A stretch of 64,000 nt of DNA from Aestuariivirga sp. (GTDB taxonomy: Bacteria > Pseudomonadota > Alphaproteobacteria > Rhizobiales > Aestuariivirgaceae): NCBI RefSeq assembly GCF_041738905.1, contig NZ_JBGSOZ010000151.1, positions 5,829-69,828 on the forward strand, in the 5' to 3' direction. Positions 1 through 64,000 of this stretch are shown here, piece by piece. The notes below the pieces were generated by a model. The model was not told the DNA's origin, did not search any database, and saw only the letters and a list, made by a program, of their open reading frames with translations. A program made the translations under genes and the position numbers. Numbering within the stretch: position 1 is the first letter of the stretch; every line of letters begins with the position of its first letter.

Positions 1-1
1 C

Positions 2-448
2 AAGCCCGATGTCCGCGGAGCCTATGGCCTCCTCGGCCGCGAAGTCATCCAGTCGCTGAAGCATTTCCAGCACGCACCGGGAAAGACGGTGATCTTCGTC
101 GGTGTCCTCGAGAAGGTAACAGACGACTTCAATCAATCGACATGGCAGCCGCAGCTGGAAGGTACGAAAGCCGCGCGCGAACTGCCGGGCATCGTCGACC
201 AGGTCATGTCGATGCACCTGTTCTCAGAGAAGGAAGACGGTAGCTACGTGCTGGACGAAAAGTCTTCCACCCGCCGCCTCGTCTGCCAGGCCGGCAATCC
301 CTTCGGACTGCCCGCCAAGGATCGCTCCGGCCGATTGAGCGTCACCGAGCCCCCCGATCTTGGCGCCGTCCTCGCCAAGATCAACGGCAGTTCCCGGCCC
401 AGCCGTCCGATCCCGGCTGATGCCGCCCCTGACCATCACACCGCTTGA
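2..448 (+). CDS. Phage AAA-family ATP-binding protein, C-terminal part (5' end outside window)
   Basis: Frame open from base 2 (KPDVRGAYGLLGREVIQSLKHFQHAPGKTVIF...); ends with PAKDRSGRL...EPPDLG, typical of phage AAA_24/Sak4-like proteins. Confidence 0.7.
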   Translation, partial: KPDVRGAYGLLGREVIQSLKHFQHAPGKTVIFVGVLEKVTDDFNQSTWQPQLEGTKAARELPGIVDQVMSMHLFSEKEDGSYVLDEKSSTRRLVCQAGNPFGLPAKDRSGRLSVTEPPDLGAVLAKINGSSRPSRPIPADAAPDHHTA

Positions 449-480
449 ACCAACCCCCAAAAACCTAAGGAGAAGATTCC

Positions 481-1161
481 ATGTTCGACTTCAACGATGC
501 CCAGCAGCAGATGTCACCCCAGGGTGAGCTCATACCCGATGGCGTATTCTCGCGCGTGAAGCTTAACGTCCGCCCCGGTGGCACCAATGGTGCTGTGCCC
601 ATGGATGCCAAACTTCTGAAGTCCTCCGACCGGAGCGACGCGCTCATGCTCAATTGCGAGCTCACGCTTCTGGACGGTCCCTATGCGCGGCGCAAGTTCT
701 GGCAGAACTTCACGGTTGCCGGCGGCCGCCGCGATGACAAGGGCGACTCCATCGGCTGGAATATCGCCAAGTCGTCGTTCCGCGCCATGATCGATTCTGC
801 CACTGGCCTTGACCCGAAAGATGAAACGCCCGCGGCGTGTGCCAAGCGCAAGCTTGAGGGACTCAGGCAGCTCGACGGCATTGTCTTCGCAGCCCGCATC
901 ATGATCGAGCCAAAGAATGACGATTATGCCGCGAGCAACCGGATCGCCAACGTCGTCGTCCCCGGTGATCCCGAATACGCGAAGGTCATCGCCGGGCAGC
1001 CGGTGCCGCCTGATCCCGTCAACGCCGCACCACGCAAATCTCGTGCCGACGGGGGAGCGGCCGCACCGGCATGGTCTCAGCCGCAAGCCTCCGCACAAGG
1101 ACCGGCCGTTTCTCCTGAAGCAAAGCCTGCGGCCTCGATACCTCAATGGCTCAACTCCTGA
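481..1161 (+). CDS. Phage protein, possible ssDNA-binding protein (DUF669-like)
   Basis: SD aggag upstream; MFDFNDA start; low-complexity Pro/Ala tail ending IPQWLNS; position directly after the AAA ATPase. Confidence 0.55.
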   Translation: MFDFNDAQQQMSPQGELIPDGVFSRVKLNVRPGGTNGAVPMDAKLLKSSDRSDALMLNCELTLLDGPYARRKFWQNFTVAGGRRDDKGDSIGWNIAKSSFRAMIDSATGLDPKDETPAACAKRKLEGLRQLDGIVFAARIMIEPKNDDYAASNRIANVVVPGDPEYAKVIAGQPVPPDPVNAAPRKSRADGGAAAPAWSQPQASAQGPAVSPEAKPAASIPQWLNS

Positions 1162-1165
1162 TCCC

Positions 1166-1396
1166 ATGACGGAAGACGAATGGCAGGCCCACATGACGCG
1201 TGAGGCCGCGAAGGAGATCGGCGCATGGCTCGAGGCAAGAGGAAAGCTGGACCAGCCCATTCACAGCCTCACCCTACGCGATCTCGAGGCCATCGCACAG
1301 AACGCCATCTCGAAGTTCATCGTGATGGCCTCGCACCGGATCGTGCAGGACCCGGACAACACCGCCGATCTCCGCCGTTTCCTGAGGAGCGGGTGA
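1166..1396 (+). CDS. Small phage hypothetical protein
   Basis: MTEDEWQAH... ORF; stop overlaps the next start (GTGA). Confidence 0.6.
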   Translation: MTEDEWQAHMTREAAKEIGAWLEARGKLDQPIHSLTLRDLEAIAQNAISKFIVMASHRIVQDPDNTADLRRFLRSG

Positions 1397-1761
1397 TCCA
1401 TTGCGCCGTCTGCAATCGCGAAGCGCTGGGCTTCGGCTTCTGCCTGGCCCTGCGCTTCGACCTTTATCCCCACCACCATTTCTGTTCCACGCGCTGCCTC
1501 GAGCTTGGGGCAGCGATCGCCACGGAGACGAACGGCATGATCGACAAGACCGCCCGCGAGATACAGGCCCTAAAGGATGCCCGCCGTCCGTTTGCCGAGG
1601 CGCTGACCGAACTCGGCTTGATGCCGGTGTTCCATGACCGCAAGGCTGAAGACATCGAACAGCTCATCGAAGCCGTGGTGACAGGCTACGTCGACAGCAT
1701 GCTGCGGCAGGCCAACGTGCCCGAGCGCACCGGCACCTTCAATGACCCGATCCCTTTCTGA
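1393..1761 (+). CDS. Phage protein with Cys/His cluster (DUF6511-like)
   Basis: CAVC...HHHFCSTRC followed by MIDKT-type helical domain; ends DPIPF. Confidence 0.6.
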   Translation: MIHCAVCNREALGFGFCLALRFDLYPHHHFCSTRCLELGAAIATETNGMIDKTAREIQALKDARRPFAEALTELGLMPVFHDRKAEDIEQLIEAVVTGYVDSMLRQANVPERTGTFNDPIPF

Positions 1762-1777
1762 ACGAAGGGAAATGCCA

Positions 1778-2539
1778 ATGCTCATCGACCTCAATCATGG
1801 GTCTGGTGCCTGCTATGAAGCAGAGGCCAGTCTTTCATCAGCGGTGAACGCCTACATTGATGATGCGCTCATCGCGCGTCACCGCTTGCAGGTCCCGCGA
1901 ACCTACCTTGGCGCCAGTCGCATTGGTGAGGAATGCAGCCGCCGCCTTGCTTATGAATACATGCGAACGCCAGAGGATCCGGACAAGGCCTTCTCCGGTC
2001 AGACATTGCGCATCTTTGCCGTCGGTCATCAATTCGAGAACCTCACCATTAGCTGGATGAGAGGTGCGGGCTTCGAGCTACGCACTCAACGCCGTGATGG
2101 TGGTCAGTTCGGCTTCGAGACAGCGGGCGGCAGGATCAAGGGGCACATCGATGGCGTCATTGTCAGTGGGCCTGACATCGGTGTGCGATGGCCAGCACTT
2201 TGGGAGCACAAGGCCGTGAAGGCAAAATCCTGGACCGATGTCGTGAAGCGCGGCGTCGCGCACTCGAAGCCCGTCTACTACGCGCAGCTCCAGCTCTACA
2301 TGGCCTATATGGAGCTCGAGGTGGCGCTGTTCACCTGTCTCAACAAGGATACGCAGGAACTCCACCACGAACGCGTGGACCTCGTTCCGCACGTTGCGCA
2401 AGCACTCTCCGACAAGGCCGCCGACATCATCCGCGCCGTCGAATGCAACGACTTGCCGTCCCGCATCGCTGCGAGCCCCGATTTCTACATCTGCCGTTTC
2501 TGTCCGTTTCACTCATCATGCTGGGAGATGAACTCATGA
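1778..2539 (+). CDS. Cas4/AddB-like PD-(D/E)XK exonuclease with 4Fe-4S cysteines
   Basis: YLGASRIGEEC, GHIDG, WEHK, QLQLY, CRFCPFHSSC motifs; SD aaggga. Confidence 0.85.
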   Translation: MLIDLNHGSGACYEAEASLSSAVNAYIDDALIARHRLQVPRTYLGASRIGEECSRRLAYEYMRTPEDPDKAFSGQTLRIFAVGHQFENLTISWMRGAGFELRTQRRDGGQFGFETAGGRIKGHIDGVIVSGPDIGVRWPALWEHKAVKAKSWTDVVKRGVAHSKPVYYAQLQLYMAYMELEVALFTCLNKDTQELHHERVDLVPHVAQALSDKAADIIRAVECNDLPSRIAASPDFYICRFCPFHSSCWEMNS

Positions 2540-3282
2540 AAGTGCCCGCCGCTTACGAGTTGAAAGCATTGTATCACGCACGCCGCTCCAGCTTCGACGA
2601 ACTCGGGGAGATACGCGGTCTGGTGAGTGCTCCCGTTTACGTCTTTCCCGACCAGGACGTTTTCGACAGCGACAAAATCACGGAGTTATGCCGCTCAACT
2701 CTCGATCAAGAAATTTGCCTTCCGCATGAGCAGGTCATCTTCGAGGTGAAGGACAAGCTGGGAGAATGCGAGTCGTACATTCTCTATTGCCGTAACCTCG
2801 GCCCGGATGCAGAGGCCTTCCTGCTGATCAAGGGTGTCGAGCGGAATCTCTGGGTTGGCCCGCTCATGCGGCTCATCTTTCGCGTTACCGGCGAACTCGA
2901 GACATTTGCCAATCCCAGGCATGTTCATGAAGACGCAGCAGTTGAACTCTTCGCATATGTTTCGGCTGGCATGTATGTGCGGGCACTGAACATTCTTGCC
3001 ATGAGCCCCGAAATCCATAGCGCCAGTCTACCACTGCCCGGGCGCCGGAAATGCGAGAAGGCCGGTGTCACGGGTTGGGTATGGCACACCGTCAGCATCG
3101 ACCCTTCGAAGCTGACCGTGCGTGGCCCCGGCCAGGGCGGTACCCATGCAAGCCCTCGCTGGCATATCCGCCGCGGACACTGGCGCAATCTCGCTGGCGG
3201 CCGCCGTGTGTTCGTGCGCGAATGCGAGGTCGGAGACATGTCCCGGGGTGGCGTCGTCAAGGATTACGAGGTTGCTGCATGA
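2536..3282 (+). CDS. Phage hypothetical protein with C-terminal HASPRWHIRRGHWR motif
   Basis: ATGA overlaps at both ends; basic His/Arg motif near the C-terminus. Confidence 0.65.
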   Translation: MKVPAAYELKALYHARRSSFDELGEIRGLVSAPVYVFPDQDVFDSDKITELCRSTLDQEICLPHEQVIFEVKDKLGECESYILYCRNLGPDAEAFLLIKGVERNLWVGPLMRLIFRVTGELETFANPRHVHEDAAVELFAYVSAGMYVRALNILAMSPEIHSASLPLPGRRKCEKAGVTGWVWHTVSIDPSKLTVRGPGQGGTHASPRWHIRRGHWRNLAGGRRVFVRECEVGDMSRGGVVKDYEVAA

Positions 3283-4598
3283 ATGCCTTCACACCCTCCG
3301 ACGCCCAGGCGAGGGCAATCGCTGAGATCAAGGACTGGTTCGTGAACCGCTCTCAACATCAGCAAGTGTGCCGGCTGTTTGGTTATGCCGGAAGTGGCAA
3401 AAGTACGGTGCTGCGCTTTGCGTTGGAGGAGCTTGGCCTCAGCACGTCCGTGTCCTCAAGGCATTGTGTGCCGGATGTGGTGACCTCCACCTTCACTGGC
3501 AAGGCGGCGCTCGTACTGCGGCGCAAGGGAACGCCAGCGCGCACGATCCACAGCCTGATCTACAGCGTGATCGAGGCGACCGAGGATGAGGTGGCAGCCG
3601 CCGCAGCGAAGATCGATGAGGAAAAGCAACAGGCACGCGGGCTCACTGGCTTCGAGAAGACGACAGTGGAGGCCGCTATCGAAGCGATGCGGCAGGCGCT
3701 GGCGCAGATGAAGCAGCCGCGCTTTACGCTGAATCCGCAGAGCGATGCGGCGCTGACGAAACTCATCGTTCTCGACGAGGTGTCGATGGTCGACGAGGAC
3801 ATGGCGCGCGACCTCATGAGCTTCAAGAAGCCGATCCTTGTCCTGGGCGATCCGGGCCAGCTGCCGCCGATCAAGGGTGAGGGAGCGTTCACCCGCGATG
3901 CGCCCGACGTCATGCTGACGGAAATCCACCGCCAGGCGGGCGAAAGCGCCATCATCCGACTCGCCACCATGGCGCGGCAGGGCGAGGCTATCGGCTTCGG
4001 GCAGTATGACGCCCATGTCGCCAAGATGCGCAAGATGGATGTGACGCCTGAGCAGGCATTGAGGGGAGGCCAGGTCATCTGCGGCCGCAATGCCACGCGG
4101 TTCGAACTGAACAATGCCATGCGCAGGGCAGCGGGATTCAGTGATGGCGGCACCCTGCCGTCCGGTTCCATGGAGAAGATCATCTGTCTCAAGAACCAGA
4201 ATGATTTCGGACTGATCAATGGCATGTTCATCACGCTGGAAGACATCGTCGACGAGGGCACGCACTACTTCTCGGCCCAGGCGCATGATGAGGATGGGCA
4301 GCCTGTCGGGCCGCTGCTTGATGCCGATGGCAGCCGCGGAAGGCTTCGCTTCTATAAGGGTCACTTCGAGGATCATCTGTCTTTTGATCCCCACCGCCAC
4401 GACTGCGACTGGAAGATCAAGCGGCAGCTGTCGGAGGCGACATATGGTTGGGCCATCACCTGCCACAAGGCGCAAGGCTCGCAATGGGAGAATGTCATCG
4501 TCTGGGACGATGGCCTGGGGCAGAGCGAGGCCGATCGGCGCCGCTGGCTCTATACCGCCATCACGCGTGCCGAGCGCGGGCTTGTGATACTGGCCTGA
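3279..4598 (+). CDS. RecD/Dda-like SF1B helicase
   Basis: GYAGSGKS, DEVSM, LGDPGQLPPI, EIHRQ, AITCHKAQGSQW, YTAITRA. Confidence 0.9.
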   Translation: MNAFTPSDAQARAIAEIKDWFVNRSQHQQVCRLFGYAGSGKSTVLRFALEELGLSTSVSSRHCVPDVVTSTFTGKAALVLRRKGTPARTIHSLIYSVIEATEDEVAAAAAKIDEEKQQARGLTGFEKTTVEAAIEAMRQALAQMKQPRFTLNPQSDAALTKLIVLDEVSMVDEDMARDLMSFKKPILVLGDPGQLPPIKGEGAFTRDAPDVMLTEIHRQAGESAIIRLATMARQGEAIGFGQYDAHVAKMRKMDVTPEQALRGGQVICGRNATRFELNNAMRRAAGFSDGGTLPSGSMEKIICLKNQNDFGLINGMFITLEDIVDEGTHYFSAQAHDEDGQPVGPLLDADGSRGRLRFYKGHFEDHLSFDPHRHDCDWKIKRQLSEATYGWAITCHKAQGSQWENVIVWDDGLGQSEADRRRWLYTAITRAERGLVILA

Positions 4599-4609
4599 GG
4601 TGCAGCCGC

Positions 4610-7183
4610 ATGATCGATCTCAACGACGTCTGGCATCCTCCGGCGCAATTCGACCTGCCCGAGATCCGACGCCGCCTCTCCGCCACCGCGCCGGACTGGT
4701 TGCCGGAGCTGTTTCCCCATGCGCGCATGGCGGCGGACCGCAGGGCGCTGCGCTGTGCCGATCTCTCGGGCCGGGCGCCACGGGGCGAGGGCTCCTGCAT
4801 CCTTCATCTCAAGGGGCCCTATGCCGGGACCGGCTATGATCACGCGACCGGGGAATTTGCCGCCGGCATCGATCTCATCCATCACGCAACGGGGCTTTCC
4901 GACCGGGCGCTGTTTGCCGAGGCAGCCCGTCTGGCGCGGCTTGATACGCCGGCGCCGAGGATGACGGTTGCGGCTTCCAGGCCCGACCACAGCCTCGACA
5001 TCGCACGCATCCTTGAATCCTGCCAGCCGCTCGCCGGTACGCCCGCCGAAACCTATCTGAGATCTCGGGGCCTCGAAGATCCATGCTCTCCTGACCTGCT
5101 CTATAACGTCGACCTGACCGACTTCGAGACGGGACGCGGCTGGGCGGGCATGGTGGCAATCGTCCGCGACGGCCGGGGTGAGCCGACGGGCGGCATACAT
5201 CGGACGTTCCTGCTGGATGACGGCTCGGCCAAGGCACCGCCGGGCAAGAAGATGCTGGGGCCTGTTGCCGGCGGTTCGGTACGGCTGTTCTCCATGACGC
5301 CCGCGGGTCAACTTGGTATTGCCGAAGGAATCGAAACGGCGCTTGCCGCGCATCGCATTTTCGGGATCCCCGTCTGGGCGGCGCTGTCGGCCGACGGCGT
5401 GCGCCGCTGGCAGTGGCCGGAAGGCGTGTCCCATGTGACGATCTTTGCCGATGCCGGGGATGCAGGACGTCAGGCGGCCGCTACCCTTGCAGATCGGCTC
5501 AATAATGCAGGGATTGCTAGCCGAATCGTTCACCCTCTTCATGGGGACGATTTCAATGATGATTTGCAGCGCGGGGCCGCAGCTGATGATTACCCCGACG
5601 AAATGGTAATGCCGCCGACCAATGCTTTAGAAGCGGATGAACCCACGCCAGTCTCCGCAGTTGCACCCCAGGATGACCATGCCGAGCTGATGACAGCAGC
5701 GGAGGCGCTGAGCAATCCGCCCGACCTCAAGGCTCTCAGCACGCTCCTGGGTCGCCTCGCGCTCGCCCACCTCGAACCCCTGACCGAACGCCAGGTCGTT
5801 GCCCGCATCAAGACCGCCACGGGAATCGCCGCTTCGATTCTCGAGAAGCAACTGGCCGAATTGCGCCGCCGCGTGAGCGCCACCGGTGATCCAAACACTC
5901 TAATCGCGAGGCCCCGCTGGTTCCGCCGCCTGCGGCTGGACCTCGCAGGGACGCCCGAGCGCAACGAAGCCAATGTCATCATCGCGCTCACCTCCGATCA
6001 GGCCTTCGCGGGCATCCTCGCCTTTGACGCGTTTGCCCAGGAGATCATGGTGCGCCGGCCTCTGCTATGGGATAGCCCGGACGCTGCCTTTCCACGCGAA
6101 TGGGAAGATGGCGACGACATTCGCACCGCTGAATGGCTGCAGCTGCGTGGCATCAACGTTGCGCCCGTTGTCGTGGGCCGCGCCGTTGGCGCCGTGGCGC
6201 GCGAGCATCGCATTCATCCCGTCCGTGATTGGCTTGATACGCTCAAGTGGGATGGCACGCCCCGGATCGAGACCTGGACCAGCACCTATCTCGGCGCCAA
6301 GCCTACGACGCTTCATCACGCCATGGGTGCGTTGTGGCTGATCTCTGCCGTCGCCCGCATCTATCGCCCGGGCGTCAAGGCCGATCACATGCTGATCCTC
6401 GAAGGCCCGCAGGGTGCGAAGAAATCCACAGCACTGAAAGTGCTCGCGGGTGAGCACTGGTTTACTGACGAGCTCCCCGAGCTGGGCTCCAAGGATGCAG
6501 CGCTGCACATGCAGGGAGTGTGGATCGTGGAGATTGCCGAACTCGACGCCATCGGCCGCGCCGAGGTCTCGCGCATCAAGGCGTTCCTTACACGCACCAC
6601 CGATCGCTTCCGCCCGCCCTATGGCCGCTACACCATCGAGGTGCCGCGGCAGTGCGTGTTCGCTGGCACCGTGAATCCGGACACATACTTGCGCGATGAA
6701 ACCGGCAACCGCCGTTTCTGGCCGCTGCGCTGCGGCGCGATCGATATTCCAGCGCTGGCCCGTGATCGCGATCAGCTCTGGGCCGAGGCTGTCCACCGCT
6801 ACAGATCCGGCGCCATCTGGTGGATCGAGGACCCGGCGTTGCTGACGGAGGCGAGTGCCGCACAAGATGCACGCTACCAGGCCGATGCATGGGATGCCCG
6901 CATCGACCGCTGGCTGACGCATGATGTGCGGAGGGTCAATCGCGGCTTTGTGGGAATCGATGACTGGCGCAAGGAAGAAGTCGAACGCACCGAACCGATT
7001 TGCGACGTCGCGGTGGGTGAGATCCTCGAGGGCGCGCTCAGCATCGAACCTGCCAAGTGGACCAAGCTCGACCAGATGCGCGTCGGGGCTTGGTTGAAAT
7101 CACGGCAGTGGGGGAGATACCAATGCCGGACCGGAGAAACGCGCGCATGGCGCTACCGCAAGCTGCCGGCAGAAAACGGGTGA
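4610..7183 (+). CDS. Toprim primase fused to VirE-family P-loop helicase
   Basis: IAEGIETALA and IFADAGDAG (Toprim); EGPQGAKKST, EIAELD, FAGTVN, RDETGNRRFWP (VirE). Confidence 0.9.
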   Translation: MIDLNDVWHPPAQFDLPEIRRRLSATAPDWLPELFPHARMAADRRALRCADLSGRAPRGEGSCILHLKGPYAGTGYDHATGEFAAGIDLIHHATGLSDRALFAEAARLARLDTPAPRMTVAASRPDHSLDIARILESCQPLAGTPAETYLRSRGLEDPCSPDLLYNVDLTDFETGRGWAGMVAIVRDGRGEPTGGIHRTFLLDDGSAKAPPGKKMLGPVAGGSVRLFSMTPAGQLGIAEGIETALAAHRIFGIPVWAALSADGVRRWQWPEGVSHVTIFADAGDAGRQAAATLADRLNNAGIASRIVHPLHGDDFNDDLQRGAAADDYPDEMVMPPTNALEADEPTPVSAVAPQDDHAELMTAAEALSNPPDLKALSTLLGRLALAHLEPLTERQVVARIKTATGIAASILEKQLAELRRRVSATGDPNTLIARPRWFRRLRLDLAGTPERNEANVIIALTSDQAFAGILAFDAFAQEIMVRRPLLWDSPDAAFPREWEDGDDIRTAEWLQLRGINVAPVVVGRAVGAVAREHRIHPVRDWLDTLKWDGTPRIETWTSTYLGAKPTTLHHAMGALWLISAVARIYRPGVKADHMLILEGPQGAKKSTALKVLAGEHWFTDELPELGSKDAALHMQGVWIVEIAELDAIGRAEVSRIKAFLTRTTDRFRPPYGRYTIEVPRQCVFAGTVNPDTYLRDETGNRRFWPLRCGAIDIPALARDRDQLWAEAVHRYRSGAIWWIEDPALLTEASAAQDARYQADAWDARIDRWLTHDVRRVNRGFVGIDDWRKEEVERTEPICDVAVGEILEGALSIEPAKWTKLDQMRVGAWLKSRQWGRYQCRTGETRAWRYRKLPAENG

Positions 7184-7532
7184 GGACCCCACATCTCTCG
7201 CTCCGTCGGACTCGACGTCAGCTGCACTGGCAGACCATTACGATCGACCACCACAAGAATTTGGTTGTCATCCCGCCGCAGGACCCTCCCAAAGATTGAC
7301 GCTGATTCCTCGTGATGCAGGCTCCATGCTGATGCACGCGAACAATGGCGGAAGCGATGTGCACTTCAAGCGGATCGCCATTCATCCGCCTTGTCTTCAC
7401 AGCCTATTCATTAGGTTTCCTGTCTCCGAGGTGGTAGTCTTCGCTCTCAACAGGTGAGAGACAGCAGTCTCTTCCTCTTTTCTCATCACTTCATCATCTT
7501 GTTTACCCTGTCTGCTGGCAGTCGAGGACGCT

Positions 7533-8579
7533 ATGACAGACACTCTCTCCACCCATGTCGAATCCGCCAGCACGCTGGCCGTCATTGCGTCGTCCAATGA
7601 ACCGCTCCTGTTCTTGACGGATGACCTTCGGCTCATTGCAGCCAGTGCCTCATTTTGCCGCGTCTACAACATTGCCCCAGCCTCCGTACCCGGCCGTCCG
7701 CTGTCCGAGATCGGGCACGGCGAATGGGGGATACCTCAGATAGCGTCCTTGCTGAAGGCTACGGCAGGAGGTTTGGCAAAAGTCGAGATGTACGAGACAG
7801 ACCTCATAAGACGAGAGCAGGAGACCCGCCATCTGGTGTTGAATGCCACCAGATTGGAAGATGGCGACGCGGAACACACGCGGCTCTTGCTGGCGATCAC
7901 CGACGTGACAGCCATCCGAGCAGAAGCGAAGTTGAAGGCAGACCTCATCCGCGAGAAAGAGATACTGCTCCTTGAGGTGCAGCACAGGGTCGCCAACAGC
8001 CTCCAGATCATCGCCAGTATTCTGATGCGTAGTGCCAGACAAGTGCAGTCAACAGAAGCCCGTGGTCACCTGCACAATGCCCATCATCGTGTCCTGTCAA
8101 TTGCCGCAGTGCAGCGGCAACTGGCCCAGTCCAGTCTAAACGATGTTGACGTGGCCCCCTATTTTCACCAGCTTTGCGAAAGCCTCGGCACTTCGATGAT
8201 TTCGGACCCCACTCAAATCAAGATCGTCGTCAGGGCAGACCACGCCTTGGTACCGCCGGGTGTCTCGGTGAGCCTTGGCCTTATTGTGACGGAACTCGTC
8301 ATCAATGCCTTGAAACATGCCTTTCAGGAAAAGGCCTCCGGTCAGATTCACGTCAGCTACCACCGACATGACACGGGTTGGACGTTGTCAGTCGAAGACA
8401 CAGGCAGTGGCATGCCAAGCGGACCAAATGCAAAGCCGGGACTGGGAACGGGCATTGTGGAAGCTCTCGCCACGCAGCTTGATGCGGCCGTTGAAGTTAC
8501 AGACAACTCTCCCGGCACGGCTGTGACGCTCGTTCATGTTGCAACGAAAGATGGAACTTACCGATCAGCGGCAGCTTAA
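7533..8579 (+). CDS. PAS + HisKA_2/HWE-type sensor histidine kinase (cargo)
   Basis: EVQHRVANSLQ H-box, ELVINALKHAF N-box, EDTGSG, GLGTGIV. Confidence 0.9.
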   Translation: MTDTLSTHVESASTLAVIASSNEPLLFLTDDLRLIAASASFCRVYNIAPASVPGRPLSEIGHGEWGIPQIASLLKATAGGLAKVEMYETDLIRREQETRHLVLNATRLEDGDAEHTRLLLAITDVTAIRAEAKLKADLIREKEILLLEVQHRVANSLQIIASILMRSARQVQSTEARGHLHNAHHRVLSIAAVQRQLAQSSLNDVDVAPYFHQLCESLGTSMISDPTQIKIVVRADHALVPPGVSVSLGLIVTELVINALKHAFQEKASGQIHVSYHRHDTGWTLSVEDTGSGMPSGPNAKPGLGTGIVEALATQLDAAVEVTDNSPGTAVTLVHVATKDGTYRSAAA

Positions 8580-8660
8580 CGTGTGAATGGTCCGCAGCAC
8601 TTGCGATGGCGTAGTCGCCATCACAACAATAAAAATCACGGCGGCCCTTGGGGATATGCA

Positions 8661-9029
8661 ATGACAATCGCAAGGTCCACAATTCTGGTGGTTGAAGATG
8701 AGTCGCTGATCAGAATGAGCGCCGTTGACCTGACCATTTCAGCAGGTTTTCGGGCAGTCGAGGCCAAGAATGCCGATGAGGCAATCGGCATACTCGAAGC
8801 ACGGCACGACATTCACCTCGTGTTCACCGATGTCGACATGCCGGGCTCCATGGACGGGCTCAAGCTATGCCACCACATCAGAGACCGCTGGCCTCCCGTC
8901 AAACTACTAGTGGCCTCGGGTAAGACTGTTGTTGCCGAAAGCCAGCTCCCAGATGGGGCAATGTTCTTCTCTAAGCCGTACAGTAACACCTCGATTGTCG
9001 AAGCTATGACGCGGCTGCTTGCTGCTTGA
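8661..9029 (+). CDS. Single-domain response regulator
   Basis: ILVVEDE, FTDVDMPG, VASG, FFSKPY; no output domain. Confidence 0.9.
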   Translation: MTIARSTILVVEDESLIRMSAVDLTISAGFRAVEAKNADEAIGILEARHDIHLVFTDVDMPGSMDGLKLCHHIRDRWPPVKLLVASGKTVVAESQLPDGAMFFSKPYSNTSIVEAMTRLLAA

Positions 9030-9244
9030 GTGTCTTGCGACTGCAGTATGTCGCGACGGCGCTTGCTATGGCGCTGCAAGTAATGGCTTTCCGTGCAAGA
9101 GTTTTCCCACAAGGCCCTTCATGCGATGGATGCATGTTTTCATGCGGTGTCATGATCGTGTCCTAGCGAGGTATCCGTCTCGAGGCAGAGCTTCTATCGC
9201 GGCGTGACGAGCGCGCTGAAATTGCTTCTCCGGCCCCGCCATTT

Positions 9245-9507
9245 TGTCACCACCTCGGGTTCTGTCACCACCTCAGTTCTCAGGTGGTGACAGAAATAAT
9301 CGTGATAAATCAACGTTGTCACCACTGTCACCACCTGCACCACCAACTTCTTTTCCTTTTGCTATAGGAGTGTGTCCCCTGTTTTTTTCTTCCACATACG
9401 ATGTAAGGGAAAAAGGTGGTGACAGGTGGTGACAGTGGTGACAGCGTTGTTATTGCTTGGGGTTTTTTGTCACCACCTTGCGACGGAAGTGGTGACAGGT
9501 GGTGACA
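9245..9507. repeat. Array of 11 TGTCACCAC 9-mers in mirror arrangement; putative replication origin
   Basis: Forward copies at 9245, 9263, 9317, 9326, 9468; reverse copies within 9282-9292, 9414-9443 (three) and 9489-9507 (two); T/A-rich core 9349-9413. Confidence 0.75.
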
Positions 9508-9602
9508 AAGGGCAACAAGCTGATTTCACTTGATCCACATCGCCCCGTGTGATTCTCTGAACGAGACCAAAGCCGAAGGCCCACGATCCGTGAGCCTTCA
9601 CC

Positions 9603-10139
9603 ATGAACCCTGCCGATAACCGCCTAGCATCGCCCAATGCCGCTTCAGCCGCAGCAAAGGCAAGCCCATCGATTCCATCCATCCTCGCCCTCGATCTCGG
9701 CAGCACCACAGGGTGGGCTGTGCGCAACAGCCGCTGTCGCATCCTGCATGGCACGGCTGAATTCCGGCCCACCCGCTTCGAAGGCGGTGGAATGCGCCAC
9801 CTGCGCTTCGGCAAATGGCTCGACCAGACGCTCGATGTCACCGGCGGCATCGATGCCGTGTACTTCGAAGAGGTGCGCCGGCATGCCGGAACCGACGCCT
9901 CTCACATCTACGGCGGCTTCCTTGCTGCGCTGACGTCCTGGTGTGAGCTACATGGCATCGCGTATCAGGGAGTGCCGGTTGGAACCATCAAGCGCTTCGC
10001 CACCGGCAAGGGCAATGCGGACAAGGCCGCAATGATCGCCGCCATGCGCGAACGCGGCTTTGAGCCTGCAGACGACAACGAAGCCGATGCCATCGCCATC
10101 CTGCTCTGGGCTCTCGAGACGAATGGAGGGGTGCAGTGA
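9603..10139 (+). CDS. Phage RuvC-like Holliday junction resolvase
   Basis: ILALDLG, YFEEV, KRFATGKGNADK, DNEADA. Confidence 0.8.
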   Translation: MNPADNRLASPNAASAAAKASPSIPSILALDLGSTTGWAVRNSRCRILHGTAEFRPTRFEGGGMRHLRFGKWLDQTLDVTGGIDAVYFEEVRRHAGTDASHIYGGFLAALTSWCELHGIAYQGVPVGTIKRFATGKGNADKAAMIAAMRERGFEPADDNEADAIAILLWALETNGGVQ

Positions 10140-10417
10140 TGTCGGCCGAGATGTTCCTCAAGCACGCTGCCAACATTGTCAGCGAGCGCCGTGCGCAATA
10201 CGGCGCAGCTAGCACCGCCATGATGGCTCTCGCCACACGATGGTCAGTGACGCTGGGCCAGCCAGTCACACCTGCTCAGGTTGTCCTGTGCCTCATCGAC
10301 CTCAAGCTTGCCCGCCTTGCGCATGATCCAACCAACGAGGACTCCGCAGTTGATGTCTGCGGCTATGCCGCGGTGCTGCGCGAACTCATCACAACATCAT
10401 CAACGGAAGGTGTGTGA
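10136..10417 (+). CDS. DUF6378-like phage protein
   Basis: ERRAQYG...LKLARL...DSAVDVCGYA. Confidence 0.7.
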   Translation: MMSAEMFLKHAANIVSERRAQYGAASTAMMALATRWSVTLGQPVTPAQVVLCLIDLKLARLAHDPTNEDSAVDVCGYAAVLRELITTSSTEGV

Positions 10418-10420
10418 ACC

Positions 10421-10981
10421 ATGGTCCGTGGACGCAAACGCAAGCCTGGCAAGCGCTACCCCTGTGGCAAGCGCACGAAACAGGAGCTGGAGAAGGATGC
10501 CATGAGCACGGTGATTGACGCACGCCAAAGGCAATTCGGTGTAACAGCAAAGCAGGCACGAGATGAACGGCTGGGGACGGCATTGGGCCGGCTCGCCTTC
10601 AAGCAGATGATCAGCGAAACACAATACCAGGCCGGCGTCGCCTTTGCCCAACTGTATCACCACCATCACGTGGCGATCGGCCTGCCATCCCCCAGCCCGC
10701 GCTCGGTGGCAGGTCTCCTCATCAACGAGGGTATTATCGGCAGCGCTCCCAGCGAGCCCGTACTCGAGGTCACCGAGAAGCTGAAGCGGCGGTTCCGTGA
10801 TGCAACCGATGCGCTCGATGCGTGCGACCGTGAGCATCGCCTGTCAGCGGGCAGACGGCCTACGCTGCTGATCTACCGTGTTGTCTGCACCGACGAGGAC
10901 GCCATGCACTGGAAAGAAGAGGACTTGGGCAACCTGCGAGTGGCCCTCAATGCGCTGGTGCGGGTGTTCCGCTTACGGTGA
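10421..10981 (+). CDS. Phage protein, possible late-gene regulator
   Basis: Basic N-terminus GRKRKPGKRYPCGKR; last early gene before the late promoter. Function inferred from position only. Confidence 0.45.
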   Translation: MVRGRKRKPGKRYPCGKRTKQELEKDAMSTVIDARQRQFGVTAKQARDERLGTALGRLAFKQMISETQYQAGVAFAQLYHHHHVAIGLPSPSPRSVAGLLINEGIIGSAPSEPVLEVTEKLKRRFRDATDALDACDREHRLSAGRRPTLLIYRVVCTDEDAMHWKEEDLGNLRVALNALVRVFRLR

Positions 10982-11044
10982 TTTGCAGTGACGTTTGATG
11001 CGTTCCCGTCTTCGGACGGCAGCGCCGTGTAAGCGCCAACTGGC

Positions 11045-11770
11045 TCAGCGACGGTCCCAGCGTTCGACTTCTTCTGCCACCAACCTTTGCAGCTGCCAGA
11101 GATTGCGGTCGCGGATGCCGTGTTCCTCTAGCTTCAGTACAGTCTGGTAAAGATATTCAGCGCTGGAACCATAGTGGCCACACGCGTGGGCAAGACGCAA
11201 AGCCACCGCCTCAAGCGGCAGTCGCAGCGAGATGCCCCGCCCCGACGGGCCCGCCCAGAACACCAGAGCGCGAATCGATGCTTCAGCGGTCACGACTGAG
11301 ATCCACCGGGCCATGCCTAAATCTTCGTGCGCGGTAATCTCGCGCCGCACGAGCCGATGAACAATGTCGGAAACTTCTGCTTCGGGCAGTCGAAGCAGAA
11401 GGCCTGCGCATCGGCCGCCACGGGCAAGCGCCATCATGAGGCCAGGGAGTTCTGGTGTTCCTCGCCAGCGTGTCTGCTCGATGCAGAACGCCCGATGCCA
11501 TCCAAGTGCCGTGCCGCGCCGATATTCCGCAACCCCAAAGCTCGGGTTCCAGATCAGTGAGCCATAGCCGAAGACCCAAAGAGGACCCTCTGGTCGGTCC
11601 GCGAGCAGCCGCTCAGTCAATGCTGACCGTACCTCATCCCTTAGGGGCGTGTAATCAGGATTCGGACCCGGATCGATCTCGGCCCGAAAACAGCGGGCAA
11701 CCAACTCAGGCGTCAGCGCCAACTTGCGCCCGCGCCTATCTCTGACATGTAGATCAGCTTCCAATGTCAC
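11045..11770 (-). CDS. chaC: ChaC-family gamma-glutamylcyclotransferase (cargo)
   Basis: WVFGYGSLIWNP, GWHRAFC, RGTPELPGL, GSSAEYL. Confidence 0.9.
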   Translation of the reverse strand: MTLEADLHVRDRRGRKLALTPELVARCFRAEIDPGPNPDYTPLRDEVRSALTERLLADRPEGPLWVFGYGSLIWNPSFGVAEYRRGTALGWHRAFCIEQTRWRGTPELPGLMMALARGGRCAGLLLRLPEAEVSDIVHRLVRREITAHEDLGMARWISVVTAEASIRALVFWAGPSGRGISLRLPLEAVALRLAHACGHYGSSAEYLYQTVLKLEEHGIRDRNLWQLQRLVAEEVERWDRR

Positions 11771-12015
11771 GTCTCTAGCCCAAAGGAACGACAGCCAAGA
11801 TAAAGCACAGTCCTCGTTCGTGATCCCAGCACCGCCGTTGTGATCACAATGCCAACTAATGCATACTACATCAACGCATCACTTTTGTCCCATTTCTTGA
11901 AGCGCTTTCCCCAAAGCGGTCGTGCAGGCCTTGCGGTTGTGAGTTCTAATTGGTATGCGAGTGGAACTGGAATCCAACTTACTAGAAAAATGTTCAGATT
12001 ACTTGAAATTGTCTG

Positions 12016-12044
12016 TTGACATGTGTCAGCGGCACCAATAAAAG
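12016..12044 (+). promoter_or_regulatory. Sigma70-type promoter, putative phage late promoter
   Basis: TTGACA (12016-21), 17-bp spacer, TAAAAG (12039-44); AGCTCA...TGAGCT inverted repeat just downstream. Confidence 0.65.
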
Positions 12045-12115
12045 TTCTGTTATTGAAAGCTCAGAAATGTGTCCGGAGTTGAGCTCTTCCGATGTGACGA
12101 GCCAGATGAATTCAC

Positions 12116-12383
12116 GGGTCCTTCCGCGTAGAGAAGCGTAGAGGGGGGGCTCAGCGCAGCATCCCGCTAGCGTCAGGGTTCCAATTTGGGGTCCCAGTTT
12201 CCAGTTTCCACCCCACAACGATCGCATCACGCGGACAGCATCGATTGAAAACACGCCCGTTTTATCGGGTCTTTCGTATTTTAAGCTTTGGCGGTGTTGG
12301 TGGAAACCTTGGGTGGAAACCTCCGGTACAAGGTTCCATTTTCCAGGCACCAGGTTTCCACTTCGGGTTCCACCCGGTTTCCA
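12116..12383 (+). other. Putative lambda-like cos packaging site (cosQ-cosN-cosB)
   Basis: GGGTCCT at 12116-22, G-run GGGGGGGCTCAGCGC from 12143, then about 9 GTT(T)CCA/TGGAAAC repeats; GpA-type terminase downstream. Confidence 0.6.
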
Positions 12384-12398
12384 CGCCATGAGGTATCG

Positions 12399-13664
12399 AT
12401 GATCCCCGAGAGTTACGCCCTCGAGCGCGTGGACGTGTCTGTGCTGTCAGGTTTTGCCGGCAATCCGCGCACGCATTCCGAAATCCAGATCAAACAGATC
12501 GCTGCCAGCATCCGTGAATTTGGCTGGACCAATCCGATCCTCGTCGATGCCACGGGCACAATCATTGCCGGACACGGGCGGCTTGCGGCGGCGAAGGAAC
12601 TGGGACTGCAACAGGTGCCGGTCATCCGGTTGGGCCATCTGTCGGACGCGCAGCGCAAGGCACTCGTCATTGCCGATAACCAGCTGGCGCTCAACGCCGG
12701 ATGGGACGAGGCAGCGCTGTCGGTGCTGATCCAGGAACTCGACGCCGAGAAGTTCGAACTCGACCTCCTGGGCTTTGCGACAGACGACCTCGACCGCTAT
12801 CTTGCGGGCCTCGATAATGGAGACGCAGCGGCCGCTGAGGAAGCTGAACTTCCCGAGTTTCCTGTCGTCGCAACATCACGGCCGGGCGATCTGTGGATCC
12901 TTGGGAACCATCGGCTACTGTGTGGTGATGCCAGGGTCGTCACAGACGTTGAGCGTCTGATGGACGGCCAGCTCGCGGACATGGTTTTTTGCGATCCACC
13001 TTACAATGTCGACTATGGCAATTCCGCCAAGGACAAAATGCGCGGCAAGGACAGGCGCATCCTCAATGATGCCTTGGGCGAGGGCTTCTATCAATTTCTC
13101 TACGATGCCTGCGTCAACATGCTGATGGTGACCAAGGGCGCCTTTTACATCTGCATGAGTTCCTCCGAGCTCCACACGCTACAGAAGGCCTTCACCGACG
13201 CCGGCGGCAAGTGGTCGACATTCGTCATCTGGGCGAAGAATAGTTTTACGCTGGGCCGTGCCGACTACCAGCGGCAGTATGAACCCATCCTCTATGGCTG
13301 GAAGCAGGGTGCCGACCACTTTTGGTGTGGGGCCCGCGACCAGGGCGATGTGTGGTTCGTCGACAAGCCCCGTGTCAACGATCTCCACCCCACCATGAAG
13401 CCGGTCGAACTCGTCGAGCGTGCGATTCGCAACAGCAGCAAGAGCCGCGATATCGTTCTCGATCCTTTTGGCGGTTCTGGTACGACGCTCATCGCTGCTG
13501 AGCGCTCTGGCCGGTCAGCACGACTTCTGGAACTCGACCCCAAATACATGGACGTGATAGTCGAGCGCTGGCAGAATCTCACAGGCGGTGTCGCAGTGTT
13601 GGAAGCCGAGGACCGGACCTTTGATGACGTGAAGGCGAGCCGCTGTGTTGTTGCAGCACCTTGA
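12399..13664 (+). CDS. ParB-like N-terminal domain + N6A/N4C DNA methyltransferase (beta class)
   Basis: IIAGHGRLAAA (ParB/Srx); DPPYN precedes VLDPFGGSGTT. Confidence 0.9.
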   Translation: MIPESYALERVDVSVLSGFAGNPRTHSEIQIKQIAASIREFGWTNPILVDATGTIIAGHGRLAAAKELGLQQVPVIRLGHLSDAQRKALVIADNQLALNAGWDEAALSVLIQELDAEKFELDLLGFATDDLDRYLAGLDNGDAAAAEEAELPEFPVVATSRPGDLWILGNHRLLCGDARVVTDVERLMDGQLADMVFCDPPYNVDYGNSAKDKMRGKDRRILNDALGEGFYQFLYDACVNMLMVTKGAFYICMSSSELHTLQKAFTDAGGKWSTFVIWAKNSFTLGRADYQRQYEPILYGWKQGADHFWCGARDQGDVWFVDKPRVNDLHPTMKPVELVERAIRNSSKSRDIVLDPFGGSGTTLIAAERSGRSARLLELDPKYMDVIVERWQNLTGGVAVLEAEDRTFDDVKASRCVVAAP

Positions 13665-13874
13665 CCCGCTATTATTGATTGATCTTCTCGCAAATTTAGC
13701 CCCAAGGTTGCGATCTGAGCCTCGGAGCAAAGTTTTATGGGTCCTCGACGCTTCGAGCTCGTGGTCTGCGTGGATGAGTAATCATTGCCATCTCCTCCGC
13801 AGGTCTTGCCTTTTTGAACAGGCAATCAGCCATCTTATGAATTAAACTGACATATGGCGTCAAATTTCAACTGT

Positions 13875-14261
13875 ATGACGAAGCAGCTGCACGCTTGGGC
13901 ACGCATTATCAAGAGAGATGTGCATGCCCTCTATCTGGCAAGCCGTGATCCGCGCGTGCCGTGGTATGCCAAAGCGCTGGCAGTTGTCGTGGCCGGCTAC
14001 GCAATTTCGCCGATTGACCTCATCCCGGATTTCATCCCGGTACTGGGATATCTCGATGACGTAGTGCTCTTGCCCCTGGGAATCTATCTCGTGGTGAAGC
14101 TTATTCCACCAGATATCATGGCAGAGCATCGTGCCCTGGCAGACGCCGCCCAGGAACGGCCTGTCAGTCGGCTGGCCGCGGTGATAATCATATTACTCTG
14201 GATTGCATCGGTCATACTGGCAGGCTGGCTGGCTTACCATTATCTGTGGGCGGCACCGTGA
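13875..14261 (+). CDS. YkvA/DUF1232 membrane protein (cargo)
   Basis: DPRVPWYAK, YAISPIDLIPDFIPVLGYLDD. Confidence 0.9.
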   Translation: MTKQLHAWARIIKRDVHALYLASRDPRVPWYAKALAVVVAGYAISPIDLIPDFIPVLGYLDDVVLLPLGIYLVVKLIPPDIMAEHRALADAAQERPVSRLAAVIIILLWIASVILAGWLAYHYLWAAP

Positions 14262-15256
14262 GTAGACTTGGCAAGGTTTTCACCTACACAATTCTTTTGA
14301 TCTGGACGCTTGTGTGTCTCATCCCGATTTATTGGGTGGCGATTACCTCCTTCAAGAGCGTGGAGAACATCGACAAGCCGCCCGGCTATTTTCCATTTGT
14401 CGATTACATACCGTCTCTGGATGCGTGGCGCTTCATCCTGTTTGACCAGAGTGAAAGCCTCGTGACGCGCTTTCTCAATTCGGCGGTGATTGGGGGTGCA
14501 GCTACAGTTTTGACGATTGTTGTCAGCGGTATGGCAATCTACGGGTTGACCCGGTTTCCACCGGCAACCCGCTGGACAACTATTGCATGTGCCGCCGTTG
14601 CAGCCGCGTGTGCTTTGGCAGGCATTTCAGTCTCGGGTGAGTTACTGCGGGGCGGGCTTTTCGCCGGAGCAGTAGCCAGCTTAATCCTGGCCGTCGGCCT
14701 CCGCAGGCGAGGGCCTGCCATGTCGGCGTCCACCATTATAGCCCTGATGCTGGCAACCCGCATTTTGCCGCCCATCATCCTGATGATTCCACTCTACATG
14801 CTCGCCATGGTGACCGGTACACGGGATACGCATGCGGCCATGATCTTTGTCTATACCGCCATCAATGTGCCAGTGGCCGTCTGGCTTCTCCTGCCGGTTC
14901 TTGGCCCTCGGGCAACCGAGCAGGAAGAGGCCGCTCAACTCGATGGTGCTTCTCACTTCGGCATTTTTTTCACCATCCTGCTGCCGATGGTGAAGGCGGG
15001 TGTCGCAGCCGCCGGCCTGATTGTCTTTTTGATGTGCTGGAATGAGTACCTCTTCGCAGTTTATCTGACGGCTGACCACGCGCTGACGTTACCGCCTTGG
15101 GCAGTGGGTCAACTTTCCATGAAAGAGGCGCAGGTTGGAGGAGAGGCGGAAGAGTGGGCGCACCTATCGGCGGCCACGATCCTGATGATGATTCCCGCTC
15201 TGATATTTAGCGTTTTTGTCCAGAAACATCTCGGCCGCAGTATTGTTGGCAGATAG
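14258..15256 (+). CDS. Carbohydrate ABC transporter permease, orphan (cargo)
   Basis: PIYWVAITSFK, EEAAQLDGAS (EAA motif), FLMCWNEYLFA. Confidence 0.85.
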   Translation: MSRLGKVFTYTILLIWTLVCLIPIYWVAITSFKSVENIDKPPGYFPFVDYIPSLDAWRFILFDQSESLVTRFLNSAVIGGAATVLTIVVSGMAIYGLTRFPPATRWTTIACAAVAAACALAGISVSGELLRGGLFAGAVASLILAVGLRRRGPAMSASTIIALMLATRILPPIILMIPLYMLAMVTGTRDTHAAMIFVYTAINVPVAVWLLLPVLGPRATEQEEAAQLDGASHFGIFFTILLPMVKAGVAAAGLIVFLMCWNEYLFAVYLTADHALTLPPWAVGQLSMKEAQVGGEAEEWAHLSAATILMMIPALIFSVFVQKHLGRSIVGR

Positions 15257-15365
15257 CCGGTTCCAAGATTGTTAAGGCTATGGTCAAGCGTTGTGGCACT
15301 GGTCGTGACCTGTGCAAAAGCAGTATTAGGCCGCTGGCCAAGAGGACTGCGGTCGCTGACGGCGT

Positions 15366-15944
15366 TTACGGACGCACCTTGTACACGCGGCCTCGGGTTT
15401 CGATCTTCTCGGACTCGATGGTGAGGCCGAGCTTCTTCTTGAGGGCACCTGCCATCGCGCCGCGCACCGTGTGAGATTGCCATCCGGTTGTGGCGACAAG
15501 ATCTTCGATGGTGGCGCCTTCCGGGCGCTGCAGCATTGCGATTATGGCAGCCTGTTTGGTGCCGTCACGCGTTTTGCGTTCCTTGGGAGCAGTCGCGGGT
15601 GTGAGCGGGGCTTCAACGTCGCCTGTGATTATTGCCGCTTCCGAGGATGTGGGAGATTCTGCGGCCGTGAGTGCGGCTGCTTCGGACTCTATCCCGAGTG
15701 CCGCCACTCCCGCTGCCGTGATGACGAGCGTGACGCCGTAACCATCGCCAGTCTCGCACCACAGGGGGGTACCAAGCTTGCGATTTGCTTCAACCTCTTC
15801 GAGGAGGCCCTTTTCGATGAGCGGATTGATCACCTTGTGGGCGGCGGCGCCCTTGAGGTTCGGCGGCAGTGGCAGCGCCAGATGGTTATCACGCTGCGCG
15901 GCAGCGCTGAGAACGATGAGTTGGGTATCGGAAAGTCTTGTCAT
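15366..15944 (-). CDS. DUF3489-domain protein
   Basis: MTRLSDTQLIVLSAAAQR; GTKQAAIIAMLQRPEGATI...GWQSHTVRG. Confidence 0.85.
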   Translation of the reverse strand: MTRLSDTQLIVLSAAAQRDNHLALPLPPNLKGAAAHKVINPLIEKGLLEEVEANRKLGTPLWCETGDGYGVTLVITAAGVAALGIESEAAALTAAESPTSSEAAIITGDVEAPLTPATAPKERKTRDGTKQAAIIAMLQRPEGATIEDLVATTGWQSHTVRGAMAGALKKKLGLTIESEKIETRGRVYKVRP

Positions 15945-16050
15945 TGGCGGTCGGCTCCTTTGGGCCGTGAGCCAGCGGGGATCGCCGGCTTCTACGACCC
16001 CGAGCCCCGCAATCAGACGGGGGCGGAGACTCGGCGTCCAATGAAGCGCT

Positions 16051-16272
16051 CTATTCGGCGTGCTCGCCTTCGTGGAAGGCGCTGTCGGTGATGCGCTTGA
16101 GGAGTTCGGCGTAGTGGCTGAGCGTTCCGACGTGACCCCAGTGGATCGTCTCGGGATCAGCACCGAAGTGATCGTCGCTGAGGGCCCGAAGGCGGGCGAG
16201 CATCGCGTCGATCTCGGCCTTCTTCGCGATGAAGGCGGCACCCGCCTTGCTGTTGTCTGAGGGTTTGCGCAT
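16051..16272 (-). CDS. Small prophage hypothetical protein
   Basis: AFIAKKAEIDAMLARL...HWGHVGTLSHYAELLKRITD; SD upstream; lies beside DUF3489. Confidence 0.65.
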   Translation of the reverse strand: MRKPSDNSKAGAAFIAKKAEIDAMLARLRALSDDHFGADPETIHWGHVGTLSHYAELLKRITDSAFHEGEHAE

Positions 16273-16379
16273 CTGCTTGCTCCTTGAGCCTCGTTTGATG
16301 ATCACACATTTGCTCTGTACACAGATCTTATCAAGTCGACCGGCAGCAACATGATTGCTCTTTCACGAGGCTGTAGATC

Positions 16380-16928
16380 ATGGGATTGTCGATCCGCGCC
16401 TACGCCGCCCATCGCGGTGTCAGCCATACGAGTGTCCGGAAGGCCATTGCCTCGGGACGGGTGACGCTGGAGCCGGATGGCAGCATCGACCCCGTAAAGA
16501 CCGACCGCAGCTGGGTGCAGAATGCAGATCCGTCGAAGGCCCGTGCGCCCCGGATCCTCAAGCCAGTGCCGGAAGCGGCTGTGAGCGCGGTGCGGGAGAC
16601 CCTCTCGGAGTCGGGTTCACCTCTTGTGGGCGGCATGAGCTACCTGCATGCCAAGACGGCAGAGAAGGTGCTCACCGTGCAGTTGCTGCGCGAGAAGCTC
16701 AGGCGTGAGAAGGGCGAAGTGGTCGAACGGGACTATGCCATCGAGCAGGGGTTCGCCTTTGCCCGCCGCATCCGAGACAGCTGGACTGGCTGGCCCGCAC
16801 GTGTCGCAGCCCTCATGGCGGCCGATCTCGTGGTAGACGTCCACAAGCTCGAGGCGCTGCTCAATACCCATGTCCGCGAACAGCTCAAGGCCTCAGCGGG
16901 AGACGACCTCAATCTCCGCGGCACATGA
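16380..16928 (+). CDS. Terminase small subunit (Nu1-like)
   Basis: N-terminal HTH (SIRAYAAHRGVSHTSVRKAI); overlaps the large subunit. Confidence 0.75.
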   Translation: MGLSIRAYAAHRGVSHTSVRKAIASGRVTLEPDGSIDPVKTDRSWVQNADPSKARAPRILKPVPEAAVSAVRETLSESGSPLVGGMSYLHAKTAEKVLTVQLLREKLRREKGEVVERDYAIEQGFAFARRIRDSWTGWPARVAALMAADLVVDVHKLEALLNTHVREQLKASAGDDLNLRGT

Positions 16929-18849
16929 CTACGAAGGCAACCGCCAGTTTCTCCGAAGCCTCACCGATGGCCTGACGCCGGACCCGCCGATGACCGTTGC
17001 GGAGTGGGCGGACACCTATCGCATCCTGTCCGGCAGGGCCGCAGCGGAAGCTGGAAAGTACAGGACATCGCGCACACCCTACATGCGCGAGATCATGGAG
17101 AGCCTGTCGCCCTCGAGCCCCATCGAGCGGGTGGTGTTCATGAAAGCAGCTCAGACCGGGGCGACGGAGGCTGGAAACAACTTCATCGGGTTCATCATCC
17201 ACCAGGCACCGGGTCCAATCCTTGCCGTGCAGCCGACGGTGGAACTGGCCAAGCGCAACTCGCAGCAGCGCATTGATCCACTCATTGAGGACAGCGCCGA
17301 GCTTCGGAAGATCGTGGCGCCGGCACGCTCCCGCGACAGCGGCAACACGGTGCTGGCAAAGCGGTTCCCCGGCGGACAGCTTGTGCTGACCGGTGCCAAC
17401 AGCGCAACGGGGCTTCGCTCCATGCCGGCCCGTTATGTGTTCCTCGACGAGGTCGATGCCTATCCCGGTGATGTGGATGGAGAGGGGGACCCGATTGCAC
17501 TGGCCGAAGTCCGCACCGCCACCTTCGGACACCGCAAGAAGCTGTTCCTGGTTTCGACACCGACGATCAAGGGTCTGTCACGCATCGAACGCGAATACGA
17601 TGCCTCGGATCAGCGGCGCTATTTCGTGCCGTGCCCGCATTGCGGAACCATGCAGTGGCTGCAGTTCGAACGGTTGCGCTGGGAGAAGGGCAGCCCGGGA
17701 ACAGCTGCCTACATCTGTCAATCCTGCGAGTTACCGATCACGGAAGCGGCCAAGACCGAGATGCTGGCGAAGGGCGAATGGCGTGCCACGGCAGAAGGCA
17801 ACAATACACGGACCCGCGGCTATCATCTCTCAGGCCTCTATTCGCCGGTAGGCTGGACCAGCTGGGCCGACATCGCAAGAAGCTGGGACGAGGCCCAGCA
17901 CAATGACGCGGCGCTCAAGACGGCCAAGAACGTGCTGCTGGGCGAGACCTGGATGGAGTCGGGCGAAGCGCCCGACTGGCAGCGCCTCTATGACCGGCGT
18001 GAACAGTGGAAGGTTGGCACCGTTCCGGAAAACGGACTCTTCCTCACGGCTGGTGCCGACGTCCAGAAGGATCGTATCGAGGTCGATGTCTGGGCCTGGG
18101 GGCGGGGGCTTGAAAGCTGGCTCATCGATCATGTTGTGATCGAGGGCGGACCCAGCGATCCGGGCTGCTGGCTCAAGCTGACAAGGCTTCTTTCGCAGAC
18201 CTGGGCCCATGCCAGCGGCCAGCACATGACGATTGCGCGGCTGGCCATCGACACAGGCTTCGAGACCAGTGCTGTTTATGCGTGGTCTCGGGCTGTGGGC
18301 TTCGCACAGGTGGCACCCGTCAAAGGCGTCGAAGGCTTCAACCGGGCGAGCCCGGTGACAGGTCCAACATTCGTGGATGCGACTATCGCAGGCAAAAGGC
18401 TCCGACGCGGTGCGAGGCTGTGGACAGTCGCCACCTCGACCTTCAAGGCCGAGACCTATCGCTTCCTGCGGCAGGACCAGCCGACCCGTGAAGAAATTAC
18501 TGCCGGTGCGATGGTCCCGCCCGGCACCATCCATCTGCCGGACTGGGCTGATGGCGAATGGTTGAAACAGCTGACCGCCGAGCAGCTGGTAACGGTCAAG
18601 ACGAAACGCGGCTTCCAGCGGCTCGAATGGCAGAAGCTTCGCGAACGCAACGAAGCGCTCGATGTTCGCGTCTATGCCCGCGCAGCCGCATGGATCGCCG
18701 GTGCCGACCGCTGGTCGGAGGCGCACTGGCAGGAACTGGAGCGGCAGTTGGCTGTCGATACTGAGGGGCTTGCTGGCCCTGAGCCGGTCAAATCCAGCGC
18801 CCGGCCGTCGGCGCAGCGTCGGACGGTCAGGTCGAGTTACATGGGGTGA
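16870..18849 (+). CDS. Terminase large subunit, GpA family (start uncertain)
   Basis: KAAQTGATE, FLDEVDAYP, STPTIKG, YFVPCPHC, GADVQKDR, NEALD. Confidence 0.95.
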   Translation: MSANSSRPQRETTSISAAHDYEGNRQFLRSLTDGLTPDPPMTVAEWADTYRILSGRAAAEAGKYRTSRTPYMREIMESLSPSSPIERVVFMKAAQTGATEAGNNFIGFIIHQAPGPILAVQPTVELAKRNSQQRIDPLIEDSAELRKIVAPARSRDSGNTVLAKRFPGGQLVLTGANSATGLRSMPARYVFLDEVDAYPGDVDGEGDPIALAEVRTATFGHRKKLFLVSTPTIKGLSRIEREYDASDQRRYFVPCPHCGTMQWLQFERLRWEKGSPGTAAYICQSCELPITEAAKTEMLAKGEWRATAEGNNTRTRGYHLSGLYSPVGWTSWADIARSWDEAQHNDAALKTAKNVLLGETWMESGEAPDWQRLYDRREQWKVGTVPENGLFLTAGADVQKDRIEVDVWAWGRGLESWLIDHVVIEGGPSDPGCWLKLTRLLSQTWAHASGQHMTIARLAIDTGFETSAVYAWSRAVGFAQVAPVKGVEGFNRASPVTGPTFVDATIAGKRLRRGARLWTVATSTFKAETYRFLRQDQPTREEITAGAMVPPGTIHLPDWADGEWLKQLTAEQLVTVKTKRGFQRLEWQKLRERNEALDVRVYARAAAWIAGADRWSEAHWQELERQLAVDTEGLAGPEPVKSSARPSAQRRTVRSSYMG

Positions 18850-18854
18850 CCGTG

Positions 18855-19070
18855 ATGGCGACACTCACAGATCTCCGCGCCAGGCGTGAGACACTGGCGG
18901 TGCAACGGTCATCGGGCGTGGCCCGCGTCAGCTACGAGGGACGGAGTGTCGACTATCGCAGCGTGGCCGAGATCGACCGCGCCATCGAGGCACTCGATCG
19001 CGAGATCGTGGCCGCTGAGGGGCGCCGCATCGTCCGGCATCTGCGCGTGACGACGGCAAAGGGGCTCTGA
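18855..19070 (+). CDS. gpW-like head completion protein
   Basis: Small ORF between terminase and portal; VSYEGRSVDY. Confidence 0.75.
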   Translation: MATLTDLRARRETLAVQRSSGVARVSYEGRSVDYRSVAEIDRAIEALDREIVAAEGRRIVRHLRVTTAKGL

Positions 19071-19074
19071 CGCC

Positions 19075-20592
19075 ATGGGCCTGTTCGATCTGTTCCGCCG
19101 CCGTGGGGCCGGCGGCCCGGCTGCCATGCGTGCTCGTCTCGAAGGGGCCATGGCGAAGCGGCGATTACGGGGATGGAACCCGCCGCTCGAGAACATCAAC
19201 ACGCTGGTGGCCTCGGGCGGCCCGCGGCTTCTGGCACGCGCGCGCGAACTGGTCGTCACCAATGGCTATGCCGCAAATGCCTGCGAGGCTTTCGCGGCGA
19301 ACCTTGTCGGCGATGGCATCAAGCCGTCGTCGCTGACGGCAAATGCGGAACTCCGCGATCGCATCCAGCGGCTCTGGCTCGCCTGGACCGACGAGGCGGA
19401 TGCCGACGGGCTGACCGATTTCTACGGCCTGCAGGCAATGGTGGCGCGCGAGATGTTCGTGGCGGGCGAATGTTTCGTCCGGCTGCGCCCGCGCCGGGCG
19501 GAGGATGGATTGCTGGTGCCGCTGCAACTGCAGCTCCTGCAATCGGAGATGCTGCCCTTCGACAAGATGGAGACGGGATCAAACGGCAACCGCATCCGCT
19601 GCGGCATCGAGTTTGACGCCATCGGCCGGCGCGTGGCCTATCATTTCCGCAGACGACATCCCGGCGACAGCACCGACCAGGGGATGGTGATCCCTGAGAC
19701 AGTGCGTGTGCCGGCTGCCAACGTGTTGCACATTTACCGGCCGATCGACGCCGGCCAGATCCGTGGCTTGCCGCATGTGGCGCCCGCCATGGTGCGGTTG
19801 TTCCTGCTCGATCAGTACGACGATGCCGAGCTCGACCGCAAGAAGACCGCAGCGATGTTCGCAGGCTTCATTACCAAGACCGCACCGGAAGAATCCATGA
19901 TGGGCGAGACGCATGCCGACCCTGAGGGCACTGCCATTGCCAGCCTTGAGCCCGGCACCATGCAGGTGCTGCTACCGGGGGAGGACGTGAAGTTCTCGAG
20001 CCCTGCCGACGTGGGCGGTGGTTACGAGGCCTTCCAGTACCGCACACTGCTCGCCGTCTCGGCTTCGCTGGGATTGCCCTATCACCTGGTGACGGGGGAC
20101 GTGCGGCAGGCAAATTATTCGAGCTTGCGCGCCGAGCTCGTCGAATTCCGCCGCCGCATGCAGCAGCTCCAATACGGCGTCATGGCACATCAGCTCTGCC
20201 GCCCGATCTGGGCGCGCTGGATGGAAACGGCATTGCTGGCGGGCGCGATCGAGCTTGATGATGCGGTGACCGCGCGCGCAGTTCAGTGGATTCCACCGCG
20301 TTGGGACTGGGTCGATCCCTTGAAGGACATCCAGGCACAGGTACTGGCGATGGAGGCAGGCATCACCTCACGGCGCAAGGTGGTCGAAGCCACAGGCTAC
20401 GACATCGAGGAAGTGGACCGCGAGAACGCCACGGACATGAAGCGTGCCGCCGATCTGGGCCTTGGTTATCGCACCGGCCCCGGCACGACGCAGGGTGCGC
20501 GGGCAACCCCTGCAACCCGGCCCGATCCCGGCGATGGCACGAGCGATAACAACGGCACCGGGACGACCGATCCCGCTACCGAACAGGAGTAA
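19075..20592 (+). CDS. Portal protein, lambda family
   Basis: RGLPHVAP, DAELDRKK, NYSSLRA, WVDPLKD. Confidence 0.95.
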   Translation: MGLFDLFRRRGAGGPAAMRARLEGAMAKRRLRGWNPPLENINTLVASGGPRLLARARELVVTNGYAANACEAFAANLVGDGIKPSSLTANAELRDRIQRLWLAWTDEADADGLTDFYGLQAMVAREMFVAGECFVRLRPRRAEDGLLVPLQLQLLQSEMLPFDKMETGSNGNRIRCGIEFDAIGRRVAYHFRRRHPGDSTDQGMVIPETVRVPAANVLHIYRPIDAGQIRGLPHVAPAMVRLFLLDQYDDAELDRKKTAAMFAGFITKTAPEESMMGETHADPEGTAIASLEPGTMQVLLPGEDVKFSSPADVGGGYEAFQYRTLLAVSASLGLPYHLVTGDVRQANYSSLRAELVEFRRRMQQLQYGVMAHQLCRPIWARWMETALLAGAIELDDAVTARAVQWIPPRWDWVDPLKDIQAQVLAMEAGITSRRKVVEATGYDIEEVDRENATDMKRAADLGLGYRTGPGTTQGARATPATRPDPGDGTSDNNGTGTTDPATEQE

Positions 20593-20596
20593 TTCC

Positions 20597-21625
20597 ATGA
20601 ACAGCTGGTACACGATCCGCGCCCGCGCAACGGGTGCGGAAGTGGCGATCTATGACGAGATCGGCGCCCATGGCGTCTCGGCGAAAGGCTTCCTCGCCGA
20701 GCTTGGCGCGCTGCCCGAGGGAACGCCCATCGATCTCAGGCTGAACAGCCCGAGTGGGTCGGTCTTTGATGCTGTGGCGATCTATAACGCGATCAAGCGC
20801 CATGAAGGCCCAGTCACGGTCTGGATCGATGGCATCGCCGCCTCGGCTGCCTCCTACGTGGCGATGGCGGGCGACGAGATTGTCATGCCTGAGAACGCCT
20901 TCCTGATGATCCACGATCCGGCCGGCCTCGTGATGGGCACGGCGGATGACATGCGCGCTATGGCTGATGCGCTCGACAAGGTGAAGGGCAGCCTGGTGCA
21001 GGGCTACGCCTCGAAGTCCGGCCGCGACCCGCAAAATATTGCCGCGTTGATGGCGGCCGAGACCTGGTTCGACGCGAAGGAAGCACTGGACGCAGGACTT
21101 GCCACCCGCATCGCCGAGCCCGTGCGCATTGCCGCGCGCTTCGACATCGCCCGCTTCCGCAATGCACCCCCTGCGCTGATCGAGGCGGCGGAGCCCGACA
21201 CGCCGGAAACCGTTCCGGAAGGGAACGGTTTGGAGGGCGACCCGGTCGTCAGTGGCCTCGAACCGGATGACATTGCTGATGATGCCAGCGCCGATGAACA
21301 ACCCGGCTCTGCCGAGGGGCATGTCAAGCACGCCAACATGCCCGCACCCGCGAGTGGGGCACCGGCCGATGCCGCGGCAATCCGAGCGGAGACCATCGCA
21401 CATGCCCGTGCCGTCATCGATCTCTGCCGCCTCGCCCGTCAGCCGCAGATGGCGGGCCGCTTCCTCGAGCAGAACGCAAGCCTCGACGAGGTTCGCGCTG
21501 CACTTCTGGCCGCGAAGTCAGACGCCGAGCCCGAGATCACGCCGCACCACCCGCAACCCGGCCGCAAGTCAGCCGCCCGCCCCTGGGGCGAAATTGTCGC
21601 CCGCACCTTCAAACTGAAAGGATGA
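20597..21625 (+). CDS. ClpP-type prohead protease/scaffold
   Basis: IYDEIG, NSPSG, GIAASAAS, LMIHDP, ETWFDAKEA; acidic Pro-rich tail. Confidence 0.9.
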   Translation: MNSWYTIRARATGAEVAIYDEIGAHGVSAKGFLAELGALPEGTPIDLRLNSPSGSVFDAVAIYNAIKRHEGPVTVWIDGIAASAASYVAMAGDEIVMPENAFLMIHDPAGLVMGTADDMRAMADALDKVKGSLVQGYASKSGRDPQNIAALMAAETWFDAKEALDAGLATRIAEPVRIAARFDIARFRNAPPALIEAAEPDTPETVPEGNGLEGDPVVSGLEPDDIADDASADEQPGSAEGHVKHANMPAPASGAPADAAAIRAETIAHARAVIDLCRLARQPQMAGRFLEQNASLDEVRAALLAAKSDAEPEITPHHPQPGRKSAARPWGEIVARTFKLKG

Positions 21626-21629
21626 CCCC

Positions 21630-21995
21630 ATGACCACACTCGTCGAAGGCAAGCACGCTGGCCACTTCCTCGTCTGGGAAGCGTTCCGCGACTATACCCG
21701 CGAAACCGTCACCATCGCGTCCGGCACGCTCGAGGCCGGCACCGTGCTCGGCAAGATCACGGTCGGTGGCAAGTATGCCGCACACAATCCTGCAGCCACC
21801 AACGGCACCCAGACGGCCGTCGCCGTGCTCTGGGGCAAGGCCGATGCGTCGGGCGGGGATGCAGCCGCCCTTGCTGTCGTCCGCGGCCCGGCAATCGTCA
21901 ATCGCCACGACCTCGTCTTCGCAGGCACTCCGTCCGGACCAGAAATCGCCGCGGCGCATGCTGCTCTGCTCGCCGTCGGCATCCTCGTCCGCTGA
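21630..21995 (+). CDS. Head decoration protein
   Basis: GTVLGKIT...GKY...A(V)AVL; position between protease and capsid. Confidence 0.8.
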   Translation: MTTLVEGKHAGHFLVWEAFRDYTRETVTIASGTLEAGTVLGKITVGGKYAAHNPAATNGTQTAVAVLWGKADASGGDAAALAVVRGPAIVNRHDLVFAGTPSGPEIAAAHAALLAVGILVR

Positions 21996-22045
21996 TCCTG
22001 CCCGTCACTACCCCTCACAGCAATCCCTGAACCGGAGGCATTCCC

Positions 22046-22480
22046 ATGGCCACAATGGACATCTTCGAAGGCGATGCCTTCACCATCATCGAACTCACTC
22101 GCGCGCTCGAGAACATCCCCTTCAAGCCGGCACTGCTCTCGGGCTCGAATCTCTTCAGCCCCCGTGGCGTGCGGGCGCGCACCGTGATGATCGAGAGCCG
22201 GGACGGCACGCTGTCGCTGATCCCGTTCTCGGAACGAGGCTCGGCCTACGAGCAGCAGGTGACCGGGTCCGAGCTCGTCTTCATTGCCGAGACAGCAATG
22301 TCGACGATCCGCAAGAAGACGGCTGATGGCGCTTTGGAAATGCCATCACCGGCATCTGGCGAAGTGACGCTGAAGCTCAACCCGGCAGAAACCCGCCTGT
22401 TTGCGGTCGGCCGCCTGAGAAGCCGCTACGAGTTCGAGCGGCGTATTGGTGGCACCGAGGAAACATTGGTGTGCGGGTGA
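22046..22480 (+). pseudogene. Major capsid protein N-terminal ~72 aa fused in frame to the C-terminal part of a distal tail-region protein
   Basis: Begins like a lambda gpE-family capsid (MDIFEGDAFT...SLIPFSERGS) but is only 144 aa; sequence after ~22260 is unrelated to capsid. Confidence 0.75.
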
Positions 22481-22486
22481 CGCTGC

Positions 22487-22915
22487 ATGCGGCAGGTTAC
22501 ACGCCGTCAGTGGTGGATCACGGCGATCTTGCAGATACCAGCAATGAACTCGCCACTGCCAATGGCTAAGGAACTTCCCGGTCTTGTTCGCCGTCGCCGC
22601 GCTGAAGCGGCACTGTGGCGTGGGCTGCCCAAGATGGTAGATGCCCAGCAGGCGCGCGTTGTACCCGATTTGCCGTTGCCGCCGAAGCCCGTCACACAGT
22701 CGAAAGAGGCCAATGCCGCCATCCTTGCGGGCGGCGCCGGTGCAATCGCAGCCGCCAGTGAGGCCATGCCACTGATCAGGGAAGGTGTCGGTATCTTGCC
22801 CGTCCTGGTGGAGTCACTGGGACGACCAGCGTTTATTGCAGCGCTCATCACTATTGCAGCAGCACTGGCCATCTGGGTCTGGCGCCGCCAGCGTCTGCTG
22901 GAGCAGGGCGCATGA
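22487..22915 (+). pseudogene. Endolysin (GH24 lysozyme) C-terminal remnant with membrane tail
   Basis: ELPGLVRRRRAEAALW lysozyme end motif; no upstream catalytic E/D/T region in frame. Confidence 0.7.
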
Positions 22916-23151
22916 TGTTCTCCTGGCTACTCTCGCCCCTCGGACGCTGGCTGTCACTGGCAGGCACATTCGTTGCCACACTCACCGTCGTGTGGCTCAA
23001 GGGCCGTGCCGCCGGAAAGGCAGCGTGGGAGGAAAAACGTCACGCAGCACGCGAAAAGGCCATGAAGCAATCAAAGGAGATCCGACATGACGTGCAAACT
23101 GACAGCGATGCTGCTCTTGATTGCCGTCTCGATCGCTGGATGCGCGACTGA
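22912..23151 (+). CDS. Rz/i-spanin-like membrane protein
   Basis: N-terminal TM helix then charged coiled segment; follows the endolysin. Confidence 0.55.
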   Translation: MMFSWLLSPLGRWLSLAGTFVATLTVVWLKGRAAGKAAWEEKRHAAREKAMKQSKEIRHDVQTDSDAALDCRLDRWMRD

Positions 23152-23287
23152 CCCACTCACCCGCAGTGATTGTGACTGGGCACAGCCTATCAAGCCGTCA
23201 CGAAAGGATGTGCTGACGCGGCAGACCAAGGAGCAGATTGCGGCCCACAATGAGGTGGGCGCGCGGCTATGCAGATGGACGAGATAG
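23087..23287 (+). CDS. Rz1/o-spanin-like lipoprotein
   Basis: Lipobox IAG-C; overlaps the previous gene in another frame. Confidence 0.6.
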   Translation: MTCKLTAMLLLIAVSIAGCATDPLTRSDCDWAQPIKPSRKDVLTRQTKEQIAAHNEVGARLCRWTR

Positions 23288-23498
23288 TTGCAGGAAGCTT
23301 GTCCGCACGCTGCAATACAGAGCAAACTTGATCCAACTTCTCGAGGCAGGCTCATTTTCTGGCCTCGTCCCTGAGGGCATCGAACAGGTAAATTGTTCTC
23401 TTGAAGGTGCTGACCTCAGGCATCCACAAAGCACGGTACCGACTCAGCCGATATGTGATAGCCTTTTAGATCAGATATTCACGCGGCAGGAGTCTCGG

Positions 23499-24062
23499 AT
23501 GGCACAGAAGCCAACTCGCAAGGCGATTTCCAAACGCAAGACTGTAGCGGCCAAGGCGGTGAAGAAAGCTTCCAAAGCGAAAGGAGTGGCCAAGAAGCCT
23601 GTAAAGTCAGCAGCCCGGAAGACAGTGGCGAAGAAAGTATCCGCCGCCGCATCCAAACGCACATCCGCAAAGAAAGTGCCTGCGAAGAAAGTCAAGGCGA
23701 AGGCCGAGAAGCCGTCAATTAAGGTCTCTTCAAAAAAGTCAAAGCCCTCTGCCAGGAAGGTTGCCAACCGTACCCTTGCCAAAAAGGCTGTCAGCCGCAC
23801 CCCCGCCAAAAAGGCCGCACCGCCGAAGAAAATCGCACTCGCCAAGATACCCAAAACGACGAAGCCTCCGAGGCAAGTTGCTGCTCCTGACATTGCAGCC
23901 GCGCGGGCATCGGCCGCCGCTGTTTCAGAACCGCCGCACCCCGGAATGATGGGAGATGGTACCGAAGAGCAGAACCTGAACCAGCCGGGTGTACCAGGAG
24001 CTAGAATCACCGGAGAAGACGTCGAAGTTGCGTTCGGGGAATCCAAACCCGACAGCAACTGA
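23499..24062 (+). CDS. Lys/Ala-rich histone-H1-like protein
   Basis: SD aggag; about 37 Lys in the first ~125 aa, repeated (P/V/L)AKK; acidic C-terminal tail. Confidence 0.7.
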   Translation: MAQKPTRKAISKRKTVAAKAVKKASKAKGVAKKPVKSAARKTVAKKVSAAASKRTSAKKVPAKKVKAKAEKPSIKVSSKKSKPSARKVANRTLAKKAVSRTPAKKAAPPKKIALAKIPKTTKPPRQVAAPDIAAARASAAAVSEPPHPGMMGDGTEEQNLNQPGVPGARITGEDVEVAFGESKPDSN

Positions 24063-24142
24063 ATTCAAGATGCCGGAGCCGGCCGAATCTGGATGCAGTG
24101 AACTCGCTGTGGTGATGTGTCCGACGGGTTCAAATCATCGAT

Positions 24143-24469
24143 CTAGGCGGTGCGCGGCCCCCAGAGGATGATTCCCGCACCGACAATGCACACCAACGAA
24201 CCGATCAGATCCCATCGGTCAGGCTTGATGCCATCAACAGCCCAAAGCCAGCCAATGCTGGCTGCGATGTAGATGCCGCCGTAAACCGCATAGGCTCGAC
24301 CGGCATTCTCTGTCGGGGCGAGCGTCAGCAACCAGGCAAAGGCAACCAGCAGGACAATGCCGGGCAACAGCCAGAGCGGGGACTTACCGTGGTTCATCCA
24401 GGCCCAGAAGGCGAAGCACCCAGTAATTTCGGCAATTGCGGCAGCAGCGTAAATCATGAAGGCATACAT
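24143..24469 (-). CDS. ynfA: YnfA/UPF0060 membrane protein
   Basis: AAIAEITGCFAFW, GRAYAVYGGIYI, PDRWD. Confidence 0.9.
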   Translation of the reverse strand: MYAFMIYAAAAIAEITGCFAFWAWMNHGKSPLWLLPGIVLLVAFAWLLTLAPTENAGRAYAVYGGIYIAASIGWLWAVDGIKPDRWDLIGSLVCIVGAGIILWGPRTA

Positions 24470-24630
24470 TGTTGCAAAGTCTCTTCTGGTGGTTCTAACG
24501 TGTCAACGGCTCGGGTTCACAAGCTCTAGCCGTGACATGTCGTTTGGGAAAGGGGTTAAGCCAAAGAACGCCGAGGCCGATTGTAAGACATATGCAGCAT
24601 GACGTCATATCTGGTCAGCTATAACGCAGT

Positions 24631-25398
24631 GTGTATAAACCGGTACTCATGCTGCTCTCTTTAAACGCTGAACTCCTGCTCGCCCTGTGCATGTTTCTGG
24701 GTGCGGTGCTTTACACCTCGGTCGGTCATGCCGGGGCGTCGGCGTATATTGCCATGATGGCGCTGTTCAGTGTTCCGGCAGTGGTCATGAGGCCCACGGC
24801 CCTTGTCCTGAATATCCTGGTCGCCAGCTTCACGTCGTTCCGGTTTATCAAGGCGGGCCTCTTCCGCTTTCGCACACTCTGGCCCTTCCTCGTCGGTGCG
24901 CTGCCGATGGCGTTCCTCGGCGGCTATATCCAGCTCCCCGGCGAATTTTATCGGCCGCTTGTCGGTGTCGTACTCCTGATTGCCGCTGTGCGGCTGCTGT
25001 GGCCCTCGGAACTCCGCAGCAACCGGGAATCTTCTGACCCTCCGCTGTGGCTCGCGGTGTTGGCCGGGGCGGTCATTGGCCTGCTCTCGGGGCTGACGGG
25101 AACGGGCGGCGGTATCTTCCTCTCACCGCTCCTGCTGTTCTTAGCGTGGTCAGAGACGCGCACGGCCTCGGGTGTGGCGGCGGTGTTCATTCTCTGCAAT
25201 TCGGTGGCGGGCCTGCTTGGCAATATCGCGTCAGTGAAGTCACTGCCTCCTGACCTACCGCTCTTCGCAGCGGCTGTGCTGCTCGGCGCTGTCATTGGAA
25301 CAACCCTCGGCATCAGCAAACTCGCTCAACAGGGGGTATTGAAGGCTCTCGGGCTGGTGCTCATCGTTGCCGGATTCAAGCTCATTGGCGCTTATTGA
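24631..25398 (+). CDS. TauE/SafE-family exporter (start may be 24649)
   Basis: VGHAGASAY, GLTGTGGGIFLSP repeats; hydrophobic. Confidence 0.85.
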   Translation: MYKPVLMLLSLNAELLLALCMFLGAVLYTSVGHAGASAYIAMMALFSVPAVVMRPTALVLNILVASFTSFRFIKAGLFRFRTLWPFLVGALPMAFLGGYIQLPGEFYRPLVGVVLLIAAVRLLWPSELRSNRESSDPPLWLAVLAGAVIGLLSGLTGTGGGIFLSPLLLFLAWSETRTASGVAAVFILCNSVAGLLGNIASVKSLPPDLPLFAAAVLLGAVIGTTLGISKLAQQGVLKALGLVLIVAGFKLIGAY

Positions 25399-25451
25399 AC
25401 ACGCTGCGAACCTTTGACGGCTCTGCCCCGCTGAGCTAGGCTTCTGTCTTT

Positions 25452-25505
25452 GTGATGGGGATGGGGCTCCCCGATAACCGCCGCAAGGCTGATAGCTCCT
25501 GCTGC
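25452..25505 (+). ncRNA. Fluoride (crcB) riboswitch
   Basis: GGGGAUGGGGCUCCCC-GAUAACCGCC-GCAA-GGCUGAUAGCUCCUGC: P1 GGGGA/UCCCC, pseudoknot GGGGCU/AGCUCC, AACCGC and GCUGAU conserved segments; lies 5' of the MFS gene. Confidence 0.85.
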
Positions 25506-25608
25506 AAAAGGGCCGCTCTGGCTCTGTCGTGGTGGGAGTGTGTCTGTGCCTTCACACTCGTCATGCAGACCTGACGTTGCCTGAACAGTTGAACGGAAAG
25601 GTGATGTC

Positions 25609-26817
25609 ATGGCAACGTCCAAACCCTCGGTATCGCAGCTGGCGAGAATCCCTCGCGGAGTCTGGGCCCTCGGCTTTGTGAGCATGTTTATGGACATCTC
25701 ATCCGAGATGATCCATGCGTTGCTGCCCATCTATCTCGTGGTGGTGCTCGGCACCTCCGCACTGACGGTGGGACTCATTGAAGGCATCGCCGAAGCAACC
25801 GCCAGCATTACCAAAATCTTTTCAGGTGCGCTGTCGGACTGGCTCGGCAAACGCAAGCTGCTGGCTGCCATCGGTTATGGGCTTGCTGCCTTTACCAAGC
25901 CGATATTCCCGCTGGCCACTTCGGTGAGTTGGCTGGTGGCGGCACGATTCATCGACCGTATCGGCAAAGGCATAAGGGGTGCGCCGCGTGATGCACTGGT
26001 GGCCGACATTGCACCGCCTGAACTGCGCGGTGCGAGCTTCGGCCTCCGGCAGTCTCTCGATACAGTCGGGGCATTCCTCGGTCCGCTGGCTGCCATCGGG
26101 CTCATGGCTGCCAGCGGCGACAATTTCCAGCTCGTGTTCTGGATTGCTGTTGTCCCGGCTTTCATCGCCTTCGGTCTGATGGTGTTCGGTGTCGAGGAGC
26201 CCGCAAAGCATGAAGAGGGCGTAAAGAAGCCCCCGCTGCGCTTTGCGGACGCGAAAAAACTCAAGGGGGCATTTTGGGCCGTCGTGGCCGTCGCCTCGGT
26301 GCTGACGCTGGCCCGGTTCTCCGAGGCCTTTCTGGTGCTCCGTGCCCAGAATGTCGGGTTCCCGATTGCCTTCATCCCGGCCTTCATGGTGGTCATGAAC
26401 ATCGTCTATGCGCTCTCTGCCTATCCGGCCGGAGTGCTGTCGGACAGGTTTGGCCGCTATGTCGTGCTGATGGCGGGCATTGTCCTGTTGATCGTCGCTG
26501 ACCTCATCCTGGCCTGGGGCAACACGATTCCGATGGCACTGCTCGGCGTCGTGTTCTGGGGGCTGCATATGGGGCTCACCCAGGGACTCCTCGCCACCCT
26601 CGTGGCTGATACCGCACCGCCTGAACTGCGTGGCACCGCCTTTGGCGTGTTCAACTTTGCAGGTGGCATTGCCATGCTCTTTGCCAGCCTCATTGCAGGC
26701 GGCCTTTGGGACGCTTACGGCCCGGCGGCCACCTTCTATGCCGGGGCGGCTATTACGGCCGTAGCACTCGCCGGGCTGGTCATCGTTCGTGCCCGCTATT
26801 CTGCGAGGGCCGCCTGA
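25609..26817 (+). CDS. MFS transporter
   Basis: GALSDWLGKRK and GVLSDRFGR motif-A copies; about 12 TM segments. Confidence 0.9.
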   Translation: MATSKPSVSQLARIPRGVWALGFVSMFMDISSEMIHALLPIYLVVVLGTSALTVGLIEGIAEATASITKIFSGALSDWLGKRKLLAAIGYGLAAFTKPIFPLATSVSWLVAARFIDRIGKGIRGAPRDALVADIAPPELRGASFGLRQSLDTVGAFLGPLAAIGLMAASGDNFQLVFWIAVVPAFIAFGLMVFGVEEPAKHEEGVKKPPLRFADAKKLKGAFWAVVAVASVLTLARFSEAFLVLRAQNVGFPIAFIPAFMVVMNIVYALSAYPAGVLSDRFGRYVVLMAGIVLLIVADLILAWGNTIPMALLGVVFWGLHMGLTQGLLATLVADTAPPELRGTAFGVFNFAGGIAMLFASLIAGGLWDAYGPAATFYAGAAITAVALAGLVIVRARYSARAA

Positions 26818-26822
26818 CGGCG

Positions 26823-27188
26823 ATGTTTGCCAAGGTCGGCATTGAGAATATCAATTCCGATTTTGCCACCTTCATTCGCACCATCGTTATCCTGTTCGTG
26901 GTGGCCGGGTTGCTGGCGATCACCGGGCAATGGCAATCGCCATCGACCGTATCCAGCCGGCCCTATCTCTTCCCGGTACCTTCGGGTTCCGCCACGGGAG
27001 CCTCGTGCCTGTGCTACTTCCGCGCCCTCAAAATCGGAGACGCAGCGCGGGTGGCGCCCATCGACAAGCTGAGTGTAGTCCTGGTGGTGATCTTTGCAAC
27101 GATCTTCCTCGGAAAGCATCTATCTTGGCCGAACTGGCTCGGTGTTGCCTTCATTGCGGCCGGGGCCGTGCTTGTGTCCTTGAAGTAG
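26823..27188 (+). pseudogene. EamA-family small transporter, 5'-truncated and degenerate
   Basis: FAKVGIENINSDFAT, YFRALK, VAPIDKLSVV; first TM missing; helix-breaking Pro residues in TM3. Confidence 0.65.
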
Positions 27189-27507
27189 GCGCATTCGAGC
27201 AGATCATTCAGTGGCGCGGATTGCCACCGCGCGCGATCATCAAGTGGTGTACCTGATGGTGCATCCCAACCGTGAGAATTCCAAAGAAGCCGAGAGCCTT
27301 GGCTTTCTCCTGATCGGCCAGATCACAGCCGTGTCAAGCGCTGGATTCGTATTTGAGCACTCTCAAACCCTCGAACTCCCCAGCCTCCATCCAACTACTT
27401 CAACTCGTTCTACTGTGCATGTGTCGGCGAATACCGCACGAAGATGTGACACAGAGCGGACCATACCCACGATTGATGTACGATCTCAGATATGGCAAGA
27501 AAGGCTT

Positions 27508-27879
27508 ATGAGAACGACCTGGCTACGTTATTGTTGCTGTATTCTTGGCGTTCTTGCCATGCTGGGAAGTGTGTTGTCTGTACCACTCGTCTCAGCCGAT
27601 GCATTTGCGCCGAAGTCAGACATGAGCATGCCGTCCATGACGATGTCAGATGTAGGGGCAGAAGGCTGTCAGAAGCAGGCCGCTGCATGTGCTGACTGCG
27701 GAGATACGAAATGCCCAAATCTGACTAGCTGTCTCATTGTCTTTGTAAACTCGCTGCCGGCCCCTGCAGCCATCGCGTACCGCAGCGTAGTGGGCGCGAC
27801 GGAAAGTTTTGCCTTCTCGTCAGCGACTGCTCCGGCTGGCATGCTCATTCCTCCCTTAATCCGGCCTCCGATCGTCTAA
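27508..27879 (+). CDS. Secreted Cys/Met-rich leader protein (CutF/DUF2946-like)
   Basis: Signal peptide, CADC and CPNLTSC, C-terminal PPLIRPPIV; first gene before the cus operon. Confidence 0.65.
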   Translation: MRTTWLRYCCCILGVLAMLGSVLSVPLVSADAFAPKSDMSMPSMTMSDVGAEGCQKQAAACADCGDTKCPNLTSCLIVFVNSLPAPAAIAYRSVVGATESFAFSSATAPAGMLIPPLIRPPIV

Positions 27880-27977
27880 GCTTCACCGATGGTATTTTAG
27901 CGCCGCATTCAATGCTGCGCTGATGTGCGCGCGCCAGAGCGACGTGCGCAGGGCTCAGACTTATGGAGATTATCAAC

Positions 27978-28370
27978 ATGCTTCGTTACATCATGAAGGC
28001 GGCTGCTCTGGGCACCGTTCTTCTCACCAATTCTGTGACGGCCTCGGCCGATATCAAAGACTACGAGTTTCAACTCGTGACCAATGAGTTGAAACAAGGT
28101 GAGGCCGAAGTTGTCGTCAAGCTCGTCCGCAAACCATCTGGCGACGCAGTTCCCGATGCTGTGATCTTTGCTCAGAGAATCGATATGGGTCCAGATGGCA
28201 TGGAAACCATGCAAAGTTCTATAGAGGCCATAGCGTCTACAGAACCTGGCACTTACCGGTTCAAAACCAATCTGACTATGGTAGGCAACAGGGCTTTTTC
28301 GCTCGCTGCAAAGATCCAGGGCGAGACAGGCACTCTTGAGAACAAGCTCGTCCTCAAGGCCACGAAGTGA
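27978..28370 (+). CDS. FixH/YtkA-like periplasmic protein
   Basis: Signal peptide; DMGPDGMETM; LAAKIQGE; coupled to cusB. Confidence 0.7.
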   Translation: MLRYIMKAAALGTVLLTNSVTASADIKDYEFQLVTNELKQGEAEVVVKLVRKPSGDAVPDAVIFAQRIDMGPDGMETMQSSIEAIASTEPGTYRFKTNLTMVGNRAFSLAAKIQGETGTLENKLVLKATK

Positions 28371-29773
28371 GACGCGCCTTGAGAACAGTTGTTACCGTCG
28401 CGGTCATCTCGGCTGCAGCGGGAGCCGGGGTGTGGGCTGGCCAGATGGGCCTTGTGAAGATCCCATCGGAAATCTCTGGTGCTGTTTGGACTGTCGGACA
28501 TCCTCAGCCAGCCCGCGAAGTTATCTACTACCGTGATCCGACCGGAAAGCCGAACTACTCACTGACACCCAAGAGCACTGTTGATGGTCAACCATACGGA
28601 CCAGTCTATGCTAGCGAGGAAAAGGGTTTCGGGTCAGGAGACAACGAGGTCGTTGCTGCCCCAGAGCCTAAAATGGATCGGAAGATCAAGTTCTACCGCA
28701 ATCCGATGGGCTTGCCTGATACATCCCCCGTCCCCAAGAAAGACTCGATGGGAATGGACTACATCGTCGTCTATGAGGACGAGGACCAGAGCGACCCTTC
28801 CATTGTCAAGGTAAGCATCGAAAAGGTGCAGCGCGCTGGCGTCAGGACCGAGTCTGTCGCGCGACGGATATTATTGGAACCAATCCATGCACCGGGCTCG
28901 ATCCAGCTCGATGAGCGCCGCGAACGTTCCCTCACGCTGCGAGCCGAAGCATTTATCGAGAAAGTTTATGCCGGTGCAACAGGCCAGCATGTGAAGGCTG
29001 GTGAGCCGCTGTTTCGCTTCTACAGCCCGCAAATTGTCCAGGCGTTGGTCGACTACCGGCTTGCGGTGGCCGGCGGCCAAAAGCAGGCAGGCGCGCGCAA
29101 GCTCCTCAATCTCGGCATTCCGGAAGAGTTCATTGCTGCCATTCCGGCAAAAGGCGACATTCCATTCTCGATGGACTGGCCTTCACCCGTCGATGGCGTG
29201 CTGATGAGCAAGACGGTTGTTGCCGGGGCTCGCGCCATGCCGGGAGATGAACTCTATAGGCTGGCAGATGTCTCCACAGTATGGGTGATTGCCGATGTGT
29301 CCGAGGCAGACGTTGGCCGGGTCAAAATCGGCGACCCCGCGCAAGTCACCCTGCGGTCCTATCCGGGCGACATCTTCCGCGGAAAAGTCGCCTTCATTCT
29401 CCCTGAGCTGAAGGCCGAGACCCGCACAGCGCAAATCAGGATCGAGTTGCCCAATCCGGAGCACAAACTGCTGCATCGCATGTATGCAGATGTTGAGATC
29501 GATGCCGGACAATCCGCAAAGGTACTGGCAATACCGGCATCAGCGATCATCGACAGCGGCAGCCGGCAGGTGGCCATTGTCCAGGTAGGCGAAGGCCAGT
29601 TCAAGCCGACGGAAGTTCGCGTTGGGCGTCGAGGATCCGAGTATGTGGAAATTCTCGAAGGACTGAAGGAAGGGGAGCAGGTCGTCACGCGGGCCAATTT
29701 CCTGATCGACGCCGAAAGTAATCTGCAGGCTGCGCTGACCGGGCTTTCGGCTCCGGAAGGAGCCGCGCCGTGA
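28367..29773 (+). CDS. cusB: CusB-like RND periplasmic adaptor
   Basis: YRNPMG...DSMGMDY metal-binding domain; VVTRANFLIDAES. Confidence 0.9.
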   Translation: MRRALRTVVTVAVISAAAGAGVWAGQMGLVKIPSEISGAVWTVGHPQPAREVIYYRDPTGKPNYSLTPKSTVDGQPYGPVYASEEKGFGSGDNEVVAAPEPKMDRKIKFYRNPMGLPDTSPVPKKDSMGMDYIVVYEDEDQSDPSIVKVSIEKVQRAGVRTESVARRILLEPIHAPGSIQLDERRERSLTLRAEAFIEKVYAGATGQHVKAGEPLFRFYSPQIVQALVDYRLAVAGGQKQAGARKLLNLGIPEEFIAAIPAKGDIPFSMDWPSPVDGVLMSKTVVAGARAMPGDELYRLADVSTVWVIADVSEADVGRVKIGDPAQVTLRSYPGDIFRGKVAFILPELKAETRTAQIRIELPNPEHKLLHRMYADVEIDAGQSAKVLAIPASAIIDSGSRQVAIVQVGEGQFKPTEVRVGRRGSEYVEILEGLKEGEQVVTRANFLIDAESNLQAALTGLSAPEGAAP

Positions 29774-32700
29774 TTAGCAAAATCATTGAGTGGTCGGCCC
29801 GCAACATGGTGCTGGTGATCATTGGCACGCTGTTTTTGGCGCTTGCAGGCGCCTATGCAGTCAGGACCACGCCGCTCGATGCCATCCCTGACCTCTCGGA
29901 TACGCAGGTCATTGTCTATACCGAGTTTGCGGGCCAGGCACCGCAGGTTGTCGAGGACCAGGTTACCTATCCGCTCACCACATCGCTTTTGAGCGTACCG
30001 AAGTCCAAGGTGGTACGTGGCTTCTCGTTCTTCGGCGTGTCCTTTATCTACATCATCTTCGCGGACGGTACGGACCCTTACTGGGCGCGCTCGCGGGTGC
30101 TCGAATACCTGAACGCCGCAGCCAGACAATTACCGCAGGGTGTCACCCCATCGCTGGGCCCAGACGCCACGGGGGTCGGCTGGGTCTACCAATATGCCCT
30201 GACGGGCAAAGGCCGCGATCTGGGCGAGCTCCGCACTACGCAAGACTGGCAGCTGCGCTATGCTCTGGCCAAGGCCGAGGGTGTGGCCGAGGTGGCAAGC
30301 GTTGGCGGCTTCGTCAAGCAATACAGTGTGGTCGTCGATCCCCGCCAGATGCAGAGCTTTGGCATCTCATTGAACGATGTGCGCAATGCCATCCGTGCCA
30401 GCAATATGGATACCGGCGGCCGCACGGTCGAGATTTCCGAGACGGAATATGCCGTGCGCGGACGTGGCCTGTTCCGCAATGTAAAGGACATTGAGACGAT
30501 CGTCCTAAAGGCAGAGGGTGGCACGCCGGTCCTGCTGCGCGACGTGGCCCGCGTCGAGTTCGCGCCCGACGAGCGGCGCGGCATCACCGAGTTGAATGGC
30601 GAAGGTGAAGCCGTTGGCGGCATCGCCATCCAGCGTTATGGTGAGAATGCCCTGTCAGTGATCGACAACGTCAAGGCCCGGCTTGAAGACGTAAGGGCCA
30701 GTTTGCCAGAGGGCACCGAAGTGCAAACGGTTTATGACCGCTCCGATCTCATCCATCGTGCCATTGAGACGCTGAAGAGCACGCTGCTGGAGGAAAGCCT
30801 CATTGTTGCCGCCGTCTGCGTGATCTTCCTGCTGCACGTCAGGAGCGCACTGGTGGCGATCCTCATGCTGCCTGTTGGTATCCTGATTGCCTTCGCGCTG
30901 ATGCGCATGCTTGGGCTATCATCCAACATCATGAGCCTTGGTGGTATCGCAATAGCCATTGGCGCCATGGTGGATGCGGCAATCGTCATGATTGAGAATG
31001 CTCACAAACACTTGGAGCGGGCAAAGCCGGATACACCACGCATCGACATCATTGTCGCAGCAGCGAAGGAAGTCGGACCGGCGCTCTTCTTCGGGCTTTT
31101 GGTCATCACCGTGTCGTTCTTGCCGATTTTTGCTCTGGAAGCGCAGGAGGGTCGCTTATTCAAGCCCCTGGCCTACACCAAGTCTTTCGCCATGGCGGCA
31201 GCGGCGGTACTGTCGATCACGCTAGTACCCGCGCTGATGTATCTGTTCATCCGAGGGCGCATTGTTGCCGAGCACAGAAATCCACTCAATCGATTTTTGA
31301 TCTGGCTCTATCGCCCGGTGATCAAGGGCGTGCTGAAGGCAAAGATCTTTACGGTTGTGGTAGCCATTGGGGTTCTGGCTGGGAGCTATTGGCCTGCCAT
31401 GCAACTCGGCTCCGAGTTCATGCCCAACCTTGACGAGGGTACGTTGCTTTATATGCCAACGACCTTACCGGGACTTTCCGTTACCAAAGCGGCCGAACTG
31501 TTGCAAACCCAGAACAAGATCATCAAGACCTTCCCGGAAGTAGCATCGGTCTTCGGCAAAGCGGGACGAGCCAACAGCGCGACCGACCCCGCCCCAACCG
31601 AGATGATCGAGACAGTCGTCAATTTGAAGCCCAGATCAGAATGGCGTCCAGGCATGACCGCCGATTCGCTGATTGCCGAGATGGATAAGTCTCTGCAGTT
31701 TCCCGGCGTGTCGAATGCCTGGACGATGCCGATCAAGGCGAGAATCGACATGCTCTCCACCGGCATTCGAACGCCCGTTGGCATCAAGGTGTTTGGTCCC
31801 GACTTGAACGAGATCGAGAGACTTGGCCGCGAGATTGAGAAGGCCCTGCGCGCCCTACCGGAAACCTCGAGCGCCTTCTCCGAGCGGGTGATTGGCGGAT
31901 ACTATCTCGAGATCACGCCCGATCGCGAACGGCTGGCCCGCTACGGAATGATGGTCCAGGACGTGCAGGACACCATCGCCATGGCACTGGGTGCGGAGTC
32001 GATCACCACTGCCGTCGAGGGACGTGAACGCTATGCTGTCAACCTGCGGCTGCCGCGGGACCTGCGCTCTGATCCCCAGTCGATTGCGCGCAATGTGCGG
32101 GTCAGCGGGTCCAATGGCGTGTCGGTGCCGCTGGGTGAGGTCGCCGACATCAAGCTCACCACGGGGCCGTCGACCATCCGCACCGAGAACGCCCAGCTTG
32201 CCGCCTATATCTTTGTCGATACCCGCGACAGCGACATTGGCGGATATGTCGCCAAAGCTCAGCGCGCTGTCTCGGAGAACGTCAAGTTCCCGCAAGGCTA
32301 TTTCATTACATGGAGTGGCCAGTTCGAATACCTGCAGCGGGCCAAGGAGCGACTGCAGATCGTCGTGCCGGTTACATTGCTCATTATCTTCCTGCTGCTT
32401 TACCTGAACTTCCGCAAACTGACTGAGACACTCATCGTTATGTTGTCACTGCCTTTCTCGGTCGTCGGCGGCTTGTGGCTGATGTGGTGGATGGGATTCA
32501 ATATGTCGGTCGCCGTAGTAGTCGGCTTCATCGCCCTCGCCGGTGTTGCGGCTGAAACTGGGGTTGTCATGTTGATCTATTTGCAGAACGCTTTGGCAGA
32601 GTGGCGGCACCGTGCGGATGCCCAAGGCCGAATATTCACCAAAGCAGACTTGCATGGAGCAGTTATGGAAGGAGCGGTTGACCGCGTGCGCCCCAAGATC

Positions 32701-32934
32701 ATGACGGTCGCTGCTATCATGGCGGGGTTGCTGCCTATTCTGTGGAGCAGCGGAACTGGCTCCGAAGTCATGCAGCGCATCGCCGTACCGATGATCGGCG
32801 GCATGGTGTCATCGACTGTCCTGACCTTAGTCGTCATTCCCGCCATCTTCGCGCTTGTCGAGGGCGCAAGAATGCGAATGAGAAAGAAGCGCGAACTCGA
32901 TCCGTCACATCTTGGACCTGCAACCCAGACTTAG
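29770..32934 (+). CDS. cusA: CusA/SilA heavy-metal RND pump
   Basis: DAIPDLSDTQV, GAMVDAAIVMIEN, WTMPIKARIDMLSTG, RPKIMT. Confidence 0.93.
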   Translation: MISKIIEWSARNMVLVIIGTLFLALAGAYAVRTTPLDAIPDLSDTQVIVYTEFAGQAPQVVEDQVTYPLTTSLLSVPKSKVVRGFSFFGVSFIYIIFADGTDPYWARSRVLEYLNAAARQLPQGVTPSLGPDATGVGWVYQYALTGKGRDLGELRTTQDWQLRYALAKAEGVAEVASVGGFVKQYSVVVDPRQMQSFGISLNDVRNAIRASNMDTGGRTVEISETEYAVRGRGLFRNVKDIETIVLKAEGGTPVLLRDVARVEFAPDERRGITELNGEGEAVGGIAIQRYGENALSVIDNVKARLEDVRASLPEGTEVQTVYDRSDLIHRAIETLKSTLLEESLIVAAVCVIFLLHVRSALVAILMLPVGILIAFALMRMLGLSSNIMSLGGIAIAIGAMVDAAIVMIENAHKHLERAKPDTPRIDIIVAAAKEVGPALFFGLLVITVSFLPIFALEAQEGRLFKPLAYTKSFAMAAAAVLSITLVPALMYLFIRGRIVAEHRNPLNRFLIWLYRPVIKGVLKAKIFTVVVAIGVLAGSYWPAMQLGSEFMPNLDEGTLLYMPTTLPGLSVTKAAELLQTQNKIIKTFPEVASVFGKAGRANSATDPAPTEMIETVVNLKPRSEWRPGMTADSLIAEMDKSLQFPGVSNAWTMPIKARIDMLSTGIRTPVGIKVFGPDLNEIERLGREIEKALRALPETSSAFSERVIGGYYLEITPDRERLARYGMMVQDVQDTIAMALGAESITTAVEGRERYAVNLRLPRDLRSDPQSIARNVRVSGSNGVSVPLGEVADIKLTTGPSTIRTENAQLAAYIFVDTRDSDIGGYVAKAQRAVSENVKFPQGYFITWSGQFEYLQRAKERLQIVVPVTLLIIFLLLYLNFRKLTETLIVMLSLPFSVVGGLWLMWWMGFNMSVAVVVGFIALAGVAAETGVVMLIYLQNALAEWRHRADAQGRIFTKADLHGAVMEGAVDRVRPKIMTVAAIMAGLLPILWSSGTGSEVMQRIAVPMIGGMVSSTVLTLVVIPAIFALVEGARMRMRKKRELDPSHLGPATQT

Positions 32935-32944
32935 GAGGATAACT

Positions 32945-33421
32945 ATGAAAAACTTCGGCATGAACCGCCGTACTTCAATCTGCAGTCTCATTGCCATCGC
33001 GGCGGGCGGTCTGTTTCCAACAGTGGGACGCGCCGCGGGAGACGCCTTGCCTCCCGTCAGGGCGTATCGCAATCCCGGTTGTGGCTGCTGTGAGAAATGG
33101 GCTGGCCTGATGAAGGAGGCAGGATTCGCAATCACAATGGAGGACGACAACGATCTGGCTGGCCGAAAGGAGAAACTCGGCGTTCCGGCCGAACTTTCAG
33201 GATGCCATACGGCTCTGATCGCCGGGTATGTCATCGAAGGTCATGTGCCGCCGAAGGACATTCTGCGGCTACTGGCCGAGAAGCCAGACGCCCTTGGTCT
33301 TGCTGTGCCTGGAATGCCAGTGGGTTCACCAGGAATGGAAGCTGCGGAAGAAGCAGACGCTTACGACGTAATCCAGTTTGCTCGGAATGGATCGCAACGA
33401 GTCTTCGCCCGATACACGTAA
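32945..33421 (+). CDS. DUF411 (CopG-like) metal-binding protein
   Basis: GCGCC, CHTA, IEGHVP, VPGMPVGSPGME. Confidence 0.9.
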   Translation: MKNFGMNRRTSICSLIAIAAGGLFPTVGRAAGDALPPVRAYRNPGCGCCEKWAGLMKEAGFAITMEDDNDLAGRKEKLGVPAELSGCHTALIAGYVIEGHVPPKDILRLLAEKPDALGLAVPGMPVGSPGMEAAEEADAYDVIQFARNGSQRVFARYT

Positions 33422-33447
33422 TGCCACAGTTGTAAATCGGGAGGTGT

Positions 33448-33867
33448 TCAGTGCTCGCCGCCGCAACGCTTGTGGTCGCTGAGCACCTCGATGACTCGGC
33501 AATGGCTCACACGGCCATGGCCGCACTCTTCGACCATGCGTTTCAATTCTTTGCGAAGAGCCTGAAGTTTCTTCAGTCGTAACTCGACTTGTTCGAGATG
33601 CGAACGGGCGATGATGTCGGCGGCGGAGCAACTCGTGTCCGGATTGTCCGACAAATGCAGCAATTCCCGGATTTCTTCAATGCCGAAGCCGAGTTCGCGG
33701 GCGTGACGGATGAACTTGAGGCGACGCGCGTCCTCCGGACCATAGAGCCGGTGGCCACCCTCGGAGCGTGCAAAAGGCCGGATCAGACCGATCTCCTCGT
33801 AATAGCGGATGGTTTGAACCTTTGTGGCCGCGATCACGGCGAGTTTACCGATAGCCATGCCAGCCAT
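33448..33867 (-). CDS. MerR-family metal regulator (ZntR/CadR/PbrR type)
   Basis: TIRYYEEIGL HTH; three spaced Cys (DTSC, EEC, SHC). Confidence 0.9.
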   Translation of the reverse strand: MAGMAIGKLAVIAATKVQTIRYYEEIGLIRPFARSEGGHRLYGPEDARRLKFIRHARELGFGIEEIRELLHLSDNPDTSCSAADIIARSHLEQVELRLKKLQALRKELKRMVEECGHGRVSHCRVIEVLSDHKRCGGEH

Positions 33868-33878
33868 GGAATTTCCTC

Positions 33879-33909
33879 TTGAATCTCCAGTGGCTGGAGA
33901 TTGTATCAA
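33879..33909 (+). promoter_or_regulatory. MerR-type promoter/operator
   Basis: TTGAAT-N19-TATCAA with perfect dyad AATCTCCAG-tgg-CTGGAGATT (33882-33902). Confidence 0.85.
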
Positions 33910-33973
33910 AGAATCAGCGACGCTCAAAGGGCGGCGGCTAGACAACGCCGTCATATGACAGGAACGGAATACC

Positions 33974-34621
33974 ATGAATCGAAGGCAATCCATTATTGCG
34001 CTGGGAGCAGCAGGTCTGATGGGGGCCAGTTTCGCCAGCCAACGCTCCTTTGCGGAGGAGGAAGCCGCCGAGGTCGCCAAGCGTCTGCTGGACGCTGCGT
34101 CCCCACTTGGAGATCGCTCGCTCGGCAAAGCTGACGCTCCCGTTGTGATGATTGAGTATGCCTCGGCGACGTGCCCGCATTGCGCCGAGTTCCACGAAAT
34201 GGTTCTGCCGCAAATCAAGTCCGAGTACATCGAGACCGGAAAGGTCCGCTTCATCTTTCGGGAATTCCCGCTGGATCAACTGGCGCTTGGCGCCTTTATG
34301 CTTACCCGATGCATCTCCGAGGACAAGTATTTCGCGACACTCGATCTCATGTTCCAGAAGCAGAAAACATGGGCGCAGGCCAAGAACCCAGCCGACGAAC
34401 TGTTCAAGGTCATGCAGTTGCCAGGCATGGACCAAGCGGGGTTTGAAGCTTGCGTGAAGCGTGAGGAACTTGCCAAGGCCATCGTTGAATCGTCAAAGAA
34501 AGCTGCAAAGGACTTCGCCATCAAGGGAACGCCAGCGATCTTCATCAATGGCCAGTTCATAGATGCACACGAGGACATGGCGTCGGTCAAGATCGCCTTG
34601 GACAAGGCCATTGGCCAGTAG
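33974..34621 (+). CDS. DsbA-family thiol-disulfide oxidoreductase
   Basis: Twin-Arg-like signal, [13 protein letters not shown]. Confidence 0.9.
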
Positions 34622-34655
34622 AGCGCCAACGAAACCAACAATTCGGAATTTGAAG

Positions 34656-35306
34656 ATGAAGCGAAGAGAATTATTGACCGGCGCGCTGGCCGCAATTGCC
34701 ACGGCATCATTGGGCGTTTCGGAAGCAGTGGCGGAGAAGTTCCCGATTTTCCGCGCCGAGATTCAGAAGGTTCCGCCCAAATATCGCAAGCGGACCGTGC
34801 GATTTCTGAGTGACTACCCGGTGGGCACCATCGTTGTCGATACGCGCAACAAGTTCCTGTATCTCGTTCAACCAGGTGGCAGGGCAATCCGCTATGGCAT
34901 CGGCGTCGGGCGGCAAGGCTTCTCGTGGTCGGGCGCTGCTGTGATCAAGCGCAAGGCCAAGTGGCCGACATGGACACCGCCTGCTGCCATGGTGGCGCGC
35001 GATGAGTTCGCAGCCCAGTGGGCGAACGGCATGCCCGGCGGCCCGAAAAACCCGCTCGGCGCAAGAGCACTTTATCTGTATCAGGGCAATGTCGATACAC
35101 TATATCGCATCCATGGAACGTTTGTCCCGTCGTCCATAGGCAAGGCAGTTTCGTCAGGATGCATTCGCATGATCAATGCCGATGTCGCGGACCTTTATGA
35201 ACGCGTTCCGGTGGGAACGGAGGTCGTCGTCCTGCAAGGCCGATCGCCGTTCGTAGCTGAAGATATGCCGCCTGCGAAGCGCAAGCGGAAGTTCCTGTTT
35301 GAATAG
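34656..35306 (+). CDS. L,D-transpeptidase (YkuD family)
   Basis: MKRRELL signal; YRIHGT...SSGCIRM. Confidence 0.9.
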
Positions 35307-35315
35307 GATCGACAT

Positions 35316-37496
35316 ATGACAACGACGGCCCGCTTCCGCGTGCAGGGCATGGATTGCCCCTCCTGCGTCAGCAAGATCGAGACGGCCGTCAAGCGTATCG
35401 CGGGCGTCGAGACCGCCAAGGTCGGCCTGCAATCGGAGACCCTCACGGTCGAAATGGCCGATGCGGCCAGGAGCGAGGCTGTGGAGAAGGCTGTGACCTC
35501 ACTGGGCTACAAGGTCGCCCGGCAGGCCACCGCCGTTGCACCGCCGCAATCCGCGAACGCCGTTGCCCACTCAGGCCATGACCACTCCGGGAATGCTCAC
35601 GACGAGCCCAGTTCCGAAGCCGGGCATTCCGATCACGGCGAGGCCATCGATGGCCCGTGGTGGCGGTCCTCCAAGGGCGTGTTGGTCATCATCACTGGCG
35701 CCATGACTGCTCTGGCCTATCTCGATCACTACATCCTTCCCTATGGCTCGAAATATGCCTTCCTCGCCGCCGCACTAGTTGGCACTGCCCCGGTCGCCAG
35801 GCGCGCCTTCATGGCGCTGCGCAACGGGTCGCTGTTCACCATCGAGATGCTGATGACCATCGCCGTCATAGGCGCCATTGCCATCGGCGCCACGGAGGAG
35901 GCAGCGATCGTCGTGTTCCTGTTTGCAGTGGGCGAGTTGCTCGAAGGGGTCGCGGCGGGCCGGGCGCGCTCCGGCATTCGTGCACTGGCGAAAATCGCGC
36001 CGCAGACCGCCATGGTGGAAACGCCGTCCGGCCTCGTCGAAACGCCCGTGGCGCAACTCGCCCTCGGCAGCATCGTCGTGGTGCGGCCGGGCGACCGCGT
36101 GCCGGCAGACGGCGTCATCGTTTCGGGCAATTCCGCGCTGGACGAATCCGCTCTTACCGGCGAGTCCATGCCGCGGTCCCGCGGCGAGGGCGACATGGTG
36201 CTGGCCGGCTCCATCAATGCCGAATCCGTACTGCGCGTGCGGGTGGACAAGCCGGCGGGCGACACGCTGATCGCTCGCGTCGTCCGCCTCGTGGAGGAGG
36301 CGGCGGACGCCAAGGCACCCTCCGAACGCTTCATAGAACGCTTTGCCCGCTGGTACATGCCGATGATCTGTGTTCTGGCGCTGGCCGTGGCGCTCGTTCC
36401 GCCGCTCCTCTGGCATGCGCCTTGGGACGTGTGGATCTATCCCGCGCTGACGCTGCTGCTGATCGCCTGTCCGTGCGCGCTGGTGATCTCGACACCTGCC
36501 TCCATAGCGTCGGCGCTTGCGGCTGGCGCGCGGCGCGGACTCCTCGTCAAGGGTGGCGGCGTACTGGAGGCCATCGGCAAGGTGAAGCACATCGCCTTCG
36601 ACAAGACCGGCACGCTGACGGCGGGCAAGCCCGTGGTCACCGACGTTGTTGCGCTGGGCGGGACTCAGGACGGTGACGTGCTGCGTATTGCTGCCGCCGT
36701 CGAGTCCCATTCATCGCACCCGCTGGCGGTGGCCATCGTGGCGGCCGCGAAGGAGAAGAACATCGCCTTCACGGCGGTCGACTCCGAAGTCCTTCCCGGC
36801 AAGGGTCTGAAGGGTGAGGTCGATGGCCGGACCATCACCATCGGCGCGCGCGGCAGGCTCAACGTCACGCGCAAGGATGTGCTCGCGCGGGCGTCCGAAC
36901 TCGAAGCCGAGGGAAAGAGCGTCTCCGTGCTGCTTGCGGGCGATCAGCCCATCGGACTGATCGCACTCCGCGACGAGCTGCGCGAGGACGCCATCGCCGG
37001 TGTGCGCGCGGTGAAGGCGCTGGGTCTGATCCCGATCATGCTGACAGGCGACAACCGCGCCAATGCGGAAGCCGTGGGCAGGATCCTCGGCATGGAGGTC
37101 AGGGCGGAGCTTCTGCCGGAAGACAAGCTCGCCGTCATCCGCGAGAAGAGTGCGGCAGGCGGCATCGCCAAGGTTGGCGACGGCGTCAACGACGCACCGG
37201 CACTTGCCGCCGCCACGGTGGGGATCGCCATGGGATCGGGCACTGACGTTGCACTCGAGGCTGCAGATGCCGCCGTCCTGAACAATCGCATCTCCGATGT
37301 CGCGGGCCTCGTGCGGCTGTCGCGCCAGACCACGGCCGTCATTCGTCAGAACGTGGCGGTTTCACTTGGCTTCAAGGTGTTGTTCCTCGTCACCACGATC
37401 GTCGGCCTCACCGGCCTGTGGATCGCCATTCTCGCTGACACCGGTGCCACGGTGCTCGTCACTCTGAATGCGCTACGCCTGCTTCGTTGGCGCTGA
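35316..37496 (+). CDS. zntA: P1B-2 Zn/Cd/Pb-exporting ATPase
   Basis: GMDCPSC, His-rich linker, CPC, DKTGT, HP, GDGVND, ADTGAT. Confidence 0.9.
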   Translation: MTTTARFRVQGMDCPSCVSKIETAVKRIAGVETAKVGLQSETLTVEMADAARSEAVEKAVTSLGYKVARQATAVAPPQSANAVAHSGHDHSGNAHDEPSSEAGHSDHGEAIDGPWWRSSKGVLVIITGAMTALAYLDHYILPYGSKYAFLAAALVGTAPVARRAFMALRNGSLFTIEMLMTIAVIGAIAIGATEEAAIVVFLFAVGELLEGVAAGRARSGIRALAKIAPQTAMVETPSGLVETPVAQLALGSIVVVRPGDRVPADGVIVSGNSALDESALTGESMPRSRGEGDMVLAGSINAESVLRVRVDKPAGDTLIARVVRLVEEAADAKAPSERFIERFARWYMPMICVLALAVALVPPLLWHAPWDVWIYPALTLLLIACPCALVISTPASIASALAAGARRGLLVKGGGVLEAIGKVKHIAFDKTGTLTAGKPVVTDVVALGGTQDGDVLRIAAAVESHSSHPLAVAIVAAAKEKNIAFTAVDSEVLPGKGLKGEVDGRTITIGARGRLNVTRKDVLARASELEAEGKSVSVLLAGDQPIGLIALRDELREDAIAGVRAVKALGLIPIMLTGDNRANAEAVGRILGMEVRAELLPEDKLAVIREKSAAGGIAKVGDGVNDAPALAAATVGIAMGSGTDVALEAADAAVLNNRISDVAGLVRLSRQTTAVIRQNVAVSLGFKVLFLVTTIVGLTGLWIAILADTGATVLVTLNALRLLRWR

Positions 37497-37516
37497 TGAC
37501 CACCAAGGAAGCAATC

Positions 37517-38020
37517 ATGAGTTTGGCCTTGCTGCGCGCTGCCGCAATCACTGCCTTCGCTCTTCTTGCGGGTACAGGCAACGTCCTGACAGCAGAGACG
37601 GGCGGTCCGTGGAAGCTTGGAGATATCGTGGTCGAGCAGGCCTGGGCCCGGTTGGCTCCGGGCGGAGCACGAACGGGTGCCGTCTATCTCACCGTTCACA
37701 ACAAGTCCGGCCAGGACGATCTGTTGCTCGCTGTCGACAGCCCCGTTGCAAAATCGACCGCAGTTCAGGTGACCATCGTTGAAAACGATGTTGCCAGGAT
37801 GGAGCCGCTGCCCGCAGGGGTGAACCTCCCGAGCCACGGGGAAGTGGTGATGCGCCCGGGCGGCATGCACATCATGATGACGGGTGTATCCGCGGACATG
37901 AAGGTTGGCAGCCTGCTGCCGGTCAAGATGGTGTTCCGGGACGCAGGCTCGCTGGACTTCGAGGTTCCGGTGGTTCCGCTGGGTGCCTTTGATCCCGCCG
38001 AACAGCACCTGAAGCACTGA
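37517..38020 (+). CDS. PCu(A)C copper chaperone-like protein
   Basis: AWAR...GAVYLT, PGGMHIM; first His ligand appears absent. Confidence 0.8.
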   Translation: MSLALLRAAAITAFALLAGTGNVLTAETGGPWKLGDIVVEQAWARLAPGGARTGAVYLTVHNKSGQDDLLLAVDSPVAKSTAVQVTIVENDVARMEPLPAGVNLPSHGEVVMRPGGMHIMMTGVSADMKVGSLLPVKMVFRDAGSLDFEVPVVPLGAFDPAEQHLKH

Positions 38021-38022
38021 GT

Positions 38023-38607
38023 ATGGTTCGCCGGTTCTGGATACATGGAGTAGCTGCCGTACTGGCGTTGTGCGCCGGTGTCGCCATTGTTGTTTATCTC
38101 GAGACCGGGCGGATGGAAGGCCCCGCCATTGAGATCGGGGGAGCCTTTACAATGATGGATTAGGACGGGCAAGTCATCACTCAGCAGGACCTCGATCAGA
38201 CGGCGGTTGCGCTGTTCGCAGGGTTCACGCACTGCCCTGACGTTTGTCCGACGACATTGCTGCGGCTGTCGAACCTCCTGGAACAGCTTGGCGGCGATGC
38301 GGACAAGGTTCGCGTCGTCCTCGTTTCGGTCGATCCCGAGCGTGACACGCCACAAGTCCTCAAGTCCTACCTGGAGGCTTTCGAAGGTGACTTCACCGGC
38401 ATGACCGGCACGCCCGAACAGCTGAAGGCCTTCGCAAAGGCGTACAGGCTCTTCTACGAGAAATCCGGCACCGGCAGTGATTATACCATGAACCACACGG
38501 CGGGCGTCTTTCTCTTCAAGAAGGGAGGAGCCTTCCAGGGCACGCTCGACCAGCATGAGCCGGATGATACGGCCTTGCGCAAATTGAAGATGTTAACAGG
38601 AGCCTGA
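38023..38607 (+). pseudogene. SCO-family copper protein interrupted by an in-frame TAG
   Basis: Same frame throughout; TAG at 38161-63; CPDVC and MNHTA intact downstream. Confidence 0.85.
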
Positions 38608-38611
38608 CCCC

Positions 38612-39073
38612 ATGATCCTCTCGCGCAGAACAACTCTTCTGTTACCGCTCCTTCTGTTTATGAACCGTACCGCGGAAGCCGGGGCACGGCGCCTCGAGGT
38701 AATGTCCACCAATGGATGCGGTTGCTGCGTTGCCTGGGTCAAGCATCTGGAAGCGGAGGGCTACACGGCGACCGTGACCAACCTGCCGATGGCAGACCTG
38801 GTCCTTAAGAAGATGGCGGCCGGATTGAGGCCTGAACTCTATTCCTGCCATACGGCCATGATCGACGGTTATGTCATCGAGGGTCATGTGCCAGTCCGTG
38901 ACATCAACCAACTCCTGCGCGACCGTCCCGATGCAATTGGTCTCACCGTGCCGGGCATGCCAACGGGATCTCCCGGCATGGGTGAGCCAGACCCCTCTAA
39001 CCCCTATGAGGTGCTGCTGGTGCGTCGCGACGGAACGACGGATGTGTTCTCTCGTCAACCTCAGGCAGGCTAG
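38612..39073 (+). CDS. Second DUF411 protein
   Basis: GCGCC, SCHTA, IEGHVP, VPGMPTGSPGM. Confidence 0.9.
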   Translation: MILSRRTTLLLPLLLFMNRTAEAGARRLEVMSTNGCGCCVAWVKHLEAEGYTATVTNLPMADLVLKKMAAGLRPELYSCHTAMIDGYVIEGHVPVRDINQLLRDRPDAIGLTVPGMPTGSPGMGEPDPSNPYEVLLVRRDGTTDVFSRQPQAG

Positions 39074-39633
39074 CGTTTCGAGCTGCTGTTGTCTGCTTGA
39101 ACTACTCGCTGGCGGTGCCGTCGGGGGCAGGCTGCAGCGGCGATGATGATGATCGGGAACGGCACGGTGAAGCAGTAGAGCGCTGTAAACGCGAGTGCGG
39201 CAATCCACCAGTCAACTCGCTTCTTGAGAGCGCGTTTTGCGACGCACAGCAGTGCTTCAATGACGATCGCGAGGATGGCTGCCTTGATGCCGTGGAAGAT
39301 GGCGTCTACGACCGGAGGCCTCCCAAAGGCGGCACAGAGCATAGACAAGACAAGTACGACGAGCGCGCCTGGCAGGACGAACAGCAGGCCCGCCGCCAGA
39401 CCGCCTTCCACGCCGTGCAATCGCCAGCCGGAGTAGGTGACGAGCTGCATTGCCTCCGGACCGGGGAGCAGCATGCAGAAGTTGAGAGCAGACAGCTATT
39501 CATTCTCCGTGAGCCATTGACGTTCATCGACGAACTCGCGGTGCATGAGCGCGATTTGCCCCGCCGGTCCACCGAACGACAGGCAGCCAATCCGTGCCCA
39601 GACCTTCACGGAATCACGGAAAGATGCTGTCAC
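39070..39633 (-). pseudogene. chrA: Chromate transporter ChrA fragment
   Basis: SFGGPAGQIALMH, LLPGPEA; in-frame TAG at 39498-96; C-terminal half missing. Confidence 0.85.
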
Positions 39634-39860
39634 GACTTCACCTTGCTGGTGGGCCAGTTATGGGTCTCGTCCGTGGCGTCACGGCACCAGCGGTAGAAGG
39701 CATCGTAGATCAGCATTCCGGCCTCGAGCTGGGGCAGGTCCTCGCTGAACATGCGCGACAAGCCCATTGAGGCGGCAAGAAGCCCTGGTGCCTCAGGAGA
39801 TAGGTCGAGCCGGGCCGTGTCCGCCGCCCGCACGATAGTTGCCAGTTTCAGCAGGGGATA
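39630..39860 (-). pseudogene. chrB: ChrB C-terminal fragment
   Basis: LATIVRAADT, GLLAASMGLS, YDAFYRWC; no N-terminus. Confidence 0.8.
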
Positions 39861-40016
39861 CCTGCGCCGGTTCGGGCGGTTGGCGTTGTTCAGTAATGGG
39901 CGCTGCCAGGGTCGGCCAACAGCTTCGTAGCCGGGCGCATTGATTCCGCTTGGATTGGAAGGTAGCGGTGGGTGTGCTATCGCTCGGCCGACAGCATGCG
40001 CCGCGATGTAACAGCA

Positions 40017-40751
40017 ATGTCTTTGGATCCAGCCGAACTATTTCAGGCCCGACCGACCATTCTTTTGGTCGATGACGACGTTCAGATTCTGGAACTCGTG
40101 GCCAGATTTCTGCGGTCCAGCGATTTTACCGTCCGCACTGCGCGGGACGGTCGGGAAATGAATGCTTCCCTGGCCGACAGCCCGGTCGATCTGATCGTGC
40201 TCGATCTGATGCTCCCCGGTACCAGTGGATTGGTTCTCTGCCGCGAACTGCGGAAGACGTCGCCTGTCCCGGTGATCATGCTCACCGCCAAGGGGGACGA
40301 CGTTGACCGGATTACCGGCCTCGAGGTTGGCGCCGACGACTATCTCGCCAAGCCTTTCAATCCGCGCGAACTCCTCGCGCGGGTGAAGGCGGTTCTCCGG
40401 CGGACGGCGGCAAGTCTCACCCAATCCCGGACGCGCCACAGGGGCTTCGGCTTCGCCGGGTGGAAGCTCGACTTCCTGAAACGCGAGCTGACCCGGTCGG
40501 ACGGTGTCGTTGTCGATCTGTCGGTGGGAGAGTTCGATCTTCTCGTGACCTTCCTTGATGCGCCCCAGAGGGTGCTCAGCCGCGAATATCTTCTGGACAC
40601 CGCGCGCAACCGGACGCTCGAACCCTTCGACCGGGCAATCGACGTTCAGGTGAGCCGGTTGCGCCGGAAAATCGAAGACGGCGGGGAATTGATCAAGACA
40701 GTGCGGGGTGCCGGCTATATCTTTGCGCCCAATGTCGAGCGGTTCGGCTAG
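40017..40751 (+). CDS. OmpR-family response regulator
   Basis: LVDDD, LDLMLPG, GADDYLAKPF, DRAIDVQVSRLR. Confidence 0.92.
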   Translation: MSLDPAELFQARPTILLVDDDVQILELVARFLRSSDFTVRTARDGREMNASLADSPVDLIVLDLMLPGTSGLVLCRELRKTSPVPVIMLTAKGDDVDRITGLEVGADDYLAKPFNPRELLARVKAVLRRTAASLTQSRTRHRGFGFAGWKLDFLKRELTRSDGVVVDLSVGEFDLLVTFLDAPQRVLSREYLLDTARNRTLEPFDRAIDVQVSRLRRKIEDGGELIKTVRGAGYIFAPNVERFG

Positions 40752-40761
40752 AGGGGTCCAC

Positions 40762-42120
40762 ATGCTGAAACGGGGATTGGACCTGACATTGAACTGGCTG
40801 GACAGTCTGGCCGTTCGGACCATGCTGGTGGTGCTGCTCGGCATCGGGTCCATGCACGTCGCCAGTCTCTGGACCTATCAGCGCGCCCTGATCGCGGAGG
40901 CAGAGTTCGCCAACGAGGCCCGGCTTGCAGACCGGCTGCTTGCCATCAAGCGCTCCGTCCTCCGCGCAGCTCCCGGCGCCCGCGAGGCGGTCGCCCACGA
41001 CATGTCGGGAGGCGCCATCGAGGCGCACTGGAGCAGGGACGCGCTGGCGGTGGAGGGTGGCTCTGGCGCCAGCAGTTGGCAAAGCCTGGGTGAGCAGTTG
41101 CTGGCCCTCGCTCCGGAACTCGGCGAGAACGGGCTGGTGATTGGCGCCAGCGGCCAAGCTGTAAATGATCCGCACCTCGCTGTGATATCGATGCGCCTGC
41201 CGGATCAGACCTGGGTCAACGTGAGTCTCCTGTCTTGGGCGCCGCAACCGTCGAGCGTACATGGAACACTCCTCTCCACCAGTCTCATGGCGGCAGGGGC
41301 ACTGGTGATTGCGCTCTTGCTGGTCAGAGCGCAGACGAGACCGCTCTCGACCTTCGTCAAGGCGGCGGAACGCATTGCCCATGTGCCTGCTGTTGAACCT
41401 GTCTCCGAAACGGGCCCGAGAGAGGTTCGTGCTCTCGCCACGGCCTTCAACGACATGCAGCGGCGCATCAAACGGCTGATTGACGACAGAACGCATGCGC
41501 TTGCGGCAGTTTCGCATGATCTCAAGACCCCGATCACGCGGCTGCGGTTTCGCACCGAGGAAATGGACGACACGGCGCTCCGTGCGGCCGTTGCCGCAGA
41601 TCTCGACGAGATGGAGCGCATGATCGACCAGACGCTTTCATACTTGAGGGAAGAGCGTGGGGAAGAGGAGGTAAAGCCCGTCGACCTGGTTGCGATCCTC
41701 GAGACGGTCACCGACGATGTCGCCGATTCCGGCAGGGAAGCAAGGCTCGAGGGCAGTCCCGCTGCGGTGGTGTGGGGCCGGCGCCTCGCGCTCAAGCGGG
41801 CCTTTGCCAATCTCATCGGCAATGCCGTCAAGTACGGTCTCAGGGCTCAGACCCGGGTGGAAGACGCGGCCGACCATGTGCGAGTCACGATTACGGACGA
41901 GGGTCCGGGGATCGCTACCGAGGACCGGCTACGGGCGCTCCAGCCGTTCGTCCGGCTCGAGCCATCCCGCAACAGCGAAACGGGCGGATTCGGGCTGGGC
42001 CTCACAATCGCAGATTTGGTCATCCGCGGGCACGGCGGCCAGCTTGAACTGACAAACGGCAGCGAAGGAGGTCTGGTCGTGACGGTTCTCCTACCCAAGC
42101 GCCAGCCGGCTGCCGTCTGA
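40762..42120 (+). CDS. Sensor histidine kinase
   Basis: HAMP, VSHDLKTP, NAVKYG, DEGPG, GFGLGL. Confidence 0.92.
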   Translation: MLKRGLDLTLNWLDSLAVRTMLVVLLGIGSMHVASLWTYQRALIAEAEFANEARLADRLLAIKRSVLRAAPGAREAVAHDMSGGAIEAHWSRDALAVEGGSGASSWQSLGEQLLALAPELGENGLVIGASGQAVNDPHLAVISMRLPDQTWVNVSLLSWAPQPSSVHGTLLSTSLMAAGALVIALLLVRAQTRPLSTFVKAAERIAHVPAVEPVSETGPREVRALATAFNDMQRRIKRLIDDRTHALAAVSHDLKTPITRLRFRTEEMDDTALRAAVAADLDEMERMIDQTLSYLREERGEEEVKPVDLVAILETVTDDVADSGREARLEGSPAAVVWGRRLALKRAFANLIGNAVKYGLRAQTRVEDAADHVRVTITDEGPGIATEDRLRALQPFVRLEPSRNSETGGFGLGLTIADLVIRGHGGQLELTNGSEGGLVVTVLLPKRQPAAV

Positions 42121-42134
42121 TACACTCTGTTACA
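42118..42134. promoter_or_regulatory. Possible OmpR-family tandem binding site
   Basis: TGATACA-ctc-TGTTACA, 10-bp period, upstream of the RND adaptor gene. Confidence 0.4.
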
Positions 42135-42200
42135 GAGCTGAAATAATTCCAGGCACTGTCTCCGCTATAGGGGTCCCGGAAATCTTCCCGGAAGGACCAG

Positions 42201-43868
42201 ATGCACGGATTACTGAAGCTTGCTGTGGCCGTTCTCGGTTTTCAGATCGCCGGCATATTGGCGGCGGCTGCCCACGAGGGGCACGACCACGGCGCGCCAC
42301 CGCCCCCTGTCTCGACCACGGTCGCCCCCCGCATGGAAGCGTCCTCCGGCGACTTCGAACTCGTCGCGATTGCCGGGTCCAGTGACGTCGTCATTTACCT
42401 GGACGGTTTCCGCACCAACGAGCCGGTGAACGCAGCCGAGATCGATGTGGATACCTCGGGGGAGACCCTCAAGGCCACGGCTACGGGAGACGGGATTTAT
42501 GTGGTGAAGCCGAAGTGGGCCGGCTCTCCTGGTGGCCACGATCTTGCCTTCACCATACAGGCCAACGGCCTGATCGACGTGCTGACCGGAACGCTCTCCA
42601 TTCCCCCGCCGCCGGCACCTCCCCCGGAACCGGAGCAGATTCTCAGTGGCTTTGTGCCGCCCGGCGTCGTTGCGGCCGCGCGCGAGCGCATTGCCAAAGC
42701 CGATCTGGCGCTGTGGACGATCGCCGGCGGATCATTCCTCCTGGGGCTTATCGTTGCCCTGTTCTTCCGCCGAAGGGGCCCCGCCGTGGCAGCCATTGCT
42801 GCAGGCGTCCTGCTGATGAGTGACCCGGCCGAGGCCGCGTCCTCGCCTCAGCCAGGCCAGGCCTCTATCGCGGTGCGCGATATGGCGCAGCGCCTGGCCG
42901 ACGGCACGATCTTCGTTCCCAAGCCGACCCAGCGGGTTCTCGCGATCCGTACGCTCTTTACCGAGGAACAGGACCATCCGGGAACTGTGGAGCTCCCCGC
43001 CCGCGTGATTCCCGACCCGAATGCGTCCGGCTTCGTTCAGTCCTCCCAGGGCGGCCGGCTGACACCGCCAAAGGGCGGCTTCCCGCGGCTCGGCGCCAAG
43101 GTCGAGGTCGGCCAGGTGCTGGCCGAAGTGATGCCCGTCATCGGTGCGGCCGATCTCAACAGCCAGGAGGCACAACTCCGCGAGGTCGAGCAGGAGATTT
43201 CGCTGATTGAGTCGAAGCTCAAGCGTTACCGCAAGCTCAAGGAAGTGGTGTCCGTCTCTGCCGTGGAGGATGCCGAACTCGAACTTGAAGGGCTGCGGGC
43301 GCGGAAAATGGTCCTCGCATCCGCCACCGCCGAGCCCGAGAAGCTCGTGGCCCCGGTTTCCGGCGTCATCGCCTCGGTGAATGCGGTCGCGGGTCAGATC
43401 GCGGAGCCGAGTGCGGTGATCTTCCAGATCATCGATCCCACCCGTTACTGGGTGGAAGCGCTGAGCTATCAGGCGCTCCCGATCGCAGGCGAGGGAGAAG
43501 GCCGGCTTGCGGACGGGCAGGTCCTGAAGGTGAGCTACCGGGGGACGGGGCTTGCCGATCGCAACCAGGCTGTTCCGATACAGTTCGAAGTCGAGGGCGA
43601 TGCGGAGATGCTGAGGGCGGGCCAGCTGCTGACTGTCCTCGCGCATACCCAGTCCGATCGGAAGGGCATTGCCGTTCCGCGCACCGCAGTGATCCGGGGC
43701 GCAAATGGCCAGCCCATCGTCTACGATCACATCAGCGCCGAGAACTTCCGCCCCCGCGAAGTCCGAATCGAGCCGCTCGACGGCGATCGCGTTCTGATTG
43801 TGTCGGGCGTTGGTCCGGGCAGCCGCATCGTGTCGCAGGGTGCCGAACTCCTGAACCAGATTCGCTGA
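42201..43868 (+). CDS. CzcB-like RND adaptor with long His-rich N-terminal extension
   Basis: HEGHDHG, extra periplasmic domain, TM, then adaptor domain ([15 protein letters not shown]). Confidence 0.85.
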
Positions 43869-43879
43869 GCCGCAGCCTG

Positions 43880-46800
43880 ATGTTCAACTTTCTCGTCACT
43901 CAGTCGCTAAAGAACAGGCTCTTCGTTCTGGCCATTGCCGCGATCCTCGTCCTCTACGGCGGCTTCACCGTGACGAAGCTGCCGGTCGACGTGTTCCCGG
44001 ATCTCAACCGGCCGACCGTCACCATCATGACCGAGGCCGAAGGGCTGGCCCCTCCGGAAGTCGAGCAGCTTGTCACTTATCCCATAGAGACGCAGATGAA
44101 CGGGCTGCCCGGCGTTTCCCGGGTGCGATCGACGTCAGGCGTCGGGCTTTCCATCGTCTATGTGGAGTTCGACTGGAACACCGACATCTACCGCAACCGG
44201 CAGCAGATCGCCGAGCGTCTGGCGCTCGTGCAGCAGCAAATGCCGGAAAACGTCGTGCCCCAGATGGGACCGATCAACTCGATCATGGGCCAGATCATGC
44301 TCATCGCGGTCACCGGACCCGATGATGTCTCGCCGATGGAACTGCGTGAACTGGCTGATTTCACGATCAGGCCGCGGCTTCTGACCATCCCCGGTGTGGC
44401 CCAGGTCATCCCGATTGGCGGCGAAGTGCGGCAGTATCGCGTTTCGCCCAATCCGTCGGCGATGCGAGCACTTGGCGTTTCCTTCGAACAGGTGGAAGCG
44501 GCACTCGCCCAGTTCGGCGCCAATACCGGCGGCGGCTTCACGGATCAGTACAGCCGCGAGTTCCTGATCCGAAACATAGGCCGCACACTGTCGCTCGACG
44601 ATCTCCGGGGGCTGGCGGTTGCCACGGTGGGCGGGCAGCCCATAGCACTCGAGCAGATCGCGGACGTGGGCTTCGCGGCGCGCGTCAAGCGTGGCGAGGC
44701 CGGTTTCCAGGGCAAGTCGGCCGTCATCGTCTCGGTGGAGAAGCAGCCGGGCATCGACACGGTGCGTCTGACGCAGAATGTCGAGACGGCACTGGCGGAG
44801 ATCACCGCCACGCTGCCGAAAGGCATCAAGGCCGACAACATCCTCTTCCGTCAGGCCAACTTCATTGAGACCTCGATCAACAATGTGAAAAAGGTCCTAC
44901 TGGAGGCGGTGGCGGTGGTGGCGATCGTGCTCTTCGCCTTCCTGCTCAATGTGCGGACCACGGCCATATCGCTCACCGCCATTCCGGTTTCGATCCTGGT
45001 CACCGCCATCGTCTTCCACCTCATGGGTCTTTCGATCAACACCATGACCCTGGGCGGCCTCGCCATCGCCATCGGCGAACTCGTCGACGATGCCGTGGTC
45101 GATGTCGAGAACATCTTCCGGCGGCTGCGCGAGAACCGGGAAAAGGGCAACCCGAGAAGCGTCTTCGATGTGGTGGTCTCGGCCAGCCAGGAGGTGAGGT
45201 CCGGCATCGTCTATGCCACGATGATCATCGTCCTGGTCTTCGTGCCCCTCTTTGCTCTGTCCGGTATCGAGGGCCGCCTCTTCGCGCCTCTTGGGCAGGC
45301 CTACATTATCTCCATCCTTGCCAGCCTTGTGGTGTCGATCACGCTCACGCCGGTGATGGCCTACTACATGCTGCCCGGTATGAAGCGTCTCGACGAGCAT
45401 GAGGGGTTTGCTGTCCGTGTCCTGAAGCGTGGGAACGCCGCCTTGCTCGGGTGGGCCTTCCGTCACCCCAAGACCCTGATGGCGGGTGCACTTGCGGGCG
45501 TGATCGCGGCGGCAAGCTTTGCAACGCAGCTCCCGCGGTCCTTCCTGCCTCCCTTCAATGAAGGCACGCTGACGATCTCGATGCTGTTCAACCCCGGGAT
45601 CTCGCTGGCGGAGAGCCACAGGGTCGGCCTCATCGCCGAGCGCCTTATCATGGATGTGCCGGAGGTGAAGTCGGTTGGACGCCGCACGGGCCGTGCCGAA
45701 CTCGACGAACATGCCGAGGGCGTGCACTCGTCCGAGATCGATGTCGACCTTCACGCCGAAGGCCGCTCGAAGAACGAGATCATCAACGATATCCGCTCGC
45801 GCCTCTCCGTCCTGCCGGTGTCGACCAACATGGGCCAACCCATCTCGCACCGACTGGATCACATGCTGTCGGGCGTGCGCGCGCAGATTGCCCTTAAGAT
45901 CTTTGGCGAGGATCTCGACACCATCCGTGCCCTGGCGGAGGAATTCCGCCAGAAGCTTTCGGCGGTTCCAGGGGTGGTCGACCTGCAGGTCGAAAAGCAG
46001 GTGAGAATCCCACAGCTCGAAGTCATCGTGGACTACCGCCGCGCTGCGCTTTACGGACTTCAGCCCTCGGCCGTGACCGAGCAGCTCGAACGGCTCTCCA
46101 ATGGCCGCATCGTTTCGCGCGTGGTGGACGGGAACCGCCGGTTCGACGTGGTCTTGAGGCTCCAGGACGAGCGCAGAACCACCCAAGGGCTCGGCGATCT
46201 CCTCATCGAGTCGCCTGCCGGATGGATACCGGTGCGCCAGATCGCAGACGTCGTCGAGACCGATGGCCCGAACCAGATCCTGCGGGAGAACGGCAAGCGC
46301 CGCGTGGTCGTGCTGGCCAACACCGACGGCTCCGCCGACATGGCGACCGTCATCGCGAATATCCGTAAGCTTGTCGCGGAGTCGAAGCTGCCGCCCGGCT
46401 TCTTCACAAGCCTCGAGGGCACCTTCCAGGCGCAGGAAGAGTCGATGCGCACGATCGGGCTGCTGTCGCTCGTATCGTTGGCCATGGTGTTCGCCATTCT
46501 CTTCAGCCGCTATCGCTCGGTCCTGTTCGTGGCCATCATCATGTCGAGCGTGCCCCTGGCGCTGATTGGTTCCGTGACGGCGTTGTGGATTGCGGGCCAG
46601 CCGCTCTCGGTTGCGTCCATGATCGGCTTCATCACATTGACGGGGATCGCGACCCGCAACGGGATTCTGAAGATCAGCCACTACATCAATCTGGCGATCC
46701 ACGAGAACATGCCCTTCGGACCGGATCTGGTCATGAGGGGGAGTCTCGAACGGCTCACGCCGGTGCTGATGACAGCGCTTTCTGCCGGTGTGGCCCTACT

Positions 46801-47035
46801 GCCGCTGATGATCGACGCGCAGGCACCGGGCAAGGAGATCCTCCACCCCGTGGCGATTACCATTTTCGGCGGCTTGGTGACCGCGACGGTACTGGACAGC
46901 TTCCTGACGCCAACCCTCTTCCTCCGCTACGGCCGTAAGCCGCTCGAGCGCCTTGTCGCGCAGGCGCGGGAGAGGGCACGCCAGCAGGCCGCTGGCCATT
47001 CGTCGCAAAGTCCGCAACCTGCTGAAGCTTTCTGA
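43880..47035 (+). CDS. CzcA/NrsA-like heavy-metal RND pump
   Basis: [29 protein letters not shown]. Confidence 0.92.
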
Positions 47036-47048
47036 ATTGGAGATCCGC

Positions 47049-47417
47049 ATGAAGAAGATCGTCGCCGTCCTTGGTTTCTGTTTCCTCATGATCATGCCTG
47101 CACTTGCGCATGCGCCCCGGCCTGGCCCCAATGGCGGCCTCATGGTCGATGCCGGGGATTACCATACCGAGCTCTTCGCGGATGGGAGTGAGACCGTGAC
47201 GCTTTTCCTGTTCGACGTGAATGACCAGCCTGTGGAAAGTGCCGGTTTCAAAGCGAACGCCATTCTGATCGTTGGCGGAAAGCCCGCTCGTTTTGCGCTG
47301 GAGCCCGCCGGTGGGCAGAAGATGGTGGGCAAGGCGCCCGGGCTGGTCGAACCCGGCGTCAAGGGAGCGGTGCAGATCACCTTGCCGGACGGCGCCACGA
47401 TACAGGCGAAGTTCTGA
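47049..47417 (+). CDS. Small periplasmic protein of the RND operon
   Basis: Signal peptide, H-x-GPNGG, YHTEL. Confidence 0.7.
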   Translation: MKKIVAVLGFCFLMIMPALAHAPRPGPNGGLMVDAGDYHTELFADGSETVTLFLFDVNDQPVESAGFKANAILIVGGKPARFALEPAGGQKMVGKAPGLVEPGVKGAVQITLPDGATIQAKF

Positions 47418-47544
47418 CGGAGCGCTATTGATCGTGCTGTCCAAAGTACTGGCGGGTTCGGTATTTCACTCGGGTTCCTGGCCGGAGACCGGAGAGGGAT
47501 GAGACGGGCGGGTGCGGCTCGGACTGGCAGCGCAACAATAGGTC

Positions 47545-47568
47545 TTGACCTTCCCAGCGTGGTAAGGT
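47545..47568 (+). promoter_or_regulatory. CueR-type operator/promoter
   Basis: TTGACC overlapping ACCTTCC-N7-GTAAGGT (one mismatch to the CueR consensus). Confidence 0.75.
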
Positions 47569-47631
47569 GCAGAAGCCTTGTCTTGCGGTAGGTCAAAGTT
47601 CCGCCGCACGAAATGCATAAAACTAGGTCCA

Positions 47632-47985
47632 ATGTTCTCCAGGCTCCTCGCCATGCTGCTGCTCGTGCTGCTGGCCGTCCTTCCGGCGGCAGGCCAGGCG
47701 GTCGCTTTTGTAGGTGCTGAGCACTGCGCCCCGGCCTCCCACGCCATGACGATGGAAGCCCATGATGGCGCTGCTGCTGGAGCTGATTGCAACCATGGCG
47801 CCGCCCACCATCAGATGCCCTGCGCCATGATGGGGCTGTGCACCATCACTGGCTGCATGGAATTGACAGGCATCGTGACCCCTGAGGCTGTAGCCTTGGG
47901 GCAGCGCATGAGCTTCCGCGCTCCAGAGGCCCTGCAGGTCGATGGTCTGGCGCTTGCGCCGCCATTTGAGCCTCCGCGCGCCTGA
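47632..47985 (+). CDS. CutF/DUF2946-like leader protein
   Basis: Signal peptide, His/Met/Cys-rich middle, C-terminal APPFEPPRA; directly upstream of the multicopper oxidase. Confidence 0.7.
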   Translation: MFSRLLAMLLLVLLAVLPAAGQAVAFVGAEHCAPASHAMTMEAHDGAAAGADCNHGAAHHQMPCAMMGLCTITGCMELTGIVTPEAVALGQRMSFRAPEALQVDGLALAPPFEPPRA

Positions 47986-48064
47986 CGCAGTCCTAACTCT
48001 CTCCTTCATCCTTGATCTGATCAGTCGTGCGCCTCTTGCAGCGCGCCCAATGAAAGCATTCGAC

Positions 48065-49522
48065 ATGAACCGTAGAACCCTTCTATCCGGCACCGCATGC
48101 GCCGTCGCGCTTGGCCTTGCCGGCCGTCCGCTCTCGTCCGCCCGCGCTGCAGCGCCGCGCATCCTGACGGTCGACAGCCGTACTATCGAGGTGAACGGCC
48201 GCGCCGCCAAGGTCTTCAGCCTCACAGGTCCCGATGGCAAGCCCGGCCTCACCTTCAACGCCGGCGAGAATTTCGACGTCACTCTCAATAACCGGCTTGC
48301 CGAGCAAACGATGATCCACTGGCATGGGCTCACGCCGCCTAACCAGTTCGACGGCGTGCCGGACATGCCGATGCCGCTTCTCAAAGCGGGCGAACAGCGA
48401 ACCTACAGCTTCCCCGTAGGCTCCGGCGGTACCCACTGGATGCATGCCCATACGCTGCAGGAACAGGCACTCCTGGCCGCGCCGCTGATCGTGCGCAGGC
48501 CCGAAGACCTGTTGGCCGACGAGCAGGAAGTAGTGGTACTGCTGCATGACTTCTCCTTCACGCCCGCGGCGGAACTACTTGCGAAGCTCAAGAGCGGAAG
48601 CGGCGGGCACGGGGAGATGATGCAAGGCATGGATCACGGCGCCATGATGCAGGGAAGCGGCGGCATGAAGGGCATGATGATGTCCGGCGGCAACATGGGC
48701 AGCATGACGATGCAGGGCGGCATGGACCTGAATGACATTGCTTATGACGCCTTTCTCGCCAATGACCGGACGCTGGACGACCCGGAGATCGTGCCGGTCG
48801 CAGCAGGCGGGCGCGTCCGTCTCCGCATCATCAACGGGGCGACGTCCACGGGCTTCACGGTCGACCTTGGAAACCTCTCGGGCGACCTTGTGGCCGTGGA
48901 CGGACAACCCGTCGTGCCGATGTCCGGACGCCGGTTCCCGCTCAGCATGGGCCAGCGTGCCGACATCCGCGTGTCCGTGCCGAAAGAGGGAGGCGCATTT
49001 CCGGTGCTGGCATTGCGCGAAGGAGCGCCAGAACGCACGGGCCTCGTTCTCGCCACGCCGGGTGCCACGGTTGCCAAGATCGTGACGGCCGGTGACGGCG
49101 CGGGGCCGGTCCTGAGCCTTGACCTTGAAGCCCGAATGCTGGCGGCGGAACCGCTTGTCTCACGAACCCCGGACAGGACATTCATGGCGCATCTCTTCGG
49201 CAACATGGCTGATTACAGCTGGGGCATTGCCGGAGAGCCGATCAGGGTACGCAAGGGCGAGCGCATCGAAGTCGAGATGATGAACATGTCGATGATGGCT
49301 CATCCCATGCATCTTCACGGGCACCACTTCCAGGTGACTGGGATCAACGGCACGCCATTCAATGGCGCCATGCGCGATACGGTTCTCGTGCCGCCCATGC
49401 AGTCCGTGCGCTTTGCGGTCGATGCAAATAATCCAGCGAACTCATGGGCATTTCACTGTCATCACCTCTACCACATGGCGAGTGGCATGATGTCGTCGTT
49501 TGCCTATGAGGATGCGACCTGA
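48065..49522 (+). CDS. Tat-exported multicopper oxidase (CutO/CueO-like)
   Basis: MNRRTLL; HWHG, WMHAH, HPMHLHGH, HCHHLYHM; Met-rich insert. Confidence 0.93.
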   Translation: MNRRTLLSGTACAVALGLAGRPLSSARAAAPRILTVDSRTIEVNGRAAKVFSLTGPDGKPGLTFNAGENFDVTLNNRLAEQTMIHWHGLTPPNQFDGVPDMPMPLLKAGEQRTYSFPVGSGGTHWMHAHTLQEQALLAAPLIVRRPEDLLADEQEVVVLLHDFSFTPAAELLAKLKSGSGGHGEMMQGMDHGAMMQGSGGMKGMMMSGGNMGSMTMQGGMDLNDIAYDAFLANDRTLDDPEIVPVAAGGRVRLRIINGATSTGFTVDLGNLSGDLVAVDGQPVVPMSGRRFPLSMGQRADIRVSVPKEGGAFPVLALREGAPERTGLVLATPGATVAKIVTAGDGAGPVLSLDLEARMLAAEPLVSRTPDRTFMAHLFGNMADYSWGIAGEPIRVRKGERIEVEMMNMSMMAHPMHLHGHHFQVTGINGTPFNGAMRDTVLVPPMQSVRFAVDANNPANSWAFHCHHLYHMASGMMSSFAYEDAT

Positions 49523-49530
49523 CGCAAGAA

Positions 49531-49557
49531 CGGCGCGGGCGGCGAACGCCCGCGCCG
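49531..49557. terminator. GC-rich hairpin between convergent genes
   Basis: CGGCGCGGGCG-gcgaa-CGCCCGCGCCG, 11-bp perfect stem. Confidence 0.7.
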
Positions 49558-49599
49558 ACTGGCCTTTTCCTTCAGACAGCTATTGGTTCTGGAACATCA

Positions 49600-51972
49600 T
49601 CAAAGTGCGACCCGCCGCAGCCGCAGCGCGTTGGTGATGACCGAGACGGAGGAAAGGCTCATCGCCGCTGCCGCGATCATCGGTGACAAAAGAAGTCCAG
49701 TGACAGGATATAGCAGCCCCGCCGCAATCGGCACGCCTAATGTGTTGTAGGCGAAGGCGAAGAACAGGTTCTGCTTGATGTTGCGCAGCGTGGCACGCGC
49801 CAGCTTTCGCGCCCGCACGATCCCCATCAGATCACCGCCGAGCCGGGTGATGCCGGCGCTCTCCATCGCCACGTCCGCCCCGGTGCCCATAGCGATGCCG
49901 ACATCGGCGGCGGCTAGCGCGGGCGCGTCGTTCACCCCGTCGCCGGCCATGGCGATCTTGTGACCATCCTTGCGCAACTGGTCGATCAGATCCTTCTTGG
50001 CCTCGGGCAGAACGCCCGCGCGCACTTCGTCGATGCCAAGTCTTCCAGCCACCGCCTGTGCCGTGCGCTCGTTGTCGCCGGTCGCCATGATGACGCGCAG
50101 ACCTTGGGCATGCAGTTCACGGATTGCCTGCGCCGTGCTGTCCTTGATCGGGTCGGACACCGCCACGATTCCCGCCAGTGCGCCGTCTACCGCAATGAAC
50201 ATTGCTGTTTTGCCTTCAGCGCGTAGAGTATCGGCCTTTGCCTCAGCCTGTGCCGTATCCAGTCCCATCTCTCGCATCATCGACGCATTACCGAGTGCGA
50301 CGGCCCGGCCGCCGATCTTGCCACGCACGCCTTTTCCGGTGATAGCCTCGAATTCCGTCGCCTCCTGACGTGCAGCGCCCTGTGCCTCGGCCCCCTCGAC
50401 GATCGCCTCAGCCAGCGGATGTTCTGAGCCGCGCTCGAGTGCTGCGGCTAGCGATAACAGGCCAGTCGCCTCGATATCACCCAGCACCACAGTATCGGTT
50501 AGCTTCGGCTTTCCCATCGTCAGGGTGCCGGTCTTGTCGACGATCAGCGTATCGACGCCCGCCATCCGCTCCAGCGCCTCGGCATCCTTGATCAGCACCC
50601 CCGCCTGCGCGCCTCGCCCTGCTGCCGTGGTGATGGAAATTGGCGTCGCCAATCCAAGTGCGCAGGGGCAGGCGATAATCAGCACTGACACAGCGGAGGC
50701 GATTGCGAAGACCAGAGCGGGTTCCGGCCCGAAGATGAGCCAAGCGACGAACGCGAAAATGGCGATAGCCACAACCGTCGGCACGAACACCGCCGACACC
50801 CGGTCAGCCAATCCCTGGATAGGCGCACGCGAACGGCGCGCGTTCGATACCATCGCCACGATCTGCGCCAACACCGTATCGGAACCGACCTTTCCCGCCT
50901 CGATCACCAGAGAGCCATTCTTGTTGATTGTGGCCCCGGTCACCGCATCGCCCGAGGCCTTTTCAACCGGCATGGACTCGCCGGTCAGCATGCTTTCATC
51001 CACACTGGATCGACCCTCGATAACGACGCCATCCACCGGCACGGCATCACCGGGGCGCACACGCAGCCGGTTGCCCGCCATGATGTTTTCCAGCGGCGCG
51101 TCATATTCTGTGCCATCAGGCAGGATCCGCCTTGCGGTCTTGGGAGCGAGATCAAGCAGTGCCCGGATCGCGTCGCCTGTGCGTTCCCGCGCCCGCAGTT
51201 CCAGGACCTGACCCACGAAGACCAGTGCCACAATCACCACCGCCGCCTCGTAGTAAGTGCCAACGCCGTGGCCCATCCGGTAGGCATCCGGAAAGACGCC
51301 CGGCATAAAGGTCGCGACCAGGGAATAAAGATAAGCCGCCGCCACGCCGAGGCTGATCAGCGTCCACATGTTGGGTGAGCGGTTTACAACCGAGTCCCAG
51401 CCGCGCTTGAAGAACGGCAAGGCAACCCAGAGGATGACCGGTGTCGCCAGCACGAACTCCAGGTAGCTGGCTACCTGATGCCCGATCCAGTCGCGGACCG
51501 GCAGGGAGACCAGTTCGCCCATTGTCAGAACAACGAGGGGGACCGCTGCCGCGGCCGAAACCCACATCCGTCGTGTGAAGTCGGTCAACTCCTCGCTGGG
51601 CTCGCCGGAGGGCAGCATCGGCTCCAGCGCCATGCCGCAGATCGGGCAGGCACCAGGCGCGTCGCGGACGATCTCGGGGTGCATCGGGCAGGTATACTGG
51701 ACATTGGTGGGGACGGACTTCTTGCGCCCGGCAGCCCGGCCGGAGGCATAAAACCAAGGGTCTGCCTGGAACTTCGTCTGGCACTTGCCCGAGCAGAAGT
51801 GGAAGGACTTGCCGTCGAACGTCTCGGAGCGCGTCTCGGGCTTCAGGGTCACGGTCATGCCGCAGACCGGGTCGACGGCCGTCGGCCCGGCGCTGAGTCT
51901 AGGCCCCGTGTTGCCCTGGTCCATTTCGGGGTTCGAATGACTGTAGCCTGCGTGCGGATCGACGGTGGACAA
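49600..51972 (-). CDS. copA: P1B-1 Cu(I) ATPase with YHS and metal-binding domains (TTG start inferred)
   Basis: DPVCGM, YTCPMHP, CPC, DKTGT, YN, MSLSS; SD aggag before the TTG. Confidence 0.92.
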
Positions 51973-52030
51973 GGCGTTCTCCTTTCGCGGTCTGCGCCGC
52001 GTGAAGGCCGATGCACAGGCCTTCACGTTC

Positions 52031-52061
52031 GAATTGCTCCTTCCCAACGCTGGAAGGTCAA
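52031..52061 (-). promoter_or_regulatory. CueR-type operator/promoter for copA
   Basis: Minus strand TTGACC overlapping ACCTTCC-N7-GGAAGGA. Confidence 0.8.
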
Positions 52062-52086
52062 GCGCAAAATGAAGCAGTGAGTCCGC

Positions 52087-52473
52087 TCAGATCGCGGCAA
52101 CGGCCTTGGCCAGGAGGTCACGTACCTGAGCTGCCACACCAATCAACTCGGCATTGTCGATCGCCTGCATCGAGGCCACAGGATCGATGGCGCTGACTTC
52201 AACCCCGGTATCGACCTCGCGCAGGATCACGTTGCAGGGCAGCATCGCTCCCACCCGAGGTTCCATGCTGATGGCCTGATACGCCATTTTTGGATTGCAG
52301 GCGCCGAGGATCAGGTAGGCCGGCATGTCGACATCCAGCTTCTTTTTCATAGTCGCCTTGACATCGATTTCGGTCAGGACGCCAAAGCCGTTGGCGGCAA
52401 GTGCTTTCCGGGTGCGAGCGTCAACTGCTTCAAAATCTGCATCCACAATCAGCCGATTTATTGTGTAGTCCAT
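52087..52473 (-). CDS. DUF302 protein
   Basis: GFGVLTEID, ILGACNP, MLPCNV. Confidence 0.9.
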   Translation of the reverse strand: MDYTINRLIVDADFEAVDARTRKALAANGFGVLTEIDVKATMKKKLDVDMPAYLILGACNPKMAYQAISMEPRVGAMLPCNVILREVDTGVEVSAIDPVASMQAIDNAELIGVAAQVRDLLAKAVAAI

Positions 52474-52489
52474 TGGCTAACCCCTCAGT

Positions 52490-52606
52490 CTAATTGCGCA
52501 GGTATTTGACGAGCGCTGCAATTGCAAGGCCCACCAGCACAAGAATGACGATCATCCAGAGCCAGCCGAAGCCCATTCCGAAGCCCATGCCATAGTCATT
52601 CATCAT
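52490..52606 (-). CDS. 38-aa single-TM Met/Gly-rich peptide (not in ORF track)
   Basis: MMNDYGMGFGMGFGWLWMIVILVLVGLAIAALVKYLRN; co-oriented between the EF-hand and DUF302 genes. Confidence 0.6.
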   Translation of the reverse strand: MMNDYGMGFGMGFGWLWMIVILVLVGLAIAALVKYLRN

Positions 52607-52679
52607 GTTTTCTACCATTCTGTGAAGGAAGTGATCCGCCAACTTGCGCCGGCCCCAGTTGGCGGAGACAAAGCACGTT

Positions 52680-53186
52680 TCAGTTGTCGTTCATCATGCC
52701 CTTGCCCATGTCCATCATGCCACCCTGCTGTCCGCCCATATGGCTTTGCATCATCGCAGCCATTGCGGCCATTTCAGCTTCGGTCACCTGTGCATCACCG
52801 TCGGCGTCGTGCATCTGGAAGGCGCGCACCGTCATCGGCCGGGTGTGGGCCGCATGCATCACCGCGAATTCCTCCAGCGAAAGCATGCCATTGGTATCGG
52901 TGTCGTAGGTCTTGAGTTCAGACTGAACGCCGACAGTCATCTCTTCAGGGCTGAGCATGCCGTCCTTGTTGGTATCAAACTTGGCCATTGCATAGCTTTG
53001 GGCTCCGCCCATCATCATGCCCATCCCGCCGCCCATTATGCCGCCATGCCCGCCCATCATGCCCATTCCGTCATTCATCATGCCGCCATGTTGCATCTGG
53101 GTCTGTTGGGCGACCACCGGCAGCGCAATGACAGCAAGGCCAAGGGCGGCAACGGCTGCTAAAGCGAATTTCGTCGAGCGTCTCAT
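52680..53186 (-). CDS. Secreted EF-hand protein with Met/Gly-rich arms
   Basis: DTNKDGMLSPEE, DTDTNGMLSLEE, DADGDAQVTEAE; signal peptide. Confidence 0.85.
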   Translation of the reverse strand: MRRSTKFALAAVAALGLAVIALPVVAQQTQMQHGGMMNDGMGMMGGHGGIMGGGMGMMMGGAQSYAMAKFDTNKDGMLSPEEMTVGVQSELKTYDTDTNGMLSLEEFAVMHAAHTRPMTVRAFQMHDADGDAQVTEAEMAAMAAMMQSHMGGQQGGMMDMGKGMMNDN

Positions 53187-53267
53187 TCGATCTCTCCTGG
53201 ATTGTATTGCGATCGCTTCAATTTGTGGGGCAGATGTCCCACAAGTGTGTCAGGCGAACCGATGTTT

Positions 53268-53284
53268 TGTATCAAACTGTCGCA
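53268..53284. promoter_or_regulatory. Possible OmpR-family tandem binding site
   Basis: Minus strand TGCGACA-gtt-TGATACA, 10-bp period, in the divergent intergenic region. Confidence 0.35.
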
Positions 53285-53366
53285 AGCAGCGGCGCAAACA
53301 GATATTGCGACAATCTTCTGAAGGTAGCGCCTGCAGTATCGGCTAGTGTCAGCCTCAGGAGACTGT

Positions 53367-54092
53367 ATGATGACTCATCCGCGCCACATCCTTATCGTCG
53401 ATGATCACCGCGAGATCCGCGATGCGCTGGTAAAGTATCTGGAGAAGAACGGCATGCGCGCGACCTCTGCCGCCGATGCGGTGGCGATGGATGCGGCTAT
53501 GAAGGTGGGGCACTTCGACCTTGTCGTGCTCGACGTGATGATGCCGGGCGAAGATGGGCTGTCAGTCTGCCGCAGGCTTCGCGCGAAGAGTGACATTCCG
53601 ATCCTGATGCTGACTGCGCTGGGGGCCGAGACTGACCGCATCGTGGGGCTTGAAGTTGGGGCGGATGACTATCTGCCCAAACCCTTCAACCCCCGCGAGT
53701 TGCTGGCCCGCATCAAGGCGATCCTGCGCCGGTTCGACCGGGTGGAAGTAGCAGGCGGCAGTCTCGCGGGGCACAAACTGGCATTCGACCGTTGGGTGCT
53801 CGATACCGATCGCCGAACCCTGATCGAAGCCGATGGTGCCGAGGTTTCACTGACCACCGCCGAATTCCGTCTGCTGACGGTATTTCTCGAACGGCCGCGC
53901 TTCGTACTCAGCCGCGAACAATTGCTCGATCTGACCTCGGGACGTGCGTCACAGGTATTCGACCGTACCATTGACAACCAGATCAGTCGCCTGCGTCGCA
54001 AGGTCGAAGTCGATTCCGCCAAGCCCGTGCTGATCGCCACTGTCTGGGGTGGTGGGTACAGCCTTGCGGCCGATGTGAAGGAGATTCCGTGA
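53367..54092 (+). CDS. OmpR-family response regulator
   Basis: IVDDH, LDVMMPG, GADDYLPKPF, DRTIDNQISRLR. Confidence 0.92.
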   Translation: MMTHPRHILIVDDHREIRDALVKYLEKNGMRATSAADAVAMDAAMKVGHFDLVVLDVMMPGEDGLSVCRRLRAKSDIPILMLTALGAETDRIVGLEVGADDYLPKPFNPRELLARIKAILRRFDRVEVAGGSLAGHKLAFDRWVLDTDRRTLIEADGAEVSLTTAEFRLLTVFLERPRFVLSREQLLDLTSGRASQVFDRTIDNQISRLRRKVEVDSAKPVLIATVWGGGYSLAADVKEIP

Positions 54093-55492
54093 ACACGCGT
54101 TTTCCCCTCCTGCGCAGTTTGTTTCCTCAGTCCCTGGGGGGACAATTGCTGGTTATGCTGCTTTTGGCCCTCGCCATCACGCAGGGGCTTGGCCTCTTGC
54201 TGCTGACGGATGAACGCAATCGTGCGGTGCGGGCGGCGTTGGGGCTTGAGGCGGCAGGGCGGGCGGCTAATGTGGTCCTGCTCCTGGACAACGCCCCCGC
54301 CGAACTGCGCCCATCCATCCTGCGGGCGGCAGATTCGCCTCTGGTGAGGTTCGAAATTGGGGCAGAACCGGAAGCGCCACATGACAGCGCCGAGTCGGAT
54401 GTTGTTCTGCGCCAAATCCGGCAGATTCTTGGCGAGCCAGACCGTGAAGTTCGCGCTGATGTTCATGCTCTTTCCAGAGTTCCCGTGCCGATGCCGGACG
54501 GGGTGCCCGTCGCCATGCGCCCGATGCACGAGACGATGATGGCTGGGCGAACCGAGCCCGTTGAGCTGACGTTATCGATACGTCTGGCGGGTGGTGATTG
54601 GCTAAACGTGCGCACGATGTTTCATCGCCCGGGTCTGCAGCTTTCACCGCAAGCCCTCTTGCCCTTGCTGTTGATGGCGGTTGCTGTCGCTCTGGTGGCA
54701 TGGTGGACTGCGCGCCGTGTTGTTGGCCCGATGCGCGCCCTTGCCGTCGGCGCCGACCGGCTGGGCCGTGGCCTGGATGCATATCCGCTGCCGATGACGG
54801 GGCCGACGGAGGTGCGCGATACCACGCAGGCCTTTAACCGCATGAAAGACCGGCTGACCCGTTTCGTGAACGAACGCACGCATATGCTTGCCGCCCTGAG
54901 CCATGACCTGCGTTCGCCCCTAACGGCCATGCGGCTCAGGATCGAAATGCTGGATGAATCCGAAGACAGCATACGGCTGAAGGCTTTGGTCGAGGAAATG
55001 CAGGCAATGGTGGAGGCAACGCTGGAATTCGCGCGCGGAGTCGTGAGGGCTGAACCCTCCTCGAAGGTCGACCTCACCGTGCTGCTGAGTGACCTGGTTG
55101 GCGATGTGGGCGGTGACCGCGCAACCCTTGTCGCATCGGGGCCGCTGCCCGTCACCATCCGCCCGCAGGCCCTGAACCGCGCGCTGCGCAACCTCATCGA
55201 CAATGCGGTCCGCTATGGCGGCGTGGCGAAGGTGACGCTGAAACGGGAGTTGGAAATGGCTATCATTACCGTCGCTGACAAGGGCCCCGGATTACCCGAC
55301 AATCAGCTCGAGACTGCCTTTGAACCATTTGTGCGTCTGGAAGGGTCACGCAGCCGCGATACGGGCGGTGCCGGTCTGGGTCTGGCAATTGCCCGAACCA
55401 TCATTCAGGCCCATGGCGGGACGGTAAAGCTCCGCAACCTGCACGAAGGGGGTTTGGAAGCCGTTGTTCACCTCCCCATCGAAGCAGTGTAG
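54089..55492 (+). CDS. Sensor histidine kinase
   Basis: LSHDLRSP, NAVRYG, DKGPG, GAGLGL; Met-rich periplasmic loop. Confidence 0.92.
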   Translation: MNTRFPLLRSLFPQSLGGQLLVMLLLALAITQGLGLLLLTDERNRAVRAALGLEAAGRAANVVLLLDNAPAELRPSILRAADSPLVRFEIGAEPEAPHDSAESDVVLRQIRQILGEPDREVRADVHALSRVPVPMPDGVPVAMRPMHETMMAGRTEPVELTLSIRLAGGDWLNVRTMFHRPGLQLSPQALLPLLLMAVAVALVAWWTARRVVGPMRALAVGADRLGRGLDAYPLPMTGPTEVRDTTQAFNRMKDRLTRFVNERTHMLAALSHDLRSPLTAMRLRIEMLDESEDSIRLKALVEEMQAMVEATLEFARGVVRAEPSSKVDLTVLLSDLVGDVGGDRATLVASGPLPVTIRPQALNRALRNLIDNAVRYGGVAKVTLKRELEMAIITVADKGPGLPDNQLETAFEPFVRLEGSRSRDTGGAGLGLAIARTIIQAHGGTVKLRNLHEGGLEAVVHLPIEAV

Positions 55493-55625
55493 TAGACCCG
55501 GGAAGAGTAGGATCACCTTCAGGTGAGTGATTATGCTTTTGCTGCCATTTGGATGCGCGCATGGGATTCGAAAAGAGAGCAAATCTGACCCCAATTAAAT
55601 CAATAACTTACGAGTGGAGAACGTT

Positions 55626-55651
55626 GGATTTCAGACCCGTTCCCTCCGCCA
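55626..55651 (+). other. Degenerate tRNA 3'-end-like sequence, possible att relic
   Basis: GGATTTCAGACCCGTTCCCTCCGCCA resembles a tRNA T-arm/acceptor ending CTCCGCCA; lies in a gene-free region at the island edge. Confidence 0.3.
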
Positions 55652-56146
55652 GTTTCCCATTGCAAACTCCAGAACGACCGATTTAAGTAGCGAAATTCCT
55701 TTTGTTTTCAAAAGGGTTTGCAAGGGTAATGCGGACTTCAGAGACTGGGGACCGGCCTGAAATCGGTCTCCGAAGGGCCTCCGTCTCATTCCGACCGGAC
55801 CTCATCGAAATCAGTACGCATTCAAAATATCATGTAATATCAGTTGCTTAAACTTTCGGCGAATCCGTGCTGTTGGAGTTGGTTCTCTCGCCCTCGGTAT
55901 ACTTAAAACCGGCGGTACGCATGGTGGAGCACATTTCTCCGGGGCGCAGGACCACGCAGAATTATGATGAGAAACTGGACGGACCCGAACAGCGTGCCAA
56001 TTGTAATCTGGTGCGGGTGTTTCAGATCAGCTGATGGTTAGGTGCCGGCTATCCGAACACACCGTCTGCCGAGGCGGCGGACCCTTCGGGGCGTGGTAGC
56101 ACCCGTTTCCTCAGTATCCTCTTTTTCGAACCGCCGGGGGCCGCAG

Positions 56147-56899
56147 CTAAACTGGGACCTCGGCAACGAACTTTTGAAGGCCCGCTGGATCGTGCACCAC
56201 AACACCCCGATAATCGATCTCCAGATAGCCTTTTGCTGCAAGTTTCCGCAGGATCGTGCCAGTGGCGTTGCGCGACAGGTTTGCTGCCTCAGCGAGCTCT
56301 GCCTGGGTAATCGGGAGGCGCACCGGCTCCATCAGGCCCGACGAGAGACCGCGCAGCCCCGCGAACCGCAGGATCGTGGCCGCGAGACGCCGGTCTGATT
56401 GGCGGATCAGCAGATCGGACGCAACCATTGCGCTCGTGTCGCCATACTCGGCAAGCAAACGCATGAAACAGCGCCACCACAATGTCGACTCGTCCAGCAG
56501 CGGAAGGATCTTGGCCTTCGGGATGACCGCGATCCACAGGTCTGTCCGGGCCTCGGCTGTAACGTCCCGCGGCCGCTCCAGGAGCAAAGGACCATACCCT
56601 ATCCACAATACCGCATGGGCCATATGCATTACAGGGTTTCCGGCGCGGCCAAGCGTCGAGGTCAACGCAACAGTTCCATGCGCCAGCCCGATGACGTTAT
56701 CCTTCTCCTCTCCGCCGAGCGTGAGCGTCGTGCCCGGATCGACGTGGCACCAGCGGGCCGCGGACAGAAATCGCTTCCGAAATTCGGGTGGCGTACCGGC
56801 CAGCCAGCCGGACGATCCGAGAATTGATAGACCACTCTCGCGCTCCACTCCACATGGCCTTTCGTTCCACGCTGACAATAATCCCAAAACATTGCACAT
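56147..56899 (-). CDS. Crp/Fnr-family regulator (start uncertain)
   Basis: cNMP-like beta domain; ITQAELAEAANLSR HTH. Confidence 0.85.
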   Translation of the reverse strand: MCNVLGLLSAWNERPCGVERESGLSILGSSGWLAGTPPEFRKRFLSAARWCHVDPGTTLTLGGEEKDNVIGLAHGTVALTSTLGRAGNPVMHMAHAVLWIGYGPLLLERPRDVTAEARTDLWIAVIPKAKILPLLDESTLWWRCFMRLLAEYGDTSAMVASDLLIRQSDRRLAATILRFAGLRGLSSGLMEPVRLPITQAELAEAANLSRNATGTILRKLAAKGYLEIDYRGVVVHDPAGLQKFVAEVPV

Positions 56900-57042
56900 T
56901 TTTGGTCATCATGAAACGGAAAGCGGGATACACTTTTGCGGAAACTGCTGCGCGCCAGCATGGTGGTGCGTCAGAATCTCAAGCGAGCCATGAATCTGCA
57001 TGTGCTGATCGGGCCGCCCCGGCGGCGAAGGGAGAAACCGTC

Positions 57043-58923
57043 ATGACCACCCGCCGCAACCTTCTGACCGCCGCGCCCGCGGCAGGGGCGCTCTTCACAC
57101 TCGGCGCGCCCGCCCTCACAGTCCCGACCGTTGCCCGCGCGCAGGGCACGGAAAGCGTGGGACCGATCTGGCGCAGCCAGTCACTCCGCGAGCAGCCTGT
57201 CACCAATCCTGACGGCATCATCGCGGCAGCAGAAACGTTCACGGTCAACGAAAGAATGGGAGCGGATCGCAAGGTGGCCGCTCAGGTCGCGCCGGGGGTT
57301 TACGCCCTGCGTGGCTTTGGGATTGCGCAAACCTATGCGCTGGACGCCCCGGGCGGCTGGATCATCATCGACACCGCTGACACCACACAGCTCGCCGCGG
57401 AAATGCGGGCGATGCTGGAAGAAGCGGTCGGTGGCCAGATCCGGGTCGCCGCCATCCTCTTCACCCACTGGCACTACGCGTCCGCTCAGGCGCCTTGGCG
57501 CGACGAGGGGACGGAGACCTGGGGGCACGAACGTCTTGACGCCAACCTGGCGGCCGAAGGCGGCCTCACCCCCTTCCGGGGCGTGGGGCAGTCGCGAGCA
57601 ATCGCACAGTTCGGGATCCTGCATCCCCGAAGTGGGCCCGACGGATTTCCCAACGTGCTCGGCTTCGGCCCGGAAAAGCTCACGGGGGATAGCAGCTACC
57701 AGCCGCCGCAAAAGACGTTCCCCAATGGGCAGATCATCCAGTTGACGATTGCCGGTGAAGAGATCGAAGTGGCGCCCAACCGGTCCGACACCACCTGCAG
57801 CGTTGGTTTCTGGTTCCCCAACCGCAAACTGCTCGTCACCAACTTCATGGTGACACCCTTGATCTTCAACATCTACACCCTGCGCGGTGGACCCATCCGC
57901 GACCCGGCCGTCTTCATTGACGATGCGCGCTGGCTGGAAAGCAAGGATGCCGAGATGCTGCTCGACATCCACAACGCCCCGATCAAGGGGCAAGCGGCGG
58001 TGCAGGCGGCCATCGAGCGTACCGTGGATCAAGTCCAGCAGATCCTCGATCAGACGATCCGGCTGATCTCGCACGGCCTCGAAGCCCGACAGGCGGCAGA
58101 GGCGATTACCATGTCGCCCGGTTTGCGCGACGGCGCAGAGCTTTACGGTCAGGTCGAAAGCCATGTCCGGGCCGTGTGGGCGCACCAGCGCGGCTGGTTC
58201 GGCAGCGATGTCTACGCCATCAACCCCCTGGGCGAGCGGGAAGAGGCCGCCCGGCTCGTGGCAGGCATGGGCGGCGCCGAAGCCGTACGGCAGGCCGCCA
58301 CAACGGCGGTTGCCGAAGGTGGTCTCGAGAATTGGCGCTGGGGATTGAAGCTGACGTCGCTTCTGATGACGCTCGATCCGGACGATCAGGCCGCGCGTGC
58401 GGCACGCATTGTCGCGGCCCGCGCGCTCGGCCAGCGGACGACTGCGGCCAATGCCCGAGGTTTCTATATTACAGAAGCGCTGCAGCTGGAAGGTGGCATG
58501 CTGGCCTTGGGCCAGCCGGTCACGATCGACCTGCTCCGACGGGTGCTGGGAACGCCGCAGAAGTCGCAGTTGACGGATGCGCCGGTTTTATCGGTGCTGC
58601 AATACCTGCGCCATCTTGTCGATCCGGCGGCGGCGGGGGACCAGCGCCTCAGCTTCACCATGGCCGTGGAGGGCGATCCGGCAATGCACCGGGTCCAGCT
58701 GCGCAATGGCGTACTGATCATCTCGACGGTCGAGACAGCAGAGGCGGTCCATGTCGCCGCGACCAAGGAACAGTTGGCGGACTTCGTGCTCGGCGCCGCA
58801 CCGCTGCCCGGCGATGCGCCGGAACTGTCCGGTTTCGGGAAGGTCTTTGATCGCAGCCAGTTCCTGCCGCGGGAAAGTCTGGTTGCCGCGTTAGGCAGCA
58901 AGCCTCTGGATCATGAGTACTAA
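57043..58923 (+). CDS. Tat-exported alkyl-sulfatase-like metallo-beta-lactamase-fold protein
   Basis: MTTRRNLL; IIDT, THWH, NIYTLRG; C-terminal SCP2-like segment. Confidence 0.75.
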   Translation: MTTRRNLLTAAPAAGALFTLGAPALTVPTVARAQGTESVGPIWRSQSLREQPVTNPDGIIAAAETFTVNERMGADRKVAAQVAPGVYALRGFGIAQTYALDAPGGWIIIDTADTTQLAAEMRAMLEEAVGGQIRVAAILFTHWHYASAQAPWRDEGTETWGHERLDANLAAEGGLTPFRGVGQSRAIAQFGILHPRSGPDGFPNVLGFGPEKLTGDSSYQPPQKTFPNGQIIQLTIAGEEIEVAPNRSDTTCSVGFWFPNRKLLVTNFMVTPLIFNIYTLRGGPIRDPAVFIDDARWLESKDAEMLLDIHNAPIKGQAAVQAAIERTVDQVQQILDQTIRLISHGLEARQAAEAITMSPGLRDGAELYGQVESHVRAVWAHQRGWFGSDVYAINPLGEREEAARLVAGMGGAEAVRQAATTAVAEGGLENWRWGLKLTSLLMTLDPDDQAARAARIVAARALGQRTTAANARGFYITEALQLEGGMLALGQPVTIDLLRRVLGTPQKSQLTDAPVLSVLQYLRHLVDPAAAGDQRLSFTMAVEGDPAMHRVQLRNGVLIISTVETAEAVHVAATKEQLADFVLGAAPLPGDAPELSGFGKVFDRSQFLPRESLVAALGSKPLDHEY

Positions 58924-59065
58924 TGCCAACCCGCGCTGAAAATAAAACGTGAGACTGATTCCCAAGAACATACGTTCGTGGGACAGCATAGAAATCAAGC
59001 GATGTCCATGTGCACCGGTGGCGTGCCAAGGTCTAGCCATGGATCAACAGAGTAGGAATATACAC

Positions 59066-59566
59066 ATGAGTGATCTCGTTTTCATCGCATTCCCGTCAGA
59101 ACAGAGAGCTGAAGAGGTCCGCGAGAAGGTCCTCGAAATGCAGAAAGAGTATCTGATCGATCTTGGCGATGCCGTTGTTGCAGTAAAGGATGACAAAGGC
59201 AGAATCAAACTCAACCAGCTTATGAATACGACGGCTGCCGGGGCTGCTTCAGGAGCGATGTGGGGATCCATAATCGGTTTGTTATTCCTGAATCCGCTGC
59301 TGGGTGCAGCCGTCGGCGCAGGATCCGGCGCACTGGGCGGCAAGCTCACGGACGTCGGGATCAATGATCAATTCATGAAGGATTCGGCAAGCGCCCTGCG
59401 GCCGGGAACGGCAGGACTCTTCCTGCTGATCCGCAAGATGACGGCGGACAAGGTTCTCGTGTATCTCAACGGCCTCGGCGGTACCGTAATGAAGACCTCG
59501 TTCGACGAAACCAAAGAGGGCGAGCTCCGCAAGGCACTCGCAGGCCAGTCGCCAACCAGCACTTGA
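59066..59566 (+). CDS. DUF1269 membrane protein
   Basis: DAVVAVKD, GAASGAMWGSIIGLLF, DVGIND. Confidence 0.85.
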   Translation: MSDLVFIAFPSEQRAEEVREKVLEMQKEYLIDLGDAVVAVKDDKGRIKLNQLMNTTAAGAASGAMWGSIIGLLFLNPLLGAAVGAGSGALGGKLTDVGINDQFMKDSASALRPGTAGLFLLIRKMTADKVLVYLNGLGGTVMKTSFDETKEGELRKALAGQSPTST

Positions 59567-59651
59567 AGTCTGCTATTGCAGCGTCCGATGCTGAACGAGA
59601 CAAGCGTGCTAGAAAATTATACGAGCTGTAATAATTCCACAGGAGAGAAAC

Positions 59652-59960
59652 ATGATTTCCCGAGTTTTTGCCCCGCTGGCCATCACGCTTGGTCTGTTGC
59701 TCACGCCTGCAGTCATCCCCACGACAGCAGAAGCGGTTACAATAGACATCACTATTGGTAGTAGCCTCAACAACGGGCGAGGTATCACGTGTTGGGAGGG
59801 TGAACGCCTGCTGCGCAATCGCGGCTTCCGCGACATCCGCCGCATGGATTGCCGGGGAAGGTACTTTGTCTATCGTGGCACGCGCAACGGAAGACGGTTA
59901 GAAATTGCCCTCCGCTCCAGCGACGGCCGCGTATCGGACGTCCGCCGACTTTCAAGATAG
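59652..59960 (+). CDS. Small secreted protein
   Basis: SD aggag; signal peptide; ITCWEG...MDCRG Cys pair. Confidence 0.65.
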   Translation: MISRVFAPLAITLGLLLTPAVIPTTAEAVTIDITIGSSLNNGRGITCWEGERLLRNRGFRDIRRMDCRGRYFVYRGTRNGRRLEIALRSSDGRVSDVRRLSR

Positions 59961-60560
59961 TGATCAATTCCCTGTGAGGGCCTTGGAACCAGTTGTGGCA
60001 TTTCAATCCTAAAGACCGTGCGCATCGCTTTGGCGGCAAGGCCGCTCAAGAATTATGGCTCTGAGTCAACCACCCGGCTTCTTGGCGCAGAACTCGCCGA
60101 TTCCGACCTGACAGAAAGCGGATCGATCTGATAGACGTTGCCGTCGAACCAGTCGAAGGTCCCGTTTAAGACCTGCCGGACGTGACGTTCGACTTGCCAG
60201 AATGCCGACCGGCGCACGCGACGCACAACGGCCGCAGGTGCTCTCACCGCAGCGGCCGTTGGTAGCATGGCGCGCAGCAACCGCAATACTGGCCGCAACG
60301 CAGGCCGCAGGGCAATGGTCGGAGGTGGGGTGGGACTAGTGCGCTCCAACAGTCGTTGGACGGGCAACTATTATCGCCATTTCCGCAACTCAGGTGGTGA
60401 GACGGAATTGTACGTCCTGATGGCTGGGAAGTATTACCGTTACTTTGCTACGTCTGTCACAATCTCTTGCGAAGGTGGCGTGCGCGCACTTGCAAAGCGT
60501 GCGCAAACCACGCATGCTTGTTCCAATCATTATGCACTCATGGGGCTTGGGTAATTGGAT

Positions 60561-61409
60561 ATGAAATTGAGGAACGCAAGCCTGACATTGACCTGCACGC
60601 TGCTGTTGGCGTCTGCCAGCGTGACGCCCGCCGCCGCGGCAGACCTGGCGCCACTTCCTGATACAAGTGAGTGGCGCTTCACGCTCGCGCCATACGCGTG
60701 GGGCGTGGGACTCAGCGGCGACGTGGGCGTCTTCGGCCGTGGTCCAGTGGATGTCGACATTCCGTTCTCGGATATACTCGAAAATCTCGACTTTGCGGCC
60801 ATGGCCGTCGCCGAGGCCCATAATGGGACCTGGGGCGTGTTCGTGGACCTCAATTATACAAGTCTCTCAGCCGGCAAATCGAGATCACGTTCCCTTGAAC
60901 GCGACATATTCGAGCAGTTTGGCGCGACAGCGGAGGTGAGCGCCTCGGCTGATATCACAGAGTTCTTTGGCACTTTTATGGGACAATGGCGGGCGGTCGA
61001 CTCGGATAATGTGACCTTGGATCTGATGGCGGGCGCGCGTTACTGGCATATCGACAATGACATTGAAGCCCGCGCCAGCTTGACGTTGGCCACCCCGGAG
61101 CAAGAACTCACGTGGAGCAAGGCAGTCAGCGGTTCCGATGGTGCCTCATGGGTTGATCCCATGGTGGGCATCAAGGCGCGCATCGATACGACGACGCCGG
61201 TTTATTTCACCGGATGGGGAATGGTCGGTGGCTTCGGCGTGGGCTCGGATCTCAATTGGGATGTCATGGGCGGCGTCGGATACCAGTGGACCGAAAAGTT
61301 CTCGACGGTCCTCGGTTATCGGGCGCTCGGTGTTGATTATGAGGACGATGGTTTCGTCTACGACGTCATCCAGCAGGGTGTCGCGTTTGGCGGAGTTATC
61401 AATTTCTAG
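60561..61409 (+). CDS. Outer-membrane beta-barrel-like protein
   Basis: Signal peptide; alternating aromatic beta strands; terminal Phe. Confidence 0.75.
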   Translation: MKLRNASLTLTCTLLLASASVTPAAAADLAPLPDTSEWRFTLAPYAWGVGLSGDVGVFGRGPVDVDIPFSDILENLDFAAMAVAEAHNGTWGVFVDLNYTSLSAGKSRSRSLERDIFEQFGATAEVSASADITEFFGTFMGQWRAVDSDNVTLDLMAGARYWHIDNDIEARASLTLATPEQELTWSKAVSGSDGASWVDPMVGIKARIDTTTPVYFTGWGMVGGFGVGSDLNWDVMGGVGYQWTEKFSTVLGYRALGVDYEDDGFVYDVIQQGVAFGGVINF

Positions 61410-61620
61410 CCCAGTCATCCGGGCGCTGGACGGTGGAACGTTTCACCACGCGGCCATTGCGGCTTCGCACGAAGCTGCCGCCGTCAGTTTTTTCGGCGCA
61501 ACTGGGGCGGCTGTGGTGATAGTGCAGCTTCCGGCGTGGTCGACAAACTGCTGACCAAGGGGCCGATAACGGTTTGGTGGTACGTGGCGACCCCAAACGC
61601 GAGACAACAGGCCTGGCAAC

Positions 61621-62280
61621 TCAGCCTGAAAGGCGGTCTTTCTTCATGCGCAACGTCACCACCAGTCCGCTCGGTTGCCAATCATATTCAATGGCACCGT
61701 GAAGCTGACTTGAGATGCTTCTTGCAACCATCTTGCTGCCATAACCGTGTAGCTCGGCAGGCTCCTCCACGGGCGGGCTTCCGGTTTCGACCCAGATCAG
61801 ATGGATATGATCTACATTGATCGTGCTGGAAATATCAAGTGAACCGGTATCAGCCGACAGGGCTCCGTGTTTGACCGAATTGGTGGCAAGCTCATGCACA
61901 ATCATCGCCAGCGTATTGGCCGTACTCTCTCCAACTCCCATGCGAGGAACCGCCACACGGATGCGTCCAGAAAAAGCTGCCGATTCGTCGTAGGGCGTGA
62001 GCAACACTGACAACAGATCACCGAGAAGGACTGCTTTCACCTCGCTGTTGGGCAGGGACCGGACGAGATCATGCGCCCGTCCCAGTGCAGTGAGGCGCTG
62101 GGTTAGATGAGTAGTCATATCGCTGATCGTCGATGCCGAGCGCGATGTAATGGTGGTCAAGCTTGTTGCAATCGCCAGCAGGTTTTTCACGCGATGGCTC
62201 ATTTCCCCCGCAAGAAGCTCGTGGCCTTCTTCGGCTTGTTTACGGCCGGTGACATCGAGAAAGATGCCGAAGATGTCCCT
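61621..62280 (-). pseudogene. HWE histidine kinase, 5'-truncated
   Basis: IFLDVTGRKQAEE (PAC end), EMSHRVKNL, HELATNSVKHGALS, WVETG; stop directly upstream in frame, sensor domains missing. Confidence 0.75.
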
Positions 62281-62502
62281 CGATTATCTGCGGTATGGCC
62301 GCTACAGTGTTACGGCACCGAAGAACGCCAAGTACAGGCTGACTGTCCTGGTCGGCTCCTCCCTCGTTGTAGGTGCGATGCTACTCGCCGCCGCTACAGC
62401 AGGTGATTCTGGAATAGAAAATGCCATGGTGGCGAACTCCGGTTACAGAGTAAGTCTGCAACAAAGAACACCCAACTCAAACCAAAGACGAGGACAACTC
62501 AA

Positions 62503-63315
62503 ATGCGGCTAGGGAAACTTCTGGTATGCTGCGTATCGTTGGTAATTGCCACTTGCGCCCAGGCGATTGCCGAGGACGCATCACTGGCGCAGGAACTGTC
62601 CAATCCGATCGCGTCCTTGATCAGTGTACCCTTTCAGTTCAACTACGATCAGAACATCGGTCCCGAAGAGGAGGGTCATCGGCTGACGCTGAACATACAG
62701 CCCGTGATCCCGATCTCGCTCAATGACGACTGGAACGTCATCTCCCGGACCATCGTCCCAATCGTCAGCCAGGATGACATATTCCCAGGTGCAGGCGATC
62801 AGTTCGGCCTCGGAGACACTGTTCAGAGCCTGTTTTTCTCTCCTGCATCCCCTGGCCCGAGCGGCATTATCTGGGGTGCGGGGCCTGTGTTCTTGGTTCC
62901 GACAGGCGGCTTGTCAGATGATCTCCTTTCAAGCGAGAAATGGGGCGCAGGTCCCACGGGCGTGGTTCTCAAGCAGACGGGTGGATGGACCTATGGCGCG
63001 CTCGCAAACCACATCTGGTCCTTTGCCGGCGATGATGATCGTACTGATGTAAATGCCACGTTCATTCAGCCTTTCCTGTCATACACGACTCCAGATGCCT
63101 GGACGTTCTCGCTCAACACCGAAACCACCTATAACTGGGAAACAGAAGAGTGGACTGTTCCGGTGAATGGTATCGTGAGCAAGCTGTTGACATTCGGGAC
63201 ACAGCCCGTCAGCCTTGCAGCAGGCGTACGCTATTATGTGGAAAGCTCTGACTCTGGGCCGCATGGCTGGGGAGCCCGCCTTGCCGTGACATTCCTGTTT
63301 CCAACCAAAAATTGA
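62503..63315 (+). CDS. Putative outer-membrane transporter/channel
   Basis: Signal peptide; LSNPIASLISVPFQ; amphipathic beta strands. Confidence 0.7.
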   Translation: MRLGKLLVCCVSLVIATCAQAIAEDASLAQELSNPIASLISVPFQFNYDQNIGPEEEGHRLTLNIQPVIPISLNDDWNVISRTIVPIVSQDDIFPGAGDQFGLGDTVQSLFFSPASPGPSGIIWGAGPVFLVPTGGLSDDLLSSEKWGAGPTGVVLKQTGGWTYGALANHIWSFAGDDDRTDVNATFIQPFLSYTTPDAWTFSLNTETTYNWETEEWTVPVNGIVSKLLTFGTQPVSLAAGVRYYVESSDSGPHGWGARLAVTFLFPTKN

Positions 63316-63348
63316 CAACACGCAGCCCGGACAGCTGAGGAGCCGACA

Positions 63349-64000
63349 ATGATCAACCGACGCACATTCATGCTTTTTGCCTCCACGGCTCTCGCCATTC
63401 GTCCGGCACTGGCCGCTGACATGGCCGACATCATCTATTCGGGTGGCCCGATCCTTACCATGAACGATGCAAACCCCCGCGTTGAGGTCGTGGCCGTCAA
63501 GGGCGGGCGCATTATGGCCGCAGGCACATCTGCGGACCTGATGAAGCTCAAGAATGACAAAACCAGGATGGTTGATCTCGGGGGCAGAACCATGCTGCCC
63601 GGTTTTGTCGATCCGCACGGCCACATGATGATGGGTGGTCTCCAGGCGCTCAGCGCCAACATGCTGCCGCCGCCAGACGGCGAGATTACCAGCATCGCGG
63701 ACATCCAGAATACGCTGCGCGCCTGGGCCGAGGCGAACAAGGAGACAGTGACAGGTGCGAACCTCATCATGGGATTCGGCTATGATGATTCGCAGTTGAA
63801 GGAACTTCGCCCACCAACGAAGGAAGAACTCGACGAGGTGTCGAAGGACATTCCGGTCCTCATCGTGCATCAGTCGGGACACATAGGTGCATGTAACACC
63901 AAGTGCATCGATGTGATCGGATATACAGCCGAGACCCCTGATCCTGCGGGTGGCGTCATCCGCCGCAAGGAGGGAAGCCAGGAGCCGAGCGGCATCATCG
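63349..64000 (+). CDS. Tat-exported amidohydrolase (YtcJ-like), runs off the window
   Basis: MINRRTF; DLGGRTMLPGFVDPHGH. Confidence 0.85.
   Translation, partial: MINRRTFMLFASTALAIRPALAADMADIIYSGGPILTMNDANPRVEVVAVKGGRIMAAGTSADLMKLKNDKTRMVDLGGRTMLPGFVDPHGHMMMGGLQALSANMLPPPDGEITSIADIQNTLRAWAEANKETVTGANLIMGFGYDDSQLKELRPPTKEELDEVSKDIPVLIVHQSGHIGACNTKCIDVIGYTAETPDPAGGVIRRKEGSQEPSGII

Follow-up and report, generated by a model that had tools for sequence, protein, structure and literature searches.

Candidate two-layer copper control of a multicopper oxidase in Aestuariivirga: a CueR-type promoter and a CutF-like leader

The stretch of Aestuariivirga sp. DNA analysed here (64,000 nucleotides, hereafter the window) encodes a two-gene operon, a small leader gene followed by a multicopper oxidase gene, which is probably controlled by both a CueR-type promoter and a CutF-like nascent-chain sensor (Table 1). 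Operator, leader, spacer and oxidase have been retained jointly in some 11 diverged lineages (leader dS about 1), and the operon is a variant of the known CutF-type scheme. Metatranscriptome contigs of relatives, which are short and carry no 5'-end or attenuation information, run from the end of the leader through the spacer into the start of the oxidase gene and provide weak evidence for the leader layer. Judged from sequence, two-level copper control of this copper-detoxifying oxidase is plausible. At the promoter, a cytoplasmic Cu(I) sensor would untwist the over-long 19-bp spacer so that the promoter fires. The leader would emerge as a Sec-exported nascent chain rich in Cys, His and Met, with C64, C70 and C75 about 45 residues before its diprolyl tail, and by analogy with CutF and CruR, copper on this chain may alter ribosome dwell on the last codons. 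Dwell time would then set expression, in cis, of the oxidase 79 nt downstream. We infer the copper dependence of either layer, the coupling step and, with the earlier note, an AND gate that would combine cytoplasmic Cu(I) and periplasmic copper inputs.

Nascent-chain sensing of the CutF type has only lately been described as a means by which periplasmic copper is signalled to the machinery of translation or transcription. In the model organism, Rhodobacter capsulatus, the cutFOG promoter is reportedly copper-blind, whereas here a CutF-like leader appears hard-wired, through a conserved CueR-type operator, to a Cu(I)-sensor-type promoter throughout a clade. The clade therefore offers a natural test case for whether cytoplasmic and periplasmic copper signals are combined on one mRNA, and for whether CutF-like leaders work by ribosome-site unmasking or through Rho. 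Its practical value is modest: it annotates a small-gene family missed by Pfam, corrects one oxidase start codon and supplies a defined 26-nt conserved RNA/DNA element.

Table 1 Features of the leader-oxidase operon and the neighbouring CueR-type box, in window coordinates
Feature	Position	Strand	Basis
MerR/CueR-type promoter	47545-47575	+	Published consensus and geometry; kept in relatives while flanks diverge
Near-invariant 26-nt 5'UTR element, TTGCGGYARGTCAARGTTCCGCCGCA	47583-47608	+	Conservation across relatives
CutF-like leader ORF, 117 aa	47632-47985	+	Homologues, dN/dS, motifs
C-rich, G-poor (rut-like) tract	47986-48026	+	Begins directly after leader stop; contains TTCAT (48005-48009)
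GC hairpin (GUGCGC / loop CUCUUGCA / GCGCGC)	48027-48046	+	Same position in 12/12 loci
Shine-Dalgarno-like GAAAG and start block, CAAYGARAGYATYCGAYATG	48052-48067	+	Highly conserved block
Three-domain multicopper oxidase, CopA/PcoA/CutO type	48065-49522	+	Pfam Cu-oxidase_3, Cu-oxidase, Cu-oxidase_2
Second CueR-type box, TTGACCTTCCAGCGTTGGGAAGG	52039-52061	-	Precedes YHS/HMBD P1B copper ATPase gene

Promoter, operator and candidate regulators

The CueR-type operator claimed in the earlier note is confirmed at 47545-47567, within a promoter of 19-bp spacer, and is kept in every relative found. The -35 hexamer TTGACC (47545-47550) overlaps the core CCTTCC-CAGCGTG-GTAAGG (47549-47567), which differs at one position from the published CueR core CCTTCC-N7-GGAAGG, and a gap of 2 bp separates the box from a weak -10, CAGAAG (47570-47575). 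All three elements of a CueR-dependent promoter (the core, the 19-bp spacer and the 2 bp to the -10) are thus present with a single mismatch. In E. coli PcopA, the spacer that holds the core CCTTCC-N7-GGAAGG is 19 bp long and the core stops 2 bp short of the -10, so that spacer length and box-to-(-10) distance equal those found here (PMC8169799). The poor -10 hexamer counts against a CueR promoter. An ordinary sigma-70 promoter with a 16-18-bp spacer was not found in 47380-49650. Operator geometry is identical between the window and its relatives; the core of one relative (L010) matches the CueR core without mismatch, and other relatives differ in the left half-site (CCCTCC, CCTTGC). None of the 11 lineages has lost the operator, even though their synonymous sites are close to saturated.

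Scanning both strands of the window for CueR boxes (≤3 mismatches) returned 4 matches, corresponding to two sites, against an expected 0.16; 0/100 shuffles attained 4 matches. The second site stands ahead of a minus-strand gene for a P1B copper ATPase (49600 to about 51974), and in relatives CueR-type boxes also lie upstream of P1B ATPase genes and a DUF4396 gene. The E. coli CueR regulon (PcopA, PcueO) likewise comprises both a copper ATPase and a multicopper oxidase of the periplasm, but E. coli cueO is without a leader ORF, whereas the oxidase here is the second cistron, after a CutF-like gene (PMC8169799).

No cueR gene lies within the 64-kb window, and its absence counts against the proposed control. 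The sole MerR-family gene in the window (33448-33867) encodes Cys at the position of CueR S77, obtains its best score as ZntR and comes with a separate operator of Zn/Cd type, with the dyad TCTCCAG-N3-CTGGAGA, unlike the CueR box. The distant lineage L024 encodes a genuine CueR, with Ser at the S77 position and a C-x7-C loop; its gene immediately precedes a cutF-like gene and a homologous oxidase. With cueR missing from the window, the box could be served by a MerR-family regulator other than the Cu(I)-specific CueR, such as an Ag/Au or broader-metal sensor, or the main supply could be read-through from the upstream, two-component-controlled cusBA genes; a CusRS-like pair is encoded at 39972-42120, and there is no terminator-like site between the box and a 124-aa ORF ending at 47417. 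We regard this as quite improbable: the box fits the CueR core and not the Zn/Cd-type dyad of the window, the same box type precedes copper ATPase genes, and relatives with unrelated or divergent genes upstream retain the operator too. Alongside the CueR-type promoter, read-through from the cusBA operon is possible as a further input, as is a contribution of the invariant 5'UTR element.

The leader gene and its relation to known copper sensors

The earlier note had described an exported His/Met/Cys ORF of 117 aa ending in APPFEPPRA and had likened it to CutF, and both descriptions hold. Its five Cys and many His and Met residues include the motifs HC.PA and DCNHG..HHQ.PCAMMGLC.MTGC, and its Sec-type signal peptide (MFSR-LLAMLLLVLLAVLP-AAGQA; n, h and c regions, by inspection) is conserved in all homologues. 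The ORF is a real gene, because it has 23 close homologues and dN/dS is 0.2-0.4 at dS of 0.8-1.4 between distinct lineages. These 23 and about 18 distant small homologues all terminate in (P)P.EPPR plus 0-3 residues; EPPR is near-invariant in 24 aligned sequences and present in distant relatives too. The tail of the window's leader reads LAPPFEPPRA-stop, with P114 P115 encoded at 47971-47976, the diprolyl tail ending three codons before the stop (47983-47985). Among aligned leaders, no indels separate the tail from the Cys cluster (C64, C70 and C75; motif PC-x5-C-x4-C), and C70 and P115 are 45 residues apart.

Under the rule-based definition of CutF-like proteins (Ozturk et al. 2023), the leader, which is conserved in every relative found, qualifies on every rule: it is shorter than 150 aa, its N terminus is a signal peptide as judged by inspection, its proline tail comprises P109-P110 and P114-P115, and the oxidase gene follows at 79 nt (74-79 nt in all relatives, that is, in every close-subfamily locus that extends into the following gene). 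The scan of species-representative genomes yielded two metagenome-assembled genomes only, one from Bradyrhizobiaceae and one from Hyphomicrobiales.

In R. capsulatus cutFOG, CutF is a nascent-chain copper sensor that controls CutO (PMC8456105, PMC9973294, bioRxiv 10.1101/2025.02.05.636593). Its mechanism is marked by ribosome stalling that depends on copper, by an effect in cis only and by dependence on EF-P. As in cutFOG, a small Sec-exported, Cys-rich ORF (118 aa in R. capsulatus) directly precedes the gene for a Met-rich multicopper oxidase exported by Tat; the two also share a PPR-x-stop tail (GPPPRL-stop in CutF), a spacing of about 45 residues from Cys motif to proline tail, which is stressed for CutF, and a short intergenic region with a stem-loop. 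The systems differ in that the Cys motif of CutF is CxxxC rather than C-x5-C-x4-C, the tail there contains PPP rather than PP..PP, and the operon here has no downstream cutG and has an additional invariant 5'UTR element.

The leader of Bordetella pertussis CruR is a DUF2946 uORF whose control is Rho-dependent (PMC9426467). It resembles the leader described here in being an exported-type protein with a Cys motif and a C-terminal proline arrest motif, in having a C>G tract at or after the leader end and in controlling the next gene in cis; it differs in its CXXC and RAPP motifs, in an intergenic region of 162 nt that leads to a gene for TonB-dependent uptake, and also in that copper turns the operon off and the CruR signal peptide is dispensable (PMC9426467). 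CruR-type attenuation is marked by a RAPP arrest motif and by sensitivity to bicyclomycin; RAPP is absent from the leader tail, which reads EPPRA. Against Pfam DUF2946 (PF11162), the leader scored 8.9 bits (E = 3.3), under the gathering cut-off of 23.7, and E ≤ 0.1 was reached by 3/24 aligned leaders only (best 5e-4). This Pfam failure, a Cys motif unlike both CxxxC and CxxC, and two PP pairs in place of the PPP essential in CutF all argue against a CutF-type reading of the sequence. In Xanthomonas copL-copAB, too, a copper oxidase gene is preceded by a CutF-like leader, which acts only in cis, and the parts of the literature available to us describe that operon as transcriptionally and translationally regulated and describe no CueR-type operator; it belongs to another sequence cluster, in Gammaproteobacteria.

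Purifying selection along the whole mature leader would also fit a protein that acts in the periplasm. Regulation might then take place at transcription only, with the small ORF encoding a periplasmic copper-binding accessory protein (an oxidase chaperone or maturation factor) and a tail without an arrest role. The full-length dN/dS of 0.2-0.4, which takes in the middle block FR.P..L.VDGLAL, is consistent with such a protein, as are the Cys-, His- and Met-rich mature part, the view of CutF as a maturation factor in 2021 and the predicted openness of the oxidase ribosome site in relatives. However, the near-invariant tail keeps a constant distance to the stop, indels are absent between the Cys cluster and the tail, spacer length is fixed (74-79 nt), and CutF works in cis only and is undetectable in cells. 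The leader also has no confident fold: in its structure model the signal helix is the sole confident helix, and the mature part, modelled at low confidence (pLDDT 51), is predicted to be unstructured. We therefore consider an accessory protein unlikely and retain the nascent-chain sensor as the preferred reading.

The oxidase gene and the leader-oxidase spacer

The second gene was claimed to encode a multicopper oxidase; its three cupredoxin domains bear this out, and its start is corrected to ATG 48065. The alternative ATG 48050 is not conserved, being replaced by ACG, AAG or CGA in relatives, so it is not the start codon. In addition to the cupredoxin domains, the protein carries the twin-arginine Tat motif MNRRTLL and a Met-rich insert at about residues 183-232 (both read from the sequence), the combination that marks the CopA/PcoA/CutO type. 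Its TIGR01480 score of 243 bits falls below the cut-off of 479, so the protein does not count as an equivalog of plasmid CopA. Its PDB relatives are laccases and multicopper oxidases. A plasmid megablast was uninformative, its sole match being to an oxidase of Methylobacterium nodulans (72%).

The gap between the two genes (47986-48064, 79 nt) is pyrimidine-rich, as previously noted. Despite sequence divergence, the C/G ratio in the 40 nt after the leader stop is 1.9-5.2 in 10 loci, the C-minus-G peak falls exactly at the leader stop in 8 lineages, and a C>G bubble of the CruR type is thus present at the leader end or in the intergenic region. The GC hairpin begins 41 nt past the stop and ends 19 nt upstream of the oxidase start codon. 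Its sequence and length differ among the 12 loci, with one compensatory change (L010 versus L011). A weak Shine-Dalgarno-like site, GAAAG (48052-48056), lies 8 nt before ATG 48065, a layout shared by the distant locus L024.

A stem-loop in R. capsulatus, reportedly the subject of a 2012 study by Rademacher, hides the ribosome site; here the hairpin lies upstream of that site, which it excludes, and no stem-loop of the R. capsulatus type shields the oxidase Shine-Dalgarno, the hairpin ending 5 nt before GAAAG. In predicted folds of relatives, the site and AUG are mostly unpaired, and no conserved stem-loop covers the oxidase ribosome-binding site. The earlier note had proposed that TTCAT, within the rut-like tract, pairs with ATGAA (48065-48069) near the oxidase start. 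This pairing does occur in the window's minimum-energy fold, but that fold is no better than those of shuffles (z = +0.46) and the pairing is confined to the window and its closest relative. The R. capsulatus mechanism is therefore not simply transferable, since TTCAT/ATGAA is unconserved and a conserved stem-loop on the ribosome-binding site is lacking. The consensus fold of the spacer contains only a 5-bp pairing of the last leader codons (CGCGC) with the hairpin 3' arm, without covariation. This pairing is absent in L024 and was regarded as a side effect of the GC-rich codons for Pro, Arg and Ala. When the footprint of a paused ribosome was masked, the folds showed no systematic opening of the ribosome site. 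A hairpin 41 nt past the stop also lies too far downstream to be reached by a ribosome that pauses on P114/P115, which counts against the proposed control.

Two coupling steps can be envisaged. A paused ribosome could cover the C-rich, G-poor tract and block Rho, as in CruR and TnaC, or the spacer RNA could be remodelled around the GC hairpin so that the weak oxidase ribosome site is used, as in CutF. We give the two roughly equal weight: a C-rich tract after the stop and a hairpin ~20 nt before the start are what is conserved, so Rho-type coupling is as plausible as unmasking. As a sub-case of the proposed nascent-chain control, Rho-dependent attenuation of the CruR/TnaC type, in which a stalled ribosome covers the rut-like tract and polymerase continues into the oxidase gene, is a real if minority possibility. 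It is consistent with the C/G ratios and the position of the skew peak, with the lack of both an intrinsic terminator and conserved shielding of the ribosome site, and with the use of Rho and a C>G bubble by CruR, a member of the same superfamily. On the other hand, the tract is short (about 40 nt) and could be an anti-Shine-Dalgarno decoy or mere unstructured spacer, the C>G skew extends into the stretch of the oxidase gene that encodes the signal peptide, and CruR has RAPP rather than EPPRA and the opposite copper polarity. Such an operon could represent a hitherto undescribed copper-ON, Rho-dependent version of the CruR mechanism.

The 5' untranslated element

A near-invariant element lies at or near the predicted 5' end of the transcript, between the promoter and the leader. 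It is predicted to form a hairpin with a 6-bp stem, a GG/CC pair and the loop UCAAAGUU, and this hairpin is letter-for-letter identical across lineages with saturated synonymous sites. The distance from the element to the leader ATG varies from 22 to 24 nt among relatives, so the element is non-coding; an N-terminally extended leader (from TTG 47578) and a mini-ORF across the element were rejected on the same grounds. The element could be a binding site for an RNA-binding protein or a small RNA, or a second DNA operator, and the hairpin is possibly a third regulatory input. Three inputs on one transcript (Cu(I) through the promoter, periplasmic copper through the leader and a factor on the 5'UTR hairpin), possibly with copper-ON, Rho-dependent, CruR-like coupling, form a tentative and rather doubtful extension of the two-level control. 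An Rfam search of 47400-48200 returned nothing relevant and thus no match for the element. A metagenome-wide pattern scan, which gave 1 true match and 4 chance matches inside unrelated coding sequence, confines the element to this operon family.

The leader gene and its resemblance to CutF

The leader upstream of the multicopper oxidase is, judged by its sequence conservation, a real and conserved gene. Among 5.8 billion proteins searched, 23 homologues (56-92% identity) were found, none carrying a Pfam domain, and their alignment retains the signal peptide, HC.PA, DC.HG..H...PCAMMGLC.MTGCM and LAPP[LF]EPPRA, with zero indels from the Cys cluster to the C-terminus. Pairwise dN/dS is 0.2-0.4 at dS 0.8-1.4 (between distinct lineages). 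A homologous oxidase follows 74-79 nt past the leader in every recovered locus with a long enough contig, and the genes upstream of the pair vary from locus to locus. The close subfamily was found in only two species-level genomes, both MAGs (Hyphomicrobiales/Bradyrhizobiaceae), and hot springs are the source of the metagenome runs that contain the window's sequence. Searching 1.84 billion representatives with a profile added about 18 distant proteins of 110-136 aa, alike in layout and ending in (P)P.EPPR plus 0-3 residues.

An earlier note had described an exported, CutF-like His/Met/Cys ORF of 117 aa between a CueR-type operator and the oxidase, and the reading of 47200-49800, the ORF listing, the promoter at 47545-47575 and the Pfam domains of the oxidase agree with it (see table). 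The leader also fits the published rule-based CutF-like definition on all four counts: it is <150 aa long, has PP among its final 15 residues, carries a signal peptide and has a same-strand neighbour <1000 nt away. Its PPR-A-stop tail resembles the PPPR-L-stop of CutF, and C70 and P115 are 45 residues apart, a distance that the CutF authors regard as critical. However, the leader misses Pfam DUF2946 (E = 3.3; E <= 0.1 in only 3/24 aligned leader sequences), its Cys motif is C-x5-C-x4-C, and it has two PP pairs in place of the PPP shown to be essential in CutF, features that count against formal CutF/DUF2946 membership. The AlphaFold model (pLDDT 51), in which the signal helix alone has any confidence, accords with the poor structure reported for CruR, a Rho-dependent DUF2946 uORF of Bordetella pertussis.

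Features of the operon and of related sites (window positions unless a locus is named)
Feature	Position	Strand	Description
-35	47545-47550		TTGACC; overlaps CueR-type core
CueR-type core	47549-47567		CCTTCC-CAGCGTG-GTAAGG; one mismatch to published core
-10	47570-47575		CAGAAG; two bases past core; spacer 19 bp
5'UTR element	47583-47608		TTGCGGYARGTCAARGTTCCGCCGCA; 26 nt; between promoter and leader
Leader ORF	47632-47985		117 codons; typical signal peptide; five Cys, many His and Met; tail LAPPFEPPRA-stop
Multicopper oxidase	48065-49522		Cu-oxidase_3, Cu-oxidase and Cu-oxidase_2 (Pfam); long Met-rich insert
Second CueR-type box	52039-52061	minus	precedes copper ATPase gene
Copper ATPase 5'UTR hairpin	52000-52024	minus	perfect 9-bp GTGAAGGCC-N7-GGCCTTCAC; directly after second box; kept in relative L004
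Operator of the MerR-family gene	33875-33910		TCTCCAG-N3-CTGGAGA, unlike the CueR-type boxes; TTGAATCTCCAGTGGCTGGAGATTGTATCAA; 19-bp-spacer type
Distant locus L024	L024:176-1403	one strand	cueR, cutF-like gene, oxidase in that order

The CueR-type promoter and its regulator

In E. coli PcopA the published CueR core (CCTTCC-N7-GGAAGG) is separated from the -10 by 2 bp and contained in a spacer of 19 bp (PMC8169799), and the promoter in front of the leader shares this geometry. A core search of the window, allowing up to three mismatches and counting both strands, gave 4 matches against 0.16 expected, and 0/100 shuffles reached 4; each of the two sites counts twice here, once per strand. Among relatives' loci, a CueR-type box precedes the leader gene in every one, heads P1B ATPase genes in L001, L004 and L012, and precedes a DUF4396 gene directly after the oxidase gene in L017 (5933-5955) and L023 (11985-12007). 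Since it stands in front of leader, P1B ATPase and DUF4396 genes, the box behaves as a regulon motif. Its placement suggests DUF4396 as a candidate member of the same copper regulon in L017 and L023. Neither an ordinary 16-18-bp sigma-70 promoter nor an intrinsic terminator was detected within 47380-49650. The ORF call for the copper ATPase (TTG start, 52047) overlaps the promoter, so its real start is probably near 51974 or later.

The window holds one MerR-family gene, at 33448-33867 (minus strand), detected by tblastn with E. coli CueR and a relative's MerR protein as queries. It was rejected as regulator of the CueR-type boxes: its ZntR score is slightly above its CueR score, both being under every cut-off, it is ZntR/CadR-like in carrying Cys at the position of CueR Ser77, and its adjacent operator is different. 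A cognate CueR gene was not found by tblastn within the 64-kb window and, the sole MerR gene being ZntR-like with a different operator, would lie outside it. The rejected regulator heads a dsbA-ldt-P1B ATPase cluster. Indirect support for CueR comes from L024, where the gene directly preceding a cutF-like gene and a homologous oxidase codes for a protein bearing the CueR signatures RASADV and CHGDDRPDC. The L024 protein P0155 looks like a chimeric call, a CueR N-terminus fused to a leader, and an imperfect dyad, CTTCACCCC-ATCA-GGGGAAG, lies upstream of the L024 cueR.

The spacer and the 5'UTR

The gap between leader and oxidase is pyrimidine-rich, as first noticed. The TTCAT/ATGAA pairing proposed with it occurs in the window's own minimum-energy fold, but its stability is no better than that of shuffles (z = +0.46). 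The oxidase start was placed at ATG 48065 (MNRRTLL, twin-arginine motif) because relatives keep it and do not keep ATG 48050. The weak oxidase ribosome site sits in a conserved block; in predicted folds its SD-like GAAAG/GAGAG and the AUG are mostly unpaired in 8/10 relatives, and the only pairs in the consensus fold are five invariant ones that join the last leader codons to a GCGCG further downstream. In Rhodobacter capsulatus a stem-loop masks the cutO ribosome site and a stalled ribosome melts it, whereas no equivalent was found in the window, relatives' or consensus folds. A GC hairpin in the spacer is fixed in position and differs in sequence and length among lineages, with one compensatory change (L010 versus L011). 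It starts 41 nt after the leader stop and ends about 20 nt before the oxidase AUG and, assuming that a paused ribosome reaches about 13-15 nt, is too distant for unwinding by a ribosome paused on P114/P115.

Across ten loci a C-rich, G-poor tract begins at the leader stop codon (C/G ratio 1.9-5.2), and the C-versus-G skew peaks exactly there in eight lineages. A ribosome paused at the leader end may mask this tract from Rho, a scheme resembling that of CruR (same superfamily), in which a C>G tract beside the arrest-peptide stop codon decides Rho termination; TnaC works likewise. Alternatively, the paused ribosome may remodel spacer RNA at the oxidase ribosome site. Given the parallel with CruR and TnaC, we rate the two candidate couplings about equal.

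The 5'UTR element is invariant at 25/26 positions across all lineages, although neighbouring synonymous sites are saturated. A coding role was rejected because the spacing between it and the leader ATG is variable (22-24 nt). As it lies 12-14 nt past the box, it is predicted to lie at or near the transcript 5' end. Its predicted hairpin has an 8-nt loop and a stem of 6 bp with an additional GG/CC pair; sequence invariance makes covariation support for this fold impossible. Rfam gave no match, and a scan across metagenomes located the element in no other operon family. Possible roles are a stabilising hairpin at the 5' end, a binding site for a protein or small RNA, or a second operator. The hairpin in the copper ATPase 5'UTR is unlike it.

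Comparison with known systems and the surrounding island

Multicopper oxidase genes preceded by CutF-like genes are already known (317 in the CutF authors' first list), as is a CueR-controlled oxidase in E. coli, and Xanthomonas copL-copAB is described as controlled transcriptionally and translationally. The operon differs from known systems in its conserved CueR operator, unrecognised leader subfamily, lack of a shielding stem-loop and extra 5'UTR element. The R. capsulatus cutF promoter is reported to be unresponsive to copper, and the consulted portions of the CutF and CruR literature joining DUF2946 with CueR contain no CueR box on a cutF-like operon. We lean towards two-level copper control of the oxidase. 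The earlier interpretation is partly supported, because CueR box and CutF-like leader are both present and co-conserved. AND-gate logic of both copper inputs is a proposal.

The operon belongs to a metal-resistance island. Upstream of it lie a CusRS-like pair together with cusB and cusA; downstream, the opposite strand carries a DUF302 gene and the genes for a YHS/HMBD P1B ATPase and a Met-rich EF-hand protein. Another CutF-like leader, from a separate subfamily (27508-27879, plus strand; tail IPPLIRPPIV-stop), precedes a YtkA-like gene and cusBA. Its upstream region showed no CueR-type box, and the two leaders appear to be under different promoters. After cusA, a 124-aa exported protein (47043-47417, plus strand; no Pfam or NCBIfam match) has counterparts of 122-126 aa conserved in position in L001, L004 and L005.
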